A stretch of 64,000 nucleotides of DNA from an uncultured Nitrospiraceae bacterium (GCA_963706325.1 CAVPLT010000005.1:128001-192000), one strand, 5' to 3'; shown: positions 1-64,000, counted from the stretch's first letter. The notes: a model not told the origin generated them from the sequence alone. A program made the numbers and translations.

Positions 1-51
1 CCAATCAATACCTGAATGAGGCATGGGACGAGGGCAAGGGTCATCGTATCG

Positions 52-438
52 CTAGGCGCGTCTGGGGAGGGCGAGTGCTGCTTGAATGGTGTGTAAGATC
101 GAACCTGTCGCAACCGGCTCGAGCAAGCAGTATTCGATTTGGAGTTCGCGTACCACGCGTTGAAACTTTTCCCCCTCTCGTGCGGGGTCGTGTAAAGCGG
201 CCGTCACGATGAGACGTGCGGTTGGGAAGGTCTGTCGCAGCTGCACCAGGTCTTCGGGACCCTGATCGTCGTCAGACACGAGACGGGCAATGACCAGATC
301 GAGTGTGGACGCCAAGGGCTGAACGGGAGCGGTCTGCAAACTCGCACTATGTCGGACAACGTGTTCCATGCCCGGCAAGGCCAGTTTGATGAGCCGCTTG
401 AGGTTTGGGTCTGCATTTACGACAAGAATATTAGCCAT
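52..438 (-). CDS. Atypical receiver (CheY-like) domain protein
   Basis: 128 aa ORF with receiver-like pattern (ANILVVNAD..., LDLVIARL, YCLLEP); phosphoacceptor Asp and conserved Lys appear replaced. Confidence 0.6.
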   Translation of the reverse strand: MANILVVNADPNLKRLIKLALPGMEHVVRHSASLQTAPVQPLASTLDLVIARLVSDDDQGPEDLVQLRQTFPTARLIVTAALHDPAREGEKFQRVVRELQIEYCLLEPVATGSILHTIQAALALPRRA

Positions 439-537
439 AACATTCAGCCGAGACGCGCAGTGGTTCCGTGTGAGCGACCTTAACCGGATACAGCGGTCTT
501 ATCTGGGAGAATGTGCTTCTTCCCCATAGGATGCGGA

Positions 538-1224
538 CTACACGACTTGTTGATCGAGGGCGTACCGCACCAGCTCCGCCGTCGTTTTCAGTCCGAGCTT
601 GATGAGTAGCCGTGTGCGATAAGTGCTGACCGTTTTGATGCTCAACTTCAGGTGCTCCGCAATGTCCGTCAAACGCCGGCCCTGCGCAATCCATTGAAGC
701 ACTTCAAACTCCCGATCCGACAATACTGGGGGATGAGAATCGCCAAGTAAGGCATTCCTATGCGGTCCTCTGTATTGATGAGGTGCCGCCGCATCAGCGT
801 GGCGATACGGTTCGCCTTGTAGAAGCCTCGACACCGCCGAGCGGAGTTCTTCCGGGCCTCTGTCCTTTGTGAGATAGCCGAGTGCGCCGGCCCGAACCGC
901 ACGAGCCGCATAGTGTTCTTCAGCATAGATGCTTAGAACCAGGGCGGCTGCCGTGGGTTGTACTGATTTGAGAATGCGCAAGATTTCCAGGCCGGGCATG
1001 TCAGGCAAGTTCAGGTCGAGAATCACGAGGTTCCAGGTTGCCGCATGGATTTGCGCAATAGCATCGTGGGCGGAACTCGTTCCTACGATGTGGGGCGTTA
1101 ACCCGTCTTCTGCGAGAAAATCCCGAAGGCACTCCCTCAGGCCTCGAGGCACCAACGCATGATCGTCTGCGATCAATATCTTGAGGTGAGGCGGGAAGTG
1201 GCTGCGGTCCTGGGGAAATTCCAT
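538..1224 (-). CDS. NarL/FixJ-family two-component response regulator
   Basis: KILIADDH, LVILDLNLPD receiver motifs plus C-terminal LuxR HTH (LSDREFEVLQ...SIKTVSTYRTR); start chosen at ATG 1224. Confidence 0.92.
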   Translation of the reverse strand: MEFPQDRSHFPPHLKILIADDHALVPRGLRECLRDFLAEDGLTPHIVGTSSAHDAIAQIHAATWNLVILDLNLPDMPGLEILRILKSVQPTAAALVLSIYAEEHYAARAVRAGALGYLTKDRGPEELRSAVSRLLQGEPYRHADAAAPHQYRGPHRNALLGDSHPPVLSDREFEVLQWIAQGRRLTDIAEHLKLSIKTVSTYRTRLLIKLGLKTTAELVRYALDQQVV

Positions 1225-1706
1225 CTTATGCCAGCTCGTAGCGCGTCTCAGAGGCCCATACCATCCGACCCTCGGCATGGGTTGTTACGATTGACATTGA
1301 TTCGAGTCGATCTATCAGGCTGACATTCGAAGTGTGAACGCTGTAACGAAGGCACATGGGCGCCGCCTCTTCTCGACGCGCCCCTAGAGAAACTCTCCGA
1401 GTCATGGAATGAAGGCCAAAAGGACCCCTGCACCCAAGGGTGTTGTACGGGGGGCGATCAGCACTGGATGTCGGCGCCGTCATGAAGCTAAATGTGTGTC
1501 TCGGGGAAACCATGAGAACATGCGGGGGAGATATAGCAGAAGCATTGATGCAGGACATAGAGCTGATCGGCTCTAGAGGTACGGATAAGACCCAGGTTAT
1601 CGTACTAGGGTGAGCGGCTAAGCCTTGGGATGGTAGGAATGCTTGTTGAGCGACCGTTTCGATGGATCGGCCAGGTGATCGGAATTCATGAGGAGTGTGG
1701 GTGTGA

Positions 1707-3239
1707 TCAAAGCCGATACAGCGCGCCATACTTTTCTTCGAGGTACCGCAGAAACGGTTCGGGGTCGACCCCCGATCCGGTCACCCTTCTAGCCAGATGA
1801 TCAGGAGTAAACATCCGTCCCCACCGATGGATTTTTTGTTCCAGCCATCGACGGAGCGGCAGTAAGTTGCCCGCTTCCATATCTTCGTTCAATTGCGACA
1901 GTTCCCGTTTGGCCTGTTGGAAGAACTGGACGGAATAGAGATTGCCTAACGTATAGGTGGGGAAGTAGCCAAACGCTCCCATCGACCAGTGGACATCCTG
2001 AAGAACCCCTTCGGCATCCCGTTCCGGCACGATCCCCAGATAGGATTGCATCTTGTCATTCCATAAACCCGGTAAGTCCTCGGCCTGCGCTCGTCCCTCG
2101 ATGAGAGCCTGTTCGATTTCGACGCGAAGCATGATGTGCAGGTTATAGGTCAGTTCGTCCGCTTCGACGCGAATCAGGGATGGGGCGGCACGGTTGATCG
2201 CGGCATAGAACCGCTCGAGTGGCACATGTGCCAACTGTTGCGGAAAGGTGTGTTGCAACATCGGAAAGAAACAGCGCCAGAACGGGAGCGAGCGGCCGAC
2301 GCAATTCTCCCAGAGTCGTGACTGGCTCTCATGGAAACCGAGTGAAAGGGATTCGCCCAGGGGCGTGCCATAGTAACGAGGGTCCAATCCTTGATCGTAA
2401 AGGCCGTGACCCCCTTCATGAATGCAGCTGAACAGGCAGGAGGGCAAGTCTTTTTCGAAGACCCGCGTCGTTACACGAACATCGGTGGGGTGGAAAGAGG
2501 TGGTGAAGGGATGGGCCGAGAGGTCGAGTCGGCCACGGTCGAAATCATAACCCATGGCGGTGAGCACGAGCCGCCCAAACTCCACCTGCTTGGTCTGGTC
2601 GAAGTTTTGGTGCAGACAGCTGTCGTCGATGATCACTGCGCTGGACTGCACGTGCTTCAACAGCGGAACGAGACGTTCGCGCAGCCGAGCGAAGAGCGGC
2701 GTCAGCTGCGCCACTGTGGCTCCCGGCTCGTAAGTGTCCAGGAGCGCGTCGTAGGGTGAGGCCCGGTAGCCCAAGTAGTGTGCTTCGTCGCGTTTGAGGC
2801 CCAGCACAGTTTTGAGCGACGGCAAGAATTTTGCGAAACGGCTCTCATGGCGTGCCGTCACCCAGGCCTGTTGAGCCAAGGAACATTCGCGACTCAAGCG
2901 GATCACAAAATCAGACGGAAGTTTCTTCGCGCGGCTGAAATCACGCCAAGTCTCCCGCAAGAGCGCGCGCGACGGTTCATCCCAATTCTCGGTCGGGGAT
3001 TCGAGTGACGCTCCTGTGGCCGGATCAATCCACTGGGTGAGGAGACGTTCGACCTCCTCGGACACGAGCTTCTGATGCGCAAGACCTTCCAAGGTTGCGA
3101 TCTGCTCGGCTCGGGCCGCCCCGCCACCTACCGGCATGTACGTCTCCTGATCCCAGGATAGAACTGATGCGGCGCTCTGGATGCGTCGGATTTCAACGAG
3201 TCGAGCCGTCAGGGGTTCCAATATTGCCAACGTCTTCAC
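1707..3239 (-). CDS. Carboxypeptidase M32 (Taq-type)
   Basis: WDQETYMP, HPF, IHEGGH (HExxH), HESQSR, IRVEADE, QDVHW, GYFPTY motifs. Confidence 0.95.
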   Translation of the reverse strand: MKTLAILEPLTARLVEIRRIQSAASVLSWDQETYMPVGGGAARAEQIATLEGLAHQKLVSEEVERLLTQWIDPATGASLESPTENWDEPSRALLRETWRDFSRAKKLPSDFVIRLSRECSLAQQAWVTARHESRFAKFLPSLKTVLGLKRDEAHYLGYRASPYDALLDTYEPGATVAQLTPLFARLRERLVPLLKHVQSSAVIIDDSCLHQNFDQTKQVEFGRLVLTAMGYDFDRGRLDLSAHPFTTSFHPTDVRVTTRVFEKDLPSCLFSCIHEGGHGLYDQGLDPRYYGTPLGESLSLGFHESQSRLWENCVGRSLPFWRCFFPMLQHTFPQQLAHVPLERFYAAINRAAPSLIRVEADELTYNLHIMLRVEIEQALIEGRAQAEDLPGLWNDKMQSYLGIVPERDAEGVLQDVHWSMGAFGYFPTYTLGNLYSVQFFQQAKRELSQLNEDMEAGNLLPLRRWLEQKIHRWGRMFTPDHLARRVTGSGVDPEPFLRYLEEKYGALYRL

Positions 3240-3325
3240 CTTCGCGCTCCTTCTCTCAATAAGACCGTGTTATGATCCCGCGGCCGAGGCGAATTGTCGC
3301 ATAACTCTCTCACGGAGTGAAACCA

Positions 3326-3988
3326 ATGGCCGATCTGGTCCTGCCGCAAATTGACGCCTATGCCGCCGCCCATTCCTTGCCGGAAACCCCGGTTCGCAAA
3401 GCCCTACGCGAGGAAACGGAACGCACGATGGAGTTTGCCCGCATGCTCGTCGGCCCGTTGGAAGGGGCATTTTTGCATATGATGACTCGTCTGGTGCAGG
3501 CCCAGCGGGTGCTGGAAATCGGGATGTTTACGGGATACAGCGCACTCTGTTTTGCCGAAGCACTGCCCGAAGAAGGACGCGTGGTCACGTGCGAGGTAGA
3601 TGAAGAGTCTGCGGCCGTTGCTCGGCGTTACTTCGCCCAATCACCGCACGGCCGCAAGATTGAGATTCGCATGAGCCCCGCGCTGGAGACGATGGCTGAG
3701 TTGAAGGGGCCGTTCGACTTGATTTTTATCGATGCCGACAAAGTGAATTATCTTAATTATTACCATCGTGGGATGGAGCTGCTGTCACCTCGCGGCGTGA
3801 TGCTCATCGATAACGTCTTGTGGGACGGAGAAGTCCTGCGCGATCCCCCGCCGGACGACCGTACTGCGGCGATCCAGGAACTCAATCGAGTCGTCACCCG
3901 AGATGCTCACGTGACCGCCGTGCTGGCAACCATTCGAGACGGCATTTGGGTGATCACGCCAACCCCGTCGAATCACGCAGCGCCCTAA
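3326..3988 (+). CDS. SAM-dependent O-methyltransferase (caffeoyl-CoA OMT-like)
   Basis: VLEIGMFTGYS, FIDADK, IDNVLW motifs; start could be 3317 (GTG) or 3326 (ATG). Confidence 0.9.
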   Translation: MADLVLPQIDAYAAAHSLPETPVRKALREETERTMEFARMLVGPLEGAFLHMMTRLVQAQRVLEIGMFTGYSALCFAEALPEEGRVVTCEVDEESAAVARRYFAQSPHGRKIEIRMSPALETMAELKGPFDLIFIDADKVNYLNYYHRGMELLSPRGVMLIDNVLWDGEVLRDPPPDDRTAAIQELNRVVTRDAHVTAVLATIRDGIWVITPTPSNHAAP

Positions 3989-4036
3989 ACAGCCTGCGCA
4001 GAGATGGATTCTACGTTCCGTCGAGGGATCATACGG

Positions 4037-4948
4037 ATGGAGAAACCGACAACATTCGCAGCCTATACCGCTCTCACCGCCTCAGCGCTGGTGTGGGGCG
4101 GCTCCATCGTGGGGCAGAAGATGGCTTTGGGGGCGTTCTCCGCGGTGGAGACGTCGGTTCTGCGTGCCGTCGGTGCGCTGGCGATTCTGATCCCGCTGTG
4201 GTGGTGGACCGAAGGCGGCCGCACCACCTTCACGGCTCGTGATCTCAAATTCCTGTGCCTGTTGGGTCTGGGGGTGCTGGGGAATCATCTCCTGACTCTG
4301 TTCGGTCTTCGCTATATCGGCGCTTCCACCGCCGGGGTCCTCATCGGCGCCAGTCCGGCCATTACGGCGTTGCTCTCCTCGCTGCTCGTCCGCGATATTC
4401 CTTTCCGGACAGTCGCAGCCGGCTGCGCCATATCCTTCGCGGGGGTTGCCCTCGTGTCCGGCGTGGGAGGAGATGCCCCTATTGGAGAGAGTCCCTGGCT
4501 AGGCGGCATCCTTGTCTTATTGGGCCTGGTCAGTTGGGCGCTGTATTCGATCGGTGGTCGGGAGGTTATGGAGCGGCTGTCTCCGCTGACTGTCAACTGG
4601 ACGACGTTATTGGTCTCTCTGCTGCTGCAGATTCCGCTCCTCTGGACCGATCAAAAGCTGCTGCTCTCCGGGACCGCAGTAGTACCAGTTTCAGGCTGGC
4701 TGGCGTTGTTCTACCTCATCGTGTTTGCGACGGCGTTGGGCCAACAGGCTTGGTTGTACGGGGTACAAGGGGTAGGTCCCTCCCGCGCCGGCGTATTCGT
4801 CAATTTGATTCCAGTGTCAGCGCTGCTCTTGTCCGCTGCGGTGCTGGGTGATGTGATTGGGGTTCGTGAAGTCGGAGGCATTCTCCTCATCCTCGCCGGT
4901 GTCTGGTTGGTGGGGTGGCAATCGACCCGACACAAGCAATCTGTGTGA
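4037..4948 (+). CDS. DMT/EamA-family transporter
   Basis: About 10 hydrophobic segments in two repeats; WG, GPSRAGVFVNLIPV motifs. Confidence 0.9.
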   Translation: MEKPTTFAAYTALTASALVWGGSIVGQKMALGAFSAVETSVLRAVGALAILIPLWWWTEGGRTTFTARDLKFLCLLGLGVLGNHLLTLFGLRYIGASTAGVLIGASPAITALLSSLLVRDIPFRTVAAGCAISFAGVALVSGVGGDAPIGESPWLGGILVLLGLVSWALYSIGGREVMERLSPLTVNWTTLLVSLLLQIPLLWTDQKLLLSGTAVVPVSGWLALFYLIVFATALGQQAWLYGVQGVGPSRAGVFVNLIPVSALLLSAAVLGDVIGVREVGGILLILAGVWLVGWQSTRHKQSV

Positions 4949-5386
4949 GCGTTGGCTCTGGTCTGGGTTGCTCGCGAGAGCAGCCTGTCTGGTTGGGGAA
5001 TCAGCCCCCAGTCATTGATATGGGTGGAGCAGGATGGAGTCGCTGAAACTTCGGCAGCTTGCTCGGACCTTCGGCTCCATATCATCGAAGATTGGTGCCT
5101 GAGACGGTGGAAAATGTATGTTCGTCGATCCCCTTTGGCCGATGGATTCGACCTCATCGCGAAAACGCGGTCGATTCTTTCCTAATGCCCCCTGTGGCCT
5201 GTTCCGCGTTTTTTCGAAACAGTGAGCTTTGTCCCTCCTTCTTTTCTCCCATGGGCTCCGTCCTTCGCCCATTCGGTATCACGTCACGTCAGCGATGTAC
5301 TCCGTCCATGCAGACCATGCAATAGGGCCGTATTAGGGCCAATTGTCAGGATTTACCTTGCGGGGAAGGGGGCGTATCTTGAATAC

Positions 5387-5686
5387 ATGCACCCTATGCG
5401 TGTGTTGCTCGTTGGAGATCGCGTAGATGTGCTCGACCTGTTTGAGCATATTTTGACGACGCGAGGGCATGACGTCACTGCTTGCGCGGACGGAGTGTCA
5501 GCGTGGCAGGCGTGTGGTGAGAAACCCTTTGACCTCGTGTTGCTGGATTGGGAGTTGCGCGCGAGTGGTATGGATGGTCTCCAACTTTGTCGGATGATTC
5601 GATCGAGCCGCGGAGGCAACCTGCTCGCGCTGGCGAAGTCATCTGCCGGCATCATCCATCAAACGTGGGCGATTCACAGCGAGTGA
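5387..5686 (+). pseudogene. Truncated response-regulator receiver domain
   Basis: MRVLLV...FDLVLLDW...GMDGLQLCRMIR then similarity ends; no beta4/beta5 with conserved Thr/Lys. Confidence 0.5.
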
Positions 5687-6122
5687 TGGGTCCCTCTGGA
5701 GGACTCAGGCGACGATCCGATGTTGGCACACCTGTGACACATCGGGCGGCGCCATGGACTTGACGGTTTCGGTTGGCTGTACCGGCCGATCTCGTGATAA
5801 GTCCTGAGTATTGTGATAAGTGCGCTTCAATTACTTGGCATAATCCTTGATGTAGTCATGGCTGTTGCATGAACCTTTGTGGCCTTTTGGGAGTCCTGGA
5901 GAGCGATAGACATCGTCATACCAGAGCATTATACGCGAAGCCATTCGTTGATTGGGGCTGCGAGAGGAGTTGGCTGAGAGGGACATTATCACCGGCCACA
6001 TGGGTCAGCTGGACAAGTGGGAATTACCACGGCACGCCCGTGGAACCTAAAACCAACCTTCAACGCCCAGGCGGGCCTTCAATCAGTAACCCTGAATGAT
6101 TCTGAAACAAGGAGAGGCAATT

Positions 6123-6443
6123 ATGTGGAACGAGAAATTAGATCCGTCAGGTTTCGCTCGCAAAGGGAACGTCGGAACAGTATTGCCGGATATCGAACGG
6201 GTTACTGCCAAGGCGGCGATGACCAAACGTCGCCCTGAGGATCTAACCCCTCGTGAAAATGAGATCTTGCAGTTGGTTTGGGCGGGACTCACGAATCGTA
6301 CGATTGCGGAGCAGTTGCACATCAGCATAAAAACAGCGGAGGCGCATCGCGCAAACATGATGAAGAAACTCCGCGTCTCAAACATTGCGCAACTGTTGAA
6401 AACCGCGCTGGAAGAGGGCCTGCTCCTGACTCATGTGAGCTGA
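6123..6443 (+). CDS. LuxR-type HTH regulator without receiver domain
   Basis: LTPRENEILQLVWAGLTNRTIAEQLHISIKTAEAHRANMMKKL; AGGAGAGG RBS upstream of ATG 6123 (alternative starts 6096, 6219). Confidence 0.85.
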   Translation: MWNEKLDPSGFARKGNVGTVLPDIERVTAKAAMTKRRPEDLTPRENEILQLVWAGLTNRTIAEQLHISIKTAEAHRANMMKKLRVSNIAQLLKTALEEGLLLTHVS

Positions 6444-6589
6444 CGGGATGCGCAACGACCTGCGTTAGAGGGAGAAATCCTTCCCGGTATGCGGCAGCTT
6501 CACGCGGATCCTCCTCTCTAGAGGGCAAATGGCGCTCGCTCCGGCGACGGTGTTTACAGTAAAATGCCGCACCATCAAAGGAGCTACCA

Positions 6590-6982
6590 GTGGTCGAACA
6601 ACGAATTGAGGAAATTACCCGCGCGAACCTGACCTTCTACGCCGCCTTTGAAAGTCTGGATATGCTTCAGATGGACAAAGTGTGGGCTCACCTGGAATAT
6701 GTCACCTGCATCCATCCCGGATGGAGCCTTCGGAGCGACTGGCCTGCTGTACGCGATTCCTGGGTGCTGATCTTTAACAACACCTTCTCCATGAAATTTG
6801 AGCTGACGGATGTTCAGGTTCAAGTGGCCGGGGATCTGGGCTGGGTCATCTGCACCGAACACCTGACCAGCCGTCAGGACGACCAACCGGTTGAAACCCG
6901 CGTCCTTGCCACCAATCTGTTCGAACGTATTGGCGATGAATGGTTGATGATTCATCATCATGGCTCGCCCGTTATGGGTTAG
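6590..6982 (+). CDS. SnoaL-like / NTF2-family protein
   Basis: ANLTFYAAFE, CIHPGW, ATNLFE...WLMIHHHGSP; AAGGAG RBS. Confidence 0.85.
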   Translation: MVEQRIEEITRANLTFYAAFESLDMLQMDKVWAHLEYVTCIHPGWSLRSDWPAVRDSWVLIFNNTFSMKFELTDVQVQVAGDLGWVICTEHLTSRQDDQPVETRVLATNLFERIGDEWLMIHHHGSPVMG

Positions 6983-7082
6983 CCCCCGCAGCCCCTCGTT
7001 GGTCTACAGCTGCCTTCCAAAGCATCTCGCTCTGTGAACCTTATGCAATAAGTTCGGAGCGCACTTCTTCGGTGACAAACAC

Positions 7083-7171
7083 TAGGGTCTTGCCGTAACA
7101 ATCCTAGGGAATTTCCGAGGGTAGTCTCGGCTTTTACCTATGACAGATCTCCAAAACAGGATTTTTATAGT
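7083..7171 (+). promoter_or_regulatory. Three phased 14-bp boxes and a -10 element upstream of the acyltransferase/FkbH operon
   Basis: TAGGGTCTTGCCGT (7083), TAGGGAATTTCCGA (7105), TCGGCTTTTACCTA (7127), spaced 22 bp; TATAGT at 7166-7171. Confidence 0.5.
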
Positions 7172-7301
7172 GTCCAGTGCGACTGGACATATGATAACCT
7201 AGCGTCAGCTCGCAATGCAGTATCGTGAGTCGCCACTAGGACGGGCCGCTACGTCGAAAGAACTGAATCGTGCAGGTTGGCCTTTCACAGATTAAGCCAA
7301 A

Positions 7302-7934
7302 ATGGGTAGGGTGAGAGCTATGAGCAGTCGATTTGTGGGCGTTCAGGCTACCGAAATGCCGATGGTCGGATCTCTCATCAGGTTGAATCGAGGTGTCAGG
7401 GATCTGATGAGTTTGATCCACGAGGACTGGGTGACCAATTACCGGGATTGGACGTTGCCGGGGTTTCGAGCCATTGCCGTGCATCGCATAGGGACATGGC
7501 TCTCGGATAGACGTGCAAGCCTGCTGAAATCTTGTTTGCTTACGCTGTACCGGCTCATGTATCGCTATGTGCGGAATCATTATGGAATTGAAATCCCTTT
7601 ACCCGTCACGCTCGGACGTCGCTTGTTCCTGGCGCATCAACACGGCATTGTCTTCCATTGGAAGACGGTGATAGGGGATGACTGTCTGATCCGCCACAGT
7701 GCCACGATAGGCGCTGGGTATGGAGGGGAAAAAACTCTCCATAAAGGACCGCGTATAGGGAATCGCGTGGAGATCGGTCCCGGAGCTGTGATCTTTGCAG
7801 GAGTCAAAATCGGCGATGGCGCCATCATTGGCCCAAATACCGTGGTCATGGCGGATGTTCCAGCTGGGGCTAGAATTTTTGCGGAGGCACCTCGCGTGAT
7901 TCAGTTGCCGAGCGCGCAATGCAAAAGCTCGTGA
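7302..7934 (+). CDS. Left-handed beta-helix acyltransferase (serine acetyltransferase-like)
   Basis: YGIEIP, HQHGIV, IGDDCLIRHSATIG, PRIGNRVEIGPGAVI hexapeptide repeats; true start may be downstream (7320-7407). Confidence 0.88.
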   Translation: MGRVRAMSSRFVGVQATEMPMVGSLIRLNRGVRDLMSLIHEDWVTNYRDWTLPGFRAIAVHRIGTWLSDRRASLLKSCLLTLYRLMYRYVRNHYGIEIPLPVTLGRRLFLAHQHGIVFHWKTVIGDDCLIRHSATIGAGYGGEKTLHKGPRIGNRVEIGPGAVIFAGVKIGDGAIIGPNTVVMADVPAGARIFAEAPRVIQLPSAQCKSS

Positions 7935-8064
7935 CGAAAATAAGGTGTAGACACTCGTTAGAGTAGGCTGGTTCTGCTCCCAGCCAGGGCCTTTCCTAGT
8001 CATCTCAGTCTTGTCTTTAAAGCACACTACAACGTGATTTGATTGGAACGATCTGTCACTCGCC

Positions 8065-10068
8065 ATGAATAGCGCCACACCAGACCACATCTCCCTGGAT
8101 ACTGTGCTGACCGCGGAGGCTCGGGGGGACGCCTTTCGTAAGGCAGGAAAGTTCAAGCATGCCATCCAGGCCTATCTGGAGGCCGTGGCGCATCCACCAT
8201 CGGCCGAATTGTGTCTCAAACTCGCTCGAAGCTTTGAGCAGATCGGAAGCTATTCAGAAGCCTCTCGGTGGGCACTATCCATCGTGGATTCCGGCGACGA
8301 TTATACGGCATGGCAATCCGCATCGACGTTATTGCAACGCTGTGCATTGAAGGCTGAGAGGCCAACGGTCCGGTTCGTCAGGGCGGCGCTTCTGGGAAGC
8401 TATACTACAACCCAGCTCGGCGTGATGCTCTGTCTCGCTGCCAGCCGATTTGGGATCGCGATTGAACTTTATGAGAGCCACTATGGGCAGTACCAACAGG
8501 AGATCATCAATCCCGAAAGCGGGTTGTATGCATTCGGTCCAGAAGTCGTCATCCTGGCGGTTCACGAAAAAGACCTGCGGCTCTCAGAGTACAGCCCGAA
8601 TCCAGAAGAGGACATTGAGCAGGAAGTCAGCCGTTGGACGGCCCTCTGGCGACTGGTTGCGGAACGTTCCCGCGCCCGCATCATTCAGCATAACTTTGCG
8701 CTGCCTTGTGATATCCCCACCGGCCATCTTGCCGCACGTCTCCCCGGATCTCGATACATGATGGCGCAAGCCGTCAATGCTCGCCTTGGTAATGTGGCCG
8801 CGAATGAGGTTTCGCTGGTAGATTGTGAACGTCTGTCCGCATTCATTGGAAAGCCACGATGGTGTGACCCCCGATATTGGAACCTGTCCAAGCAAGCCGT
8901 GGCGCTAGAAGCCATTCCCTTGCTCGCACGACATACGGCGGCAGTCGTGGCGGCGGCGCTTGGGTTAAGTCGGAAATGTCTGGTGCTGGATCTGGACAAT
9001 ACGCTGTGGGGCGGGGTGATCGCAGAAGAAGGATTGGCAGGAATCCAATTGGGCCATGGCGTGGAGGGGGAGGCCTTCGTGGCCTTTCAGGACTATCTCC
9101 TTACATTGAAGGAGAAGGGCGTTATTCTAGCAATCTGCTCCAAGAACAACTATGCCGATGCCATTCTGCCGTTCGAAAAACATACCGAGATGCGACTGAA
9201 ACTTGGAGATATCGCCCTCTTCATTGCCAATTGGGAATCGAAACCCGACAACATCCGCAGGATCGCGAAGACGCTGCAAATCGGACTGGATTCAATGGTA
9301 TTTGTGGATGATAACCCTGTTGAGCGCGAGATCGTGAGCAAGTTTCTGCCCGAAGTTGACGTGATCCCTCTGCCGGAGGATCCGTCGTATTATGTCCGAG
9401 CGCTCTCTCAGTATCTCCTGCTCGAGACGAACTCGTTGACGGCCGAGGATAGTCAGCGAACCGACCAGTATCGGGCCCGGGCGCAGATCCAGGAGCTCGA
9501 GTCTACAGCCGGCTCGATTGAGGATTTTTATCGGAGCCTCCAGATGCAGGCAATTGTGGCGCCATTTGAGGCCTCGCAACTGCCGCGGATTGTTCAGCTC
9601 ATCGGCAAGACCAATCAGTTCAATCTCACCACTCGCCGGTACAGTATGCCGCACCTGGAGGCGTTCGTGCAGGATGCGAGCTGCGTGCACCTCGCGTTAC
9701 GGTTACGGGATCGCTATGCCGATCATGGGCTGGTCAGTCTGATTATCGCGCGCCAACAAGGCACGATGCTGGATATCGATACGTGGCTCATGAGTTGCCG
9801 TGTCATCGGTCGGACCGTGGAAACAACAATCCTGGAGCATCTCTGCCGGCGCGCAGCACAGCTTGGCTGCACGTCGCTTCAGGGAACCTATATTCCGACA
9901 GAGAAGAATGCGATGGCGGCAGATGCATACGCTAAATGTGGATTCGAGCGGGTCAGGCAGGATGGTGGACAGGAAATCTGGTTCTACGATCTTCTTGCCC
10001 AAGGCCTGATCACCAACGAGTTTGTGAAGACGGTCGAATCCTGGGAACTTGCCGATGGCGCTGCCTGA
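8065..10068 (+). CDS. FkbH-like HAD-IIIC glyceryl transferase/phosphatase with N-terminal TPR-like extension
   Basis: LVLDLDNTLWGG (DxDxT), CSKN, FVDDNPVER, KTNQFNLTT, LMSCRVIGR motifs. Confidence 0.93.
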   Translation: MNSATPDHISLDTVLTAEARGDAFRKAGKFKHAIQAYLEAVAHPPSAELCLKLARSFEQIGSYSEASRWALSIVDSGDDYTAWQSASTLLQRCALKAERPTVRFVRAALLGSYTTTQLGVMLCLAASRFGIAIELYESHYGQYQQEIINPESGLYAFGPEVVILAVHEKDLRLSEYSPNPEEDIEQEVSRWTALWRLVAERSRARIIQHNFALPCDIPTGHLAARLPGSRYMMAQAVNARLGNVAANEVSLVDCERLSAFIGKPRWCDPRYWNLSKQAVALEAIPLLARHTAAVVAAALGLSRKCLVLDLDNTLWGGVIAEEGLAGIQLGHGVEGEAFVAFQDYLLTLKEKGVILAICSKNNYADAILPFEKHTEMRLKLGDIALFIANWESKPDNIRRIAKTLQIGLDSMVFVDDNPVEREIVSKFLPEVDVIPLPEDPSYYVRALSQYLLLETNSLTAEDSQRTDQYRARAQIQELESTAGSIEDFYRSLQMQAIVAPFEASQLPRIVQLIGKTNQFNLTTRRYSMPHLEAFVQDASCVHLALRLRDRYADHGLVSLIIARQQGTMLDIDTWLMSCRVIGRTVETTILEHLCRRAAQLGCTSLQGTYIPTEKNAMAADAYAKCGFERVRQDGGQEIWFYDLLAQGLITNEFVKTVESWELADGAA

Positions 10069-10074
10069 CTCGCC

Positions 10075-11601
10075 GTGAGTGGTCCAGCCTCCCCACTGCA
10101 CATCACTACAGTATCTTTCACGGCTCAGGACCTGGCGTTGTTCAGTGCTGCCAGTCACGACCGGAACCCACTCCATATATCGGAGGAGTACGCCCGGGCC
10201 ACGCCCTATGGCGAACCCGTCGTGTTCGGGATTGTTGGGGCATTGGCTGCCCTCGGACAGCTCCCCCAGCAGGAGGAAAGAGTCCTACAGCGAGTCGAGC
10301 TCGAGTTCCGGAATCCACTCACCGTGGGAATGCCGTACCTTGTGAAAGTGGGCGAGCCGTCGACAGACCGGGCGTCCGTCAGACTCTATGATGCGGCTCG
10401 TTTGATGCTCAAAGCGACCTTCAGGTTTCTGCCTGGACCTAAGCAGGCGCGAGCGCACTCCATTAAAGAGGCGCCTGGTCCTACGGAGGCGGAGGACCGG
10501 CAGCGCGGGAGCTTTCGCGTAGGCGACTGCGTGAGAGGTATCTATGGTCCCGTTACCCGTCCGTTCCTGCAAGTGATTGAACGCTGGGGGCTTACTTCCA
10601 AGGGAGCGACCGCGATGCAGATCGCGGCAATGATGTGGGCAAGTTTTATGGTCGGAATGAAATTGCCCGGAAAACGCGCGATGTTTTGGCGATTGATGCT
10701 CGATTTCCATCCTGAAGATGGAAACCAGAAGGAACCGTTTTCATACGAGCTGACCGTTCAGGACTTCGACGAACGAGTCGATCTGCTTCATACCCTAGGC
10801 AGTCTTTCCTTAGGCGGCAGGATCTGCGCGGCGGCGCAGATGTGGGCCTTTGTGCGGCAGGATTCTCCCACACCGTCACTCCGTCAGATCACAAATCTTG
10901 CGCCACCTTCCGACCAGTTGAAAGGTAAGGTGGCATTGGTCATCGGTGGTAGTCGCGGCCTCGGTGCTGCGATCACCCAGGCATTGGCTTCGCAGGGGTG
11001 CACAGTCCTGGTGAACTATCATCAAAGCAATGCGGAGGCTGAGCACATTCGGACAAGTCTTGGAGACCAATCCCGCCTGATTAAGTTGGTGCAGGGGGAT
11101 GCTGCGGATGTTGAATGGTGCGAGGCCATGCGTCAGAATGTCCTTGCGCAGTACGGCGGTCTTGATGTGCTGGTGTGCAACGCCGCACCACCTATTCGCC
11201 CGCTGACGTTTGCGCCGGAGAAGCTCGCGCAGTTTCAGGACTTCATCGCGCGCAGTGTGGCGCTGGTCGGTTTACCCATGTCCAGTTTCCTGGATACGTT
11301 ATCTGAGCGTTCGGGGTGGAATGTGGTGATCTCATCGGCATTCGTGAAAGATCCCCCCGCAGATTGGCCGCACTACGTGACGGCCAAATGCGCCGTCGAG
11401 GGACTGGTGCACTGGGCCTCCGCTCAGCATCCGAAAGTGCGCAGTCTGATCGTCCGGCCGCCGAAGTTGCTGACGGATCAAACCAACACGACTTTCGGTC
11501 GGCAAGGGGCCATGCGGGTTGAGCAGGTGGCCACGGCGGTAGTCGGACAGCTCTGTCGCCCCGGGTTTCCCCAGACCGTGCAGGTACTGGACAGATTCTA
11601 A
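10075..11601 (+). CDS. MaoC-like dehydratase / SDR ketoreductase fusion
   Basis: N-terminal FSAASHDRNPLH hot-dog motif; C-terminal GGSRGLG, VCNAA, YVTAK. Confidence 0.88.
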   Translation: MSGPASPLHITTVSFTAQDLALFSAASHDRNPLHISEEYARATPYGEPVVFGIVGALAALGQLPQQEERVLQRVELEFRNPLTVGMPYLVKVGEPSTDRASVRLYDAARLMLKATFRFLPGPKQARAHSIKEAPGPTEAEDRQRGSFRVGDCVRGIYGPVTRPFLQVIERWGLTSKGATAMQIAAMMWASFMVGMKLPGKRAMFWRLMLDFHPEDGNQKEPFSYELTVQDFDERVDLLHTLGSLSLGGRICAAAQMWAFVRQDSPTPSLRQITNLAPPSDQLKGKVALVIGGSRGLGAAITQALASQGCTVLVNYHQSNAEAEHIRTSLGDQSRLIKLVQGDAADVEWCEAMRQNVLAQYGGLDVLVCNAAPPIRPLTFAPEKLAQFQDFIARSVALVGLPMSSFLDTLSERSGWNVVISSAFVKDPPADWPHYVTAKCAVEGLVHWASAQHPKVRSLIVRPPKLLTDQTNTTFGRQGAMRVEQVATAVVGQLCRPGFPQTVQVLDRF

Positions 11602-11696
11602 GCGCGAAGCAGGCGCGGTCCCGCTGTGCATAAGGCGATCGCTGACAATTGATACGGAACGGATCGCAGGACGCGATCGAAACTTGGGAGTAGACA

Positions 11697-11933
11697 ATGG
11701 AGTTGCACGACCGACTGGAAGAAGTATTCCGGCAAGTGTTCGATAATGAGGATCTTCTCCTGGCCGATGAGATGAAGGCGACGGATATTGAAGGATGGGA
11801 TTCGGTCACTCATATCAATTTGATGTTTGGCATCGAGCAGGCGTTCGGCGTCCGGTTCAAGGGTAACGAGCTTGCAGACATGAAAAATATCGGGGAGCTC
11901 AAACAGTTTCTGACCACGAAAAGTGGCCGGTAG
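11697..11933 (+). CDS. Acyl carrier protein
   Basis: 78 aa acidic protein with GWDSVTH phosphopantetheine site. Confidence 0.92.
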   Translation: MELHDRLEEVFRQVFDNEDLLLADEMKATDIEGWDSVTHINLMFGIEQAFGVRFKGNELADMKNIGELKQFLTTKSGR

Positions 11934-12153
11934 GCCGTTGAAGCGCTGCAGATCTTCCTGGTGCTAGAATCCTTCGGGTCTATTACTGCTGCAACCCCGT
12001 CGCTGGCGTGATCGAGGGTTCAGGTTGCACTCTTAGGCAAGGTGATCTCAGACTGGAATCTGGTGGCTGTGGGACCCGCAGCGTCATCACCATCTACCGT
12101 TGGATGGGTGATGCTTCGGGAGTATGAAATGTACCTTCGCGGATCTAATTTAA

Positions 12154-13425
12154 ATGGGTGACCTCGCGGTTCAAGTCGACAGATTAGCGAAGCGTTATCG
12201 CCTGGGGGCGACCCATGCCCACGACGGGTCCCTGGCCGGCGCGTTGACTCGGGGGGTACGCAATATGCTGGGCCGGCGGGCAGGGCCGTCCCCCGTCAGC
12301 GACGTCCTGTGGGCGCTCCGCGACGTGTCCTTCGAGATCAAAAAAGGCGAAGTCTTTGGGATCATCGGCACGAATGGGTCGGGAAAAAGTACGCTCCTCA
12401 AGATCCTCTCCCGGGTGACGGAGCCCACGCAGGGCCGGGCGGTGATCAATGGACGCTTCTGCGGTCTGCTGGAAGTGGGGACGGGCTTCCATCCGGAATT
12501 GACCGGCCGCGATAACGTGTACATGAGCGGGGCCATTCTCGGCATGAAGCGCCAGGAAATAGCCCGAAAGTTCGACGAAATCGTGGCGTTCGCCGAAGTG
12601 GAGCAGTTTATCGACACGCCGGTGAAGCATTATTCCAGCGGGATGTATGTCCGATTGGGATTCTCGGTCTTGGCCCACATGGACCCGGACATTCTCATTG
12701 TCGATGAGGTGCTGGCCGTGGGGGATGTCCGCTTCCAGAAAAAGTGCATGGGCAAGATGGAGGACGTGGGGCAGCAGGGGCGGACGGTGATCTTGGTGTC
12801 GCACGACATGCCGGCCATCACTCGGATGTGCAAACGCGCAATGCTCCTGAATAAGGGCCAAGTCGTGCAGGAAGGGTCGGCGCATGAGGTCGTCAATCAC
12901 TACCTCCATGCCGGCCACCTCAAACCCGATAAAGAGTGGCAGGACCCTGCTCAGGCGCCGGGGAACGAGGTGGTGCGCATGCGGGCCGCACGGGTGCAGA
13001 CCGTGTCGGGCATGGTCATGGATCGATTTGATATCCGAAAACCGATCGACCTCGAAGTGGAATTTGATGTGGTGAAGCCGGGGCATGTCTTCGTGCCGGT
13101 CTTCAACCTGTATAATGAGGAGGACGCCGTTATCTTCATCGCCCATGACCGCGATAAGTTATGGCAGCGAACCCCTCGTCCCGTCGGTCGATATGTGTCG
13201 ACCGCTCGAATTCCTGGGAACTTTCTTTCCGAAGGGGTCATTACCGTCTCGCCGATCATGCTGACGGAGGATCCTTTTCGGCTGCATGCCCATGCCCCTC
13301 GTGTGCTGGGCTTTCGAGTGGATGATACGGGGACCGGGGACTCGGCTCGAGGAGACTTTCATGGTCGATGGCCAGGATTCGTGCGCCCGCTACTGGAATG
13401 GAAGACTCGATTTACGCCAGCCTAG
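12154..13425 (+). CDS. wzt: Polysaccharide ABC exporter ATP-binding subunit with C-terminal carbohydrate-binding domain (Wzt-like)
   Basis: GTNGSGKST, GFHPELTGRDN, YSSGMYVRL, DEVLAVGD..FQKKC; extra Wzt_C-like domain. Confidence 0.9.
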   Translation: MGDLAVQVDRLAKRYRLGATHAHDGSLAGALTRGVRNMLGRRAGPSPVSDVLWALRDVSFEIKKGEVFGIIGTNGSGKSTLLKILSRVTEPTQGRAVINGRFCGLLEVGTGFHPELTGRDNVYMSGAILGMKRQEIARKFDEIVAFAEVEQFIDTPVKHYSSGMYVRLGFSVLAHMDPDILIVDEVLAVGDVRFQKKCMGKMEDVGQQGRTVILVSHDMPAITRMCKRAMLLNKGQVVQEGSAHEVVNHYLHAGHLKPDKEWQDPAQAPGNEVVRMRAARVQTVSGMVMDRFDIRKPIDLEVEFDVVKPGHVFVPVFNLYNEEDAVIFIAHDRDKLWQRTPRPVGRYVSTARIPGNFLSEGVITVSPIMLTEDPFRLHAHAPRVLGFRVDDTGTGDSARGDFHGRWPGFVRPLLEWKTRFTPA

Positions 13426-13605
13426 CACAGCGGCAGAATGGTATCGCATCATCATATAGATCACTTCCCTCAAGCAAGTTGCTTCACATTGACATGACGT
13501 CCTGATTCTGGCTACGGTCCGACCGTTAGGACATTTTGCGCCGCGAAGAATCAGGGCGGGACGCCCTCATTCGACGCGATCGCAGGGAAATTCTCGTAAG
13601 GCGCC

Positions 13606-13995
13606 ATGAATGCCAAGATACTTGGGGCAGGGTTGTTGCTTGCGCTCTTGAACGGATGCACGACTGTCGCACAAGTGACGACATTGGCGGAGGAATCCTG
13701 TCATCGCGCGATGCAGGATCAGCTGGAATCGATTCTCACTGAGGAGCACGAACCACCAGAGATGGCGAATCGTTTGGCCGTAAATACGACCACGGTACTG
13801 GCCACCGGTGCGCTTGGACCTCGCCCCTTTGGAGTCTCGTCGCCGTCGGGTGCCGACTACAGTTTTTTTATCCAGCGCAAGGGCGACGAATGTCTGTTGC
13901 GACTGTACGGGCGGCAGAAGGGTTTTACTCGCTACACGAATAACTTGACCTATATTGCCACGCGATCGCTGGAGGCTTGTGCCTGCGCCGAGTAG
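13606..13995 (+). CDS. Hypothetical lipoprotein
   Basis: Signal peptide with lipobox LNGC; additional Cys residues. Confidence 0.7.
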   Translation: MNAKILGAGLLLALLNGCTTVAQVTTLAEESCHRAMQDQLESILTEEHEPPEMANRLAVNTTTVLATGALGPRPFGVSSPSGADYSFFIQRKGDECLLRLYGRQKGFTRYTNNLTYIATRSLEACACAE

Positions 13996-14284
13996 CCGGT
14001 TGCACCGTCAGGCGCTTGTAACGGCCGTCCAATGCTATCTTTTTCCACTCGGGGAGAGTCAACCCAGCATAGTGCAGCGTCTGGTCCTGCTTTCTGAGGA
14101 GTGCCCTTCCATTGAGCCTTGCCGGGGCACCGGATACCTAGCATAGCGAGACGAGCGCATGAAGCGGGGCGTTGTGATAGGTTTGCGAGGAAGGGCTGAC
14201 GTCAGCCTGTGTGGGGTAAGGGCTTCGGACAAGGACGGTGCGCTTGATCAGTTGCGCAAGGGGCACCCAAGGGGCAAATCTGTG

Positions 14285-14521
14285 TTAGAGCCCAGGGATG
14301 GGATGAGGTAGGTCCTTGGTGCCCAAGGTCTGGCGCCACTCTCCCACGATCTGGTCCCGTTCTTCCATGCTCATGCCTGCGTACTTACGGAACATCTGTG
14401 GTCCTCGTCGGCGCCGCCACGTGAGAAAGCCGAGAAAGTGGTCTTTGCAGACGGAACGGGTTCCGGCCGGGGCGTAGACGTGCGCCTGACATCCTTCGAT
14501 GATACAAACCTGTCCGCTCAT
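14285..14521 (-). CDS. Small hypothetical protein with putative Zn-binding C-x4-C-x13-C-x2-H motif
   Basis: MSGQVCIIEGC...VCKDH; GGGAGG RBS upstream of ATG 14521. Confidence 0.6.
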   Translation of the reverse strand: MSGQVCIIEGCQAHVYAPAGTRSVCKDHFLGFLTWRRRRGPQMFRKYAGMSMEERDQIVGEWRQTLGTKDLPHPIPGL

Positions 14522-14752
14522 CGGTGCCTCCCTTAATTCCCGCAAAGTATGCCGGAGATCGACCCGCAATTGCAATTCGCTCCGGCGGCGCCGCTTCCAC
14601 ATCCGACAGTGAAGCAGGCGGAGGAAGCAGGTGCCATCGGCGGTGGCTGCACGATCGGTAGTCTCTTGCGGAGGGATATTCCCCTTGCAATCGTGACAAG
14701 CAGCCAGGTACCGTACCGCGATCTCTTGCAGAGTTTAGAACTCGGGTATGCT

Positions 14753-14998
14753 ATGACAATGCAGGTCATATCGGTGGTCGGAGCGCTCATGGTGCTTTTC
14801 GCCTATGGCCTGATCCAAGCCGGAACCTGGCGTGAATTAGATGCAGGATACCTGGCGCTGAATATTGTTGGGTCGCTGCTTTTGGGAATCGTCGCTTTAG
14901 AGGATCGGCGGGTGGGGTTCGTGCTGCTGGAATTCGCATGGGCCGGGATTGCGATGGTCGGAGTCGCCCGAGCGGTTCGTGCCAGACGCGGCCTCTAG
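14753..14998 (+). CDS. Small membrane protein (CBU_0592-like)
   Basis: Three hydrophobic helices; GA..VL.AY.L.Q, YLALN..GS.LL, GF..LE..W pattern. Confidence 0.7.
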   Translation: MTMQVISVVGALMVLFAYGLIQAGTWRELDAGYLALNIVGSLLLGIVALEDRRVGFVLLEFAWAGIAMVGVARAVRARRGL

Positions 14999-15060
14999 CC
15001 AAGTGAGATGTGCGGGATGTACGACAGACATCGACTAGTCATGTAACGAAGGAGCAAGGA

Positions 15061-15546
15061 ATGATGGCAGGGTTATTGTCGGCAGATGAAATATTCGAGC
15101 AGGCCAAGAATGCGGCCGCCGCAGCGACCAATCAGGACGAGAAGGCGCTTCAGATCGACTATGATGCGTTACAGCTCAAGTTCCGGGCGGCCCTCGGCGA
15201 TCGCAAGGTGGCGCGATGCCACATCAATAAATTTCTTCCAGAAGGGTATGAGGATCAAGGGCGGTTCAACTTGGTGCTGCTGACCGCCGGGAACGTGATT
15301 TTCGATATCGTCATCGGAGATTCATATTTTCGGTATGATGTCGTGTCCGTCGGGCATTTGGACAAGGTTCAGGTCATCGATGCCATGTGGGACAATCGTG
15401 AGAAGCGCCAGGAGGAGCCGTTCTTGAGTCTTCGACTTATGCACGCCGAGGAGACGCATTTGCTGCTCGCGTTGGATGACGAAGCACGGAAGAGCCTGCT
15501 GGGATTTGCATCAGCCGTGTCGGCCGTGCGAAATCCTGAAAAGTAG
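15061..15546 (+). CDS. Hypothetical protein
   Basis: 161 aa ORF with AAGGA RBS and protein-like composition. Confidence 0.7.
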   Translation: MMAGLLSADEIFEQAKNAAAAATNQDEKALQIDYDALQLKFRAALGDRKVARCHINKFLPEGYEDQGRFNLVLLTAGNVIFDIVIGDSYFRYDVVSVGHLDKVQVIDAMWDNREKRQEEPFLSLRLMHAEETHLLLALDDEARKSLLGFASAVSAVRNPEK

Positions 15547-15600
15547 ATGACCTTTGCCATCTCGAAAACCGGGGGCGCGCGGTGTTAGTGACTGGGAACC

Positions 15601-15890
15601 TCGCAGGATGCTCAAAGTGGCCGTTCAGCAAGGCCGCAGCGAGGTCCGCGGCGCGAAGAATAATGAGCGCCATGTTTGTGGACGCCGGCGAGCCGGCAGT
15701 GACTGAGGGCCGAAGCGTCACGTTCTTACCCGCCCACCCCGTGCTTGCAGGGACAGGTGGATTGTCCCATGCGGGGTACGTTGAGGCGCTGAGGTTCACG
15801 ACGCGCTGAATATGCTGCGTCACGTTTGTGAACGCCGCAGAGATAGTGAGGCGGTAGTGTCTCGCGAGAACGCCACTGGCGGGCGTTCTA
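15601..15890 (-). repeat. Palindromic MITE/REP-like element, long modular copy
   Basis: Reverse complement matches the element at 32563-32758; contains an internally duplicated module; abuts the TAG stop (15888-15890) of the gcvT-like gene. Confidence 0.8.
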
Positions 15891-16979
15891 AGAGCGAACG
15901 TAGAACGGAAGCGTATGGACGGTTGCCGGGTGGCGCGTCCCAGCCACTTCCACCGTGAGTGCCGTATCAGGAGTAGAAAAGTCGCGCAGTGGAAATCCGA
16001 GGGCCAGGACGGCGTTCCGCTGCGGCGAGAAGACCGCGCTGCTCACCCATCCCACCTCCCGGTCGCCACTAAACAGTTTTGAACCTTTGGGCGGGACCGT
16101 CTTATCCTTGAGGACCAGGCCCACGAGGCGCCGGCGGACGTTGCCGTAGGTATCCATCCGTGCCACCACTTCCTGTCCCGGGTAACAACCTTTCGAGAGG
16201 CTGAAGGCCTTTCCTTCCAAATTGGCTTCCGGCGGCACGATCTCTTCGTTCAAGTCGGCGCCTGCCTTGGGTAAGCCGGCTTCGATCCGTAGGGCTTCAC
16301 GCGCCTGCGCTCCAACGGGCTTCATGCCCAAAGGGGCGCCAGCCGTCATGAGCTGCTCCCAGGCTGTCGCAATCGCAGTGACTGGTAGGAGCACTTCATA
16401 ATCCGCTTCACCCGTTTCTTCTGTGCGGAGGATCAGCGCGGGATCCCCGCCGATGGTGACGGAGAGGGTGTGCAACAGGTCAAGGGTGTGGACGTCGCTG
16501 TCGAACGCCGCCGTCACCGCCTCTGCGGATTTCGGTCCGCTCACCAGCAGCAGTCCCCAGCTCTCGGCGCAATTCTCCAACTTGGCCTTGGTGCCGTACA
16601 GGAGAAATTTTCGCAGCGCTTGAAACGTGGCATCACCCACCTCGCCCACATCTTCGATCCATACAGCTTCAGGTTGGACGTAGACCCGGAAATAGCCGAG
16701 CATTTTCCCCTTATGGGTGAGGAAGCTGGAGTAGCGACCCTGACCTGCTTGGAGAGGAAGGAGGTCGTTGCTGATGATGCTCTGCAGCCACTTGATGCGA
16801 TCATCGCCGGTCACCCGGCACTTGCCCCGATGAGACAGGTCTGACAGGCCGACGGCCCCGCGGACGGCCGCATGCTCCGCTACGACATTGCCATACTGTA
16901 CTGGAATGGCCGAGCCAGCCACGTCATCGAACGTGGCGCCGAGTTGAAGATGCTGGTTGTGGAGGGGAGATTGTTTCAT
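15888..16979 (-). CDS. GcvT-family aminomethyltransferase / YgfZ-like folate-binding protein
   Basis: DLSHRGK, LRIEAG, KGCYPGQEVVAR motif. Confidence 0.9.
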   Translation of the reverse strand: MKQSPLHNQHLQLGATFDDVAGSAIPVQYGNVVAEHAAVRGAVGLSDLSHRGKCRVTGDDRIKWLQSIISNDLLPLQAGQGRYSSFLTHKGKMLGYFRVYVQPEAVWIEDVGEVGDATFQALRKFLLYGTKAKLENCAESWGLLLVSGPKSAEAVTAAFDSDVHTLDLLHTLSVTIGGDPALILRTEETGEADYEVLLPVTAIATAWEQLMTAGAPLGMKPVGAQAREALRIEAGLPKAGADLNEEIVPPEANLEGKAFSLSKGCYPGQEVVARMDTYGNVRRRLVGLVLKDKTVPPKGSKLFSGDREVGWVSSAVFSPQRNAVLALGFPLRDFSTPDTALTVEVAGTRHPATVHTLPFYVRS

Positions 16980-17012
16980 ACTGTGATGCGTACTCTCTCT
17001 GGTGCTCAGCCC

Positions 17013-17399
17013 TCACGGTTGAACGGACGGCTGATGGTGAATAAGTTCCTCAACGAGGTCCTTGGTGCGCGATGAAAACTCGTTCCGGGATACCACCTTC
17101 GTCACGCCGAGCTCCTTCGCCCGTCTCCACGTGTCCACTTCTTCGTGATTGGCGAAGGCGAGGATGGGGAACGAGCGCAGAGCCGGATTGGCCTGAAGGG
17201 CTTCCAAGGCTTTGAAGGCATCCACTCCCAAATCGTTCATATTGATGATCATGGCAGCGGGATTGGACGAAGCCGCTTTTTGCGCCACTTCGTCTTGGCT
17301 GCGGATTCGTTCCAACGTGTAGCCTTGTGGACGCAACGCGTCACGCACCTTCGTGTAGAAGAAGATGTCGGTGACGGCCACTAGGATGGTGCTATTCAT
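17013..17399 (-). CDS. Atypical stand-alone receiver domain protein
   Basis: ILVAVTD, MIINMN (Asn at the phospho-Asp position), PILAFANH, GVTKVVSR. Confidence 0.7.
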   Translation of the reverse strand: MNSTILVAVTDIFFYTKVRDALRPQGYTLERIRSQDEVAQKAASSNPAAMIINMNDLGVDAFKALEALQANPALRSFPILAFANHEEVDTWRRAKELGVTKVVSRNEFSSRTKDLVEELIHHQPSVQP

Positions 17400-17411
17400 C
17401 GTGTCTATCGG

Positions 17412-17927
17412 TCAATTCAGTGAGCTGATGAGCCGCCCCAGGGCTTTCTTCGCCAACGCATAGTCCGGATTGAGGGCGAGGGCTTGTTTATAGCAGTCGA
17501 TGGCCTCGCTCCACTTGCCTTGGCGTTCATACACGCGGCCGAGGTTCAAATGGGGGAACGCCGGACTTTCGTACCGTCTGGCCTGCATGGCTTTTTGAAA
17601 CCAGGGAATGGCTTCGTCCAAATCGCCCTTCTCGATCAGATAGGCGCCGATGTCGTTGTAGGGGTTGCCAAAGTCGGGATCGCAGGAGATCGCCTTGTGA
17701 CATTCATCGATCGCCTCGTCTAGCTTGCCCATGAAGCTATAGGTCCATCCGAGAAAGGTATAGGCTTCCGCTGTCTGGTGTGTCGCCAATGAAAGCTTGT
17801 AGAGGTTGACGGCTTCCTCCAGCTGACCTTTCATTTGTTGCTCGTAGGCTTGCTGGAAAATCTGCCAGGCTTCGCGCTTGTCTTCCTCGCTGCCGTCGCC
17901 CTGTATGAGAAAATCTTGCACATCCAT
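17412..17927 (-). CDS. Tetratricopeptide repeat protein
   Basis: Repeated AY..LG...Y..A...Y.KAL..P TPR pattern. Confidence 0.9.
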   Translation of the reverse strand: MDVQDFLIQGDGSEEDKREAWQIFQQAYEQQMKGQLEEAVNLYKLSLATHQTAEAYTFLGWTYSFMGKLDEAIDECHKAISCDPDFGNPYNDIGAYLIEKGDLDEAIPWFQKAMQARRYESPAFPHLNLGRVYERQGKWSEAIDCYKQALALNPDYALAKKALGRLISSLN

Positions 17928-18023
17928 GGTCGCGTACGTCCTATCTGTCGACTGCCTTCCTCCAGCGCTCGCAGCGATGAAAAGTGTGCTCCGCGCGTTG
18001 CGGGAGCAGACCGTTCGTCTCCG

Positions 18024-18824
18024 CTACTTCTGCTGCAACCTCTTCTGAATCAATTCCGCCCCATAACGGCCCGATAGCAGCATCGAACCGAAGGCCGGGC
18101 CCATCCGTGGCGTACCGAACACCGCCGCGACGGCCAATCCGATGACGAAACAATTGGGAGAGACTTCGCCGGTCCGATCCATGACCTCTTCTTCCGACCG
18201 CGACACCCACATGGCGCCGTTGCCCGGCACCTGTGAATACAGCCCGCGTTTGTGCAGGAGATTGACCACCACTGCATCATGTCCGGTCGCGTCGACGACG
18301 AGTTTACTCTCCAGGGCGATCGGATCGACATGGATAATGTCATGGCCGGCCATTTCAGCGGTGGTGCTGTTGACCACGACACCTTCGAGCACGCCCTCCC
18401 CGCGCAGGATCAAATCGACCACTCGCGTCAGGTTCATGATCTTCGCGCCGGCATCGTAGGCGGCGGCAATCAGCGCGCCTGTGGCATGCGGAGGGTCGAC
18501 CATATACATGCCGGGGCATTCCTTGATCTGCTTACAAGGTACGCCCACCTCTTTGAGGATTTTGTGGGCTGGGGCGCAGATCGTCGCTTTATTCATCAAA
18601 TAGCCGCCGGACCAAAACCCACCCCCCAGCGCGAGGCTCTGCTCCACGATGAGGGTCTTGACGCCCATCCTGGCCAGGTCGTGAGCGCAGATCAAGCCGG
18701 AAGGTCCGGCGCCGACGATAATGACGTCGCTCTCGATGAGTTGATCGAACTCTTTATAATATTCCCGCGCGATGTGGCGGGTCACGTCGCGCTCTCGTAG
18801 TGGCGCCGGTTTTGGCTTCCCCAT
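18024..18824 (-). CDS. thi4: Thi4-family thiazole synthase, non-Cys (His) type
   Basis: DVIIVGAGPSGL, LGGGFWSGG, HVDP, DATGHDA, PRMGPAFGSMLLSG; downstream of thiC. Confidence 0.92.
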   Translation of the reverse strand: MGKPKPAPLRERDVTRHIAREYYKEFDQLIESDVIIVGAGPSGLICAHDLARMGVKTLIVEQSLALGGGFWSGGYLMNKATICAPAHKILKEVGVPCKQIKECPGMYMVDPPHATGALIAAAYDAGAKIMNLTRVVDLILRGEGVLEGVVVNSTTAEMAGHDIIHVDPIALESKLVVDATGHDAVVVNLLHKRGLYSQVPGNGAMWVSRSEEEVMDRTGEVSPNCFVIGLAVAAVFGTPRMGPAFGSMLLSGRYGAELIQKRLQQK

Positions 18825-18840
18825 GCTGTCTTTCCCTTCA

Positions 18841-18958
18841 CCGACCGTTGAAATGGCTTCCGACTTCGTTTTCGGCTCTTCCAAGTCCTCAACGTACCCT
18901 GATGTACGCCTCCGGTTTGGGCTCGCTTGTGGCCTCAACGGAGCCATTCTGACCAGCC

Positions 18959-18961
<3 letters not shown>
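18841..18961 (+). repeat. Degenerate copy of the palindromic element
   Basis: GTTGAAATGGCTTCCG ... CTCAACGTAC-CCTGAT-GTACGCCTC ... CTCGCTTGTGGCC ... CGGAGCCATTCTGACCA; right end abuts the thiC stop codon. Confidence 0.7.
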
Positions 18962-20893
<1,932 letters not shown>

Positions 20894-20920
20894 TCATCGA
20901 AGGTGAGCGCTCGACGGCCA

Positions 20921-20955
20921 AATAAAAAAAGCCGCATCCAGCTTGGGTGCGGCTT
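20921..20955 (-). terminator. Intrinsic terminator (riboswitch expression platform)
   Basis: Minus strand AAGCCGCACCCAAGCTGGATGCGGCTTTTTTTATT: GC stem-loop followed by a U-tract, between the aptamer and thiC. Confidence 0.85.
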
Positions 20956-20983
20956 GAAGCGATCACGAAGCCAGTGAACCGGT

Positions 20984-21068
20984 CGCTTCCCTACGCTGGT
21001 ATTACCCAGGTCAGGTTGTGAGGGTCGCCCGATCACTCGGACTCTCAGCCGGATGGCACCCCTAGCTG
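20984..21068 (-). ncRNA. TPP riboswitch
   Basis: Minus strand AGGGGTGCC...GCTGAGA...ACCC...ACCTGA-CCTGGGTAATACCAGCGTAGGGAAG matches the THI-box consensus upstream of thiC. Confidence 0.95.
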
Positions 21069-21160
21069 TTAAGAGTGATCGTAACGACCCCTCATGGCGA
21101 AGTCAATCTTCCGGAAGGCCTAGTGGCTGGGGGGCTTCAGGGTAGCAAGTCCTGGTCGGT

Positions 21161-21724
21161 TCAGTCGCCGTCCTTGATGCCTGAACAGCTCGCTCCGAGC
21201 CAACGGCCCTTGATGTCAATGTGAACTGTGCCTGATCCTGAGCGCTCCATGTCGATGTTCGCCACGATCGTCTCGGGCGTTTGGGCTTCCATGGTCATGT
21301 GAGTGACGGAGGCGCGGGGTGGAGGGCACGAGCGTTCAATCACCAGTTTTCCTGCCGATTTTGAGAGCACTTTGGTTGCGCATTCAGACTGATCCTCGGC
21401 CTCCTCTCCCTTAATGATGCGGTTCTGATCCAGGTCTTCTTTGGTTACGCAGGACGTTATCGCACGGCTGCCGGCTTTGCCGGTTCGGGCTTGCATCGCT
21501 CGCTCGAAGTTGGCTCGTTGTTCAGGGGCCATCTTGGCCAGCACATCAGACGGCACGGGCATGCCGCTCGACAGGCCCGTATGGGTCATTTCCCAGGCGC
21601 CGGGCTTTGCGTTGAAGGAATCGGCCTGCGCGCCGGACTCCATACCTGGAAGAAGAGAGTTTAGTATCAGCCCAAACGTCGCTATGAAAATGAAGCCGCC
21701 AGGCATGGAAATCGTTCTGCTCAT
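21161..21724 (-). CDS. Exported DUF3617-like protein
   Basis: Signal peptide, KPGAWEMT, SCVT, C-terminal GRWLGASC; AGGAGGAG RBS. Confidence 0.75.
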   Translation of the reverse strand: MSRTISMPGGFIFIATFGLILNSLLPGMESGAQADSFNAKPGAWEMTHTGLSSGMPVPSDVLAKMAPEQRANFERAMQARTGKAGSRAITSCVTKEDLDQNRIIKGEEAEDQSECATKVLSKSAGKLVIERSCPPPRASVTHMTMEAQTPETIVANIDMERSGSGTVHIDIKGRWLGASCSGIKDGD

Positions 21725-21968
21725 CGTCGTATCTCCTCCTGTGGGCGCGCGACTGGCGCATGCACATCCGTAAGGCCGGATCATACGCGCTTAAAGCGGG
21801 TAAATCACGTGATCCATGACAGTGGGCTACTGACCGCCCGGCACCATAACAGTCAGAGTCCGTGGACAGAATCGGCAAAGTAGGCGGACGCAATCTCGCT
21901 TTATCCGGTTCATGGGGGTAAGATTTCTAGAGCGACAGTGAGAGTCCGTGAACAGAAATGGAGGCGGC

Positions 21969-22568
21969 ATGATGAAGGGGAGAGGCTTTTGGATCGGACT
22001 TGTGCTTGGCGCTCTCTCGATGGGCGTTTGGGGCCAGTGGGGGCCCGCCATCGCCAGCAAGGTGGCGAACCCGTCCGCGTGCATCCCAGCCGGAGCGGTG
22101 GCCGACTACCTTCATAACGTGATTCAAGCGGATCGAACGTTTTACACCACGGACGTGGTCGAGCGGATGCAGATGCGCGGCATTGTCTTTGCCGCGGAAA
22201 ATTGGCGAGAGAGTTCGCGACTTCCGCTTCCGGCCCAGTTCTTGTCGGAAGCAGGTCGCATCGTGTCCGCAGGACGCAGCGGCCTTCGATACCGATTGAT
22301 CAGCAATTGGGCGATCAATAATAAGAATAGCCCGTCTACCGATTTCGAGCGGATCGGTCTCACGGAGATTCTTGTGAATCCCGATCACCCCTATACGGCA
22401 GTGACGCAAGAGGGTGGAGCATCCCTCTTTCAAGCGCTGTATGCAGATACAGCCGTGTCTCAGTCCTGCGTGGGGTGCCATAACGCACATCCCAATAGCC
22501 CGAAGAAGGATTTTAAACCGCAGGACGTGATGGGCGGCATCCTGTTGACCATTCCGCTACCGCAATAG
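21969..22568 (+). CDS. DUF3365 / Tll0287-like c-type heme protein
   Basis: N-terminal TM/signal; LPLPAQF, YRLIS..AIN..N.P..DFE, CVGCH heme motif, DVMGG. Confidence 0.85.
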   Translation: MMKGRGFWIGLVLGALSMGVWGQWGPAIASKVANPSACIPAGAVADYLHNVIQADRTFYTTDVVERMQMRGIVFAAENWRESSRLPLPAQFLSEAGRIVSAGRSGLRYRLISNWAINNKNSPSTDFERIGLTEILVNPDHPYTAVTQEGGASLFQALYADTAVSQSCVGCHNAHPNSPKKDFKPQDVMGGILLTIPLPQ

Positions 22569-22691
22569 GAGCCGTGATCAAAGGTTTTCACGACCGCATT
22601 GCTGGGGAAAAGTGGAGGAAGGATGACCTTACACGAGCATCTAGCTGGAAGCCGACGTGGTGCGGTGATAAGCCCCTTTCCAGTGCGAGCC

Positions 22692-23036
22692 TCAACGATT
22701 CGACGATGAATCATTGCCTACAACCGTCGTGGATGGCACAACCGCAGGGGGACGGTGCCCACGATTGTTCCGTTTCTGTCGGCGCCGGTCCAGCCACCAG
22801 GCCAGGAGAGGGAACAGGACGAAGGAGCCCGGAGCCATCAAGGCAAGGAGGTAGGGACTGAGGGACGTGAGCGTGACTAGATATCCTTGAAGCTGGGCCC
22901 GCTCAGCAGGTGTCCATCTGCTGCCGTTGCGTTGTTTCATTACCAAGGGCAGCAATCCTTGAATGCCCTGCATCTCAACCCTGATTCGATCCCGCTCGCG
23001 GATGAGGGGAGCATGAAAATACGAGAAAGGCTTCAT
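22692..23036 (-). CDS. Hypothetical membrane-associated protein
   Basis: 114 aa; GLLPLVMKQRNG..WT..E and a hydrophobic PGSFVLFPLLAWWLDRRR segment; AAGGA RBS. Confidence 0.6.
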   Translation of the reverse strand: MKPFSYFHAPLIRERDRIRVEMQGIQGLLPLVMKQRNGSRWTPAERAQLQGYLVTLTSLSPYLLALMAPGSFVLFPLLAWWLDRRRQKRNNRGHRPPAVVPSTTVVGNDSSSNR

Positions 23037-23609
23037 GGGAATCCTTGTTACCAGCAGACCGGACAGGTCTTTGTGTGAGCATGAGCGGGAACATCTACGT
23101 CAGGCTGTCTGAGCTGCCTGTCCTGGACGGAAGAAATTAACGGAGCGAGAGCTGTAGCCGGTCTCCCACGCGAGGACCGGAGCATTCATGGGTCGGACGC
23201 ACATATTCTTAGCCGAGTGTCAGGCTGAGAAGGCCTTACAGCCCCCATGCGAAAGCCGATCTTCCGATACCTTCGATGCGTGGCTTAGGTATCGCATCCG
23301 GCACCGAAGAGTACGCAGGAGCGCAAGGGGTGTCAACTGAGGATGAAAATACGGCACGGATTTGGTTGGCGAGAGAGTGAGCCGCCCCTAACCTCCAAGC
23401 GGACCAAACCAAGCTCACCCTTGTGAAGAGGTTACCGCCCCCAACCACTTGGCTGGATGAAAGCCGTCGTGCGGGATGTCGGACTGCCATGGGACGCGAC
23501 ATGGGAACCCGGACTTCATTTCCATCAGTTCATAAAATTGACTCCCAATCCCATCCAGTCAGGAAACAGGCATGGTCCACGAGCCCTTGGTTTGGTACAG
23601 TCGGTTTCC

Positions 23610-24350
23610 ATGATGCGTTTGGTTCGATCCTTCATCGTTCCCGCGTTGGCCTGCCTCGGCTTGATCCTCTCGCCGGCGGCGGCCGTTTCTGCCGCTGACC
23701 GGGAATTTCCAGCCATCCTTCCTGATCCTCGGGCCGACGATTGGTGGATATCGCAACACGAAGCTCGATTGGCACGTGTGCGGCAGGGGAACGTCGATCT
23801 CCTCATGATCGGAGATTCCATCACGCAGGGATGGAGCAGCGATGGAAAGCGGGTGTGGGACACCTACTATGAACATCGCCGGGCGGTGAATCTCGGGGTC
23901 AATGGCGACGGGACGGAGCATGTCTTGTGGCGGCTTCAACAGGGGGAGATTGAGGGAATCAGCCCGAAGGTGGCGGTGGTCATGATCGGCACCAACAACA
24001 GCGCCACGCGCAAGGATCCACCCGAGCAGACGGCCGCTGGAGTCCAGGCTATTCTGACGGTCTTGCGCGCGCGTTTACCTGAGACGAAGATTCTCCTGCT
24101 GGGGATTTTCCCGCGAGGCGCATCCGCGACCGATCCACTTCGCCGCTTAAACGGCGCGATCAATGATCGCCTGCGACACTTCGCCGATGGTCAGCATGTG
24201 TTCTATTTGGACATCGGCCATTTGTTCCTCAATCCAAAGGGGCGACTAAAACCGGACCTCATGCCGGATCTTCTGCATCCCAGTGAGCGGGGCTATCGGG
24301 TGTGGGCCGAAGGTATGGAAGCGCGGCTCAGGGTGCTGCTGGGTGAGTGA
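23610..24350 (+). CDS. GDSL/SGNH hydrolase (PAF-acetylhydrolase IB-like), exported
   Basis: GDSITQGW, IGTNN, DLLHP catalytic blocks; signal peptide from ATG 23610. Confidence 0.9.
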   Translation: MMRLVRSFIVPALACLGLILSPAAAVSAADREFPAILPDPRADDWWISQHEARLARVRQGNVDLLMIGDSITQGWSSDGKRVWDTYYEHRRAVNLGVNGDGTEHVLWRLQQGEIEGISPKVAVVMIGTNNSATRKDPPEQTAAGVQAILTVLRARLPETKILLLGIFPRGASATDPLRRLNGAINDRLRHFADGQHVFYLDIGHLFLNPKGRLKPDLMPDLLHPSERGYRVWAEGMEARLRVLLGE

Positions 24351-24389
24351 GGAGGAGTCGCACGTTGAGGCTCTTGCCATTGTGAGTGC

Positions 24390-24665
24390 AGAAACGCCCT
24401 GTTAGCGACCGCGAACGCCTGGTCCACAATATCTGCGGGCCTATGTTTGACGGTTATGCTCGCCGGGTCCTTGTTGAGAAAGTTGTCACCACTCCAACTC
24501 TTCGACGGTCTGATGCGCTGGGATCGAGCTCGGGCAGACATTGCCCCACACCTGCTCCACGCCGGCAGCACAGAACGTACATTGAGTAGGGGCACGTGCC
24601 TGCTTCAGGTGAGTCGGGTGGCTCGGTCTGTTGCGCTACTCGCAGGTAGGCCTGATTTCCAGCGT
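24390..24665 (-). pseudogene. Decayed DUF1272-family gene copy
   Basis: ACG (lost ATG)-LEIRPTCE-stop; frameshifted QCTFCAAGVEQVWGNVCP; then RPSKSWSGDNFLNKDPASITVKHRPAD. Confidence 0.75.
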
Positions 24666-24940
24666 GCGGATCCTTTTAGGTGAAGCGCAGTCTACGGCAA
24701 AGTCGGAAAAGTGGATACCACTGCGGAGGCGGGGAGGGGCATTGTGCGAGGAGGGGAGTAATAAGCGGAGAGAGTCGCGCCGCCGTGCATTGTGTAATGG
24801 TCGGTTCCTCTCGCTTCTGGCGGCCTGCGCCCGGGTCGTCATACCAGTCAGCACATCGGTTGACCGAGGTTTGGCGTGGGCGTAACATCAAACCGTAAAC
24901 CGTGAACGGTCCTATCCCATTCGCATGGGAGGAAGCTGTT

Positions 24941-25186
24941 GTGGAGAACGACGCCCAGGATCAGCCCGTCCTCAAATACATTCAGAACCTGGCCGCAGAG
25001 GAACACCGATTGTACGAGCAAGGGACACTTCCTAAGGTCGATCGTAAGCGGCTCGCGCAAATCCAGGTCGAACTGGATCAGTGCTGGGATTTCTTGCGCC
25101 AGCGACGCGCTCTTCGTGACGTCGGGCTTGACCCGGACGATGCGGAGGTTCGCCCGCCACAGGTCGTCGAGAATTATGAGCAGTAG
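24941..25186 (+). CDS. DUF2630-family protein
   Basis: I..LAAEEH.L...LDQCWDFLRQRRA...DPD.A.VRP..VVENYEQ; GGGAGG RBS before GTG. Confidence 0.85.
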   Translation: MENDAQDQPVLKYIQNLAAEEHRLYEQGTLPKVDRKRLAQIQVELDQCWDFLRQRRALRDVGLDPDDAEVRPPQVVENYEQ

Positions 25187-25374
25187 GGATTCCTCGGCAC
25201 CGAGTGGACGAGAGTTGGTGCGTACCGCTCTTGAGTGATCCGACAGCAACTCTGATCGCTGTCTCGGCGTGTTTGATACCTCTGCCTTTGTACAGAGACC
25301 CTCGCAGCGATCTGAAAGCCGAGCCGCCACGCGCCGAGAAATGCGTGATTGCAAGACCTGACCCTCACTCTTGT

Positions 25375-25504
25375 GGACATTGCGTAAGACCGACTCCACG
25401 CATGCGGGACAGAACGTACATTCATAGGAGCAGATGCGTGCCTCACGTGAGTCGGGTGGCAGCGTTTTGTTGCAGTGCTCGCAGGTCGGCCTGAGTTCCA
25501 GCAT
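25375..25504 (-). pseudogene. 5' half of a DUF1272-family gene, truncated
   Basis: MLELRPTCEHCNKTLPPDSREARICSYECTFCPACVESVLRNV then unrelated sequence in place of CPNCGG. Confidence 0.8.
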
Positions 25505-25665
25505 GGCGGTTCCCTTAATCCGGAGTGGCTCACGAATCAGTTTGCTGTGGCCAAGTCTAGCGCAAAGCGGAAGGCGTATCCATTATTGCGGAGGCGATGG
25601 GGAAAGGGGGTGTGCGAGGAAGAGGCCGGAGCGCCATGGACCGCGAAATGATTCCTTGCGCCGAT

Positions 25666-27303
25666 TCATTTCTGCTCTGTCTTTAGGGCACTTGCTCTCT
25701 GTTGGTCAGCTACTATGCTGTAAACACTTCGTTCGCAGTATATTTCGCTCAGCTCATTTTGAGTAAGGTTATTCAGCTCGGTGAAGTCCGACGCGTTTGT
25801 CATCCATTCAAGAAGCTTTTCTTTCGGCGTGTTCTTATAGCTTTCGTACATGAAGTCGAATAGCTCCAGTGGTGTTTTTGTCTTTCGTCCTTGTTGAAGG
25901 TGCACACCAAAGAATGTGTCAGGGAACTTCTTGTAGTCGTCTAGTTCCGCCTGAGACATGGGCGCTCTGCAGATCCATCCATTTTCGTATCCTAAAAACA
26001 TTTCACCACTACTAGGATCCACAGTCGCCGTCGTTAACCGAGCAGGAACTTCCTTGCCGTCGGGCCCAGGTGCCATATAGGTCTGGCCGATCTGAATGCG
26101 AGGCAGCTGACAATCCGAAAACGCTACTGAGGGCAGTTCGCCGTCGAAAGTTGATGGGATATGGGAGTGTTTTTCAATAGATCGCATCAAATCAAATATC
26201 TCGACGTGTTTCTCTCGTGCTCGCAATGCCGCTCTGATGGATGGGAAAGCCGCCCCGAGGAAATTCGATATCTTGAAACCATAAAAGGTTGCGACCATAT
26301 GTGTTAGGGAGCTTTCAGGGAAGTAATGGTCAGATATATTAGTTAAGCAGACGTAAGCAGGTGGCGCCGGATGATTCGCGATCTTCAGGCGAGCCTCTGC
26401 GCTCTTGAGGAGGTATTCAGCACGTTTAATCAATCGTTCGGCTTGCTTCTCTGAGCTAATTGGGTAATTCAGATCGAGGAATACCAGTCTGGCGTGGTCT
26501 GCCCTTTTTTCTAACGCCTCTCTCAACTGACGGCCGATATTAAACCTCCTTGGCCCTTGGTTGCTTGCCCCAGGGTTTCTGGATTTCGCTTCTACTGAGA
26601 ACTTCTTATTAGACCTAGGGTAAGTTGCGGTGAACTCACAATGGGAGCTTGATCTATCAGATTCATTCTCAAATTCAAGTTCGAAACCTGCCTTAATCAA
26701 CCATGCTGCGACCTGGGTTTCAAAGAAAGCGCCAGGGAAGTTGTCTTCATTTCGCAGCCTAGCCAGAAGGCGTGTTTGGATATCTGAACCGTTGTGGGCA
26801 ATCAGATAGAGGTTGTATGCGAGTCGATAATAAGCAGATGCGGCTCCGGTCATTGGGGACGAAAAAACATTGCCTGCTTGTATTATGTGCTCGCGTTGTA
26901 AGGTGCAGACATTGTGGTACCATCTGAGAATGGGATGACGTTCGGCGAACGATTTCTTTAGTTCGGTATTTCCCCATTCCTCGCCTAGAGCACGCTTGAT
27001 GTAATCGCCAAGAAAGTCGTGGAAGGTCTTCCACTTGCCATAATGTACTTTGCTGCCGACCGCTACAAATCGATAGCCCTGAAATTCAGCTGAGATAATT
27101 GGCCGTCCAAGCCCTTGCTGCTGTTGGCGCTGAATCTCTTTCGCCTGCTTTTGTTCAAGGAGGCGTTTGCCCTCTTCTTCGATGCTCTTTTCAATGCGTG
27201 CCTGCTGGAAGAGAAATGGAAGTTCAAAACGATAATTGTTGTGACATTTTTTGAACTTACGTCCGCTACCACAAGGGCAAGGGTCGTTTCTTCCAATCTT
27301 CAT
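25666..27303 (-). CDS. SEC-C motif protein with putative restriction-endonuclease-like domain; AT-richer than the flanks
   Basis: IGRNDPCPCGSGRKFKKCH; internal FFETQVA...HCEF...VEAKSR. Confidence 0.8.
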   Translation of the reverse strand: MKIGRNDPCPCGSGRKFKKCHNNYRFELPFLFQQARIEKSIEEEGKRLLEQKQAKEIQRQQQQGLGRPIISAEFQGYRFVAVGSKVHYGKWKTFHDFLGDYIKRALGEEWGNTELKKSFAERHPILRWYHNVCTLQREHIIQAGNVFSSPMTGAASAYYRLAYNLYLIAHNGSDIQTRLLARLRNEDNFPGAFFETQVAAWLIKAGFELEFENESDRSSSHCEFTATYPRSNKKFSVEAKSRNPGASNQGPRRFNIGRQLREALEKRADHARLVFLDLNYPISSEKQAERLIKRAEYLLKSAEARLKIANHPAPPAYVCLTNISDHYFPESSLTHMVATFYGFKISNFLGAAFPSIRAALRAREKHVEIFDLMRSIEKHSHIPSTFDGELPSVAFSDCQLPRIQIGQTYMAPGPDGKEVPARLTTATVDPSSGEMFLGYENGWICRAPMSQAELDDYKKFPDTFFGVHLQQGRKTKTPLELFDFMYESYKNTPKEKLLEWMTNASDFTELNNLTQNELSEIYCERSVYSIVADQQRASALKTEQK

Positions 27304-27801
27304 TAAGTATCCTGGCAATTAAGATTATGTGGTCATTCTACTTTTTCAAAGTCGTTCTGGTCCATGCGTGCCTCGGCACAGGCGCCTTATTCCTCTCTCA
27401 CCTATCTGACGGGAGAGGGCCAGCTCCTTGAGCGGCCGGCGGACTTTGCGGCTTGCTTCTCCATCCCGATCGGGTGGCACCTTCGCCTGGGATCCCTCAC
27501 TCGTAGAGGTGGTCCCGACACTGGGCGGGGGTGCGAGTACGTGAGGGCTGGCGAGCGATAGGGAATCGCCAGGCCAGCGGCTTCCTTTCCCCTGCTGGAA
27601 ACCCCTGAGCTGATGTAGTTGGCTACTGTACCCCCTAGTCGATACCGCATTTCCCCTGTCCCCTTCGCCCCATCTCACCAACCCTTCCTAGGCCCTCTTC
27701 TCATGGCTGGTTGCATTGATTGTGCGCGAAGGGGTGTCGTAGAATTAGCCGGTAGATATCGGCTCGTGACACAGGGTGCTCCCTCAACCGAAAGGCTGCA
27801 G

Positions 27802-28906
27802 GTGAAAACGGTCGCCACGCTCCCACGGCCCATCACTGACTATCAATCGCTGTCGGCCGAAGAACTCTTCGAACGGACTCGTGCGGCAAAACGCACCCTC
27901 GGCGATCGTGTGATGATTCTGGGGCACAACTATCAGCGGGACGAAGTGATCCAGCATGCCGATTTTCGCGGCGATTCCCTGATCCTGTCGCAACTGGCCG
28001 AGCAAAAATCCGATCGGCCCTACGTGGTCTTCTGCGGCGTGCACTTCATGGCCGAAACCGCCGATGTGTTGAGCCGGTCCAATCAAACCGTCATTCTCCC
28101 AGACATGGCAGCCGGCTGCTCCATGGCCGACATGGCCGCCATTGAACAGGTCGAACAGTGTTGGGATGCGCTCGGACGGATCGTGCCGGTCGAGGAGACA
28201 GTCATGCCGGCGGTCTATGTAAATTCAGCGGCAGTCTTGAAAGCCTTTTGTGGGGAGCATGGCGGGCTCACCTGCACATCCTCCAACGCGCGCAAGGTCA
28301 TCGAATGGAGCTGGGCGCGCCGCGAGAAGATCCTTGTTTTTCCCGGATGAACATTTGGGCCGCAATACGGCCAACAAGATGGGCATTCCTCGCGAGCAGA
28401 TGATCGTCTGGGATCCATTCATGCCGCGCGGCGGCAATTCCGTGGAGGCGATCCAGCGGTCGAAACTGATCTTGTGGAAGGGCCATTGCAGCGTGCACCA
28501 GATGTTTCAACCGTCGCACGTCGACAATTTCCGCAAGCAATACCAGGACGTGAAGGTGATCGTCCATCCGGAATGCCATGAAGATGTAGTCAATAAGGCC
28601 GACCTGGTCGGTTCGACGGAATTCATCATCCGAACGATCACGGCGGCTCCGGCAGGTACTACTTGGGCGGTCGGGACAGAACTCAATTTGGTCAACCGGC
28701 TGAAGCATGAACAGACCGACAAGAAAGTGTTTTTCCTCTCCTCCACCGTCTGTCAATGCGCCACCATGTATCGCATCGACGCTCCTCACCTCTGTTGGGC
28801 GCTGGAAAACCTGGTTGACGGTCATGTCGTGAATCACATCGTGGTCCCGGACGATGAAAAGCAGTGGGCGAAGGTTGCGCTGGACCGCATGATGGCGCTC
28901 AGTTAG
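27802..28906 (+). pseudogene. nadA: Quinolinate synthase split by a +1 frameshift near 28331-28350
   Basis: Frame 1: ILGHNYQ, FCGVHFMAE, AGCSMA, CTSSNA; frame 2: FFPDEHLGRN, GHCSVH, HPEC, CQCATM; may be a sequencing error. Confidence 0.85.
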
Positions 28907-29032
28907 CGGGATGGTGAAAATCGCTTCCAACTGCGTTCTCGCATCGCTCCAAAGCTCGACGTACCGCAAGCTTACGCCTCGCATTCTCGCTCGCTGCGGC
29001 CTTACCGGAAGACGCTTTTGACGATCCCGCAA
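28904..29032 (+). repeat. Palindromic element copy
   Basis: TAGCGGGATGGTGAAAA ... CGTAC-CGCAAGC-TTACG ... TTTTGACGATCCCGC; starts at the nadA stop codon. Confidence 0.8.
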
Positions 29033-29227
29033 GAATTGCTAAGCGTCATAACTCGGTTTGAGGTGCCGCCGGCTCATCGCCTCACCGGCATTCGAGAGCA
29101 CTCAGAATATTGGGCCTGCGCGGTCTAGGCCGCAACAAACCACTGGTTCCTCTCGCCTCGTTTCGGTATAGTCCTCTCTTTACGCGCACTTCATTCAAAA
29201 TTTCGCTCCGTTCGACTGATCGCACCG

Positions 29228-32047
29228 ATGGACTATAAAGCGACCCTCAACTTACCGAAAACCGACTTTCCCATGAAGGCGAACTTGCCGCAGCGGGAGC
29301 CGGAAATGCTCGCCCGTTGGGCGCAGGAACGGTTGTATGATCGGATCCAGGAGTCCCGCCGGGGTTGTGAACAATACATTCTCCACGATGGCCCCCCCTA
29401 CGCGAACGGCCGGATTCACATCGGTCATGCGCTGAACAAGATTTTGAAAGACCTCATCGTCAAGTCGAAGACGATGTCGGGCTATCACGTTCCCTATGTA
29501 CCGGGCTGGGATTGTCACGGCCTGCCGATCGAGCACCAGGTGCTGAAAGAGTTGGGCGACAAGAAGCGGGATCTGGATGCCCTTGCGATTCGCAAACTCT
29601 GTAAGGAATATGCCGAGAAGTACGTTGCGATTCAGCGCGAAGAGTTTCAGCGACTGGGTGTATTGGGTGACTGGCAGCACCCCTACCTCACTTTGAACCC
29701 TGCCTATGAAGGGACGATCATCCGGGAGTTCGGCCGGTTCGTGGAGCGAGGCGGGGTGTATAAGGGTCTGAAGCCTGTCCTGTGGTGCACGCAGGATCAG
29801 ACGGCGCTGGCCGAAGCTGAAGTCGAATATGACGACCACACGTCGCCCTCGGTCTATGTGAAGTTTCCGTTGGTGAGTCCTCCAGCCGTCCTGAGCAAAA
29901 GATTCGGCGGAGTTGCGTTCCCTGTCGATGTAAAGACTGCGTCGGTTCTGATCTGGACGACCACGCCTTGGACCTTGCCCGCTAATCAGGCGGTCTGCCT
30001 CCATGCCGACATCGACTATGCCTTCGTGCAGGTCGGTGATGAACTGCTCGTCATGGCTGAAAAATTGGTCGAATCGGTCGCCAAGGCCTGCAGTCTGACG
30101 GCGTATACCATCGTTGCCGTGAAAAAGGGCAGTGAGGGGTTCGAAGGACTGGAGACCCAACGTCCCTTGACCACCGGTCTTTCGCCGATTCTCCTGGGAG
30201 ATTTTGTCACATTGGAGCAGGGGACCGGCTGCGTGCATATCGCGCCGGGCCACGGTATGGAAGACTACTTGCTGGTGCTGGACCACAATGCGAAGGCCAG
30301 TGTCGGCGAGCGGCTCGAAATCCTCGCGCCGGTGGACAACGGCGGGAAGTTCACGTCGGCAGTTCCCGAGTTTGTCGGACAACATGTGTTCAAGGCGAAC
30401 CCCAAAATCGTGGAGCGCCTTCAGGAGAATGGCCGATTGCTTGGTCATGGCTCGCTGAAACACTCCTATCCCCATTGTTGGCGATGCAAGCAACCCGTGA
30501 TCTTTCGCGCGACCGAGCAGTGGTTCGTGTCCATGGAGACCAATGAGTTGCGGCAAGAAGCCCTGGCCGAGATTGATCGGGTGCGCTGGATCCCGGCGTA
30601 CGGGCGCGACCGGATCAATGGGATGATCGAAAACCGGCCCGATTGGTGTCTCTCTCGTCAACGGGTCTGGGGTACACCGATTCCCGGTTTTACCTGCGTG
30701 AAATGCGGCAAAGTGCTGGCCCACCCCCGGGTGATCGACCATGTGGCAGATTTGATCGGCGAACATGGCACGGACTATTGGTTTGCGAACCAGGCCGCCG
30801 CATTACTCCCCGCCGGGACCCAGTGTGAAGAGTGTGGCGGGGCGGAATTCGAGAAGGAACGCGACATTTTGGACGTGTGGTTCGAATCCGGCGTGAGTTA
30901 TGCGACGGTGCTCAAGCCCAGGCAATGGTGGCCGGCGGACCTGTACTTGGAGGGGTCGGACCAGCATCGCGGCTGGTTCCACAGCGCCTTGTTGGCCGGT
31001 GTGATTACCGATCGGCGCGCGCCCTACAAGGCGGTGCTGACGCATGGATTTGTTCTGGACGGGGCGGGGCGGAAGATGTCGAAGTCGGCGGGCAATGTCG
31101 TGGCGCCGCAGGATGTGATTAAACAATCCGGCGCGGAAATTCTTCGCCTCTGGGTGTCCGCGCAGGATTACCGCGAGGACCTGCGGATTTCACCGGAGAT
31201 CCTGGCTCACCTGATCGAAGCCTATCGGAAGATCCGGAATACCTGTCGCTTCCTGCTGAGCAATCTGTACGACTTCGATCCGTCACAGCATCGTGTGCCG
31301 TTCGAGCAGTTGCCTGAATTAGACCGATGGGCACTGATGCGGCTGGGCGATCTGATCCCGCGCGTGCGGAAGGGGTATGACGAATTTGAGTTCCATACGA
31401 TCTTTCATGCGTTGAACAATTTTTGCTCCGTCGATTTGAGCGCAGTCTATCTCGATATCCTGAAAGACCGGCTCTATACCTTCCGCAAGGACTCTCCGTT
31501 GCGACGCGGCTCGCAGACCGTGTTGTTCGATATCGTGGTGGCCCTCACGAAGCTGATGGCGCCGGTGCTGAGTTTCACCGCCGAAGAAATCTGGCGAACA
31601 TTGCCGGAAGCGGTCCGCGTCGACTCGAAGGCCGACAGCGTCCATCTGGCGATGTTCCCGGAAGTCGATCCGCGCTGGGCAGATGCTAAGTTGGCAAAGC
31701 GGTGGGAGCAGCTGCTTGAGGTGAGAGTGGCGGTTCAGGCGGCTCTCGAAGTGCAGCGTCGCGACAAGGTGATCGGCGCGCCGCTCGAGGCACGGGTCGT
31801 GATCGAGGCTCAGCCGGCACAGTATGAGTTGCTGAAGGCCTATGGCCAGGACTTGGCGGCGTTCTTCATCGTGTCGGACGTGGTGCTCATTGAGTTGCCG
31901 GATGTTCCAGAGAGCCCAGGTGTTATCATCAGCGTGGAGAAGGCCACCGGCACTAAGTGCGAACGCTGCTGGAATTATCGTCAGGCTGTGGGAACCTTTC
32001 CGGACCATCCGACCCTCTGCGATCGTTGCGTGGAGGCGGTTCGTTGA
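29228..32047 (+). CDS. ileS: Isoleucine--tRNA ligase
   Basis: HDGPPYANGRIHIGH, WTTTPWT, WCLSRQR, KMSKS, C-terminal zinc finger. Confidence 0.98.
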   Translation: MDYKATLNLPKTDFPMKANLPQREPEMLARWAQERLYDRIQESRRGCEQYILHDGPPYANGRIHIGHALNKILKDLIVKSKTMSGYHVPYVPGWDCHGLPIEHQVLKELGDKKRDLDALAIRKLCKEYAEKYVAIQREEFQRLGVLGDWQHPYLTLNPAYEGTIIREFGRFVERGGVYKGLKPVLWCTQDQTALAEAEVEYDDHTSPSVYVKFPLVSPPAVLSKRFGGVAFPVDVKTASVLIWTTTPWTLPANQAVCLHADIDYAFVQVGDELLVMAEKLVESVAKACSLTAYTIVAVKKGSEGFEGLETQRPLTTGLSPILLGDFVTLEQGTGCVHIAPGHGMEDYLLVLDHNAKASVGERLEILAPVDNGGKFTSAVPEFVGQHVFKANPKIVERLQENGRLLGHGSLKHSYPHCWRCKQPVIFRATEQWFVSMETNELRQEALAEIDRVRWIPAYGRDRINGMIENRPDWCLSRQRVWGTPIPGFTCVKCGKVLAHPRVIDHVADLIGEHGTDYWFANQAAALLPAGTQCEECGGAEFEKERDILDVWFESGVSYATVLKPRQWWPADLYLEGSDQHRGWFHSALLAGVITDRRAPYKAVLTHGFVLDGAGRKMSKSAGNVVAPQDVIKQSGAEILRLWVSAQDYREDLRISPEILAHLIEAYRKIRNTCRFLLSNLYDFDPSQHRVPFEQLPELDRWALMRLGDLIPRVRKGYDEFEFHTIFHALNNFCSVDLSAVYLDILKDRLYTFRKDSPLRRGSQTVLFDIVVALTKLMAPVLSFTAEEIWRTLPEAVRVDSKADSVHLAMFPEVDPRWADAKLAKRWEQLLEVRVAVQAALEVQRRDKVIGAPLEARVVIEAQPAQYELLKAYGQDLAAFFIVSDVVLIELPDVPESPGVIISVEKATGTKCERCWNYRQAVGTFPDHPTLCDRCVEAVR

Positions 32048-32565
32048 GCACGACCATTCGTTATCTGCTGCTCGGGTTGCTGAGCCTGGCGATCGTCGTG
32101 TTGGACCAAGTCACGAAGGTCTACATCATGGAGACCATGCGGCTCCATGAATCCATTCCAGTGATCGCCGATTTTTTCAGCATCACCTACATTCGCAACC
32201 CAGGCGCGGCGTTTGGGTTCTTGTCATCCAGCAGCAGCTCGTTCCGGTTCGTATTTTTCGGGCTGACTTCGATCTTCGCCGTAGGATTGCTGGGAACTAT
32301 TCTCGTGCGCATGCCGAAGGATGACTGGATGGGCCAGCTCAGTGTAGCGGCGATTCTCGGCGGGGCAATCGGCAATTTATTGGATCGGCTGCGCTATGGG
32401 GAAGTCATCGACTTTCTCGACTTTTATATCAACGGCTACCACTGGCCGGCCTTCAATGTCGCCGACTCGGCGATCACCGTCGGTGTGGTGTTCTTGATTC
32501 TCCACTTTGCTTTCGAAAAGCATCCCGATGATGCTCCGGTTCTCCAAGAGAACCGCCCCTCTTAG
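32044..32565 (+). CDS. lspA: Lipoprotein signal peptidase
   Basis: DQVTK, NPGAAFG, GAIGNLLDR, VIDF, FNVADS; overlaps the ileS stop. Confidence 0.95.
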   Translation: MSTTIRYLLLGLLSLAIVVLDQVTKVYIMETMRLHESIPVIADFFSITYIRNPGAAFGFLSSSSSSFRFVFFGLTSIFAVGLLGTILVRMPKDDWMGQLSVAAILGGAIGNLLDRLRYGEVIDFLDFYINGYHWPAFNVADSAITVGVVFLILHFAFEKHPDDAPVLQENRPS

Positions 32566-32758
32566 CAGGGTGTTGAAAAAGTCCGCCAGCTTTGTTCTCG
32601 CGAGACACTGCCGCCTCACCATCTCCGCGGCGTTCACAGACATGACGCGCTTTATTCAGCGCGTCGTGAACCTCAGAGGCTCAACGTACGGCTCATAGTA
32701 CGATTCGCCTCTTCACTCGCTGCGGCCGCGCTGGACGGCCTTTTTCAACATCCTGCGA
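32563..32758 (+). repeat. Palindromic element, medium copy with near-perfect terminal inverted repeats
   Basis: GCAGGGTGTTGAAAAAG ... CTTTTTCAACATCCTGC; starts at the lspA TAG. Confidence 0.88.
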
Positions 32759-32851
32759 GTGCTTATATCCCTGTCTGAGATACAGAGCGGCTCGCTATTT
32801 GGAGGCTGTTAGGGTAGGTTTCAACAGGTCTCCGAGCTCTCCCGTTACCGG

Positions 32852-33106
32852 CTACGCCGGCAGGGGGAGGATAAACCCGCCTTGTTCGCGAAACTGGCGC
32901 TGCTGCTCCTCCGAAAACATGGCTACTGGTTCGCTATGGCAGAATCGACACTCCTTGAGGGTGACAACCGCGTTCGGTTCCCCGATTCCCACCAGGTACT
33001 GCTTGGCGAGCGTGAGCGCCAGGTCTTCATTCATCGTCATCACGTCGAAGTGCAGCTTGCCGTTCTTGCCGTTGACCCAGGTATCGTACACGTGCAGGGT
33101 GTCCAT
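32852..33106 (-). CDS. DUF2024-family protein
   Basis: HVYDTWV...HFDV...AKQYL...ECRFCHSE. Confidence 0.8.
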   Translation of the reverse strand: MDTLHVYDTWVNGKNGKLHFDVMTMNEDLALTLAKQYLVGIGEPNAVVTLKECRFCHSEPVAMFSEEQQRQFREQGGFILPLPA

Positions 33107-33124
33107 CACTTTCTCCTCAGATCA

Positions 33125-34000
33125 CTACCGAACAACGAATAGCACGATGATGCCCAGCACCATGCGGTAGTAGGCGAACACACTCAGGCTGTGGCGTTGC
33201 ACAAAGGTCAAAAAGGCCGCAATGACGGCCCAGGCGACAACAAACGATACGACCAGGCCAATTCCAAGTGCGACGTAATCATCCTGCGAAAAAGACGCTT
33301 GCGATTTCAGCATTTGGTAGATCGTGGCGATGATCATGGTTGGAAGGGCAAGAAAGAAGGAGTATTCCGTGGCGACGCGCCGGTCAAGGCCGGCGAGAAG
33401 ACCCCCCACAATCGTCGAGCCCGAACGGGACATGCCAGGTATCAAGGAGACGCATTGGGCCAGGCCGACCCAGATGGCTTGTCGCGGAGTGACTTGAAGT
33501 AGTTCGTCGATTTTCACGCGACTCTGCATGCGCTCGACCACGAGGATGGTGATGCCCCCAACAATCAGCGAAATCGCGACGGTCGTCGGCGAGAAGAGAT
33601 AGGCCTTAATGGACTTGTGGGCGAGAAATCCCACTAGGGCCGCTGGCAGGAAGGCTAACCCCAATCCGATGACGAACCAGAGATTGGGCTGAGCGCGAAT
33701 GGATTCCTGAATAAGCGCCGACCATGAGGCACCGCTGCGCCTCGTCACCAACGACCGAAAGTCACGCTGTTCCCGGAGCGCATGCGAAGCCAGTGACGCG
33801 AGCTTGGTGCGTTCGTAGGCGATGATGGCTAAAATCGCCCCCAGCTGGATCGAAATCTCCACATTTGAGGCGATGTCTCCCGTAAATCCCAGGGCATGCC
33901 CAACGAGAATAAGATGGCCTGTGGAGGAGACGGGAAGAAATTCCGTCAATCCTTCGATAATCCCGAGAATGACGGCGAGCTCTGGGCCCCAGTTCATCAT
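33125..34000 (-). CDS. uppP: Undecaprenyl-diphosphate phosphatase
   Basis: EGLTEFLPVSSTGH, PGMSRSGSTI, ATEYSFFLALP. Confidence 0.95.
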   Translation of the reverse strand: MMNWGPELAVILGIIEGLTEFLPVSSTGHLILVGHALGFTGDIASNVEISIQLGAILAIIAYERTKLASLASHALREQRDFRSLVTRRSGASWSALIQESIRAQPNLWFVIGLGLAFLPAALVGFLAHKSIKAYLFSPTTVAISLIVGGITILVVERMQSRVKIDELLQVTPRQAIWVGLAQCVSLIPGMSRSGSTIVGGLLAGLDRRVATEYSFFLALPTMIIATIYQMLKSQASFSQDDYVALGIGLVVSFVVAWAVIAAFLTFVQRHSLSVFAYYRMVLGIIVLFVVR

Positions 34001-34248
34001 ATTAAAATAAGATGGTAGTGGAGATGCTGGTGGTGTGTCGTCGCGCTGAACAGTCGCTGCATATTCCCAAACTGTTCCCCTGCAGTCAAGCGTCCTCCAC
34101 TTTTCTGGTGAAGGATGGCACAGGCTGCAAACGAATCGACGGTGGGTGCTTCGCAATCGGCAAACATGTTGACAAACCGTGGGTCTTGGCATACACACAA
34201 CAAGAGGAAAAGAATCGGATCGGTCCTGATCGAACAGGGGAGGGTCGC

Positions 34249-34977
34249 ATGAAGCATGTGTGGATGGCTGGGCTTGCGCTTATCAGCGCGATAGCCGTCA
34301 GCGGATGCGTGAGTGATAAGAAATACCATGAGGCGCTTGCCGACGCCGATAGCACCAGGAGTGACCTGGAACGTACGCGCGCGCAGAAAAATGCCCTGGA
34401 GCAGCAGGTGAAGACACTCAAGGATCTTAACGCCAAGTTTGGATCGGAAAGCCAAATCGCACGGGATGAGCTGCAGCGGATTCAGCATGGTCGCGACAAA
34501 GAGCGGGACACGATCGACGTCCGGACGAAGGAGCTCGAAGACCGGGTTAAGCAGTTGACGGCGCAGAACCGGAACGTCAAGCAGGAGTACGAAGAGGCCC
34601 GCCGGCACAACGAACAGCTGAAGTCGCTGGTCGCGCGGTACCAAAAGGAAATGAAGGAACGCTCCCGATCGTTGTCGCCGGGTACGGGCTCCTCATCCTT
34701 TGCGGCCCCGTCATCCGGATCCGGCGCATCATCCAAACCGGCTGCCGCGCCTCCTGTCTTCGGCGCGCCTTCTGAGGCCGCTCCGGCAATGTCGGCGCTC
34801 AATATCAATAAAGTTCCGTCGGCTGAGCTGGTGCTCACCTTGGGCATTACCCAGGATGTGGCTGATCGGATCGTGAGCAACCGTCCCTACAGAGTGAAGG
34901 GTGAGTTGGTAGCCAAGAACGTCGTGCCGAAAGATGTGTTTGACGACATCAAGGACCGCATTACCGTCAGCCCGTAA
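34249..34977 (+). CDS. Coiled-coil lipoprotein with C-terminal helix-hairpin-helix domain
   Basis: Lipobox VSGC, long heptad region, Ser/Ala/Pro linker, LNINKVPSAEL..TLGI...ADRIVSNRPY. Confidence 0.8.
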   Translation: MKHVWMAGLALISAIAVSGCVSDKKYHEALADADSTRSDLERTRAQKNALEQQVKTLKDLNAKFGSESQIARDELQRIQHGRDKERDTIDVRTKELEDRVKQLTAQNRNVKQEYEEARRHNEQLKSLVARYQKEMKERSRSLSPGTGSSSFAAPSSGSGASSKPAAAPPVFGAPSEAAPAMSALNINKVPSAELVLTLGITQDVADRIVSNRPYRVKGELVAKNVVPKDVFDDIKDRITVSP

Positions 34978-35017
34978 GCATCTGCACACGTCCACTTCAC
35001 GTGGGCCCCGAGATTGA

Positions 35018-35059
35018 GAAGGCCGCTTGCCGTCAGGGCAAGCGGCCTTCGTCTTTTTT
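35018..35059 (+). terminator. Intrinsic terminator
   Basis: 14-bp stem GAAGGCCGCTTGCC/GGCAAGCGGCCTTC followed by GTCTTTTTT. Confidence 0.8.
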
Positions 35060-35163
35060 GCCCGACGCCGGCGCGGACTTGCGCGAGCGACCCTCCTTGC
35101 TGCATCAGAAAATCGTTTCCTGATAGAATGCCCGCATTGCTCCATGAAAAGGATCAGCCCTTC

Positions 35164-36408
35164 ATGCGCCGTGTGAGTTTGATCATCGGAGTGCTCGCCA
35201 TCGGCCTTGCCATTGCAGGCTATGTGTTTTTTAACGGCGAGCGGCGGGCTCCGGTTCGGTATCGCACCGTTCCTGTCGAACGAGGGACGATTGTGTCTCT
35301 GGTGACGGCCACGGGAACCATCAACCCCATTACCACGATTCAGGTCGGCAGCCAGGTCTCGGGCATGATCGAAAGCCTCCACGCCGATTTTAACTCCAAG
35401 GTGAAAGCGAATCAGGTGGTGGCGCGTATCGATCCGTTCCCCTATCAGGCGAGACGTGATCAAGCGGTCGCGAGTCTTGCCAATGCGAGAGCGGCGTTCG
35501 ACAAGGCGCGGATCGATTTGGCCCAGCGGCGCCGGGAATTGGATCGGGCCAAGTCGCTCATCGGGCAACAGTTCATTTCTCAAAACGAGGTCGACGTCGC
35601 TTTGACGGCTTCCGAAGGCGCGGCGGCTCAATTAAAGGTGACAGAAGCCGCAGTCAAGCAGGCCGAAGCGATGTTGCAAGCGGCTGAGCTGGACTTGAAG
35701 TATACGGTGATCCGTTCGCCGGTCGACGGGGTGGTCATCTCCCGCCTCGTCGAGGTCGGGCAACGCATCTCCGCCAGCTTCTCCATCCCCACTCTTTTTC
35801 TGATTGCGGAAGATGTGACCAAGATGCAGGCCGATACCAATGTCAGTGAAGCTGACATCGGTGGAGTGGCGGAGGGAAAGGAGGCGTCGTTTACGGTCGA
35901 TGCCTATCCCGGCGAACGATTCCAGGGGCGCGTGCGGCAGGTCAGAAATGCGCCGATCAACATTCAAAATGTAGTCACCTATGATGTCGTGGTCGAATTC
36001 AAAAATCCGGAGTTTCGTTTGAAGCCCGGCATGACGGCGAATGTGGCAATTGTCGTGGCAAAAAGAGAGCAGGTCCTCAAAGTACCGAATTCGGTTTTGC
36101 GGTTCAACCCTCCGAAGGCAGTTATCGAAGATACGGTTGCCGTTCGGCCTGCAGGCGGAACTTTTGGACCGGCAAGCCGTCAGCGGGTGCTGTGGAAGCA
36201 GAATGCGCTCGACGAACTAGAGCCGGTCTCGGTGGAGATGGGAATCTCCGACGGGACCTATTCCGAAATAGCCGCCGCCGAGGTACACGAGGGTGATCAG
36301 GTCGTGATCGGTATTGAGGCTGCGCGCGGAGATCGGAAGGGCGCAGATCTTCCTCCCGGGTTTGGGTCTGGGCAGCAGCGCAGTCCACGACGTGATCGCG
36401 GCATATAA
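35164..36408 (+). CDS. MacA-like periplasmic adaptor (membrane fusion protein)
   Basis: ATGTINP..VGSQVSG, IRSPVDGVV, VSEADIG, LKPGMTANV. Confidence 0.92.
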   Translation: MRRVSLIIGVLAIGLAIAGYVFFNGERRAPVRYRTVPVERGTIVSLVTATGTINPITTIQVGSQVSGMIESLHADFNSKVKANQVVARIDPFPYQARRDQAVASLANARAAFDKARIDLAQRRRELDRAKSLIGQQFISQNEVDVALTASEGAAAQLKVTEAAVKQAEAMLQAAELDLKYTVIRSPVDGVVISRLVEVGQRISASFSIPTLFLIAEDVTKMQADTNVSEADIGGVAEGKEASFTVDAYPGERFQGRVRQVRNAPINIQNVVTYDVVVEFKNPEFRLKPGMTANVAIVVAKREQVLKVPNSVLRFNPPKAVIEDTVAVRPAGGTFGPASRQRVLWKQNALDELEPVSVEMGISDGTYSEIAAAEVHEGDQVVIGIEAARGDRKGADLPPGFGSGQQRSPRRDRGI

Positions 36409-36532
36409 CAGGACGCAAATGACTCCCAGCTGCGTTCTCGCTTCGCTGGGAGGCTGGACGTACCGAAAGAGTACGCGTCGCCTCTTAACTTGCTCCGGCC
36501 TTGTTGCGAGGCTTTTTTTTCGCATCCTGCTT
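36406..36532 (+). repeat. Degenerate palindromic element copy
   Basis: TAACAGGACGC ... GCGTTCTCGC ... CGTAC-CGAAAGA-GTACG ... TTTTCGCATCCTGC; starts at the TAA of the adaptor gene. Confidence 0.75.
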
Positions 36533-36605
36533 TTCAGTTTCAGTCCGAGAAGGGCTCCGCTAATCAGCGCTGGATCGTCAAGCGCCGCCAGCTCGTAAGG
36601 ACAGC

Positions 36606-37316
36606 ATGGATCACCTGATCGTTTGCGAAAATATTTCGAAGATCTATCGCGTGGGTGACATGGAGGTTCAGGCCTTGCGCGAGATTGATCTGACGATCGA
36701 CCGAGGAGAGTTCCTCGCGGTGATGGGCGCCTCAGGATCGGGCAAGTCGACGCTCATGAATATCCTTGGATGTCTTGACCAACCGACCCGCGGTCGATAT
36801 CTGCTGGACGGGATGGATGTGGGGACGGCAAAACAGGATGTTCTGGCGGAGATTCGGAATCGACACATCGGGTTCGTGTTTCAGAGTTTTAACCTCATTC
36901 CTAGAACCAGCGCCTTGGAGAATGCCCAGTTGCCGCTGTTTTACCGCGGGGTTTCACTCAGAGAGCAACGGAAGCACGCGGCGACGGCCTTGCAGCGCGT
37001 GGGTCTCGCCGGACGGGAACAGCACTACCCCTCCCAACTTTCCGGAGGCCAGCAGCAACGCGTGGCCATTGCAAGAGCCTTGGCCGGGGCTCCTTCTATT
37101 CTGTTCGCCGACGAACCCACCGGCAACCTCGATACTGTGTCGAGCCGGGAAATTATGGATATCCTGACGGCACTCAATCGTGAGGAGGGGATTACCATCA
37201 TTCTGGTGACGCACGAACCTGATCTTGCGACTTATGCCTCCCGCGAACTCATCATGAAAGATGGACAGATCGTGCAAGACGTTCGGCGTGTCCCTCAGCT
37301 GTCGGGCGCGCAATAG
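36606..37316 (+). CDS. MacB-type ABC transporter ATP-binding subunit
   Basis: GASGSGKST, LSGGQQQRV, ADEPTGNLD. Confidence 0.93.
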   Translation: MDHLIVCENISKIYRVGDMEVQALREIDLTIDRGEFLAVMGASGSGKSTLMNILGCLDQPTRGRYLLDGMDVGTAKQDVLAEIRNRHIGFVFQSFNLIPRTSALENAQLPLFYRGVSLREQRKHAATALQRVGLAGREQHYPSQLSGGQQQRVAIARALAGAPSILFADEPTGNLDTVSSREIMDILTALNREEGITIILVTHEPDLATYASRELIMKDGQIVQDVRRVPQLSGAQ

Positions 37317-37323
37317 GAAGACG

Positions 37324-38559
37324 ATGCTTCCCTTTATGCTGTTGACGGTTATGACGGCATTGCGGGTTCTGAGCCGAAATCGGCTGCGAGCCGGTTTGAC
37401 AATGTTGGGCATTGTGATCGGTGTGGGTGCCGTTATCGCCATGGTGAGCATCGGCCAGGGCGCCCGCGCGGCGGTTCAGTCGCAAGTCGCCAGCATGGGG
37501 ACGAACGTGCTCATCGTCATGCCGGGCTCCACCACGGTGAGTGGTGTCCGGGGAGGCCAGGGCGGAGCGATGACGTTGACGGTCAGTGATGCCGCGGATC
37601 TGAAAAAACGAAGCCCCTTGCTATCCGAGACCGGGTGGGCGCGGCGGGAAGTGATGCAAATCGTCAACGGGAACCGCAATTGGAGCGGTCCGGTCAACGG
37701 CATTTCACCCAGCTACCTCACGATCCGAGACTGGTCCTTCATAAGCGGAGGGGCGTTTACACAGACTGATCTAGACGCCGCAGCCCGCGTGGCGCTGATC
37801 GGCCAGACGACGCTCGAAAACCTATTTGATCCGACTGAGGAGGCAGTAGGCGCGACAATTCGGATCAAAAACGTGCCGTTCCAAATCGTCGGTGTCTTGG
37901 CGCCCAAAGGCCAGTCGGCCCAAGGCTCCGATCAGGACGATGTCATTTTCATTCCTTTCACCACGGCGGAACGGAAGGTGTTCGGCAGTCAATTTCTAGG
38001 ATCGGTCGGGGCGCTGTTCGCGTCAACGGAGCAGAGTGCTGATTTACCGGAGGCCGTCGAACATGTTCGTGAGGTTCTGAGGGGACGTCACCGGTTGCAG
38101 GCTGAGCAGGCGGATGACTTCACAATTCGCACGCAGGTCGATATCGGGAAGGTGCAAGAAAGTACCGGTCAAACACTCACGGTCATGTTGTTCGCCATCG
38201 CGTCAGTGTCGTTGTTGGTGGGGGGGATCGGCATTATGAACATCCTCCTGGTCTCGGTCACGGAGCGCACAAGGGAGATCGGAGTGCGCATGGCAGTGGG
38301 CGCCAAGCGCGTGCATATCCTCATGCAGTTTCTCATTGAGGCCGTCACGCTGAGTCTGGTCGGCGGCATTATCGGAGTGATCGTGGGCGTCGCCGGCGCG
38401 AGGCTCACCACTGCGATAGCGGGGTGGCCGACGATCATTTCTCTCGATTCCATTGTCAGCGCCTGCATCTTTTCCCTGGCCGTCGGGCTTTTTTTCGGCC
38501 TTTATCCTGCCAACAAGGCGGCTCGCCTGAGTCCCATCGACGCGTTACGCTACGAATAG
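37324..38559 (+). CDS. MacB-type ABC transporter permease
   Basis: LTMLGIVIGV, GGIGIMNILLVSVTERTREIG, PIDALRYE. Confidence 0.93.
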   Translation: MLPFMLLTVMTALRVLSRNRLRAGLTMLGIVIGVGAVIAMVSIGQGARAAVQSQVASMGTNVLIVMPGSTTVSGVRGGQGGAMTLTVSDAADLKKRSPLLSETGWARREVMQIVNGNRNWSGPVNGISPSYLTIRDWSFISGGAFTQTDLDAAARVALIGQTTLENLFDPTEEAVGATIRIKNVPFQIVGVLAPKGQSAQGSDQDDVIFIPFTTAERKVFGSQFLGSVGALFASTEQSADLPEAVEHVREVLRGRHRLQAEQADDFTIRTQVDIGKVQESTGQTLTVMLFAIASVSLLVGGIGIMNILLVSVTERTREIGVRMAVGAKRVHILMQFLIEAVTLSLVGGIIGVIVGVAGARLTTAIAGWPTIISLDSIVSACIFSLAVGLFFGLYPANKAARLSPIDALRYE

Positions 38560-38630
38560 TCGCACGAGCCACCCCGAAGGCAGACGTCAACCAAGTCTCG
38601 GCTCACCGATGTGAGAGAGGACGCACGATG

Positions 38631-39872
38631 TCAGCAGACGGCTTTTTCTAACTCCGCTGGTATCGTTCCGATGACTGAGCAGATCTCGCGTATCGGCGCC
38701 TGCTCATCCTGATTGGCGAGGTCGATGACGAGGGGGACAATATAGGGCGTGCCGGATGAGTCATGCGTAATGGTCACGATGGGCTGGTGCAGCTTTCTTG
38801 AGTTAATAACGGAGACAACCGCGCGTTCCCCCGTCGTCAACGCGACATAACTATACACCGGGTAAATACCCATCACCTTGACGAATAGCGACACCAATCG
38901 GTTTTCGTACTTGCCTTCATGCCCTTCCTGATAGAGCCGTTGTAATGACTGGTGTGGAGTCAAAGGCGAGGCTCCGCCGAATCCGGTCAGAAGTTCGTCA
39001 TACCGGTCCGTGACCATGATGAGCCGTGTCATATCTAACGTGAACGTTCCTTTGGTTTCCGCCGGAAAGCCGCTTCCATTCATGTAGGCATGGTGCTCCG
39101 CCACGATTTGTTCGACTGCGGGGGAGAATCCGCCGCGACGTTCGAGCAGGATTGCACCGGAGCGCGCGTGAGATTCGTAGGCGCGGCGGTTCAGCTCTGA
39201 GAGGTTCGCGGAGGTATCATGAATTCGTTTGAGAATGGTCTGAGGCACCTGCAGCAGTCCGATATCATGCAGGAGGGCGCCGGTGGCCAGGTCTTGCAGA
39301 GTAAAGAGATCATAGCCTGCGGCATGAGCGAGGATCATTGAAAAACTGCAGGTGGCGAGGGCATGTTCGCCGACAGCGTTATTTCCGTCGCGGCCTTGGC
39401 TGAAGGCGATGAATAGGGCTTGGGTCGTGAGGGTTTTGGTCACCGCATCGATTTCGTGAATGATGTGCTGGACCTTCTCCCGATCGACGATTCCTGTCTC
39501 AGCAATTCGTGAAAAGGTCGACTGGACGGATCCTTCCAGTTGCTGACGCGCCGCCCGGGCAGCCCGCAATTCCTCAGTCATCGTGGCGAGGGAGCGCACC
39601 ATGGGCGCCTTCTCTGACGCGGAGAATCCAGCCTGAACGATATTCTTTGTGAGCCTCCTTGCGGGAGGGAGAACGGTGTCCGGCAGGTCCATGCCACGCG
39701 TGGGATCAATCTTGAGGTGTTTCACTCCTGCACGCCGCAACTTGTCGATTTGCTCGTCCGTTCTTATCAGGAATGAATGCCTGAAAAATGGCGAACGAAA
39801 CCAAGCGAGGTCCAATTTTGCGACATGCATGCCGATCCGGAGCGCTTCAATGGTGATCGATCGGTGTGCCAT
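38631..39872 (-). CDS. DUF3391 + HD-GYP-like phosphohydrolase
   Basis: LRIGMHV..LD..W..SPF N-terminus; LLHDIG, EHH..MNGSGFP, GIYPV. Confidence 0.88.
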   Translation of the reverse strand: MAHRSITIEALRIGMHVAKLDLAWFRSPFFRHSFLIRTDEQIDKLRRAGVKHLKIDPTRGMDLPDTVLPPARRLTKNIVQAGFSASEKAPMVRSLATMTEELRAARAARQQLEGSVQSTFSRIAETGIVDREKVQHIIHEIDAVTKTLTTQALFIAFSQGRDGNNAVGEHALATCSFSMILAHAAGYDLFTLQDLATGALLHDIGLLQVPQTILKRIHDTSANLSELNRRAYESHARSGAILLERRGGFSPAVEQIVAEHHAYMNGSGFPAETKGTFTLDMTRLIMVTDRYDELLTGFGGASPLTPHQSLQRLYQEGHEGKYENRLVSLFVKVMGIYPVYSYVALTTGERAVVSVINSRKLHQPIVTITHDSSGTPYIVPLVIDLANQDEQAPIREICSVIGTIPAELEKAVC

Positions 39873-39928
39873 AACGTATCAGGACAAAGGGGAAACCGTG
39901 CGGCCCGCCTGGTAACTTACCCTCTCCG

Positions 39929-40411
39929 TCAGTCTCGCCCAGTGCGCGAGGCACCCTCTGTGGAAAGGGCCGCTGGTGCAATCAGGGCGGGGTGATGAAC
40001 GGGTTCCGTGGAGGCGGTTGGCGCGACCGACAGGCATATCTCCATGCGAGGATTGTCGAGGTCTTGAGATTTGTAGAGATGGATTTCCACGACCCGATTA
40101 TCGTTCAATCCCAGCCCTTCGCAGAGCGCATCTTGCGCGATCTTGAGTCCCCCATCCGTATCCCGACGAAGGGCGGACGCAAAGAAAAAATGAATCAACA
40201 ACGACAGGTTCGCCCGCTGTAAGATTTGTCTTAGAGTACCACGATGCGGCGATTGGGCAAGCGCAACGAGAATTTGTTGCCCGACGAGATCTTTGAACGC
40301 GCGTCCCTTCGCTGAGAGTAGGCGGCGTCCATTGACGGTGGCATATTGATGATTCACACTGGGAGGGACAGGTAACGTCAGTTCAATCGACTCGGACGTC
40401 ACTCGGACCAT
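39929..40411 (-). CDS. rusA: RusA-family Holliday junction resolvase-like protein
   Basis: LPVPPSVN, RRDTDGGLK...DAL...NDNRV; start uncertain (40411 or 40564). Confidence 0.8.
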   Translation of the reverse strand: MVRVTSESIELTLPVPPSVNHQYATVNGRRLLSAKGRAFKDLVGQQILVALAQSPHRGTLRQILQRANLSLLIHFFFASALRRDTDGGLKIAQDALCEGLGLNDNRVVEIHLYKSQDLDNPRMEICLSVAPTASTEPVHHPALIAPAALSTEGASRTGRD

Positions 40412-40589
40412 CGGCTCGGAGGGCCTTCGCGGGCTCGGTGCCTTTACGGTTTTTCGCGATGCGCGGAAGGGCGTAAGATCTTCAATTGAGCGCGACGGCT
40501 GTTTGGGTGATGGACGAAAAGAGGTGGACCTAAAGGCGACGGGAGATTGTCGAGGGCGAGACACGCGGCGCAAGGGCCTGCCTATTGAA

Positions 40590-41030
40590 CTAAAGAAGAT
40601 TTTGGATTTTCGCGATATCCTGCTCGTACCGGTCTTCGGTCCTGGTGAGGTACCGTCGCCATTCCGCCGGGCTCCAGATCTCCAGCCGGTGGTACATCCC
40701 AACGAGGAAGACTTCCTGATCGTCATCCATCGGGACCAGCTTACGAAGGCGGCTGGGAATCAACACACGGCCGGCCTTGTCGATGTCCGATGCGCCGGCT
40801 TGCGACATCACATGGTGCATGAACAAGCGACTCTGGTCCTCGTCCAGCGTGGTTCTAGTCCGCTCCAGCACCTTTTCCCATTCCTTGGCTGAGTACACCC
40901 AAAGCGTCTGCTCGGTATTTTTGAGGAACATCACCTGATTGCCCTCGCTTTCGAAACGTTCTCGAAGCGGAGACGGGATCAGGAAACGTCCTTTTTCATC
41001 GACTTTGCAGAGGAATTCCCCGGCGAACAT
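40590..41030 (-). CDS. mraZ: MraZ-like transcriptional regulator
   Basis: MFAGEF...VDEKGRFLIP and IDKAGRVLIP repeats, VGM...LEIW. Confidence 0.88.
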   Translation of the reverse strand: MFAGEFLCKVDEKGRFLIPSPLRERFESEGNQVMFLKNTEQTLWVYSAKEWEKVLERTRTTLDEDQSRLFMHHVMSQAGASDIDKAGRVLIPSRLRKLVPMDDDQEVFLVGMYHRLEIWSPAEWRRYLTRTEDRYEQDIAKIQNLL

Positions 41031-41046
41031 TATCGACATCCTCCGG

Positions 41047-41244
41047 TCACGAACGCGGTAGGGACACGGGACGTTCTTGAAGCCATCGTTCCAAGTCCGT
41101 CCGGACAAAGCGCCATTCCTTGCCCAGCTTGAAACCAGGCAGATGACGGTCCTGGATGTAACGAAAGAGCGTACGAGGGCTGACTTTGAGATAGCGGCAT
41201 GTCTTCGCCACCGTGAGGAGTTCGTTCTTGAGATCGGTTGTCAT
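41047..41244 (-). CDS. Excisionase-like HTH_17 DNA-binding protein
   Basis: LLTVAKTCRYLKVSPRTLFRYI....LPGFKLGKEWRF. Confidence 0.85.
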   Translation of the reverse strand: MTTDLKNELLTVAKTCRYLKVSPRTLFRYIQDRHLPGFKLGKEWRFVRTDLERWLQERPVSLPRS

Positions 41245-41961
41245 GCAGACTCAAACGAAGCATCGGTAGGTACATAGGAGCCAGCCACCCGTCCATTTCT
41301 AGGGTGATGGTAGGAGACATGGCCGATCCTGTCAAGCGAATAGTCACCTCACTGCGACAGGAGCTAGTGCTAATGCCTAAACCTATCCTTATGCTACGGG
41401 GCTCAATGATGTCGTCAAGCTGAGGGTAGTGGAAAATCCGTGAGGAAGTGCCTAATGACAAGCTCAAAGGTGGAAGCTAGGCGAAGGTCGGAGCTGCCGA
41501 CACAGGTAGCAGCTGTGACCGAATTTGAGGGGAGACACGTACATCCAGCAAGAGTCGCCATGATGAGGAACAAGTCTGCTAAGGTCGTTCGCCAAGTATT
41601 CCCCATTCCATGCTCCTGCACACGCTGATAGAGATGCACTCAATTGTGATGCTGTGGGGATTGTTCTCGGAAAACCTCATGCGATAAATTCCATCTGTAA
41701 TTGTTCAGTCTCCAGAGTTGGCCCTAGACAAGGTTACAATCCTTCCCTCATCTGAGGGGTTTAGCCTGCAGATTCCACTGAAGCAGCCACACAGCCCTAT
41801 GATGTCATTGGGCCAAGCAACCTTTAAGGTCTTGGATTCCGAGTTAGAATTTCAGAGAGGCGTTCTATATAGGCCTCCCCCCCTTGATCCACCCTCTCGA
41901 ATTTCTTAATCTATGTTCACGGACGTGTCGGAAGAATTCGCAAGAAAAGGAGGAGGTGCTT

Positions 41962-42165
41962 ATGAAGCTCGAGTTAACACTTGAAGAGGCTCGCGTGCTC
42001 GATGTGGCGGTTGAATACATCAAGAGACATAGGGATGTGGCAGCGAAGATCTACGCCGGCTACGAGGATGATTTCAAGACAATCAATGCGGTTGGAGGGA
42101 CAATTCGAGCAGCCTACCTGAACGGCAAAAGGGAACTGACGGAGAAGTGTGCCGCTCGTTCGTGA
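41962..42165 (+). CDS. Small hypothetical protein
   Basis: 67 aa ORF with strong AGGAGGAGG RBS. Confidence 0.7.
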   Translation: MKLELTLEEARVLDVAVEYIKRHRDVAAKIYAGYEDDFKTINAVGGTIRAAYLNGKRELTEKCAARS

Positions 42166-42548
42166 GAAGGCGTGTATTCTTCGCGCCTGATCGCGTCCAT
42201 CTTCGGCGCACGCGCCCGTTCCTATTCCCTCGCCGGCGGGCATGGGCAGGAAGTGGTTTGCGTGCTCAGCGTATGGGCTAACATAGTTTTCGGCAAGAAA
42301 TAGGTCTGAGGTTAAACGAGACCTTCTTCCATGTTCCGGTTGGTTTATCGATCAGAACCCGGTACTCATGTCGGCTGTACGTAGATAGGTCTCGGCGCTA
42401 CGACTACGGGAACGATACAGAAAAAATTGCAATAAATTCTCATCGTGAGCACCTCGACTGGTTACCATCCGCTGGTAGCATCTGCTCCCAATCTTGATCC
42501 GAAACCCTCATTGGCGTGTGGTTGCGCTTCTCGTCAAGTCCAGAGTAG

Positions 42549-42890
42549 TCAGTCGAAGTCGGCGGCGCCCATGTCTGCCGGCGGCTGCCCTTCCTCCATC
42601 GCGGCGTCCATCTCGTCGCCAAGATCTTCGCCCATTTCCTGTCCCATTTTTTTCATGAACCGGGCCATGCTCTGGGGGTCATTTTCATCCAGTCCGCTTA
42701 GATGGCTCGGGTCAGCCAGAGATTCGAGTCGGGCCTCCTCAGACTTGGGCGAGGCAAACCTGGACATGAGTCGTTCCAATTCGGGGCTGTGGCAGTTGCT
42801 ACAGGATTGCTGGGGAGGAGCGCTGATGCTCAAGATCAGGCGGCTGGTCCGCTTCCCACATTGCCGGCAGCGATATTCATAGATCGGCAT
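42549..42890 (-). CDS. FmdB-family zinc ribbon protein
   Basis: MPIYEYRCRQCG...CSNCHS..LERLMS. Confidence 0.88.
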   Translation of the reverse strand: MPIYEYRCRQCGKRTSRLILSISAPPQQSCSNCHSPELERLMSRFASPKSEEARLESLADPSHLSGLDENDPQSMARFMKKMGQEMGEDLGDEMDAAMEEGQPPADMGAADFD

Positions 42891-42893
42891 GGA

Positions 42894-43691
42894 CTAAGCT
42901 CTCAGTTCTTCTGGATGGTTAAAGGTCGACGGTGGCAGTGAGGAATCTGTAACCATGCCGGCGTCCACAGAACGGGCGAGGGCAAGGACCGCCACCTCTA
43001 GGGCGCCGGCAGCGAGCAGTACTCGGGCACACTCATTGACGGTTGTTCCAGTGGTGAACACATCGTCGACGAGCAAGATGCGTTTCCCCATAACATCATG
43101 GGGTGCGCGCAGGGCAAACGCCTTGCGCAGGTTCCCAAGGCGGGCCGAGCGCGGAAGTGTGATTTGCGGGTCGGTGTCGATGACACGCACCAAGTTTCGA
43201 TAGGATACGGGCCGTTGTATGACAGGGCTGATTCGGTCGGCGAGGAGCAACGACTGATTGAATTCCCGATGCCGGAGGCGGTTAGGATGGAGTGGTACAG
43301 GCATCAGAAGGTCGGTCGTCAAATTCTGTGGCACGGTTTGAGCTAGCAACGCTCCCAACGAATCTGCCAAGGCCACTTTCCCCCGATATTTGAAGAGGGC
43401 GATGGCGTCTCGCAGCGGAGGCGTATAGGCGTATGCAGCCCAAACATGGGTATAGTGCGGGTCGCGAGTGCGGCAGTCCTGACATTCGTGCCTGGGGCTG
43501 TAAATAGTGGCTGAGGCCGAGGCAAAGGGGCGATGACATCGTGGGCAAGCAGGTCCTCGCAGGGGACGGATGTGGCCCCAGCACGGACGACAAAAGAACG
43601 GTGTGGGGTCATCCGTGAGCGGTTGATTGCAGCTAGCGCAATCTGAGGGAAGCAACAGTCGTGAGGCTTGCCTAAAAATGCCTCCTACCAC
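42894..43691 (-). CDS. comF: ComF-family double zinc ribbon / phosphoribosyltransferase-like protein
   Basis: Four CxxC pairs, PVPLH..R...REFNQS, LLVDDVFTTGTT. Confidence 0.9.
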   Translation of the reverse strand: MVGGIFRQASRLLLPSDCASCNQPLTDDPTPFFCRPCWGHIRPLRGPACPRCHRPFASASATIYSPRHECQDCRTRDPHYTHVWAAYAYTPPLRDAIALFKYRGKVALADSLGALLAQTVPQNLTTDLLMPVPLHPNRLRHREFNQSLLLADRISPVIQRPVSYRNLVRVIDTDPQITLPRSARLGNLRKAFALRAPHDVMGKRILLVDDVFTTGTTVNECARVLLAAGALEVAVLALARSVDAGMVTDSSLPPSTFNHPEELRA

Positions 43692-43910
43692 TGGGCGAGA
43701 CCTTTCTTTGACTTGCGGCGCGAAGCTACGGACAGCATGGTTCTGGACTTGTACGGAAAAGCCTCCGACCTGTCAAGGTTGTGGGGTGCAAAGGGGCTAT
43801 GGTATAGGACCTTCCGGTCGCATCGCGCGACCTTCCCGCAGGATTTGTAGGTCGAGGTTGCGCGTCTTAGTGAACGTGACGCCTCCTTCACAGCCATCGG
43901 TTTCCAAACT

Positions 43911-44615
43911 ATGCAATCCTCTGCCAAGGCGGTGGTTAGTGTACAGAATCTCTCCAGAGAATACAGCCGCGGGCAGACGGTGGTACGCGCACTGCAGGAT
44001 GTTACCCTGGACGTGAAAGCGGGAGATTTCTGCGCCTTCGTGGGGCCAAGCGGTTGTGGTAAAAGTACCCTGTTGAACCTTCTGGGCGGATTAGATCGTC
44101 CCACATCCGGCGACATCGTGATCGAGAATCGCTCTGTGACCCATGCGAGTGCCGCCGAATGGACTCGTTTGAGGCGTGAAGTGATTGGGATTGTCTTTCA
44201 AGCCTTCCATCTTATCCCTGGGCTGACGGTCGCAGAAAATGTCGCCTTGCCATTACTGCTCAAGGGTGAACAGGGAGGGGTGGTGACCGAGCGGGTCGAC
44301 GAGGTTTTGCGAGCCGTGGGAATGGACGTTCATCGTTCGCATCGCCCCAGCGAGTTATCGGGCGGTGAGCAACAGCGTGTCGCCATCGCCCGGGCAATTG
44401 TGCACCGGCCGCGACTGATTCTGGCCGATGAGCCGACGGGAAATTTGGATTCCAAACAGGGTGCCGACATCGTCAGGCTGTTCCGTGGTTTGCCGGAACG
44501 CTTCGGCCACACGGTGCTGCTGGTGACGCACAGCGAGACGGCGGCAGCGGCGGCCGACTATGTGTGGCTTATGCGGGATGGTCGGTTGGTGAACTGTGTC
44601 AGGAAGAGGGCCTAG
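43911..44615 (+). CDS. LolD-like ABC transporter ATP-binding protein
   Basis: GPSGCGKST, LSGGEQQRV, ADEPTGNLD. Confidence 0.92.
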   Translation: MQSSAKAVVSVQNLSREYSRGQTVVRALQDVTLDVKAGDFCAFVGPSGCGKSTLLNLLGGLDRPTSGDIVIENRSVTHASAAEWTRLRREVIGIVFQAFHLIPGLTVAENVALPLLLKGEQGGVVTERVDEVLRAVGMDVHRSHRPSELSGGEQQRVAIARAIVHRPRLILADEPTGNLDSKQGADIVRLFRGLPERFGHTVLLVTHSETAAAAADYVWLMRDGRLVNCVRKRA

Positions 44616-44731
44616 CAGGATGTTGAAAAATTCCGCCAGCTTTGCTCGGAAGCTCAACGTACCACAAGGGTACGCCTCGCCCTCTCGCATCGCTGCGGCC
44701 TCGCTGGACGGCCTTTTTGACCATCCTGCGA
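44613..44731 (+). repeat. Palindromic element, short copy
   Basis: TAGCAGGATGTTGAAAAA ... CTCAACGTAC-CACAAGG-GTACGCCTC ... TTTTTGACCATCCTGCGA; starts at the ATPase TAG. Confidence 0.88.
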
Positions 44732-44822
44732 ACCTTTGGTATATCCTCTTCGGCTCACATCTCTCTCTATTGTCAGGGGCCTCAAACGGTTTTACGACGG
44801 TCCGCTATGGGAAAGGATCAGC

Positions 44823-45749
44823 ATGGATTTGAGCACCACCATTGCCGGAGTGAAGTTTTCCACCTGTTTCATGAATGCGTCCGGGGCGCTTTGTGTGACG
44901 CGTGAAGAGCTGCATGCGCTGGGCCGCTCGCGAGCGGGGGCGATCGTGACTAAGTCCATGACGCTGGAACCGCGAGTGGGGAATTCCGAACCGCGCTATT
45001 ACGGATTTCCCGGCGGATCGATCAATTCGATGGGACTTCCAAATCTTGGTTACTTAGCCTATGCCGAACTTATCCCTGATCTCAAACAGTTTGGCAAGCC
45101 CATCATCGCCAGTATCGCCGGTCTTTGCGAGGACGATTTTCTCACGATGGCACGAGTGATCAACCAGGCAGGTCCGGATCTCATCGAGGTTAATCTCTCC
45201 TGCCCGAACATCGCCGGCAAACCTCAGATTGCCTACGATCCCGTTGACTCAGCACGGCTCCTGAAGCGCGTGCGTCCGCTTATTTCCGTTCCCATGGGGG
45301 TGAAGTTACCACCATATTTCGACCCGGCTCACCATGCCGTGATGGCCGATGTCATTCGGCGTAGTGGAGTGGATTACCTGAATCTCATCAATTCCGTCGG
45401 CAATGGTCTCGTTGTGGACCCACACCGTGAGACGCCCGTCATTAAGCCCAAGGGGGGCTTCGGGGGGTTGGGAGGTTCGTTGATAAAACCCGTCGCGCTG
45501 GCGAATGTGCGAGCATTTTGGAAGCTGCTGGAAGGCAAGATTCCGATCATCGGAACCGGCGGGGTCATGCAGGGGGTCGATGCGTTTGAACATGTGCTCT
45601 GTGGAGCATCCGCAGTCCAGGTGGGAACCGCATTGGTTGAAGAGGGCCTGGCGGTGTTCGAGCGATTGGAACGCGAATTGACGGGTGAACTGACCGCGCG
45701 AGGCAGAGAGTCGCTGTGTGAATGCCGAGGAAGTTTGAAAGAGTTATAA
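44823..45749 (+). CDS. pyrD: Dihydroorotate dehydrogenase, class 1A-like
   Basis: MNASG, SINSMGLPN, NLSCPN (Cys), VKLPPY, INSVGNG, GFGGLGG. Confidence 0.92.
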   Translation: MDLSTTIAGVKFSTCFMNASGALCVTREELHALGRSRAGAIVTKSMTLEPRVGNSEPRYYGFPGGSINSMGLPNLGYLAYAELIPDLKQFGKPIIASIAGLCEDDFLTMARVINQAGPDLIEVNLSCPNIAGKPQIAYDPVDSARLLKRVRPLISVPMGVKLPPYFDPAHHAVMADVIRRSGVDYLNLINSVGNGLVVDPHRETPVIKPKGGFGGLGGSLIKPVALANVRAFWKLLEGKIPIIGTGGVMQGVDAFEHVLCGASAVQVGTALVEEGLAVFERLERELTGELTARGRESLCECRGSLKEL

Positions 45750-45786
45750 CCGAGTGCTGCTGGGTGCCCGAGACCTCGCCGCGAGT

Positions 45787-46140
45787 TTATTTAAATGCGA
45801 AATTCTTGGGAAGAAAGCCCTGCTGCAGCGCTTGACGGAGGAGCTGTGCGACATTGCGGACTTTTAGGCGTCGCATTAAATTGAATCGATGGACCTCAAC
45901 CGTCCGGACGCTGATCGCAAGACGGCGCGCAATATCTCGATTCGTATTTCCTTGCGACACGAGCTTGAGAATTTCCCTTTGCCGGGGCGTCAACCCATCC
46001 GTTCGTTTGCCGGACGGCTTGATCGGTTTATTTGATTTGACCGGCTTGGTCTTCTTTGTCGGCTTTGCAGCCTTGGTCGACTTCGTGGTCTTTTTCGCCT
46101 TCGCAGCTTTTTTGGAGCGAACCAGTTTGCGTTGTGGCAT
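45787..46140 (-). CDS. LuxR-type HTH protein with Lys-rich N-terminal tail
   Basis: KKAAKAKKTTKSTKAAKPTKK then LTPRQREILKL...TVEVHRFNLMRRL. Confidence 0.85.
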   Translation of the reverse strand: MPQRKLVRSKKAAKAKKTTKSTKAAKPTKKTKPVKSNKPIKPSGKRTDGLTPRQREILKLVSQGNTNRDIARRLAISVRTVEVHRFNLMRRLKVRNVAQLLRQALQQGFLPKNFAFK

Positions 46141-46238
46141 AGATTTTCTCTGTCCCAAATTCTACTGTTAGTAATCCTAGCATACCTGTGTAAATCTGTA
46201 AAAACAATTACTGGACTCCTGTTCGATGGAGCGTACGA

Positions 46239-48893
46239 ATGTCGCTGCCCCCATCGTCCCTCGTCGCGGTCTTCGTTCGTCTGGGATGGACACATTTGTC
46301 CACGCGTCCTGGCCGAACCCTGCTTACCATTCTTGGCGTCGGATTGGGGGTGGCGGCGACGATTGCTGTCCAAACCGCCAATGTGGACGTTTTACGCTCC
46401 TTCGAGGAGTCTGTCCTGACTGTGGCTGGCCCGGTCACCCTGGAGGTGTCGGCGGGAGAGGCAGGAATGGATGAGCGTCTAGTCACAGGAGTACGAGACA
46501 TTGCCGGAGTCGAATCGGCTCGACCGGTGCTGGAGGTCGGTGTTCGACTAGCGATCGGGGCCGGCCGTTACCAATCGTTCCGTATCCTCGGGGTGGACCT
46601 TCTGGATGAACTCAATTCCGTGAGGGGTCGTCTGCCTGCTTCGTTCGACGCGCTCCAGGGTTCCGGAGAAGAGCAAGGGCTGGAAGGGCTTTTGATCCCT
46701 GATGGCATTTTGGTGGGCCAAGGGCTGGCGTTGGAGATAGACGCCAAGCCCAAGACCGTGCTTGCCCTGGAGGTCGGTGGACGCGACATTTCGGTCTCCG
46801 TGACCTCGGTCATGCGTCGCCACTCGGGTCCCCCATCCGTATGGGACCGCTTGGCGGTTATGGATATTGCCGCCGCGCAGCGGACGTTCGGCCTAACCGG
46901 GCGTTTGGATCGCATCGATGTTGTCACGCAATCCTCATTTTCGATCGAGCAGGTAGCGCAGGCCATACAGCGGATCCTGCCTCCGGCTGTCACCGTCCAC
47001 CGTCCGCTCCAACGCAGCCGGCAGGTCGAATCCATGGTCGGAGCGTTTCAATTGAATTTATCCGTACTGAGCATGGTGGGGCTGCTAATCGGGGTGTTTT
47101 TGATCTACAACACCGTGTCCTTCACGGTGACGCAACGGCGGCGCGAAGTGGGTATTCTGCGTGCCATCGGGATGAGCGAGTTCATGGTCGTCGGTCTTTT
47201 TCTTGCTGAGGCCGGACTAGTTGGTTTGGTCGGGGGAATCGTCGGAGGCGGGCTAGGGCTCGTGATGGGCAATGCGCTGGTCGGCGTGGTTGGCCGAACC
47301 ATACATGATCTATACGCACCGATGGCAGACATGTCGAACGCATTTGGATTTCCCCCGGGATCCGGGCGGCTGTGGCTCGAGGCTTTGGTGATCGGCAGTG
47401 GGGTGTCCGTGCTAGGGGCGCTGGGACCGAGTTTGGATGCTGGTCGCACCATTGTGGTCGCCGCCCTTGCGCCGGGAGAATACGATGTTACACAGCGGCT
47501 GCGCGCAGTTCCGCTCGCTATCGCGGGCGGAATTCTACTGATAGTCGCCCTGGCATGTGCCTTCGCCGAGCCTGTCGGCGGTGTGCCGGTGTTTGGGTAC
47601 CTTGCGACGCTCAGCCTCCTCGTAGGCTTATCCTGCCTGGTCCCTGTTCTCATCAAGCAATTTTGTCGCACCAGGGAGTTAGGCAAGGCTGCTGCCTCGC
47701 CTTCATTGGGAGGCGCGATCCGCCACATTGCACGAGAGCAAACCACGAGGGGAATGGGACGAAATGCGGTCACGGTGTCCGCTTTTCTCGTGGGGGTGGC
47801 GATTATGGTCGGGGTGATGATGATGATTCGGAGCTTTCGAGACACGGTCGAAATTTGGATTGATCAGACGGTGATGGCGGATTTTATCGTGGCGCCGGCT
47901 GGATGGCCCCATGCCAGCCAGCACGGAACGATGAATCGTACCCTCCCTCCCGGTTGGAGGGCGGCATTGGCCCGTGCAGCGCATGTGTCGGCGGTCGACG
48001 CGTACCATGACATTCGTATTGAGCTGCAGGGACGGCAGGTTGCGCTCGTGTCGAGGGATCTGGCGCTCCATGCCGCACGAAGTCGATATCTTTTCCTGGA
48101 AGGTGACTCCTCCGCGATTCTTGCGCATGCTGCAGCCGGCGAAGGCGTGATTCTCTCGGAAGTGTTGGCCAATTCCCTGCACTTGACGACAGGGAGCCGG
48201 CTGACTGTGATGACGCCGTCAGGAGAAAAATCGATGACGGTGTTGGGAGTGTTCTTTGACTATGCGACAGACGGCGGGAAGCTCGTCATCGATCGATCTT
48301 TGTATCATCGATGGTGGAACGACGAAAGTGTCACGCTGTTTCCCATCTATGTCATATCCGGTGCTGATCTGGGGCAGGTTCGGTCCGCCATTCTCGAAAC
48401 CTTGGCCCAAGAGACGCAGGGGCAGATGTCTCCAACGGTGCTGACCAATGCGGATTTGCGAGAGGAGATCCTTCGCATTTTCGATCGTACGTTCACCCTG
48501 ACCTATGTGCTGGAGGCCATTGCCGTGATCATCGCAATGTTGGGGATCATCAACACGCTGGTGACTTCCGTTGTTGAACGACGGCGCGAGCTGGCGACTC
48601 TGCAAGCGCTCGGGAGCAGCCGCGGGCAGATCACCGCGCTGATTCTGTGGGAGGCCGGGTATCTCGGTTTGTTGGGAACGGTAATGGGATTGTTTGGTGG
48701 GCTGGCGCTGGCGTGGATACTGATACGAGTCATCAACCGGCAATCATTCGGCTGGACGATCCAAATCTCATGGCCGCTAGGCCTTATGGCCGAAGTGGCG
48801 GCCATGGCTTTGGCGGCCTCGCTGTTTGCCGGACTGTGGCCGGCTCGGTGGGCCTCCAAGCAACCGCTGGTAGAAGGGTTGCGCTATGAGTGA
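46239..48893 (+). CDS. ABC transporter permease, double FtsX/MacB-like
   Basis: 884 aa; QRRREVGILRAIG and ERRRELATLQALG repeats, FGW, EGLRYE end. Confidence 0.9.
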   Translation: MSLPPSSLVAVFVRLGWTHLSTRPGRTLLTILGVGLGVAATIAVQTANVDVLRSFEESVLTVAGPVTLEVSAGEAGMDERLVTGVRDIAGVESARPVLEVGVRLAIGAGRYQSFRILGVDLLDELNSVRGRLPASFDALQGSGEEQGLEGLLIPDGILVGQGLALEIDAKPKTVLALEVGGRDISVSVTSVMRRHSGPPSVWDRLAVMDIAAAQRTFGLTGRLDRIDVVTQSSFSIEQVAQAIQRILPPAVTVHRPLQRSRQVESMVGAFQLNLSVLSMVGLLIGVFLIYNTVSFTVTQRRREVGILRAIGMSEFMVVGLFLAEAGLVGLVGGIVGGGLGLVMGNALVGVVGRTIHDLYAPMADMSNAFGFPPGSGRLWLEALVIGSGVSVLGALGPSLDAGRTIVVAALAPGEYDVTQRLRAVPLAIAGGILLIVALACAFAEPVGGVPVFGYLATLSLLVGLSCLVPVLIKQFCRTRELGKAAASPSLGGAIRHIAREQTTRGMGRNAVTVSAFLVGVAIMVGVMMMIRSFRDTVEIWIDQTVMADFIVAPAGWPHASQHGTMNRTLPPGWRAALARAAHVSAVDAYHDIRIELQGRQVALVSRDLALHAARSRYLFLEGDSSAILAHAAAGEGVILSEVLANSLHLTTGSRLTVMTPSGEKSMTVLGVFFDYATDGGKLVIDRSLYHRWWNDESVTLFPIYVISGADLGQVRSAILETLAQETQGQMSPTVLTNADLREEILRIFDRTFTLTYVLEAIAVIIAMLGIINTLVTSVVERRRELATLQALGSSRGQITALILWEAGYLGLLGTVMGLFGGLALAWILIRVINRQSFGWTIQISWPLGLMAEVAAMALAASLFAGLWPARWASKQPLVEGLRYE

Positions 48894-49918
48894 AGACCGA
48901 CGGCGGGTTCAGGCGCCTGCGTGGATCGCTGTGCGATGGGAATCGCATCGACCTGGATCTCAAAGCCAAGGTCTTCGATCATTCTCCACACTTCCGCGGC
49001 AGGTTGACCAGGGGTGGTGAGGTACCCGTTCACAAATACTGAATCCGCAGGATAGAGCGCCAGCGGCTGCAAGCTGCGCAGATTGTGCTCCCGCCCTCCG
49101 GCGATCCGGAGTTCCGTCCGCGGATGGAGGAAACGGAAAAGGCAGAGGGCCTTGAGACAACGTTGTGGCGTAAGGGGCGCACAGTCTTCTAACGGCGTGC
49201 CGGACGCCGGGTGAAAGGTGTTGATGGGAATTGAGTCCGGTTTGACTTCTCGGAGCGCCATTGCCAAGTCAATCAGATCCTCATCACGTTCTCCCATACC
49301 GACGATGCCACCGGAGCAGATTTCGAGGCCCGCAGTCCGCGCATGGTGAATCGTGGCCAGCCGGTCCTGAAACGTGTGCGTAGTGCAAATCGAGGAATGA
49401 TAAGCTTCGCTGGTGTTCAGATTGTGATTGATTCGATCGACCCCGGCGGCTTTCAGGTCACTCGCTTGGCGTTGATTGAGAAGGCCCAAAGAGCAGCAGA
49501 TCTGAATCGGAACTTCCTGTTTGATGGAGCGCACAGCGGAGGCAATGTCGGCAATCTCCCGATCCAATGGGCTGCGGCCGCTGATCACGATACAGTACCG
49601 CTGGGCCTTGGCGGCTGCGGCTCGGCGCGCGCCGGTCATCATCTCATCGCGAGAAATCAGGCCGTAACGCTCGATCGGCGCGGTTGAGACGACGGACTGC
49701 GAACAATAACCGCAGTCCTCCTGGCAGGCGCCGCTCTTTGCATTCAGCAACATCTGCAGGCGAACTGTTTTGCCGAAGTACCGTTCACGAACCCGGAAGG
49801 CCGCTTGTAAGAGTTCGAGCAGTTGGGAGTCTGGGGTTTTCAATACGCCGAGGCTCTCCTCCCGGGTGAGCAATTCATCCCGCAAGGCCTTGTCGGCCAG
49901 GATCGTGAAGTCAGTCAT
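48884..49918 (-). CDS. bioB: Biotin synthase
   Basis: KSGACQEDCGYCSQS radical SAM motif, NHNLNT, CSGGIVGMGE, RIAGGRE. Confidence 0.96.
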   Translation of the reverse strand: MTDFTILADKALRDELLTREESLGVLKTPDSQLLELLQAAFRVRERYFGKTVRLQMLLNAKSGACQEDCGYCSQSVVSTAPIERYGLISRDEMMTGARRAAAAKAQRYCIVISGRSPLDREIADIASAVRSIKQEVPIQICCSLGLLNQRQASDLKAAGVDRINHNLNTSEAYHSSICTTHTFQDRLATIHHARTAGLEICSGGIVGMGERDEDLIDLAMALREVKPDSIPINTFHPASGTPLEDCAPLTPQRCLKALCLFRFLHPRTELRIAGGREHNLRSLQPLALYPADSVFVNGYLTTPGQPAAEVWRMIEDLGFEIQVDAIPIAQRSTQAPEPAVGLHS

Positions 49919-50019
49919 GCACGCTACTCCTCGAAAAAATAGATCGGACCTCGCCACCCGCTTCGTGCTTCCGTGGGAGGGAGGCCTGGGTTGTGAAAAG
50001 AAAAAATGGCGGAGAAACC

Positions 50020-51417
50020 CTACACGGTTTCAAATGGAGATGCAATGCCTTGATAGGGGACGGCAGGGAGCCGTGAGTTCTGGTCGTCCTGGTCGGTATC
50101 AGACTTGGCAGCGCGCCAGGGGAGGGCGACATAGGTATTCCAGCGGCCGCATCGTCGGCAGCGACCAGACCACTCGGCCAATTCGTGGTGGCACTGGGTG
50201 CACTGGTAGGGTACGACCACTCGTTTCTTGAACCCAAGAGCTTTCTTGAGTTCCCCCACGGCCTCGTCCGTGTGCTGCTTGCGTAGATACAAATTGGCCA
50301 TGATCTTATGATAGTCGACGAGCTGCTCGTGCGATCCGTCCAGAGTCGAGAGCACGTCATACGCTTCATCCACCATTTCGAGCCGGTAATAGAGTTTCCC
50401 GAGGTAAAACTGGATTACGGTGTTGTGAGGATCCTGGTGAAGCGCTTCCTGATAGGCGCGAATGATTTCATCAGGCTCTCCCAGTTCCAGAAAGAGCTCC
50501 TCCAGCCGGTGAAGAATAATGACGCTCCGTGTTTTGTCATAGATTTTTTTGAGAATTTCTACGGCGTTTTTGGTCTTGCCTTCTCGCACCAGGATCTCTC
50601 CGATGCCGATATACGCCGGTAAAAAGGTGCGGTCTTTCTTGATCGCGCCGCGGAAATAGCGCCGAGCCTTGTCGGGGTGCCCGCGCTCCAGGAGTTGACG
50701 TCCGACTTCATACATGCAGCCAAGTAAGAGATTCTCTTCAGCCCGCCGTTCGCTTTCAGGCCAGTTGGCTTTGACGAGGCGGTATTGGATTTCGAGCGCA
50801 TCGCTCCATTTTTCGAGCCGGATCTGAAGGTCGCGTTTGCGAATCAAAGCCATCAAGTTGTCCGGCTCAATGCGGAGGATATCTTGAAGCGTCTGAAGCG
50901 CGTCTTCGTAGCGGCGGGCGCCCTCCAGGTCTTTGGCCAATTCCAGCAGGACCTCGACGTTGCGTTCTTCGATGCGGTGGGCTTGCTGGTGGAGGCGGAT
51001 CGCCTCTGTCACGTTACCCTCCGACCGATAAATGTTACCGAGCCACAGGAGCGAGTCCGTCCGATTGGGATCGATGACGAGGGCGCGTTCGAATAAGCTG
51101 ACCGCCTCGGCGGTCCGCTTGGACATGAACGCATGTGTGCCGTCCCGGTGGAGGGCATCCACCTTTTCTTTACGTCGCACGAGGCGATTGCTGCGCCAAT
51201 TCACGAAGACATGGGTAGTTTCCTTGATGGTGACAATGAGCGCCACCAGCGTAGCGCCAAGGGCCATCGCAAACAGGACCAATGAAACGGGACTCAGCTC
51301 AAACAGCGAGTCCGGGCTGGTGCGAATCGTAATGGTGCCGGGGTTAAGTTCGCGAAAATAACTGTAGAGAAAAATCCCGACGCTGACGAGAAAGATCGTG
51401 AAGAGCAACCGAAACAT
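50020..51417 (-). CDS. LapA/LapB(YciM)-like TPR protein with C-terminal rubredoxin-like zinc site
   Basis: Two N-terminal TM helices, TPR array, YQCTQC...WSGRCRRCGRW. Confidence 0.85.
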   Translation of the reverse strand: MFRLLFTIFLVSVGIFLYSYFRELNPGTITIRTSPDSLFELSPVSLVLFAMALGATLVALIVTIKETTHVFVNWRSNRLVRRKEKVDALHRDGTHAFMSKRTAEAVSLFERALVIDPNRTDSLLWLGNIYRSEGNVTEAIRLHQQAHRIEERNVEVLLELAKDLEGARRYEDALQTLQDILRIEPDNLMALIRKRDLQIRLEKWSDALEIQYRLVKANWPESERRAEENLLLGCMYEVGRQLLERGHPDKARRYFRGAIKKDRTFLPAYIGIGEILVREGKTKNAVEILKKIYDKTRSVIILHRLEELFLELGEPDEIIRAYQEALHQDPHNTVIQFYLGKLYYRLEMVDEAYDVLSTLDGSHEQLVDYHKIMANLYLRKQHTDEAVGELKKALGFKKRVVVPYQCTQCHHELAEWSGRCRRCGRWNTYVALPWRAAKSDTDQDDQNSRLPAVPYQGIASPFETV

Positions 51418-51418
51418 G

Positions 51419-51841
51419 CTAGACCCGTTTCCGGGTGCGAGCCGGACGTGCCGTGGACGGAGCAGGCAGAGCGACCTTCAGGGCGTCCTCTTCCGGCAAC
51501 CGGACCTGTCCTGCGTCGCTCCACAGTCGTTCGAGGGCGTAGTGTTCGCGAATATCCTTTTGGAAAATGTGAACGATGACGTCACCAAAGTCCATCACGA
51601 CCCACTTGGCTGACGAGGCGCCTTCTGTACTGAGTGGCGCATGGCCTTGCGCACTGAGACTGTCGCTCACGTGGTCGGCGATCGCGCGTGCTTGGCGTTC
51701 AGATTCCCCGGAGCCGATCACCAGGTAGTCAGCAAGAGAGGTCAGTGAGGCAATATGCAGGATCAGGACATCGGTGGCTTTCTTATCCAGGATGGCGCTG
51801 GCCACCGCGAGAGCTTTGGCCTTTGATTCAAGTACGATCAC
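51419..51841 (-). CDS. rsfS: Ribosome silencing factor
   Basis: DKKA.DV, DYLVIGSG.S.RQ, WVVMDFGDVIVHIF, YALERLW. Confidence 0.93.
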   Translation of the reverse strand: MIVLESKAKALAVASAILDKKATDVLILHIASLTSLADYLVIGSGESERQARAIADHVSDSLSAQGHAPLSTEGASSAKWVVMDFGDVIVHIFQKDIREHYALERLWSDAGQVRLPEEDALKVALPAPSTARPARTRKRV

Positions 51842-52508
51842 TGTCCTCCCTATATAACCCCTCGCGAAGTATATAGGATTCGACAGAGGCGGGCAACAGA
51901 TTTGCCAGGGGTCGGCCCTCTTGCACACGCTGCCTGATATCCGATGCGGAGATGTCGCAGGGGGGCAACCGCAGGAAGGTCAGCGCTTGGCCCTCCGCGA
52001 GGATCATATCCGCTCGTTCTTGCCGGGCGGCATCTAATGCCATTAAGGCCTTCTCCTGAAGGCCATGAAAGAGCGAGATTGACGACAGGGTTCGAAAACT
52101 GACCGAAGGCCTGGAAAACACGACAAACCGGCAGCTTGAGAGCAACGTCTGAGCATTTTTCCAGGAAGGCAGCTCAAGAAATGCATCCAGCCCGATCATG
52201 AAAAATACTGTGGTGCCTGGCCCATATTCCTGCTGAACCGCGCGGACAGTATCGATGGAGTAGGATTTGCCGGATCGGCGGATTTCCATGTCCGTGAGGG
52301 CGAATTCCGTCACGCCCTGAATCGCCAATTCCACCATTCGGTAACGATGTTCGGCTGCGGCTAATGTCCCTGGTTGTTTGTGCGGAGGATCACCCGTTGG
52401 GATAAAGAGGACGCGGTCCAGCTGCAGGAGCTGTTGGGCGGACTGAGCAATGGAGAGATGGCACCGGTGAATCGGGTTAAAGCTGCCGCCCAAAAGTCCC
52501 AGTCGCAT
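51828..52508 (-). CDS. nadD: Nicotinate-nucleotide adenylyltransferase
   Basis: GGSFNPIHRCH, PPHK, SYSIDT, IGLD, ISASDIR. Confidence 0.94.
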   Translation of the reverse strand: MRLGLLGGSFNPIHRCHLSIAQSAQQLLQLDRVLFIPTGDPPHKQPGTLAAAEHRYRMVELAIQGVTEFALTDMEIRRSGKSYSIDTVRAVQQEYGPGTTVFFMIGLDAFLELPSWKNAQTLLSSCRFVVFSRPSVSFRTLSSISLFHGLQEKALMALDAARQERADMILAEGQALTFLRLPPCDISASDIRQRVQEGRPLANLLPASVESYILREGLYREDSDRT

Positions 52509-52616
52509 GCGTGATGCTACATGAACCCTGTTGAATGTGAACGGACCGTCGCTCGGCTCATAACGGGCGCGCCGCAACTTCCTCACCGCCAGCGCCGGAC
52601 CTATCGCGTGGTCTGG

Positions 52617-53738
52617 CTAGAGAATGACCAAATTGTCCCGGTGAATCACTTCCTCATATTCGTGAAGTCCGGGAAGCTTTTGAATGTCGACGGTCTTAAG
52701 TCCCTTGATACGGGCGAGGACCTCGGAGGAAAAGTTGACGAGGCCTTTGGCGCACTCCTTCCCGTCTGGAGCGACGCATGTGACCGGATCACCGGCATCG
52801 AAGTGGCCAGTGGCATCCAATATGCCTGAAGCCAGTAAGCTCTTGCCTTTCAGGACCAAGGCTTCGACGGCCCCCTGGTCAAGCTGCACATGGCCCCGTG
52901 GGCGGAGGGTAAAGGCGATCCAATGTTTTCGGCTCGTCAGTCGTCGTTCGCGGGCGAGAAACAGGCTGCCACCCGGTTTTCCGCTGAGCACCTCCGGAAG
53001 CAGGTTCTTCTGTGTTCCGTTGAGAATCAGGGTCGCCACTCCGTACTCACCCACCTTCTTTGCCGCGCTCACCTTGGTGGCCATGCCACCGGTGCCTTCG
53101 AAGGTGGAGGACACCCCGGCCCGCCGTTCGATGTCTTCGGTAATGTCATGGATCAACGGGATGAGGGTGGCGGTCGAGTCCTTGCGAGGATCGGCGGTAA
53201 ACAGCCCGTCCACATCTGACAGGATAATGAGCAAATCCGCATCCACTAGATGCGCCACCTGAGCCGCGAGGGTATCGTTGTCTCCCACGCGGATTTCCTC
53301 CACTGCGACCGTATCATTCTCATTAATGATAGGGATCACGCCGAATTTGATCAATGTGGTGAGGGTGTGCCGTGCATTAAGAAATCGCCGTCGGTCGGCT
53401 AAGTCTTCGTGCGTTAAGAGCACTTGTGCGACGCGGAGGCTCAAACGCTCGAACGCCTTCTCATAGGCCCACATCAGATGGCTTTGGCCCACCGCTGCGG
53501 CGGCTTGTTTCACCGGCAGGCTTTTGGGATACTCGCGTAATCCCAGTTTCTTGAGGCCGGAAACCACCGCACCGGACGATACGATCAACACTTCGCGTCC
53601 TTGCGCGCGTACGTCGGCAATCTCGCAGGCGAGCCGATCGATTCGTTCGGCGCTCAAGCCGGTTTCGCGCGACGCGACCAGGCTGCTCCCGATCTTAATG
53701 ACGACGCGTTTCGCTAGTCTTAGGAGTTCGTCTCGCAC
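52617..53738 (-). CDS. proB: Glutamate 5-kinase
   Basis: VIKIGSS, VSSGAV, INENDTV, GDND, GTGGMATK, PUA domain. Confidence 0.96.
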   Translation of the reverse strand: MRDELLRLAKRVVIKIGSSLVASRETGLSAERIDRLACEIADVRAQGREVLIVSSGAVVSGLKKLGLREYPKSLPVKQAAAAVGQSHLMWAYEKAFERLSLRVAQVLLTHEDLADRRRFLNARHTLTTLIKFGVIPIINENDTVAVEEIRVGDNDTLAAQVAHLVDADLLIILSDVDGLFTADPRKDSTATLIPLIHDITEDIERRAGVSSTFEGTGGMATKVSAAKKVGEYGVATLILNGTQKNLLPEVLSGKPGGSLFLARERRLTSRKHWIAFTLRPRGHVQLDQGAVEALVLKGKSLLASGILDATGHFDAGDPVTCVAPDGKECAKGLVNFSSEVLARIKGLKTVDIQKLPGLHEYEEVIHRDNLVIL

Positions 53739-54751
53739 GGGGTTTTCCGGAGCAGCTCCACCTGCTGGCCCATATAACGCACACAGTCGTCCAATCCCTC
53801 TCGCGTAGCCGCCGAAATTGCAAAAAATGGAATCTTGCGTCGTTGGCAATACTTCCGGAGCCGTTCGAGGCGTTCCCCCTCACCCTTGACGTCGAGTTTG
53901 GTGCCCAACACGGCGAACGGCCGAGCGGCAAGAGATTCGTCATAGGCCGTAAGCTCATGGCGCATGACCTCGAAGCTTGTGACAGGGTCTTCCGTGATCC
54001 ACTCTGAAATATCGATCACGTGGATCAGTAGGCTGGTTCGTTCGATGTGGCGAAGAAACTGAAAACCCAGACCCCTGCCTTCATGCGCTCCCTCAATCAA
54101 CCCGGGAATGTCGGCGATGACAAAGGTCTGCGATTCGTTCCAACGCACGACGGCCAGGTTGGGAGTGAGGGTGGTGAAGGGGTAGTCGGCGATTTTCGGC
54201 CTTGCCGCAGAGACGGCCGCGATCAAGGTCGATTTTCCGGCATTCGGATAGCCCACCAATCCGACGTCCGCCAGGAGTTTCAAGTCGAGTCGAAGGAACC
54301 GCTCTTCACCCGGAGTGCCCGGTTCAAACTGCGTCGGAACGCGGTTTGTTGAGGTAGCGAACCGCGTATTGCCTCTGCCTCCATGGCCACCGGTCGCAAT
54401 AATACAGCTTTCACCGTCTACGGTGAGATCAGCCAAGAGTTCTTGGGTGGTATCGTCAAAGACCATGGTGCCGACTGGGACAGGAATATGCACGTCGACG
54501 CCTCGACGCCCATGGCAATTGCTGCCGCCCCCGGGCTCGCCGTTTTCAGCTTCATAATGTTTCTGGTAGCGAAGATCCAGCAGGGTGCTTAGGCGTGTGG
54601 TGGATTGCACGATGATGCTCCCGCCGTTTCCACCGTCCCCTCCGTCCGGGCCGCCGCGCGGGACAAATTTTTCCCGTCGAAAGCTGCAGGCGCCATTGCC
54701 GCCTTGGCCGGCCTTCACAAAGATTTGGACTTGATCGACAAATGTAGACAT
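53720..54751 (-). CDS. obgE: GTPase Obg/CgtA
   Basis: FRREKFVPRGGPDGGDGG, GYPNAGKST, DIPGLIEGA. Confidence 0.97.
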   Translation of the reverse strand: MSTFVDQVQIFVKAGQGGNGACSFRREKFVPRGGPDGGDGGNGGSIIVQSTTRLSTLLDLRYQKHYEAENGEPGGGSNCHGRRGVDVHIPVPVGTMVFDDTTQELLADLTVDGESCIIATGGHGGRGNTRFATSTNRVPTQFEPGTPGEERFLRLDLKLLADVGLVGYPNAGKSTLIAAVSAARPKIADYPFTTLTPNLAVVRWNESQTFVIADIPGLIEGAHEGRGLGFQFLRHIERTSLLIHVIDISEWITEDPVTSFEVMRHELTAYDESLAARPFAVLGTKLDVKGEGERLERLRKYCQRRKIPFFAISAATREGLDDCVRYMGQQVELLRKTPCETNS

Positions 54752-54875
54752 CGCAGCAATCCCCCAGCCATCCGGTTATTAGAGGCAGCAGTATAGCGTA
54801 TTCGCCGGTTCCCGGGGGAGACTATGCGAGCGAAGGCACTGGTCCGTGGAAACTAAGGTGTGGACTGAGGAGGGG

Positions 54876-55139
54876 TCAGGCCTTTGCTGTGACCGGATAG
54901 ACGCTTACCTTCTGTCGGCCGCGGCCACCTTCAAATTTGACGACACCGCTCACATACGCAAATAGCGTGTGGTCTCGGCCAAGCCCGACATTGAACCCAG
55001 GGAAAAATTTCGTTCCACGCTGGCGAACGATGATGGAGCCGGCCTTGATCGTCTCTCCACCGTAGGCCTTGACGCCGAGGTATTGTGGGTTGCTGTCGCG
55101 GCCGTTCCTTGTCGAACCGCCGCCTTTGTTTGTTGCCAT
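54876..55139 (-). CDS. rpmA: 50S ribosomal protein L27
   Basis: [24 protein letters not shown]. Confidence 0.97.
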
Positions 55140-55164
55140 GGCAAACTCCCCTTCGAGTCGTTAC

Positions 55165-55479
55165 TTACTTCGTTTCGATTTGAGTGACACGCAGCTGCGT
55201 AAAACCTTGTCGGTGGCCCCTGGTTCGCCGATAATTTTTGCGACGGTGCTTCTTAAACACCGTGATGGATCTGGTGCGCCCTTGGCGGATGATCTCCGCT
55301 GTCACGTGCGCGCCGGGGATGATCGGTTGGCCCACCACCAGTCCCTCGTCTCCATTGAGCAGCCGAACTCGGTCGATTTGCACAGAGTTTCCGACATCGC
55401 CAGGAAGTGACTCCACTTGGAGCACAGTTCCTGCTTCCACTCGATACTGTTTTCCGCCCGTCTCAATAATAGCGTACAT
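55165..55479 (-). CDS. rplU: 50S ribosomal protein L21
   Basis: MYAIIETGGKQYRV, RRKNYRRTRGHRQ. Confidence 0.97.
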   Translation of the reverse strand: MYAIIETGGKQYRVEAGTVLQVESLPGDVGNSVQIDRVRLLNGDEGLVVGQPIIPGAHVTAEIIRQGRTRSITVFKKHRRKNYRRTRGHRQGFTQLRVTQIETK

Positions 55480-55712
55480 GTGCGTCTTTCTCCTCGTCAG
55501 CAGAACGTGAGTGTCTATCACAGCCATAAATAAGGTGTCAAGAACAAGTGCGTCAAAGAGTGGTTCGTGGAGTGGTCAGACCCTGAAACGCCGGTCTTCG
55601 TGAGAAATGCGCAGGGTCCCCATACGCATGGATTTGAACAATGCATGGCTCACAAAATGCGCGTGGCTGGCTGTCTTGACGCTCATTGTGAGCCGCTGGT
55701 ATGATCCCGCGC

Positions 55713-56627
55713 ATGCTACAAACCAGCGAAAAAATATGGATGGACGGGGCATTTGTCGCCTGGGCCGACGCTCAGGTTCACGTGCTGACACACTCACTCC
55801 ACTACGGATTGGCCGCCTTCGAAGGCATTCGATGCTACAAAGGAAAGAGCGGGTCATCCATCTTTAGATTGTCCGAGCACGTGGATCGTCTGTTTGAATC
55901 CGCGCACATCGCGTTGATCGAGATACCGTATGACAAGAAGCAACTCACCGAGGCCATCGTCGAAACGGTGAGGATCAATCGGTTAGAGGCCTGCTACATT
56001 CGTCCGCTTGTGTACATTGGGTATGGGGCTATGGGTCTCTATCCGGCTGAAAATCCCATTAAAGTAAGTATTGCCGCTTGGAAATGGGGGACGTATCTTG
56101 GTGACGAGGCCTTGACCAAAGGGATTCGCGCAAGGGTGTCCTCATTTACTCGTCATCACGTGAACGTTTCTATGACGCGTGGGAAAATCTCCGGGTACTA
56201 TGTGAACTCCATTCTCGCCAAACGCGAGGTGAAGGCGGATGGGTATGATGAGGCCATTATGCTCGACCCTGAGGGTTATGTGGCTGAAGGGACTGGCGAA
56301 AACGTATTTATTGTCAGGCGCGGCGTCCTGAAGACGACCCCGCTGACGTCCATTCTTGAGGGCATTACACGGAACTCCATCATTGAATTGGCCAAGGATC
56401 GCAATGTTCCGATGGTTGAGGAACGTTTCACGCGCGATGAAATGTATGTGGCGGAAGAAGTGTTCGTCACCGGCACCGCGGCGGAACTCACGCCGGTCAC
56501 TGAAATTGACCAACGACGTATCGGCACCGGGAGGCCTGGTCAGATCACGCAAACGCTACAGAAGGCATTCTTTGAAGTTGTCGGGGGGGCGGATTCCGCT
56601 CACCGGCAATGGCTCACCCCTGTCTAG
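55713..56627 (+). CDS. ilvE: Branched-chain amino acid aminotransferase
   Basis: HSLHYG..FEG, YIRP, K..GYY.NS, EGTGEN, LEGITR, GTAAE. Confidence 0.95.
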   Translation: MLQTSEKIWMDGAFVAWADAQVHVLTHSLHYGLAAFEGIRCYKGKSGSSIFRLSEHVDRLFESAHIALIEIPYDKKQLTEAIVETVRINRLEACYIRPLVYIGYGAMGLYPAENPIKVSIAAWKWGTYLGDEALTKGIRARVSSFTRHHVNVSMTRGKISGYYVNSILAKREVKADGYDEAIMLDPEGYVAEGTGENVFIVRRGVLKTTPLTSILEGITRNSIIELAKDRNVPMVEERFTRDEMYVAEEVFVTGTAAELTPVTEIDQRRIGTGRPGQITQTLQKAFFEVVGGADSAHRQWLTPV

Positions 56628-56743
56628 GGTCCGCTCCACAGGCTCTCTTCCCGAATCAGTACAGTAATACGTGAGATCGGCCAGCGCCATGGCTGCGGCT
56701 TCCTTGCGTCTATGTGTTGCGGCTGAGAAGAGTCTACAGAATG

Positions 56744-57097
56744 CTAGCGAGAGCCTTCACCTGCGGGATGGGGTTCCGTGGTGGGAGAAGCGGGGGGGGC
56801 CGCAGGCGTGGTGCTCGGTGCGCTTTCCGCCGGCTTTTTATTCAGGTCGATGACCGTCGAGGAAAAGTTTCGTTCTTTTGCTAGGATGGCCAAAGATAAG
56901 GACGTGAACATAAACACGAAGGCTGTAATGACGGTAAACTTGCTCAGGAAGTTAGCCGGGCCGCGACTGCCGAAGACGGTTTGGCTTGAGCCACCGAATG
57001 CCGCTCCAATTTCTGCACCTTTGCCGGATTGCAGCAGGATTGCTCCAATCATAAGCAGGCAGACGATGACATGAATAATGACCAGTACTGTATACAT
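56744..57097 (-). CDS. secG: Preprotein translocase subunit SecG
   Basis: ILLQSGKGA..GAAFGG, FLSKFT; follows tpiA. Confidence 0.93.
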   Translation of the reverse strand: MYTVLVIIHVIVCLLMIGAILLQSGKGAEIGAAFGGSSQTVFGSRGPANFLSKFTVITAFVFMFTSLSLAILAKERNFSSTVIDLNKKPAESAPSTTPAAPPASPTTEPHPAGEGSR

Positions 57098-57106
57098 CTT
57101 GAATTT

Positions 57107-57886
57107 CTAGGCCGTGGTGGGTGTGGACCCGAGAGCGACCGTGATGAGTGTAGCAAAAGAGACCGGATCTAAACAAGCCCCGCCGACGAGTGCGCCGTCA
57201 ATTTCTTCGGAAGCCAGAAAGCCGGCGATATTTTGCGGCGTGACGCTGCCTCCGTACAGGATACGGACCTGGTTCCCTGCATCTGACCCGCTCAGTTCGT
57301 TAATGGTGCGACGAATCATACGATGGACCGGGACGGCCTGATCTGGCGAGGCAGCCCGCCCTGTGCCAATGGCCCAGACAGGCTCATAGGCGATTGTCAT
57401 GATTTGGAGGGCCTGCGCCTTAACTTCCTCCAGCGCAACGCGGAGTTGTCGTTGAATGACCGACTCCGTATTGCCTGCATCGCGATCCTGCAACGTTTCC
57501 CCCACACAGAGAACCGGTTGAAGTCCATGTCGAATTGCCGCAAGCACTTTCTTATTCGTCCAGACGTCTTGTTCTCCGAAATACTGCCGTCGTTCAGAAT
57601 GACCGATGAGGACAAAGTGGCAACCGAGATCCTTCAGCATGAGGCCGGACACCTCACCGGTGAAGGCTCCCTTTTCTTCCCAGTAGAGATTTTGCGCACC
57701 GAGTAAAAAGCGCGATGCAGGGCCGAGCGCGGCGCCTGCTGCAGGCAGGGCGGTAAACGGTGGGGTGAACCCCACTTGGATGCCGCCTAAGTCTGAGACC
57801 TGATGCAAGAGTTCTTGAACGAACGCCGTGGCCTCAGAGGCGGTTTTGTTCATCTTCCAGTTGCCGATAATGAAGCGAGTTCTCAC
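57107..57886 (-). CDS. tpiA: Triosephosphate isomerase
   Basis: GNWKMN, GHSERR, AYEPVWAIGTG, YGGSV. Confidence 0.97.
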   Translation of the reverse strand: MRTRFIIGNWKMNKTASEATAFVQELLHQVSDLGGIQVGFTPPFTALPAAGAALGPASRFLLGAQNLYWEEKGAFTGEVSGLMLKDLGCHFVLIGHSERRQYFGEQDVWTNKKVLAAIRHGLQPVLCVGETLQDRDAGNTESVIQRQLRVALEEVKAQALQIMTIAYEPVWAIGTGRAASPDQAVPVHRMIRRTINELSGSDAGNQVRILYGGSVTPQNIAGFLASEEIDGALVGGACLDPVSFATLITVALGSTPTTA

Positions 57887-57924
57887 GAGACCTCTGTTGC
57901 GGTGAAAAGAAACGGTCGGAGTCG

Positions 57925-59124
57925 TTAGGGCGTGCGATTGGGGAGTGCTGCGAGACCCGGAAGGGTTTTTCCTTCCAGTAATTCCAGTGCGGCCCCACCA
58001 CCGGTAGAGATGAACGAGATGCTTTCGGATTCTCCTGCACGATGGATGGCGAGCGCTGTTTCGCCTCCGCCTACGATGGTCAGGGCGTACGCGTTGGCCA
58101 CAGAGTGGGCCATGGCGAGAGTGCCTCTGGCGAAGGCATCGACTTCAAACATGCCCATGGGACCATTCCAAAGAATAGTTTTGGCATCCTGAACTGCTTC
58201 CGAAAACAGTTTGACGGAGGCGGGCCCGATATCCAATCCATACCATCCTTTGGGAATTTCCTGAACGGGCACGATTTTCGTCTCGGCGCCGGGTTCTCGG
58301 CTCGCCGCCACGACGCAATCCACCGGAAGATAAAATTTGACTCCACTGGCGAAGGCGTGGTCTTGAACTCCCTTGGCAAAGTCCAGCATATCGTTCTCGA
58401 CCAGCGATTGGCCGATCTCCAGCCCCATGGCCTTGAGGAAGGTGAAGGCCATGCCGCCGCCGATGATGACCTTGTCGACTTTTTTGCCGAGGTTCTCGAT
58501 GACGCCGATTTTGCCCGACACCTTTGCACCGCCCAGAATGGCGACAAACGGTCGAACCGGGTTTTCGACGGCGCCTTCCAAGTACTCGATCTCTTTTTTC
58601 AGTAGGTAGCCGGCGGCCGCCTCAGGGATGAATTTCGTGATACCGACGGTGGAAGCGTGGGCGCGATGTGCGGCACCAAACGCGTCGTTGATGTAAACAT
58701 CCGCAAGGGACGCGAGGGCTTTGGAAAATCCGTCGTCGTTTTTCTCTTCACCTGCATGGAAACGGAGGTTTTCCAACAGCATGACATCGCCAGGCCGCAT
58801 TTTGGCGACGAGGCCTTCAACGGCCGAGCCGATGCAATCCGGAGCAAAAATCACCTCTTTGCCAAGGAGACGTTGGAGACGTTTTGCAACGGGCGCCAAG
58901 CTGAACTTAGGGTCGAACTTTCCATTTGGTCGACCGAGGTGCGAGCAAAGAATAACCTTGGCTCCTTCGTCGACGGCGCGATTGATGGTCGGCAGCGTCG
59001 ATCGGATCCTCGTGTCGTCGGTAATCTGCAATGAATCGTCGAGCGGGACGTTAAAGTCGGCGCGAATGATGACCCGTTTTCCCTGAAGCTGAACGTCCTC
59101 GATGATGCGTTTGCGGATATTCAT
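57925..59124 (-). CDS. pgk: Phosphoglycerate kinase
   Basis: RADFNVP, SHLGRP, LLENLRF, WNGPMG, STGGGA. Confidence 0.98.
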   Translation of the reverse strand: MNIRKRIIEDVQLQGKRVIIRADFNVPLDDSLQITDDTRIRSTLPTINRAVDEGAKVILCSHLGRPNGKFDPKFSLAPVAKRLQRLLGKEVIFAPDCIGSAVEGLVAKMRPGDVMLLENLRFHAGEEKNDDGFSKALASLADVYINDAFGAAHRAHASTVGITKFIPEAAAGYLLKKEIEYLEGAVENPVRPFVAILGGAKVSGKIGVIENLGKKVDKVIIGGGMAFTFLKAMGLEIGQSLVENDMLDFAKGVQDHAFASGVKFYLPVDCVVAASREPGAETKIVPVQEIPKGWYGLDIGPASVKLFSEAVQDAKTILWNGPMGMFEVDAFARGTLAMAHSVANAYALTIVGGGETALAIHRAGESESISFISTGGGAALELLEGKTLPGLAALPNRTP

Positions 59125-59220
59125 GGTAGGCCTTCACTCCCCCTGCGGTGTGTACCGCGCCGGTCGGTTCACTACCTGATCGTGCTGCGCGTCAGAAAAA
59201 GCGCGCCGCATAGGATCGAT

Positions 59221-60240
<1,020 letters not shown>

Positions 60241-60442
60241 TCAAGAATTAAGCGGGTTGAACAGAGTAAGCTTGGGGGGATAGTACTGAGCGACTTTCTG
60301 CGTGTCAAGCATACAAAATGATGGAATGGTTGTAATGTTTGCCGTCTTGGAAGTCATATTTGAGACAGCTACTCGCATTGCCTGGTCGAGGGAGCCTGGG
60401 TAGAGTCTGGCGTTTTCAAGTTCACCGGATACTCGGGGCATT

Positions 60443-62875
60443 ATGCAATCTGACAAGCTTCAGCGTGAAGCGGCCAAGGTCCTGGAATGGGGCAAGTTAT
60501 TAGAGGTCCTCGCCTCTTGTGCTCAGTCGACGGTTGGCGCTGAGCATTGCCGGTCGATGCGTTTGGAGCAAGATTTTACGGAGGCCCTGCTGCGCCAACA
60601 GGAAACGTCCGACATGGTGCTTTTGAGAGCCGCCGTCGATCCCTTTCCACAGCTTCAATTTCCCCCGGTGACTGCATGGTTGGGACGAGCAGCCAAGGGC
60701 GCCTGCTTGGAGGTCCATGAGTTGCGCGATATTGGCCTGGTGCTGGAGCTGATCGAAGAGGTTCAGCGATATCTCTTGCGGCATCAAGCCGACGCGCCGA
60801 CCATGACCGCGATGATCACGCGGTTTGGGCCGGTGGCGGAGTTTCGTGAGTTGTTAGTCGAGCTAAATGCCGCCATCGATCGAGATGGGTCAATGCGCGA
60901 GTCGGCCAGTCCGGAATTACAGCGACTGATGCGTCGCGCGAACGATCTCAAGCAGCACATGCGACATCGTCTCGACCAGATTTTACATTCCCGCCGGTAC
61001 GAGGGCGTCCTGCAGGAAGACTATTTCGCGCAACGAGAAGGGCGCTATGTAGTCCCGATTAAGACCGACATGCAGGGAAAAATTCCCGGCATTGTGCATG
61101 ATGTCTCGGCGAGCGGCGCGACCTTGTTTCTAGAGCCCCGCGAACTTGTCGAGCTCAATAATTCCATCAAGGTTGTGGATCTCGAGGTGGAACGTGAAGT
61201 GCGAAGAATCTTGAGGGAGCTGTCTGCCATGATCGCTCCCCATACGGCTGCTTTGGAAGGGAGCGTGGCACTTCTCGGAGAACTGGACGCCATCTCAGCG
61301 AAGGCGGACCTGAGTCAACGGCTTCATGCGGTTCCCCCACGCCTCAACGATGAGGGCCGCGTGGTGCTTAAGCAGGCGCGCCACCCGTTTCTTGTCCTTA
61401 CCAAAGAGCAGGTGGTGCCGAATGACCTGGTACTGGATGAGACGGTGCGGGTCCTTATCATTTCCGGTCCGAACAGCGGCGGGAAAACCGTCACCTTGAA
61501 GTTGCTGGGGTTGTTTTCCCTCATGGTGCGCTGCGGGCTGCATCTGCCTTGCGCGCTCGAGTCGGAGATGGCCATCTTCCCCTCGGTCTATGCTGATATC
61601 GGCGACGCGCAGGACTTAGCGCGAGACCTATCCAGTTTTTCTGCCCACATCACTCAGATGGTGCAGCTCCTGCGGGAAGTCTCGGTAGAACCGAAATCGG
61701 ACCGTGAGGACAGTCCCCTGCAGGTTGGGCGAGCGCTTGTGCTGCTGGATGAGCCCGTGACATCCACTGATCCCGCCGAAGGAGCCGCGCTGGCGAGCGC
61801 GCTCCTCTGCCGTCTGGCGGCAGGAGGAGTAAAGGTGGTGGCCACGACGCACTACAGCCTCTTGAAAGGCTTGGCCCAAGAGACGCCTGGGTTTGCCAAT
61901 GCAAGCGTGGAATTCAACTTGGACACACTTTCACCAACGTACCGTCTGATACTTGGACAGCCGGGTGGGTCCGCGGCCATCGAGATTGCCGGGCGTCTGG
62001 GGATGGACCAGGCGCTTTTGGAGGAGGCCCGTACGCGCTTGCAGGGAGACAACCGGCTGCTCGAAACTTTGTTGAACGACCTGCAAGACAAACAGCGGCG
62101 ATTAAGCGACGACATGGCCGCCGCGAGTCTGGCGAAGCAGGCTGCTGAGCAGGCTGCGCGTCAAGCACAGGAATTACTGACCTACGTGCAGGAATCGGAA
62201 CGAGATGAAAGGTTAGGGTTTAAGAAAAAACTGTCCCAAGAGTTTCAGCGGGCCCGAGCGGCGGTTCAAACCACTCTCGATGACCTGAAGCGCGATCAAA
62301 CATTATTGAAGGCCAAGGAAATTAAAGTCCGGTTGGTCGAATTGGAGGAGAAAGTCAGGCGGGAGGTTGCCGAATCGCAGGAGCCGATTCCCGTGGAGCA
62401 CCTGTCGGTCGGGGATGCGGTTGAAGTGGTCGGGTTGGGTATGACCGGAACCTTGCTTGAATGCCCCCAAGGAAAAAAACGGGTGCGGTTGAAAGTCGGA
62501 GATGGGGACATCTTAGCTAACGTTGCCAGTTTGACGGGAATCGCACGCTCTTCCCAGCCTGCGCGAAATGAACCCGGCAAAGTAATCCCCGCTCCGCTGC
62601 GGCGAGAGGGCCAGACGCTGGCGCACGAGGATATCCAAGAAACGTTTGATGTGCGCGGCCAGACTACGGACGATGCGTTGGATGTCGTCGTGGCGGGGCT
62701 TGATCGCGCGATTCTAGGTGGAAGCCCCTTTGTGCGCGTCATTCACGGGCATGGTACCGGACGCCTCAGGGCAGCATTGCGCGAATATTTGAAATCGTCT
62801 CCCTACGTCGTGAGATTTAGGCCGGGCGACCGCGCTGAGGGAGGAGACGGAGTCACGGTTGTCGAGTTGCGATAA
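60443..62875 (+). CDS. mutS2: Endonuclease MutS2
   Basis: GIVHDVSASGATLF, GPNSGGKT, LSSFSAH, TTHY, C-terminal Smr (IHGHGTG). Confidence 0.94.
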   Translation: MQSDKLQREAAKVLEWGKLLEVLASCAQSTVGAEHCRSMRLEQDFTEALLRQQETSDMVLLRAAVDPFPQLQFPPVTAWLGRAAKGACLEVHELRDIGLVLELIEEVQRYLLRHQADAPTMTAMITRFGPVAEFRELLVELNAAIDRDGSMRESASPELQRLMRRANDLKQHMRHRLDQILHSRRYEGVLQEDYFAQREGRYVVPIKTDMQGKIPGIVHDVSASGATLFLEPRELVELNNSIKVVDLEVEREVRRILRELSAMIAPHTAALEGSVALLGELDAISAKADLSQRLHAVPPRLNDEGRVVLKQARHPFLVLTKEQVVPNDLVLDETVRVLIISGPNSGGKTVTLKLLGLFSLMVRCGLHLPCALESEMAIFPSVYADIGDAQDLARDLSSFSAHITQMVQLLREVSVEPKSDREDSPLQVGRALVLLDEPVTSTDPAEGAALASALLCRLAAGGVKVVATTHYSLLKGLAQETPGFANASVEFNLDTLSPTYRLILGQPGGSAAIEIAGRLGMDQALLEEARTRLQGDNRLLETLLNDLQDKQRRLSDDMAAASLAKQAAEQAARQAQELLTYVQESERDERLGFKKKLSQEFQRARAAVQTTLDDLKRDQTLLKAKEIKVRLVELEEKVRREVAESQEPIPVEHLSVGDAVEVVGLGMTGTLLECPQGKKRVRLKVGDGDILANVASLTGIARSSQPARNEPGKVIPAPLRREGQTLAHEDIQETFDVRGQTTDDALDVVVAGLDRAILGGSPFVRVIHGHGTGRLRAALREYLKSSPYVVRFRPGDRAEGGDGVTVVELR

Positions 62876-62982
62876 GGATAAGAGGATGGCGGCCTGCGAG
62901 GGCTATGTGTGAAAGCCTCCATTGGGCGCCAGCTTCCACTGGAGCGACCTCGATCTTGGCAGGATGCCTGTAGCGGCAAGCC

Positions 62983-64000
62983 TTACTCTGCCGCAGTGGG
63001 ACGGAAGCGGAAGGTACAGGTTGTTCCCACTCCTGGCGTGCTCGTCACTGCCAGGTTGCCTTCGTTGTCTTCGACCAGACGCTTGACGTTCGTCAGTCCC
63101 AAGCCGGTTCCATATTCCTTTGTCGTGAAGAAGGGTTCGCAGATCCGTGAGAGGTGATCAGGGGCAATGCCGCTGCCGCTATCAGTGACCTTCATGTGCA
63201 CGTCACCCTGCGCTCCCATGCAAGTTCTCAAGCTCAGTTGCCCGCCTTCCGGCATCGCTTCTCGGGCATTGATCAACAGGTTCATCAAGGCCTCCTTGAT
63301 CTGCTCCGGATCGACTTGAATCGCAGGAAGGTTTTGTTCGAACCGGTGCGTGACACGAATGTGTCCATGTCCCCCCTGTGCCTCCCACTGCCGTTGTGCC
63401 GCTCGCATCACATTTTCTGCGGCGACGACCTTTTTGTCAGGCGGTTTTTGTCTGGCATACCGAAGAAAGTCGTGAATGCGGTGCGAGAGTTTGTCGACCT
63501 CCTCAATGATGTAACGCGCCATTTCCTGCCGGATGGCCTCTTCTTGCGGTCCGTCAAGTATGAGTTGCGCACTGCTCCGAATCACCCCAAGTGGGTTTCG
63601 CAGATCATGGGCCAACGCGGCGAGGAGTTGTCCCACGGACGCGAGTTTTTCTCGTCGAATCAACTCATCTTGTTGTGAGCGGATCGTCCGAAGGTTGTCT
63701 TCCAACACCTGTCGCATGGCCGCAAAACTTGTGGCCAGGTCTTCAATCTCATCTCCCGTATGAAATTCCCGCGGTAAGACAGGGGTGAGGCCGGTGTGGG
63801 TGCCGTGGGGGTGCATGGTCAGCGTGTGGCGGAGCCCCTCTGCGTCACGCTGTAGCGCCGTGAGCGGTTTCACGACACGGTAGCCGACGAGAAATCCGAA
63901 AACGGAGAGGACGAGCACCAGTCCGAAGCCGAGCATCCCGACAGTCACCAGGAGTGAATAGATGGGAGCATACGTTTCATCCGGCGCCTGCCGGATGAAG
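62983..64000 (-). CDS. Membrane sensor histidine kinase (5' end outside the window)
   Basis: TM + HAMP, AHDLRNPL H-box, NLLINA, DSGSGI, PFFTTK, GTGLGL. Confidence 0.92.
   Translation of the reverse strand, partial: FIRQAPDETYAPIYSLLVTVGMLGFGLVLVLSVFGFLVGYRVVKPLTALQRDAEGLRHTLTMHPHGTHTGLTPVLPREFHTGDEIEDLATSFAAMRQVLEDNLRTIRSQQDELIRREKLASVGQLLAALAHDLRNPLGVIRSSAQLILDGPQEEAIRQEMARYIIEEVDKLSHRIHDFLRYARQKPPDKKVVAAENVMRAAQRQWEAQGGHGHIRVTHRFEQNLPAIQVDPEQIKEALMNLLINAREAMPEGGQLSLRTCMGAQGDVHMKVTDSGSGIAPDHLSRICEPFFTTKEYGTGLGLTNVKRLVEDNEGNLAVTSTPGVGTTCTFRFRPTAAE

Follow-up and report, generated by a model that had tools for sequence, protein, structure and literature searches.

Proteins of the FkbH family load a glyceryl unit from 1,3-bisphosphoglycerate onto a holo-acyl carrier protein (ACP), a chemistry characterised in natural-product assembly lines, and the presence of such a gene beside a hexapeptide (LbH) acyltransferase gene and a glycan export gene in an uncultured Nitrospiraceae bacterium raises the question of what the loaded acyl group is used for. 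Glyceroyl and lactoyl groups are found on bacterial surface sugars, and Nitrospira is a widespread genus of nitrifiers whose aggregates depend on exopolysaccharide. The five-gene cassette is best explained, with moderate confidence, as a surface-polysaccharide tailoring unit that moved out of an exopolysaccharide locus together with a duplicate wzm-wzt, an explanation that starts from the observed gene content, synteny, gene remnants, selection and pattern of identity, and from which we infer the chemistry, the identity of the acceptor and the use of one permease in common.

The window, a stretch of 64,000 nucleotides, contains the five co-oriented genes claimed in the preliminary description, all with intact frames and of the families named there (Table 1). 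Profile searches assigned hexapeptide LbH; TPR, FkbH_N and TIGR01686; MaoC and SDR; PP-binding; and ABC ATPase domains to the successive products; LbH may start at the second Met (position 7320), the identical database protein having 204 aa. The order LbH, FkbH, MaoC-SDR, ACP, wzt is not due to chance, since 18 of 20 relatives' loci, chosen among 25 relatives that match MaoC-SDR, have the complete set in this order (the remaining two run into a contig end), and the cassette is a set of five real genes common to most species of one Nitrospira group. The claims that no ketosynthase (KS) and no PKS or NRPS lie nearby were also borne out: the three KS matches of the genome are all on contig C1 and none on the contig of the window, and KS, condensation or adenylation matches were detected neither in the window nor in the loci from Nitrospira or 80 LbH loci (among the matches listed). 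Profile search detected no glycosyltransferase, kinase or methyltransferase in the cassette, and a scan for promoters and terminators gave no excess over chance. Three RNA runs contained just 5-10% of words; one RNA run gave contigs on LbH, on FkbH and on the MaoC-SDR end, a weak signal that may be DNA.

Table 1. Features of the cassette, with positions in the window.
Feature	Position	Strand	Basis or remark
LbH acyltransferase, short CysE/WcaB-like, 210 aa	7302..7934	+	Hexapep; proposed ACP-dependent hydroxyacyl transferase
TPR-FkbH glyceryl loader, 667 aa	8065..10068	+	N-terminal TPR, FkbH_N, HAD domain, C-terminal domain
MaoC-type dehydratase fused to SDR ketoreductase, 508 aa	10075..11601	+	Pfam; optional in relatives
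Dedicated acyl carrier protein, 78 aa	11697..11933	+	PP-binding, Ser36 in WDSV
Decayed 3' wzm remnant, permease pseudogene	about 11972..12152	+	Nucleotide and tblastn matches
Wzt, ABC ATPase with divergent, putatively Wzt_C-like C-terminal domain, 423 aa	12154..13425	+	Cassette-specific C-terminal type

Regarding the acyl-carrier module, FkbH scores well above the TIGR01686 cut-off (291.1 against 146.65 bits), its TPR match being under cut-off (E 8e-6), and has the sequences DLDNTLW at residue 309 and MSCRV at 576, which we take to be the HAD motif (DxDxT) and to hold the acyl-accepting Cys, respectively. Both align with the FkbH domain of a PKS from Burkholderia sp. FERM BP-3421 (28% identity, E 4e-46), presumably the FR901464 producer, and the N-terminus of the same PKS aligns with MaoC-SDR from end to end (33% over 494 columns, E 2e-69). 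The D29, H34 dyad and the S420, Y434, K438 triad of MaoC-SDR are invariant in 56 homologues; this homology, with catalytic residues retained, upholds the kinship with PKS starter modules proposed earlier. The model of MaoC-SDR (pLDDT 94) matches the SDR fold (Z 28) and its N-terminal part resembles R-hydratases (E 1e-6), the hot-dog (MaoC) part being assigned from sequence matches because Foldseek and VIA-align searches with the model returned SDR chains alone. The ACP has a PP-binding match just below cut-off (19.5 against 20.8 bits, E 0.0012) with a DSV motif, is 80-89% identical across 19 of the 20 relatives' loci and has no significant match in the FERM BP-3421 PKS region; a single PPTase gene is located elsewhere in the genome (C4:539592).

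In FR901464 and lankacidin biosynthesis, DH-KR proteins turn glyceryl-S-ACP into lactyl-S-ACP, according to the available part of PMC4765723 (citing He et al. 2014). By this homology, MaoC-SDR would dehydrate the glyceryl-ACP formed by FkbH from 1,3-bisphosphoglycerate to pyruvoyl-ACP and reduce the latter to lactyl-ACP, and the cassette probably builds a three-carbon (lactyl) group on ACP and attaches it to a surface sugar polymer. The DH-KR-FkbH-ACP starter modules of these trans-AT PKSs have active-site motifs in common with the cassette, and their MaoC-SDR and FkbH counterparts align, whereas the cassette consists of separate genes, has no KS on its contig and a TPR region on FkbH, and has LbH and Wzt where the PKS has its assembly line.

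The attachment step would fall to LbH, probably an ACP-dependent transferase of hydroxyacyl groups to sugar, acting as a cytoplasmic trimer on a sugar that is either nucleotide-bound or part of a lipid-linked glycan. LpxA and LpxD are LbH enzymes able to use acyl-ACP. Alternatively, the cassette could combine two unlinked activities, LbH being an acetyl-CoA O-acetyltransferase for polysaccharide while the C3 acyl-ACP is used by a transferase whose gene lies elsewhere and which acts on a lipid or another acceptor. CysE, EpsC and WcaB are indeed the nearest families of LbH, and acetyl-CoA is presumably the acyl donor of its nearest characterised relatives. The hexapeptide fold and the catalytic His are common to all (the 'DHATG' His of CysE is His112 here), but LbH falls under the cut-offs of all three families (CysE TIGR01172, 80.1 against 210.65 bits; WcaB and EpsC NCBIfam models, 65 against 195 and 88 against 150) and lacks the N-terminal domain and serine-binding motifs: about 50-60 N-terminal residues are missing, the alignment beginning near CysE residue 100-117, and EIP and HKGP stand in place of the 'DIHP' Asp and the 'DRHP' motif, the roles of these three motifs being taken from CysE.

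This LbH, unlike those families, usually adjoins an ACP loader. Among 54 more distant LbH loci (among the matches listed), FkbH was found in 29 and an E1/E2 pair with an ACP-like gene in two, while six had neither loader despite room and 17 were too short. The six form one clade (support 0.989), beside glycosyltransferases, which favours the acetyltransferase alternative, as does the pairing of the module with MBOAT (L057) and GNAT-like (L045) transferases in other genomes; against it, outside that clade each of the 31 distant loci whose neighbours could be scored carries one of two unrelated types of ACP loader, and LbH is the sole transferase of the cassette, retained in 20 of 20 relatives' loci with dN/dS mostly of 0.09-0.16 (0.55 in one close pair). 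Two unlinked activities are, on this balance, fairly unlikely. A complex prediction with three LbH copies and ACP scored 0.00, its controls not being folded. In the two E1/E2 loci (L187 and L207, from metagenomes) LbH precedes E1/transketolase, lipoyl acyltransferase and ACP-like genes, a set similar to the QncN/QncL/QncM glycolyl-ACP module by domain content alone; the known cases given in the available part of PMC6335953 feed NRPS, and the window uses FkbH instead.

The preliminary description counted MaoC-SDR among the pathway enzymes, but the gene proves optional: 25 of the 36 genomes of the genus have it, and G001, G007 and G017 have lost it, with remnants visible in two of these. The core therefore consists of LbH, FkbH and ACP, and some genomes probably make a glyceroyl product, since the acyl group would remain glyceroyl where MaoC-SDR is lost. 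It could be argued that glyceroyl (or pyruvoyl) is transferred throughout and that MaoC-SDR is an accessory with a minor or non-lactyl product, given these losses, its presence in only 4 of 29 distant LbH-FkbH loci (among the matches listed), a dN/dS of 0.16-0.29 that is the highest of the five genes in most pairs, and the N-glyceroyl nonulosonic acids on proteins reported for Campylobacter flagellin and the Tannerella S-layer glycan (PMC3068675, PMC6120980, as far as available). This is unlikely, however, as MaoC-SDR occurs across most of the genus under selection that is still purifying, and neither of its active sites varies. Natural variants that have MaoC-SDR would be expected to make a lactyl product and those that lack it a glyceroyl product, and the soluble set of four proteins is testable in vitro.

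The acceptor is indicated by sister genera, in which LbH-FkbH-ACP is embedded in a conserved exopolysaccharide locus and flanked by glycosyltransferases. This holds for five of the seven family genomes from other genera that have this FkbH, the locus being followed as far as Wza/Wzc/wzm/wzt in four and as far as DUF4910 in one. A polymer of the Wza/Wzc exopolysaccharide locus is more likely the acceptor than O-antigen, and from this context the acceptor sugar would belong to the Wza/Wzc-wzm-wzt pathway. Of the earlier proposal, the surface-glycan setting is retained, as the trio lies beside glycan genes across genera and in metagenome loci, and O-antigen becomes the less likely acceptor. One LbH-FkbH-ACP locus (L209) had no glycan genes in the seven neighbours scanned. 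Among the 28 FkbH-bearing genus genomes, 26 have an orthologue of the locus Wzc (32 of 36 genus genomes overall) and 25 a wzm that shares 77% identity or more with the cassette type.

Regarding export, the exporter placed beside the module in the preliminary description amounts to half a transporter, because the intact wzt is adjoined by no intact wzm and only the decayed 3' remnant is present. This matches intact cassette wzm (66% over 184 nt, E 3.7e-5), gives tblastn pieces in two frames (E 0.001) and lies in an ACP-wzt junction spanned gap-free by contigs of three sequencing runs. Cassette wzm is intact in 5 of 24 loci with a measurable ACP-wzt gap, and intact too in G010 and G014. The Wzt ATPase, nearest to Wzt/TagH by profile search, has intact motifs (GTNGSGKST at residue 72, Walker A; YSSGM at 160, signature; LIVDE at 181, Walker B; VSH at 215, H-loop), and in seven pairs of wzm-less cassettes the Wzt dN/dS is 0.05-0.15 (C-terminal part, 0.06-0.21), wzt being the best-conserved large cassette gene and selection persisting without wzm. 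The C-terminal domain gave sub-cut-off matches to Wzt_C (PF14524) in 11 of 14 aligned family members (best E 4.9e-7) and none in the window, a PDB profile search with the alignment of this domain gave no significant match, and the single-sequence fold of Wzt (pLDDT 34) was too low to use. Raised read depth at 12600-12823 reflects ATPase motifs of other organisms.

In Nitrospira the unit would have been relocated from the exopolysaccharide locus together with a duplicate wzm-wzt, of which wzm was usually lost while Wzt stayed on as an alternative subunit. Nine genomes have both wzt copies, and in seven of them the ATPase DNA is 97-100% identical between copies while the C-terminal domains are 54-64% identical, and the latter cluster by locus (support 1.0). 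This pattern suggests that the two wzt copies are swappable subunits for one permease; gene conversion would keep both ATPase halves alike, and so fitted to the same permease, while the C-terminal domain differs. If real, the pattern would show a way for a glycan exporter to acquire a second specificity without a second permease. In favour of this reading, reciprocal loss was seen in G010, G014 and G018, where wzm-wzt is kept in the cassette and absent from the polysaccharide locus; against it, the locus also lacks wzm-wzt in G013 and has it broken in G029, and no cassette was found in either. A near-identical partner for each wzm-less cassette was rejected as a general rule, which fails in the genome of the window (G000) and in the closed genome G072, which has a wzm-less cassette, just a 66% wzm and no conversion. 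Likewise rejected was a series of orphan wzt genes, each with its own capping cassette, as the paralogues stand behind their own wzm (23 Wzt genes in 20 loci, with one orphan, in L127).

In the genome of the window itself the cassette could be stranded, its acceptor locus and permease gone and its genes idle or serving another glycan via the wzm-wzt pair on C1. The assembly, in 8 contigs and 96% complete, contains neither a close wzm (sole Wzm candidates 48-51% and 25-28% identical) nor orthologues of Wzc, RfbF, DUF4910 or the glycosyltransferases of the locus, the wzm remnant is still recognisable, and contigs of the sequencing runs compared contain no second ATPase copy. We consider stranding improbable, because the five frames are intact, a gap in the assembly is as likely given how widespread the Wzc orthologue is in the genus, and the ATPase DNA of the window clusters with the copy in the G023 locus (support 0.998), so the lineage had such a copy recently; the RNA contigs mentioned above, which may be DNA, would add little. 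It is highly improbable that the product is a small acylated metabolite or glycolipid unrelated to exopolysaccharide, with wzt a passenger, as in PKS/NRPS-linked homologues (14 of 25 distant MaoC-SDR loci, among the matches listed) and as the lack of a cassette glycosyltransferase might suggest, given the absence of assembly-line matches, the conservation of wzt without wzm and the trio inside the polysaccharide locus of sister genera. The neighbourhood survey thus agrees with the expected glycan linkage for LbH-bearing loci and departs from it for MaoC-SDR, whose distant homologues are often in assembly lines, so that the link to glycans depends on the loci that carry LbH; in a wider MaoC-SDR scan, 52 of at least 80 loci were generic SDR matches and were left out.

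The tailoring unit favoured here may be compared with known ways of decorating surface polymers. In the Dlt pathway and the Vibrio cholerae O1 tetronate genes, a surface polymer receives small acyl groups from a dedicated carrier protein; these carriers are loaded by an adenylating enzyme and Dlt uses an MBOAT, whereas neither an adenylating loader nor an MBOAT was found among the five cassette genes or scanned neighbours. The Nitrospira polysaccharide locus has a DUF4910 gene, a family to which Cj1295 presumably belongs. PMC7685785 mentions neither 'acyl carrier' nor 'glyceroyl'. The Campylobacter and Tannerella sugars carry C3 hydroxyacyl groups at the surface, as proposed for the cassette, but no ACP or FkbH is named in the available parts of those sources, and the Tannerella study describes the gene behind glyceroylation as elusive (PMC6120980). 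Literature searches found nothing joining FkbH with lactyl or with O-antigen, and only unrelated work for FkbH, acyl carrier protein and polysaccharide; if true, the role of the cassette would extend FkbH chemistry from assembly lines to the nitrifier envelope.

Cap-recognising Wzm/Wzt exporters (E. coli O9a, A. aeolicus) likewise have an ATPase beside glycan-modifying enzymes, with a C-terminal Wzt_C domain to which that of the cassette Wzt may be related, their described caps being methyl, (methyl)phosphate and Kdo and their terminators having a coiled-coil ruler (available parts of PMC9445017 and PMC11231755); the cassette differs in that its modifier is an acyl-ACP module and its wzm a remnant, that Wza/Wzc also occur in the parent locus, and that there are two Wzt copies with a near-identical ATPase. 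In a bolder version, one permease would use two ATPases made interchangeable by gene conversion, the cassette copy reading the ACP-derived lactyl or glyceroyl group and LbH being a general hydroxyacyl-ACP:sugar transferase (supplied by FkbH or E1/E2). If true, the export signal would derive from an acyl-ACP, and the exchange of subunits would act as a natural switch of specificity. We regard this as doubtful: the single Wzt C-terminal domain of the embedded sister-genus loci is of the other type (55% to the locus type, 41% to the cassette type), and the cassette-type domain is therefore dispensable for the acylated polymer there. A weak hint, from three related genomes, is a shift in the Wzt C-terminal domain with MaoC-SDR loss: 4 of 89 positions invariant in the 12 MaoC-SDR-bearing cassettes differ in all three lacking it, against 4 of 482 in FkbH, LbH and ACP, whereas four control trios gave 0.

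The cassette had been read in a preliminary description as a candidate ACP-dependent route for lactyl or glyceroyl acylation of a surface glycan, coupled to a glycan exporter; this interpretation is supported in part and is refined here to an exopolysaccharide as putative acceptor, a wzm gene present as a remnant and an optional MaoC-SDR. The five co-oriented genes were all recovered as ORFs on the + strand (see the table) and are flanked by unrelated genes, namely SnoaL, LuxR and EamA upstream and three ORFs followed by gcvT downstream, and the GC content of the cassette is nothing unusual. The three ORFs (window 13606-15546; 129, 149 and 178 aa) had no family in a Pfam search and keep their synteny in two relatives (G027 and G001). 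The absence of a ketosynthase nearby was likewise confirmed, as the three ketosynthase matches in the window's own genome (G000) all lie on another contig, and a single phosphopantetheinyl transferase match was detected in this genome. Further along the window (18024-20875), thiC is directly followed by a gene encoding a Thi4-family thiazole synthase.

Genes of the acylation cassette in the window
Feature	Position	Strand	Basis of assignment
LbH hexapeptide protein	7302-7934	+	Pfam/NCBIfam
TPR-FkbH	8065-10068	+	TIGR01686, 291 bits against a cut-off of 146.65
MaoC-SDR fusion	10075-11601	+	Pfam/NCBIfam
ACP	11697-11933	+	PP-binding match slightly below cut-off
Wzt-type ATPase	12154-13425	+	Pfam/NCBIfam

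Regarding the acyl group, a plasmid search returned eight full-length relatives of MaoC-SDR, one of them forming the N-terminal part of a large PKS encoded by Burkholderia sp. FERM BP-3421 (33% over 494 columns, E 2e-69), the producer strain of FR901464; FkbH matches the next domain of this PKS (28%, E 4e-46), while the window ACP had no significant match to it. FkbH retains DLDNTLW and MSCRV, and in MaoC-SDR the hydratase-motif residues D29 and H34 and the SDR residues S420, Y434 and K438 are invariant in 56 homologues. Conversion of glyceryl-S-ACP to lactyl-S-ACP by DH-KR proteins is described for FR901464 and lankacidin biosynthesis in a review (PMC4765723). From the homology to the PKS N-terminus, the retained catalytic residues and this reviewed chemistry we soundly infer that the cassette would make lactyl-ACP. 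Its mode of action would resemble that of the lactate-starter module in trans-AT PKSs, yet no assembly line accompanies it, and it is therefore not a member of that class. No relevant publication linking FkbH to glycans or lactyl groups was found in a literature search that covered few subscription journals.

Among distant homologues, it is LbH rather than MaoC-SDR that goes with a glycan context. Among the matches listed, 25 non-Nitrospira loci have a long match to MaoC-SDR, 23 of which contain FkbH; seven carry PKS, seven NRPS and 11 neither. Six of these 11 encode glycosyltransferase, flippase or sugar-nucleotide functions (L046, L049, L051, L057, L058 and L061), two have only a deacetylase, two only LbH and one is short. 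With 14 of 25 loci in a PKS/NRPS setting, the FkbH/MaoC-SDR module by itself is therefore no sign of a glycan, and this setting goes against a simple glycan reading of the cassette. The cyanobacterial record L057 (501-16187) has an MBOAT version of the FkbH/ACP set adjoining CMP-sugar genes, and a genome of another family (G039, L238:8013-14439) has a glycan-linked FkbH/ACP set with a shorter MaoC-SDR, LbH and a cytidylyltransferase. G000 itself contains a second, distant FkbH-like gene that is split between two frames (C2:7678-9403, L122), adjoining O-antigen-ligase-like and glycosyltransferase genes.

The window LbH resembles CysE but is not a CysE; it falls below the CysE, EpsC and WcaB cut-offs and keeps the catalytic His, while the serine-binding motifs are missing. 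A metagenome scan yielded at least 80 LbH loci, and context was counted for the 54 of lower rank, including two Nitrospira-like loci. Among the matches listed, FkbH is present in 29 of the 54, an E1/transketolase with a lipoyl acyltransferase and an ACP-like gene in two, and neither ACP loader in six despite 1.5 kb of room, 17 being too short; the six form one clade (support 0.989). The best argument that this LbH subfamily would take an acyl-ACP is this loader context, because one transferase subfamily adjoins two unrelated ACP loaders. Regarding glycans, nine of the 11 FkbH-bearing LbH loci with informative neighbours among the matches listed have glycan genes (L173, L175, L177, L178, L192, L196, L206, L216 and L218), L171 has an SGNH protein only and L209 no glycan genes; wzm-wzt is also present in L198. 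Ketosynthase, condensation and adenylation domains had no match in any of the 80 listed LbH loci. In L207 (3233-6699) and L187 (7569-11091), LbH of the window's subfamily precedes genes for a fused E1/transketolase, a lipoyl acyltransferase and an ACP-like protein, and L207 also has GT2 and sugar-nucleotide genes. Judged by domains only, this gene content matches the QncN/L/M module, reported to make glycolyl-ACP (PMC6335953), and these sets are a candidate glycolyl-ACP route to sugars.

The cassette is a unit typical of the window's genus. The closest homologues of its proteins carry Nitrospira source names, MaoC-SDR was found in 25 of 36 genomes of the genus and in none of 24 genomes from other families, and an FkbH orthologue in 28 of 36 and in seven of 214 genomes from other genera of the family. 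Twenty of the 25 loci with MaoC-SDR were fetched; 18 have all five genes in order and two run off the contig end. At least two chromosomal sites are occupied, and the cassette of G030 has frameshifts throughout. MaoC-SDR, proposed as a pathway member, is thus frequent in the genus but dispensable, as the cassette of G001, G007 and G017 runs LbH-FkbH-ACP-wzm-wzt, and remnants of MaoC-SDR are left in two of these.

In five of the seven other-genus genomes with FkbH, the LbH-FkbH-ACP trio lies among glycosyltransferases, two of them also having MaoC-SDR; the sixth is a short contig, and in the seventh (G072) the genes are arranged as in the window. Upstream of the trio, four of the five have Wza, an outer-membrane barrel, Wzc, a priming transferase, a deacetylase, wzm, wzt, RfbF, a C-methyltransferase and DUF4910, and the fifth was traced to DUF4910, followed by the contig end. 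The window's genus has the same type of polysaccharide locus, with a Wzc orthologue in 32 of 36 genomes and in 26 of the 28 with FkbH. Because the trio lies inside this locus in sister genera, the acceptor would most likely be its polymer or one of its sugars. In the simplest putative history, the trio would have left this locus along with a duplicate wzm-wzt. Ahead of the locus, several genomes have a nucleotidyltransferase-domain gene and a TPP enzyme (L136:3-2187), presumably resembling phosphonate biosynthesis.

Against the proposed role in the exopolysaccharide pathway, no orthologue of the polysaccharide locus was found in G000, nor a close wzm, only two of its five ABC-2 permease matches being Wzm-like (48-51% and 25-28%). 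The wzm-wzt pair at C1:870560-872758 (L121) clearly carries a Wzt_C domain; by eye, it has no glycan genes among its neighbours, and the length class of its Wzt recurs in most genomes of the genus. By eye, the last genes of contigs C4 and C5 resemble those of other phyla, so the assembly may carry foreign ends there.

In the window, what is left of wzm is a decayed 3' portion lying between ACP and wzt, which matches an intact cassette wzm at 66% over 184 nt (E 3.7e-5). Contigs of three sequencing runs, the best perhaps the window's own source, bridge the junction gap-free, and the loss is therefore real. Among 24 loci with a measurable gap, wzm is intact in five and not intact in 19, five of these with a remnant; G010 and G014 also have an intact cassette wzm. 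Wzt remains under purifying selection in cassettes without wzm, with a dN/dS of 0.05-0.15 in seven pairs and of 0.06-0.21 over its last 165 residues. Of the proposed coupling to an exporter, an ATPase-type Wzt under selection stands, but the adjacent permease is only a remnant in the window. The closed genome G072 also counts against a shared permease, as its cassette is without wzm and the wzm found in the genome is only 66% identical.

Two wzt copies, one in the cassette and one in the polysaccharide locus, were obtained from each of nine genomes. Within a genome, their DNA identity over codons 51-250 is 97-100% in seven cases and 91-95% in two (98-99.5% in protein), against 76-96% between genomes (up to 98% for one close pair), while over codons 301-423 the copies share 54-64% identity; trees group the ATPase part by genome and split the C-terminal part by locus (support 1.0). 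Exact shared tracts reach 1529 bp in G007, wzm included, and 678 bp in G011, whereas G031 has two wzm genes with 72-85% identity to each other. Such a pattern is that of gene conversion. Misassembly could in principle have produced the identical tracts, but four of the seven high-identity pairs come from one- or two-contig genomes, numerous draft contigs stop inside wzt, and the one-contig record G009 has two wzt starts and two wzt ends in four distant places without a middle (L029, L232, L233 and L234), probably a mis-join at the wzt repeat, all of which is expected of a true repeat. A tenth pair includes an orphan wzt that lies in G026 away from any cassette, and showed no conversion; this near-cassette-type gene follows an integrase and GT2 (L127:7192-13180) with no wzm or acyl genes beside it, and at a distance of 6 kb there is an ACP with 84% identity to that of the window.

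Wzt C-terminal domains are reported to recognise chain-end caps and to be able to act in trans (PMC9445017; PMC11231755). Together with the identity pattern, this suggests that the two Wzt proteins may be alternative subunits of one permease. The cassette Wzt, whose C-terminal domain is only indirectly linked to Wzt_C, resembles cap-reading Wzm/Wzt exporters but has no permease adjacent in the window. In the reading that we moderately favour, an ACP would supply C3 acyl groups for acylation in the exopolysaccharide pathway, with the cassette Wzt as a spare copy. N-glyceroyl sugars are known (PMC3068675), and the gene for one was called elusive in 2018 (PMC6120980). That the spare Wzt reads the acyl group is doubtful: four C-terminal positions covary with MaoC-SDR loss, from three related genomes, but the single Wzt of sister genera with an embedded trio is nearer the locus type than the cassette type, which weakens an acyl-reading purpose of the cassette-type domain.

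Regarding individual genomes, wzm-wzt is in the cassette but missing from the polysaccharide locus in G010, G014 and G018, whereas G013 lacks it there though no cassette was found, and the G029 copy is broken. In G028 (L276:10934-13048), the polysaccharide-locus wzm is followed by a wzt with a cassette-type C-terminal domain, either a recombinant or a mis-join. No second ATPase copy in the window's genome was apparent from run contigs placed on the window, which again speaks against a shared permease there; one X1 contig departs from the window at 13 of 76 bases at the wzt start (12240-12315) but matches it nearly everywhere else, as a short exchanged tract would.
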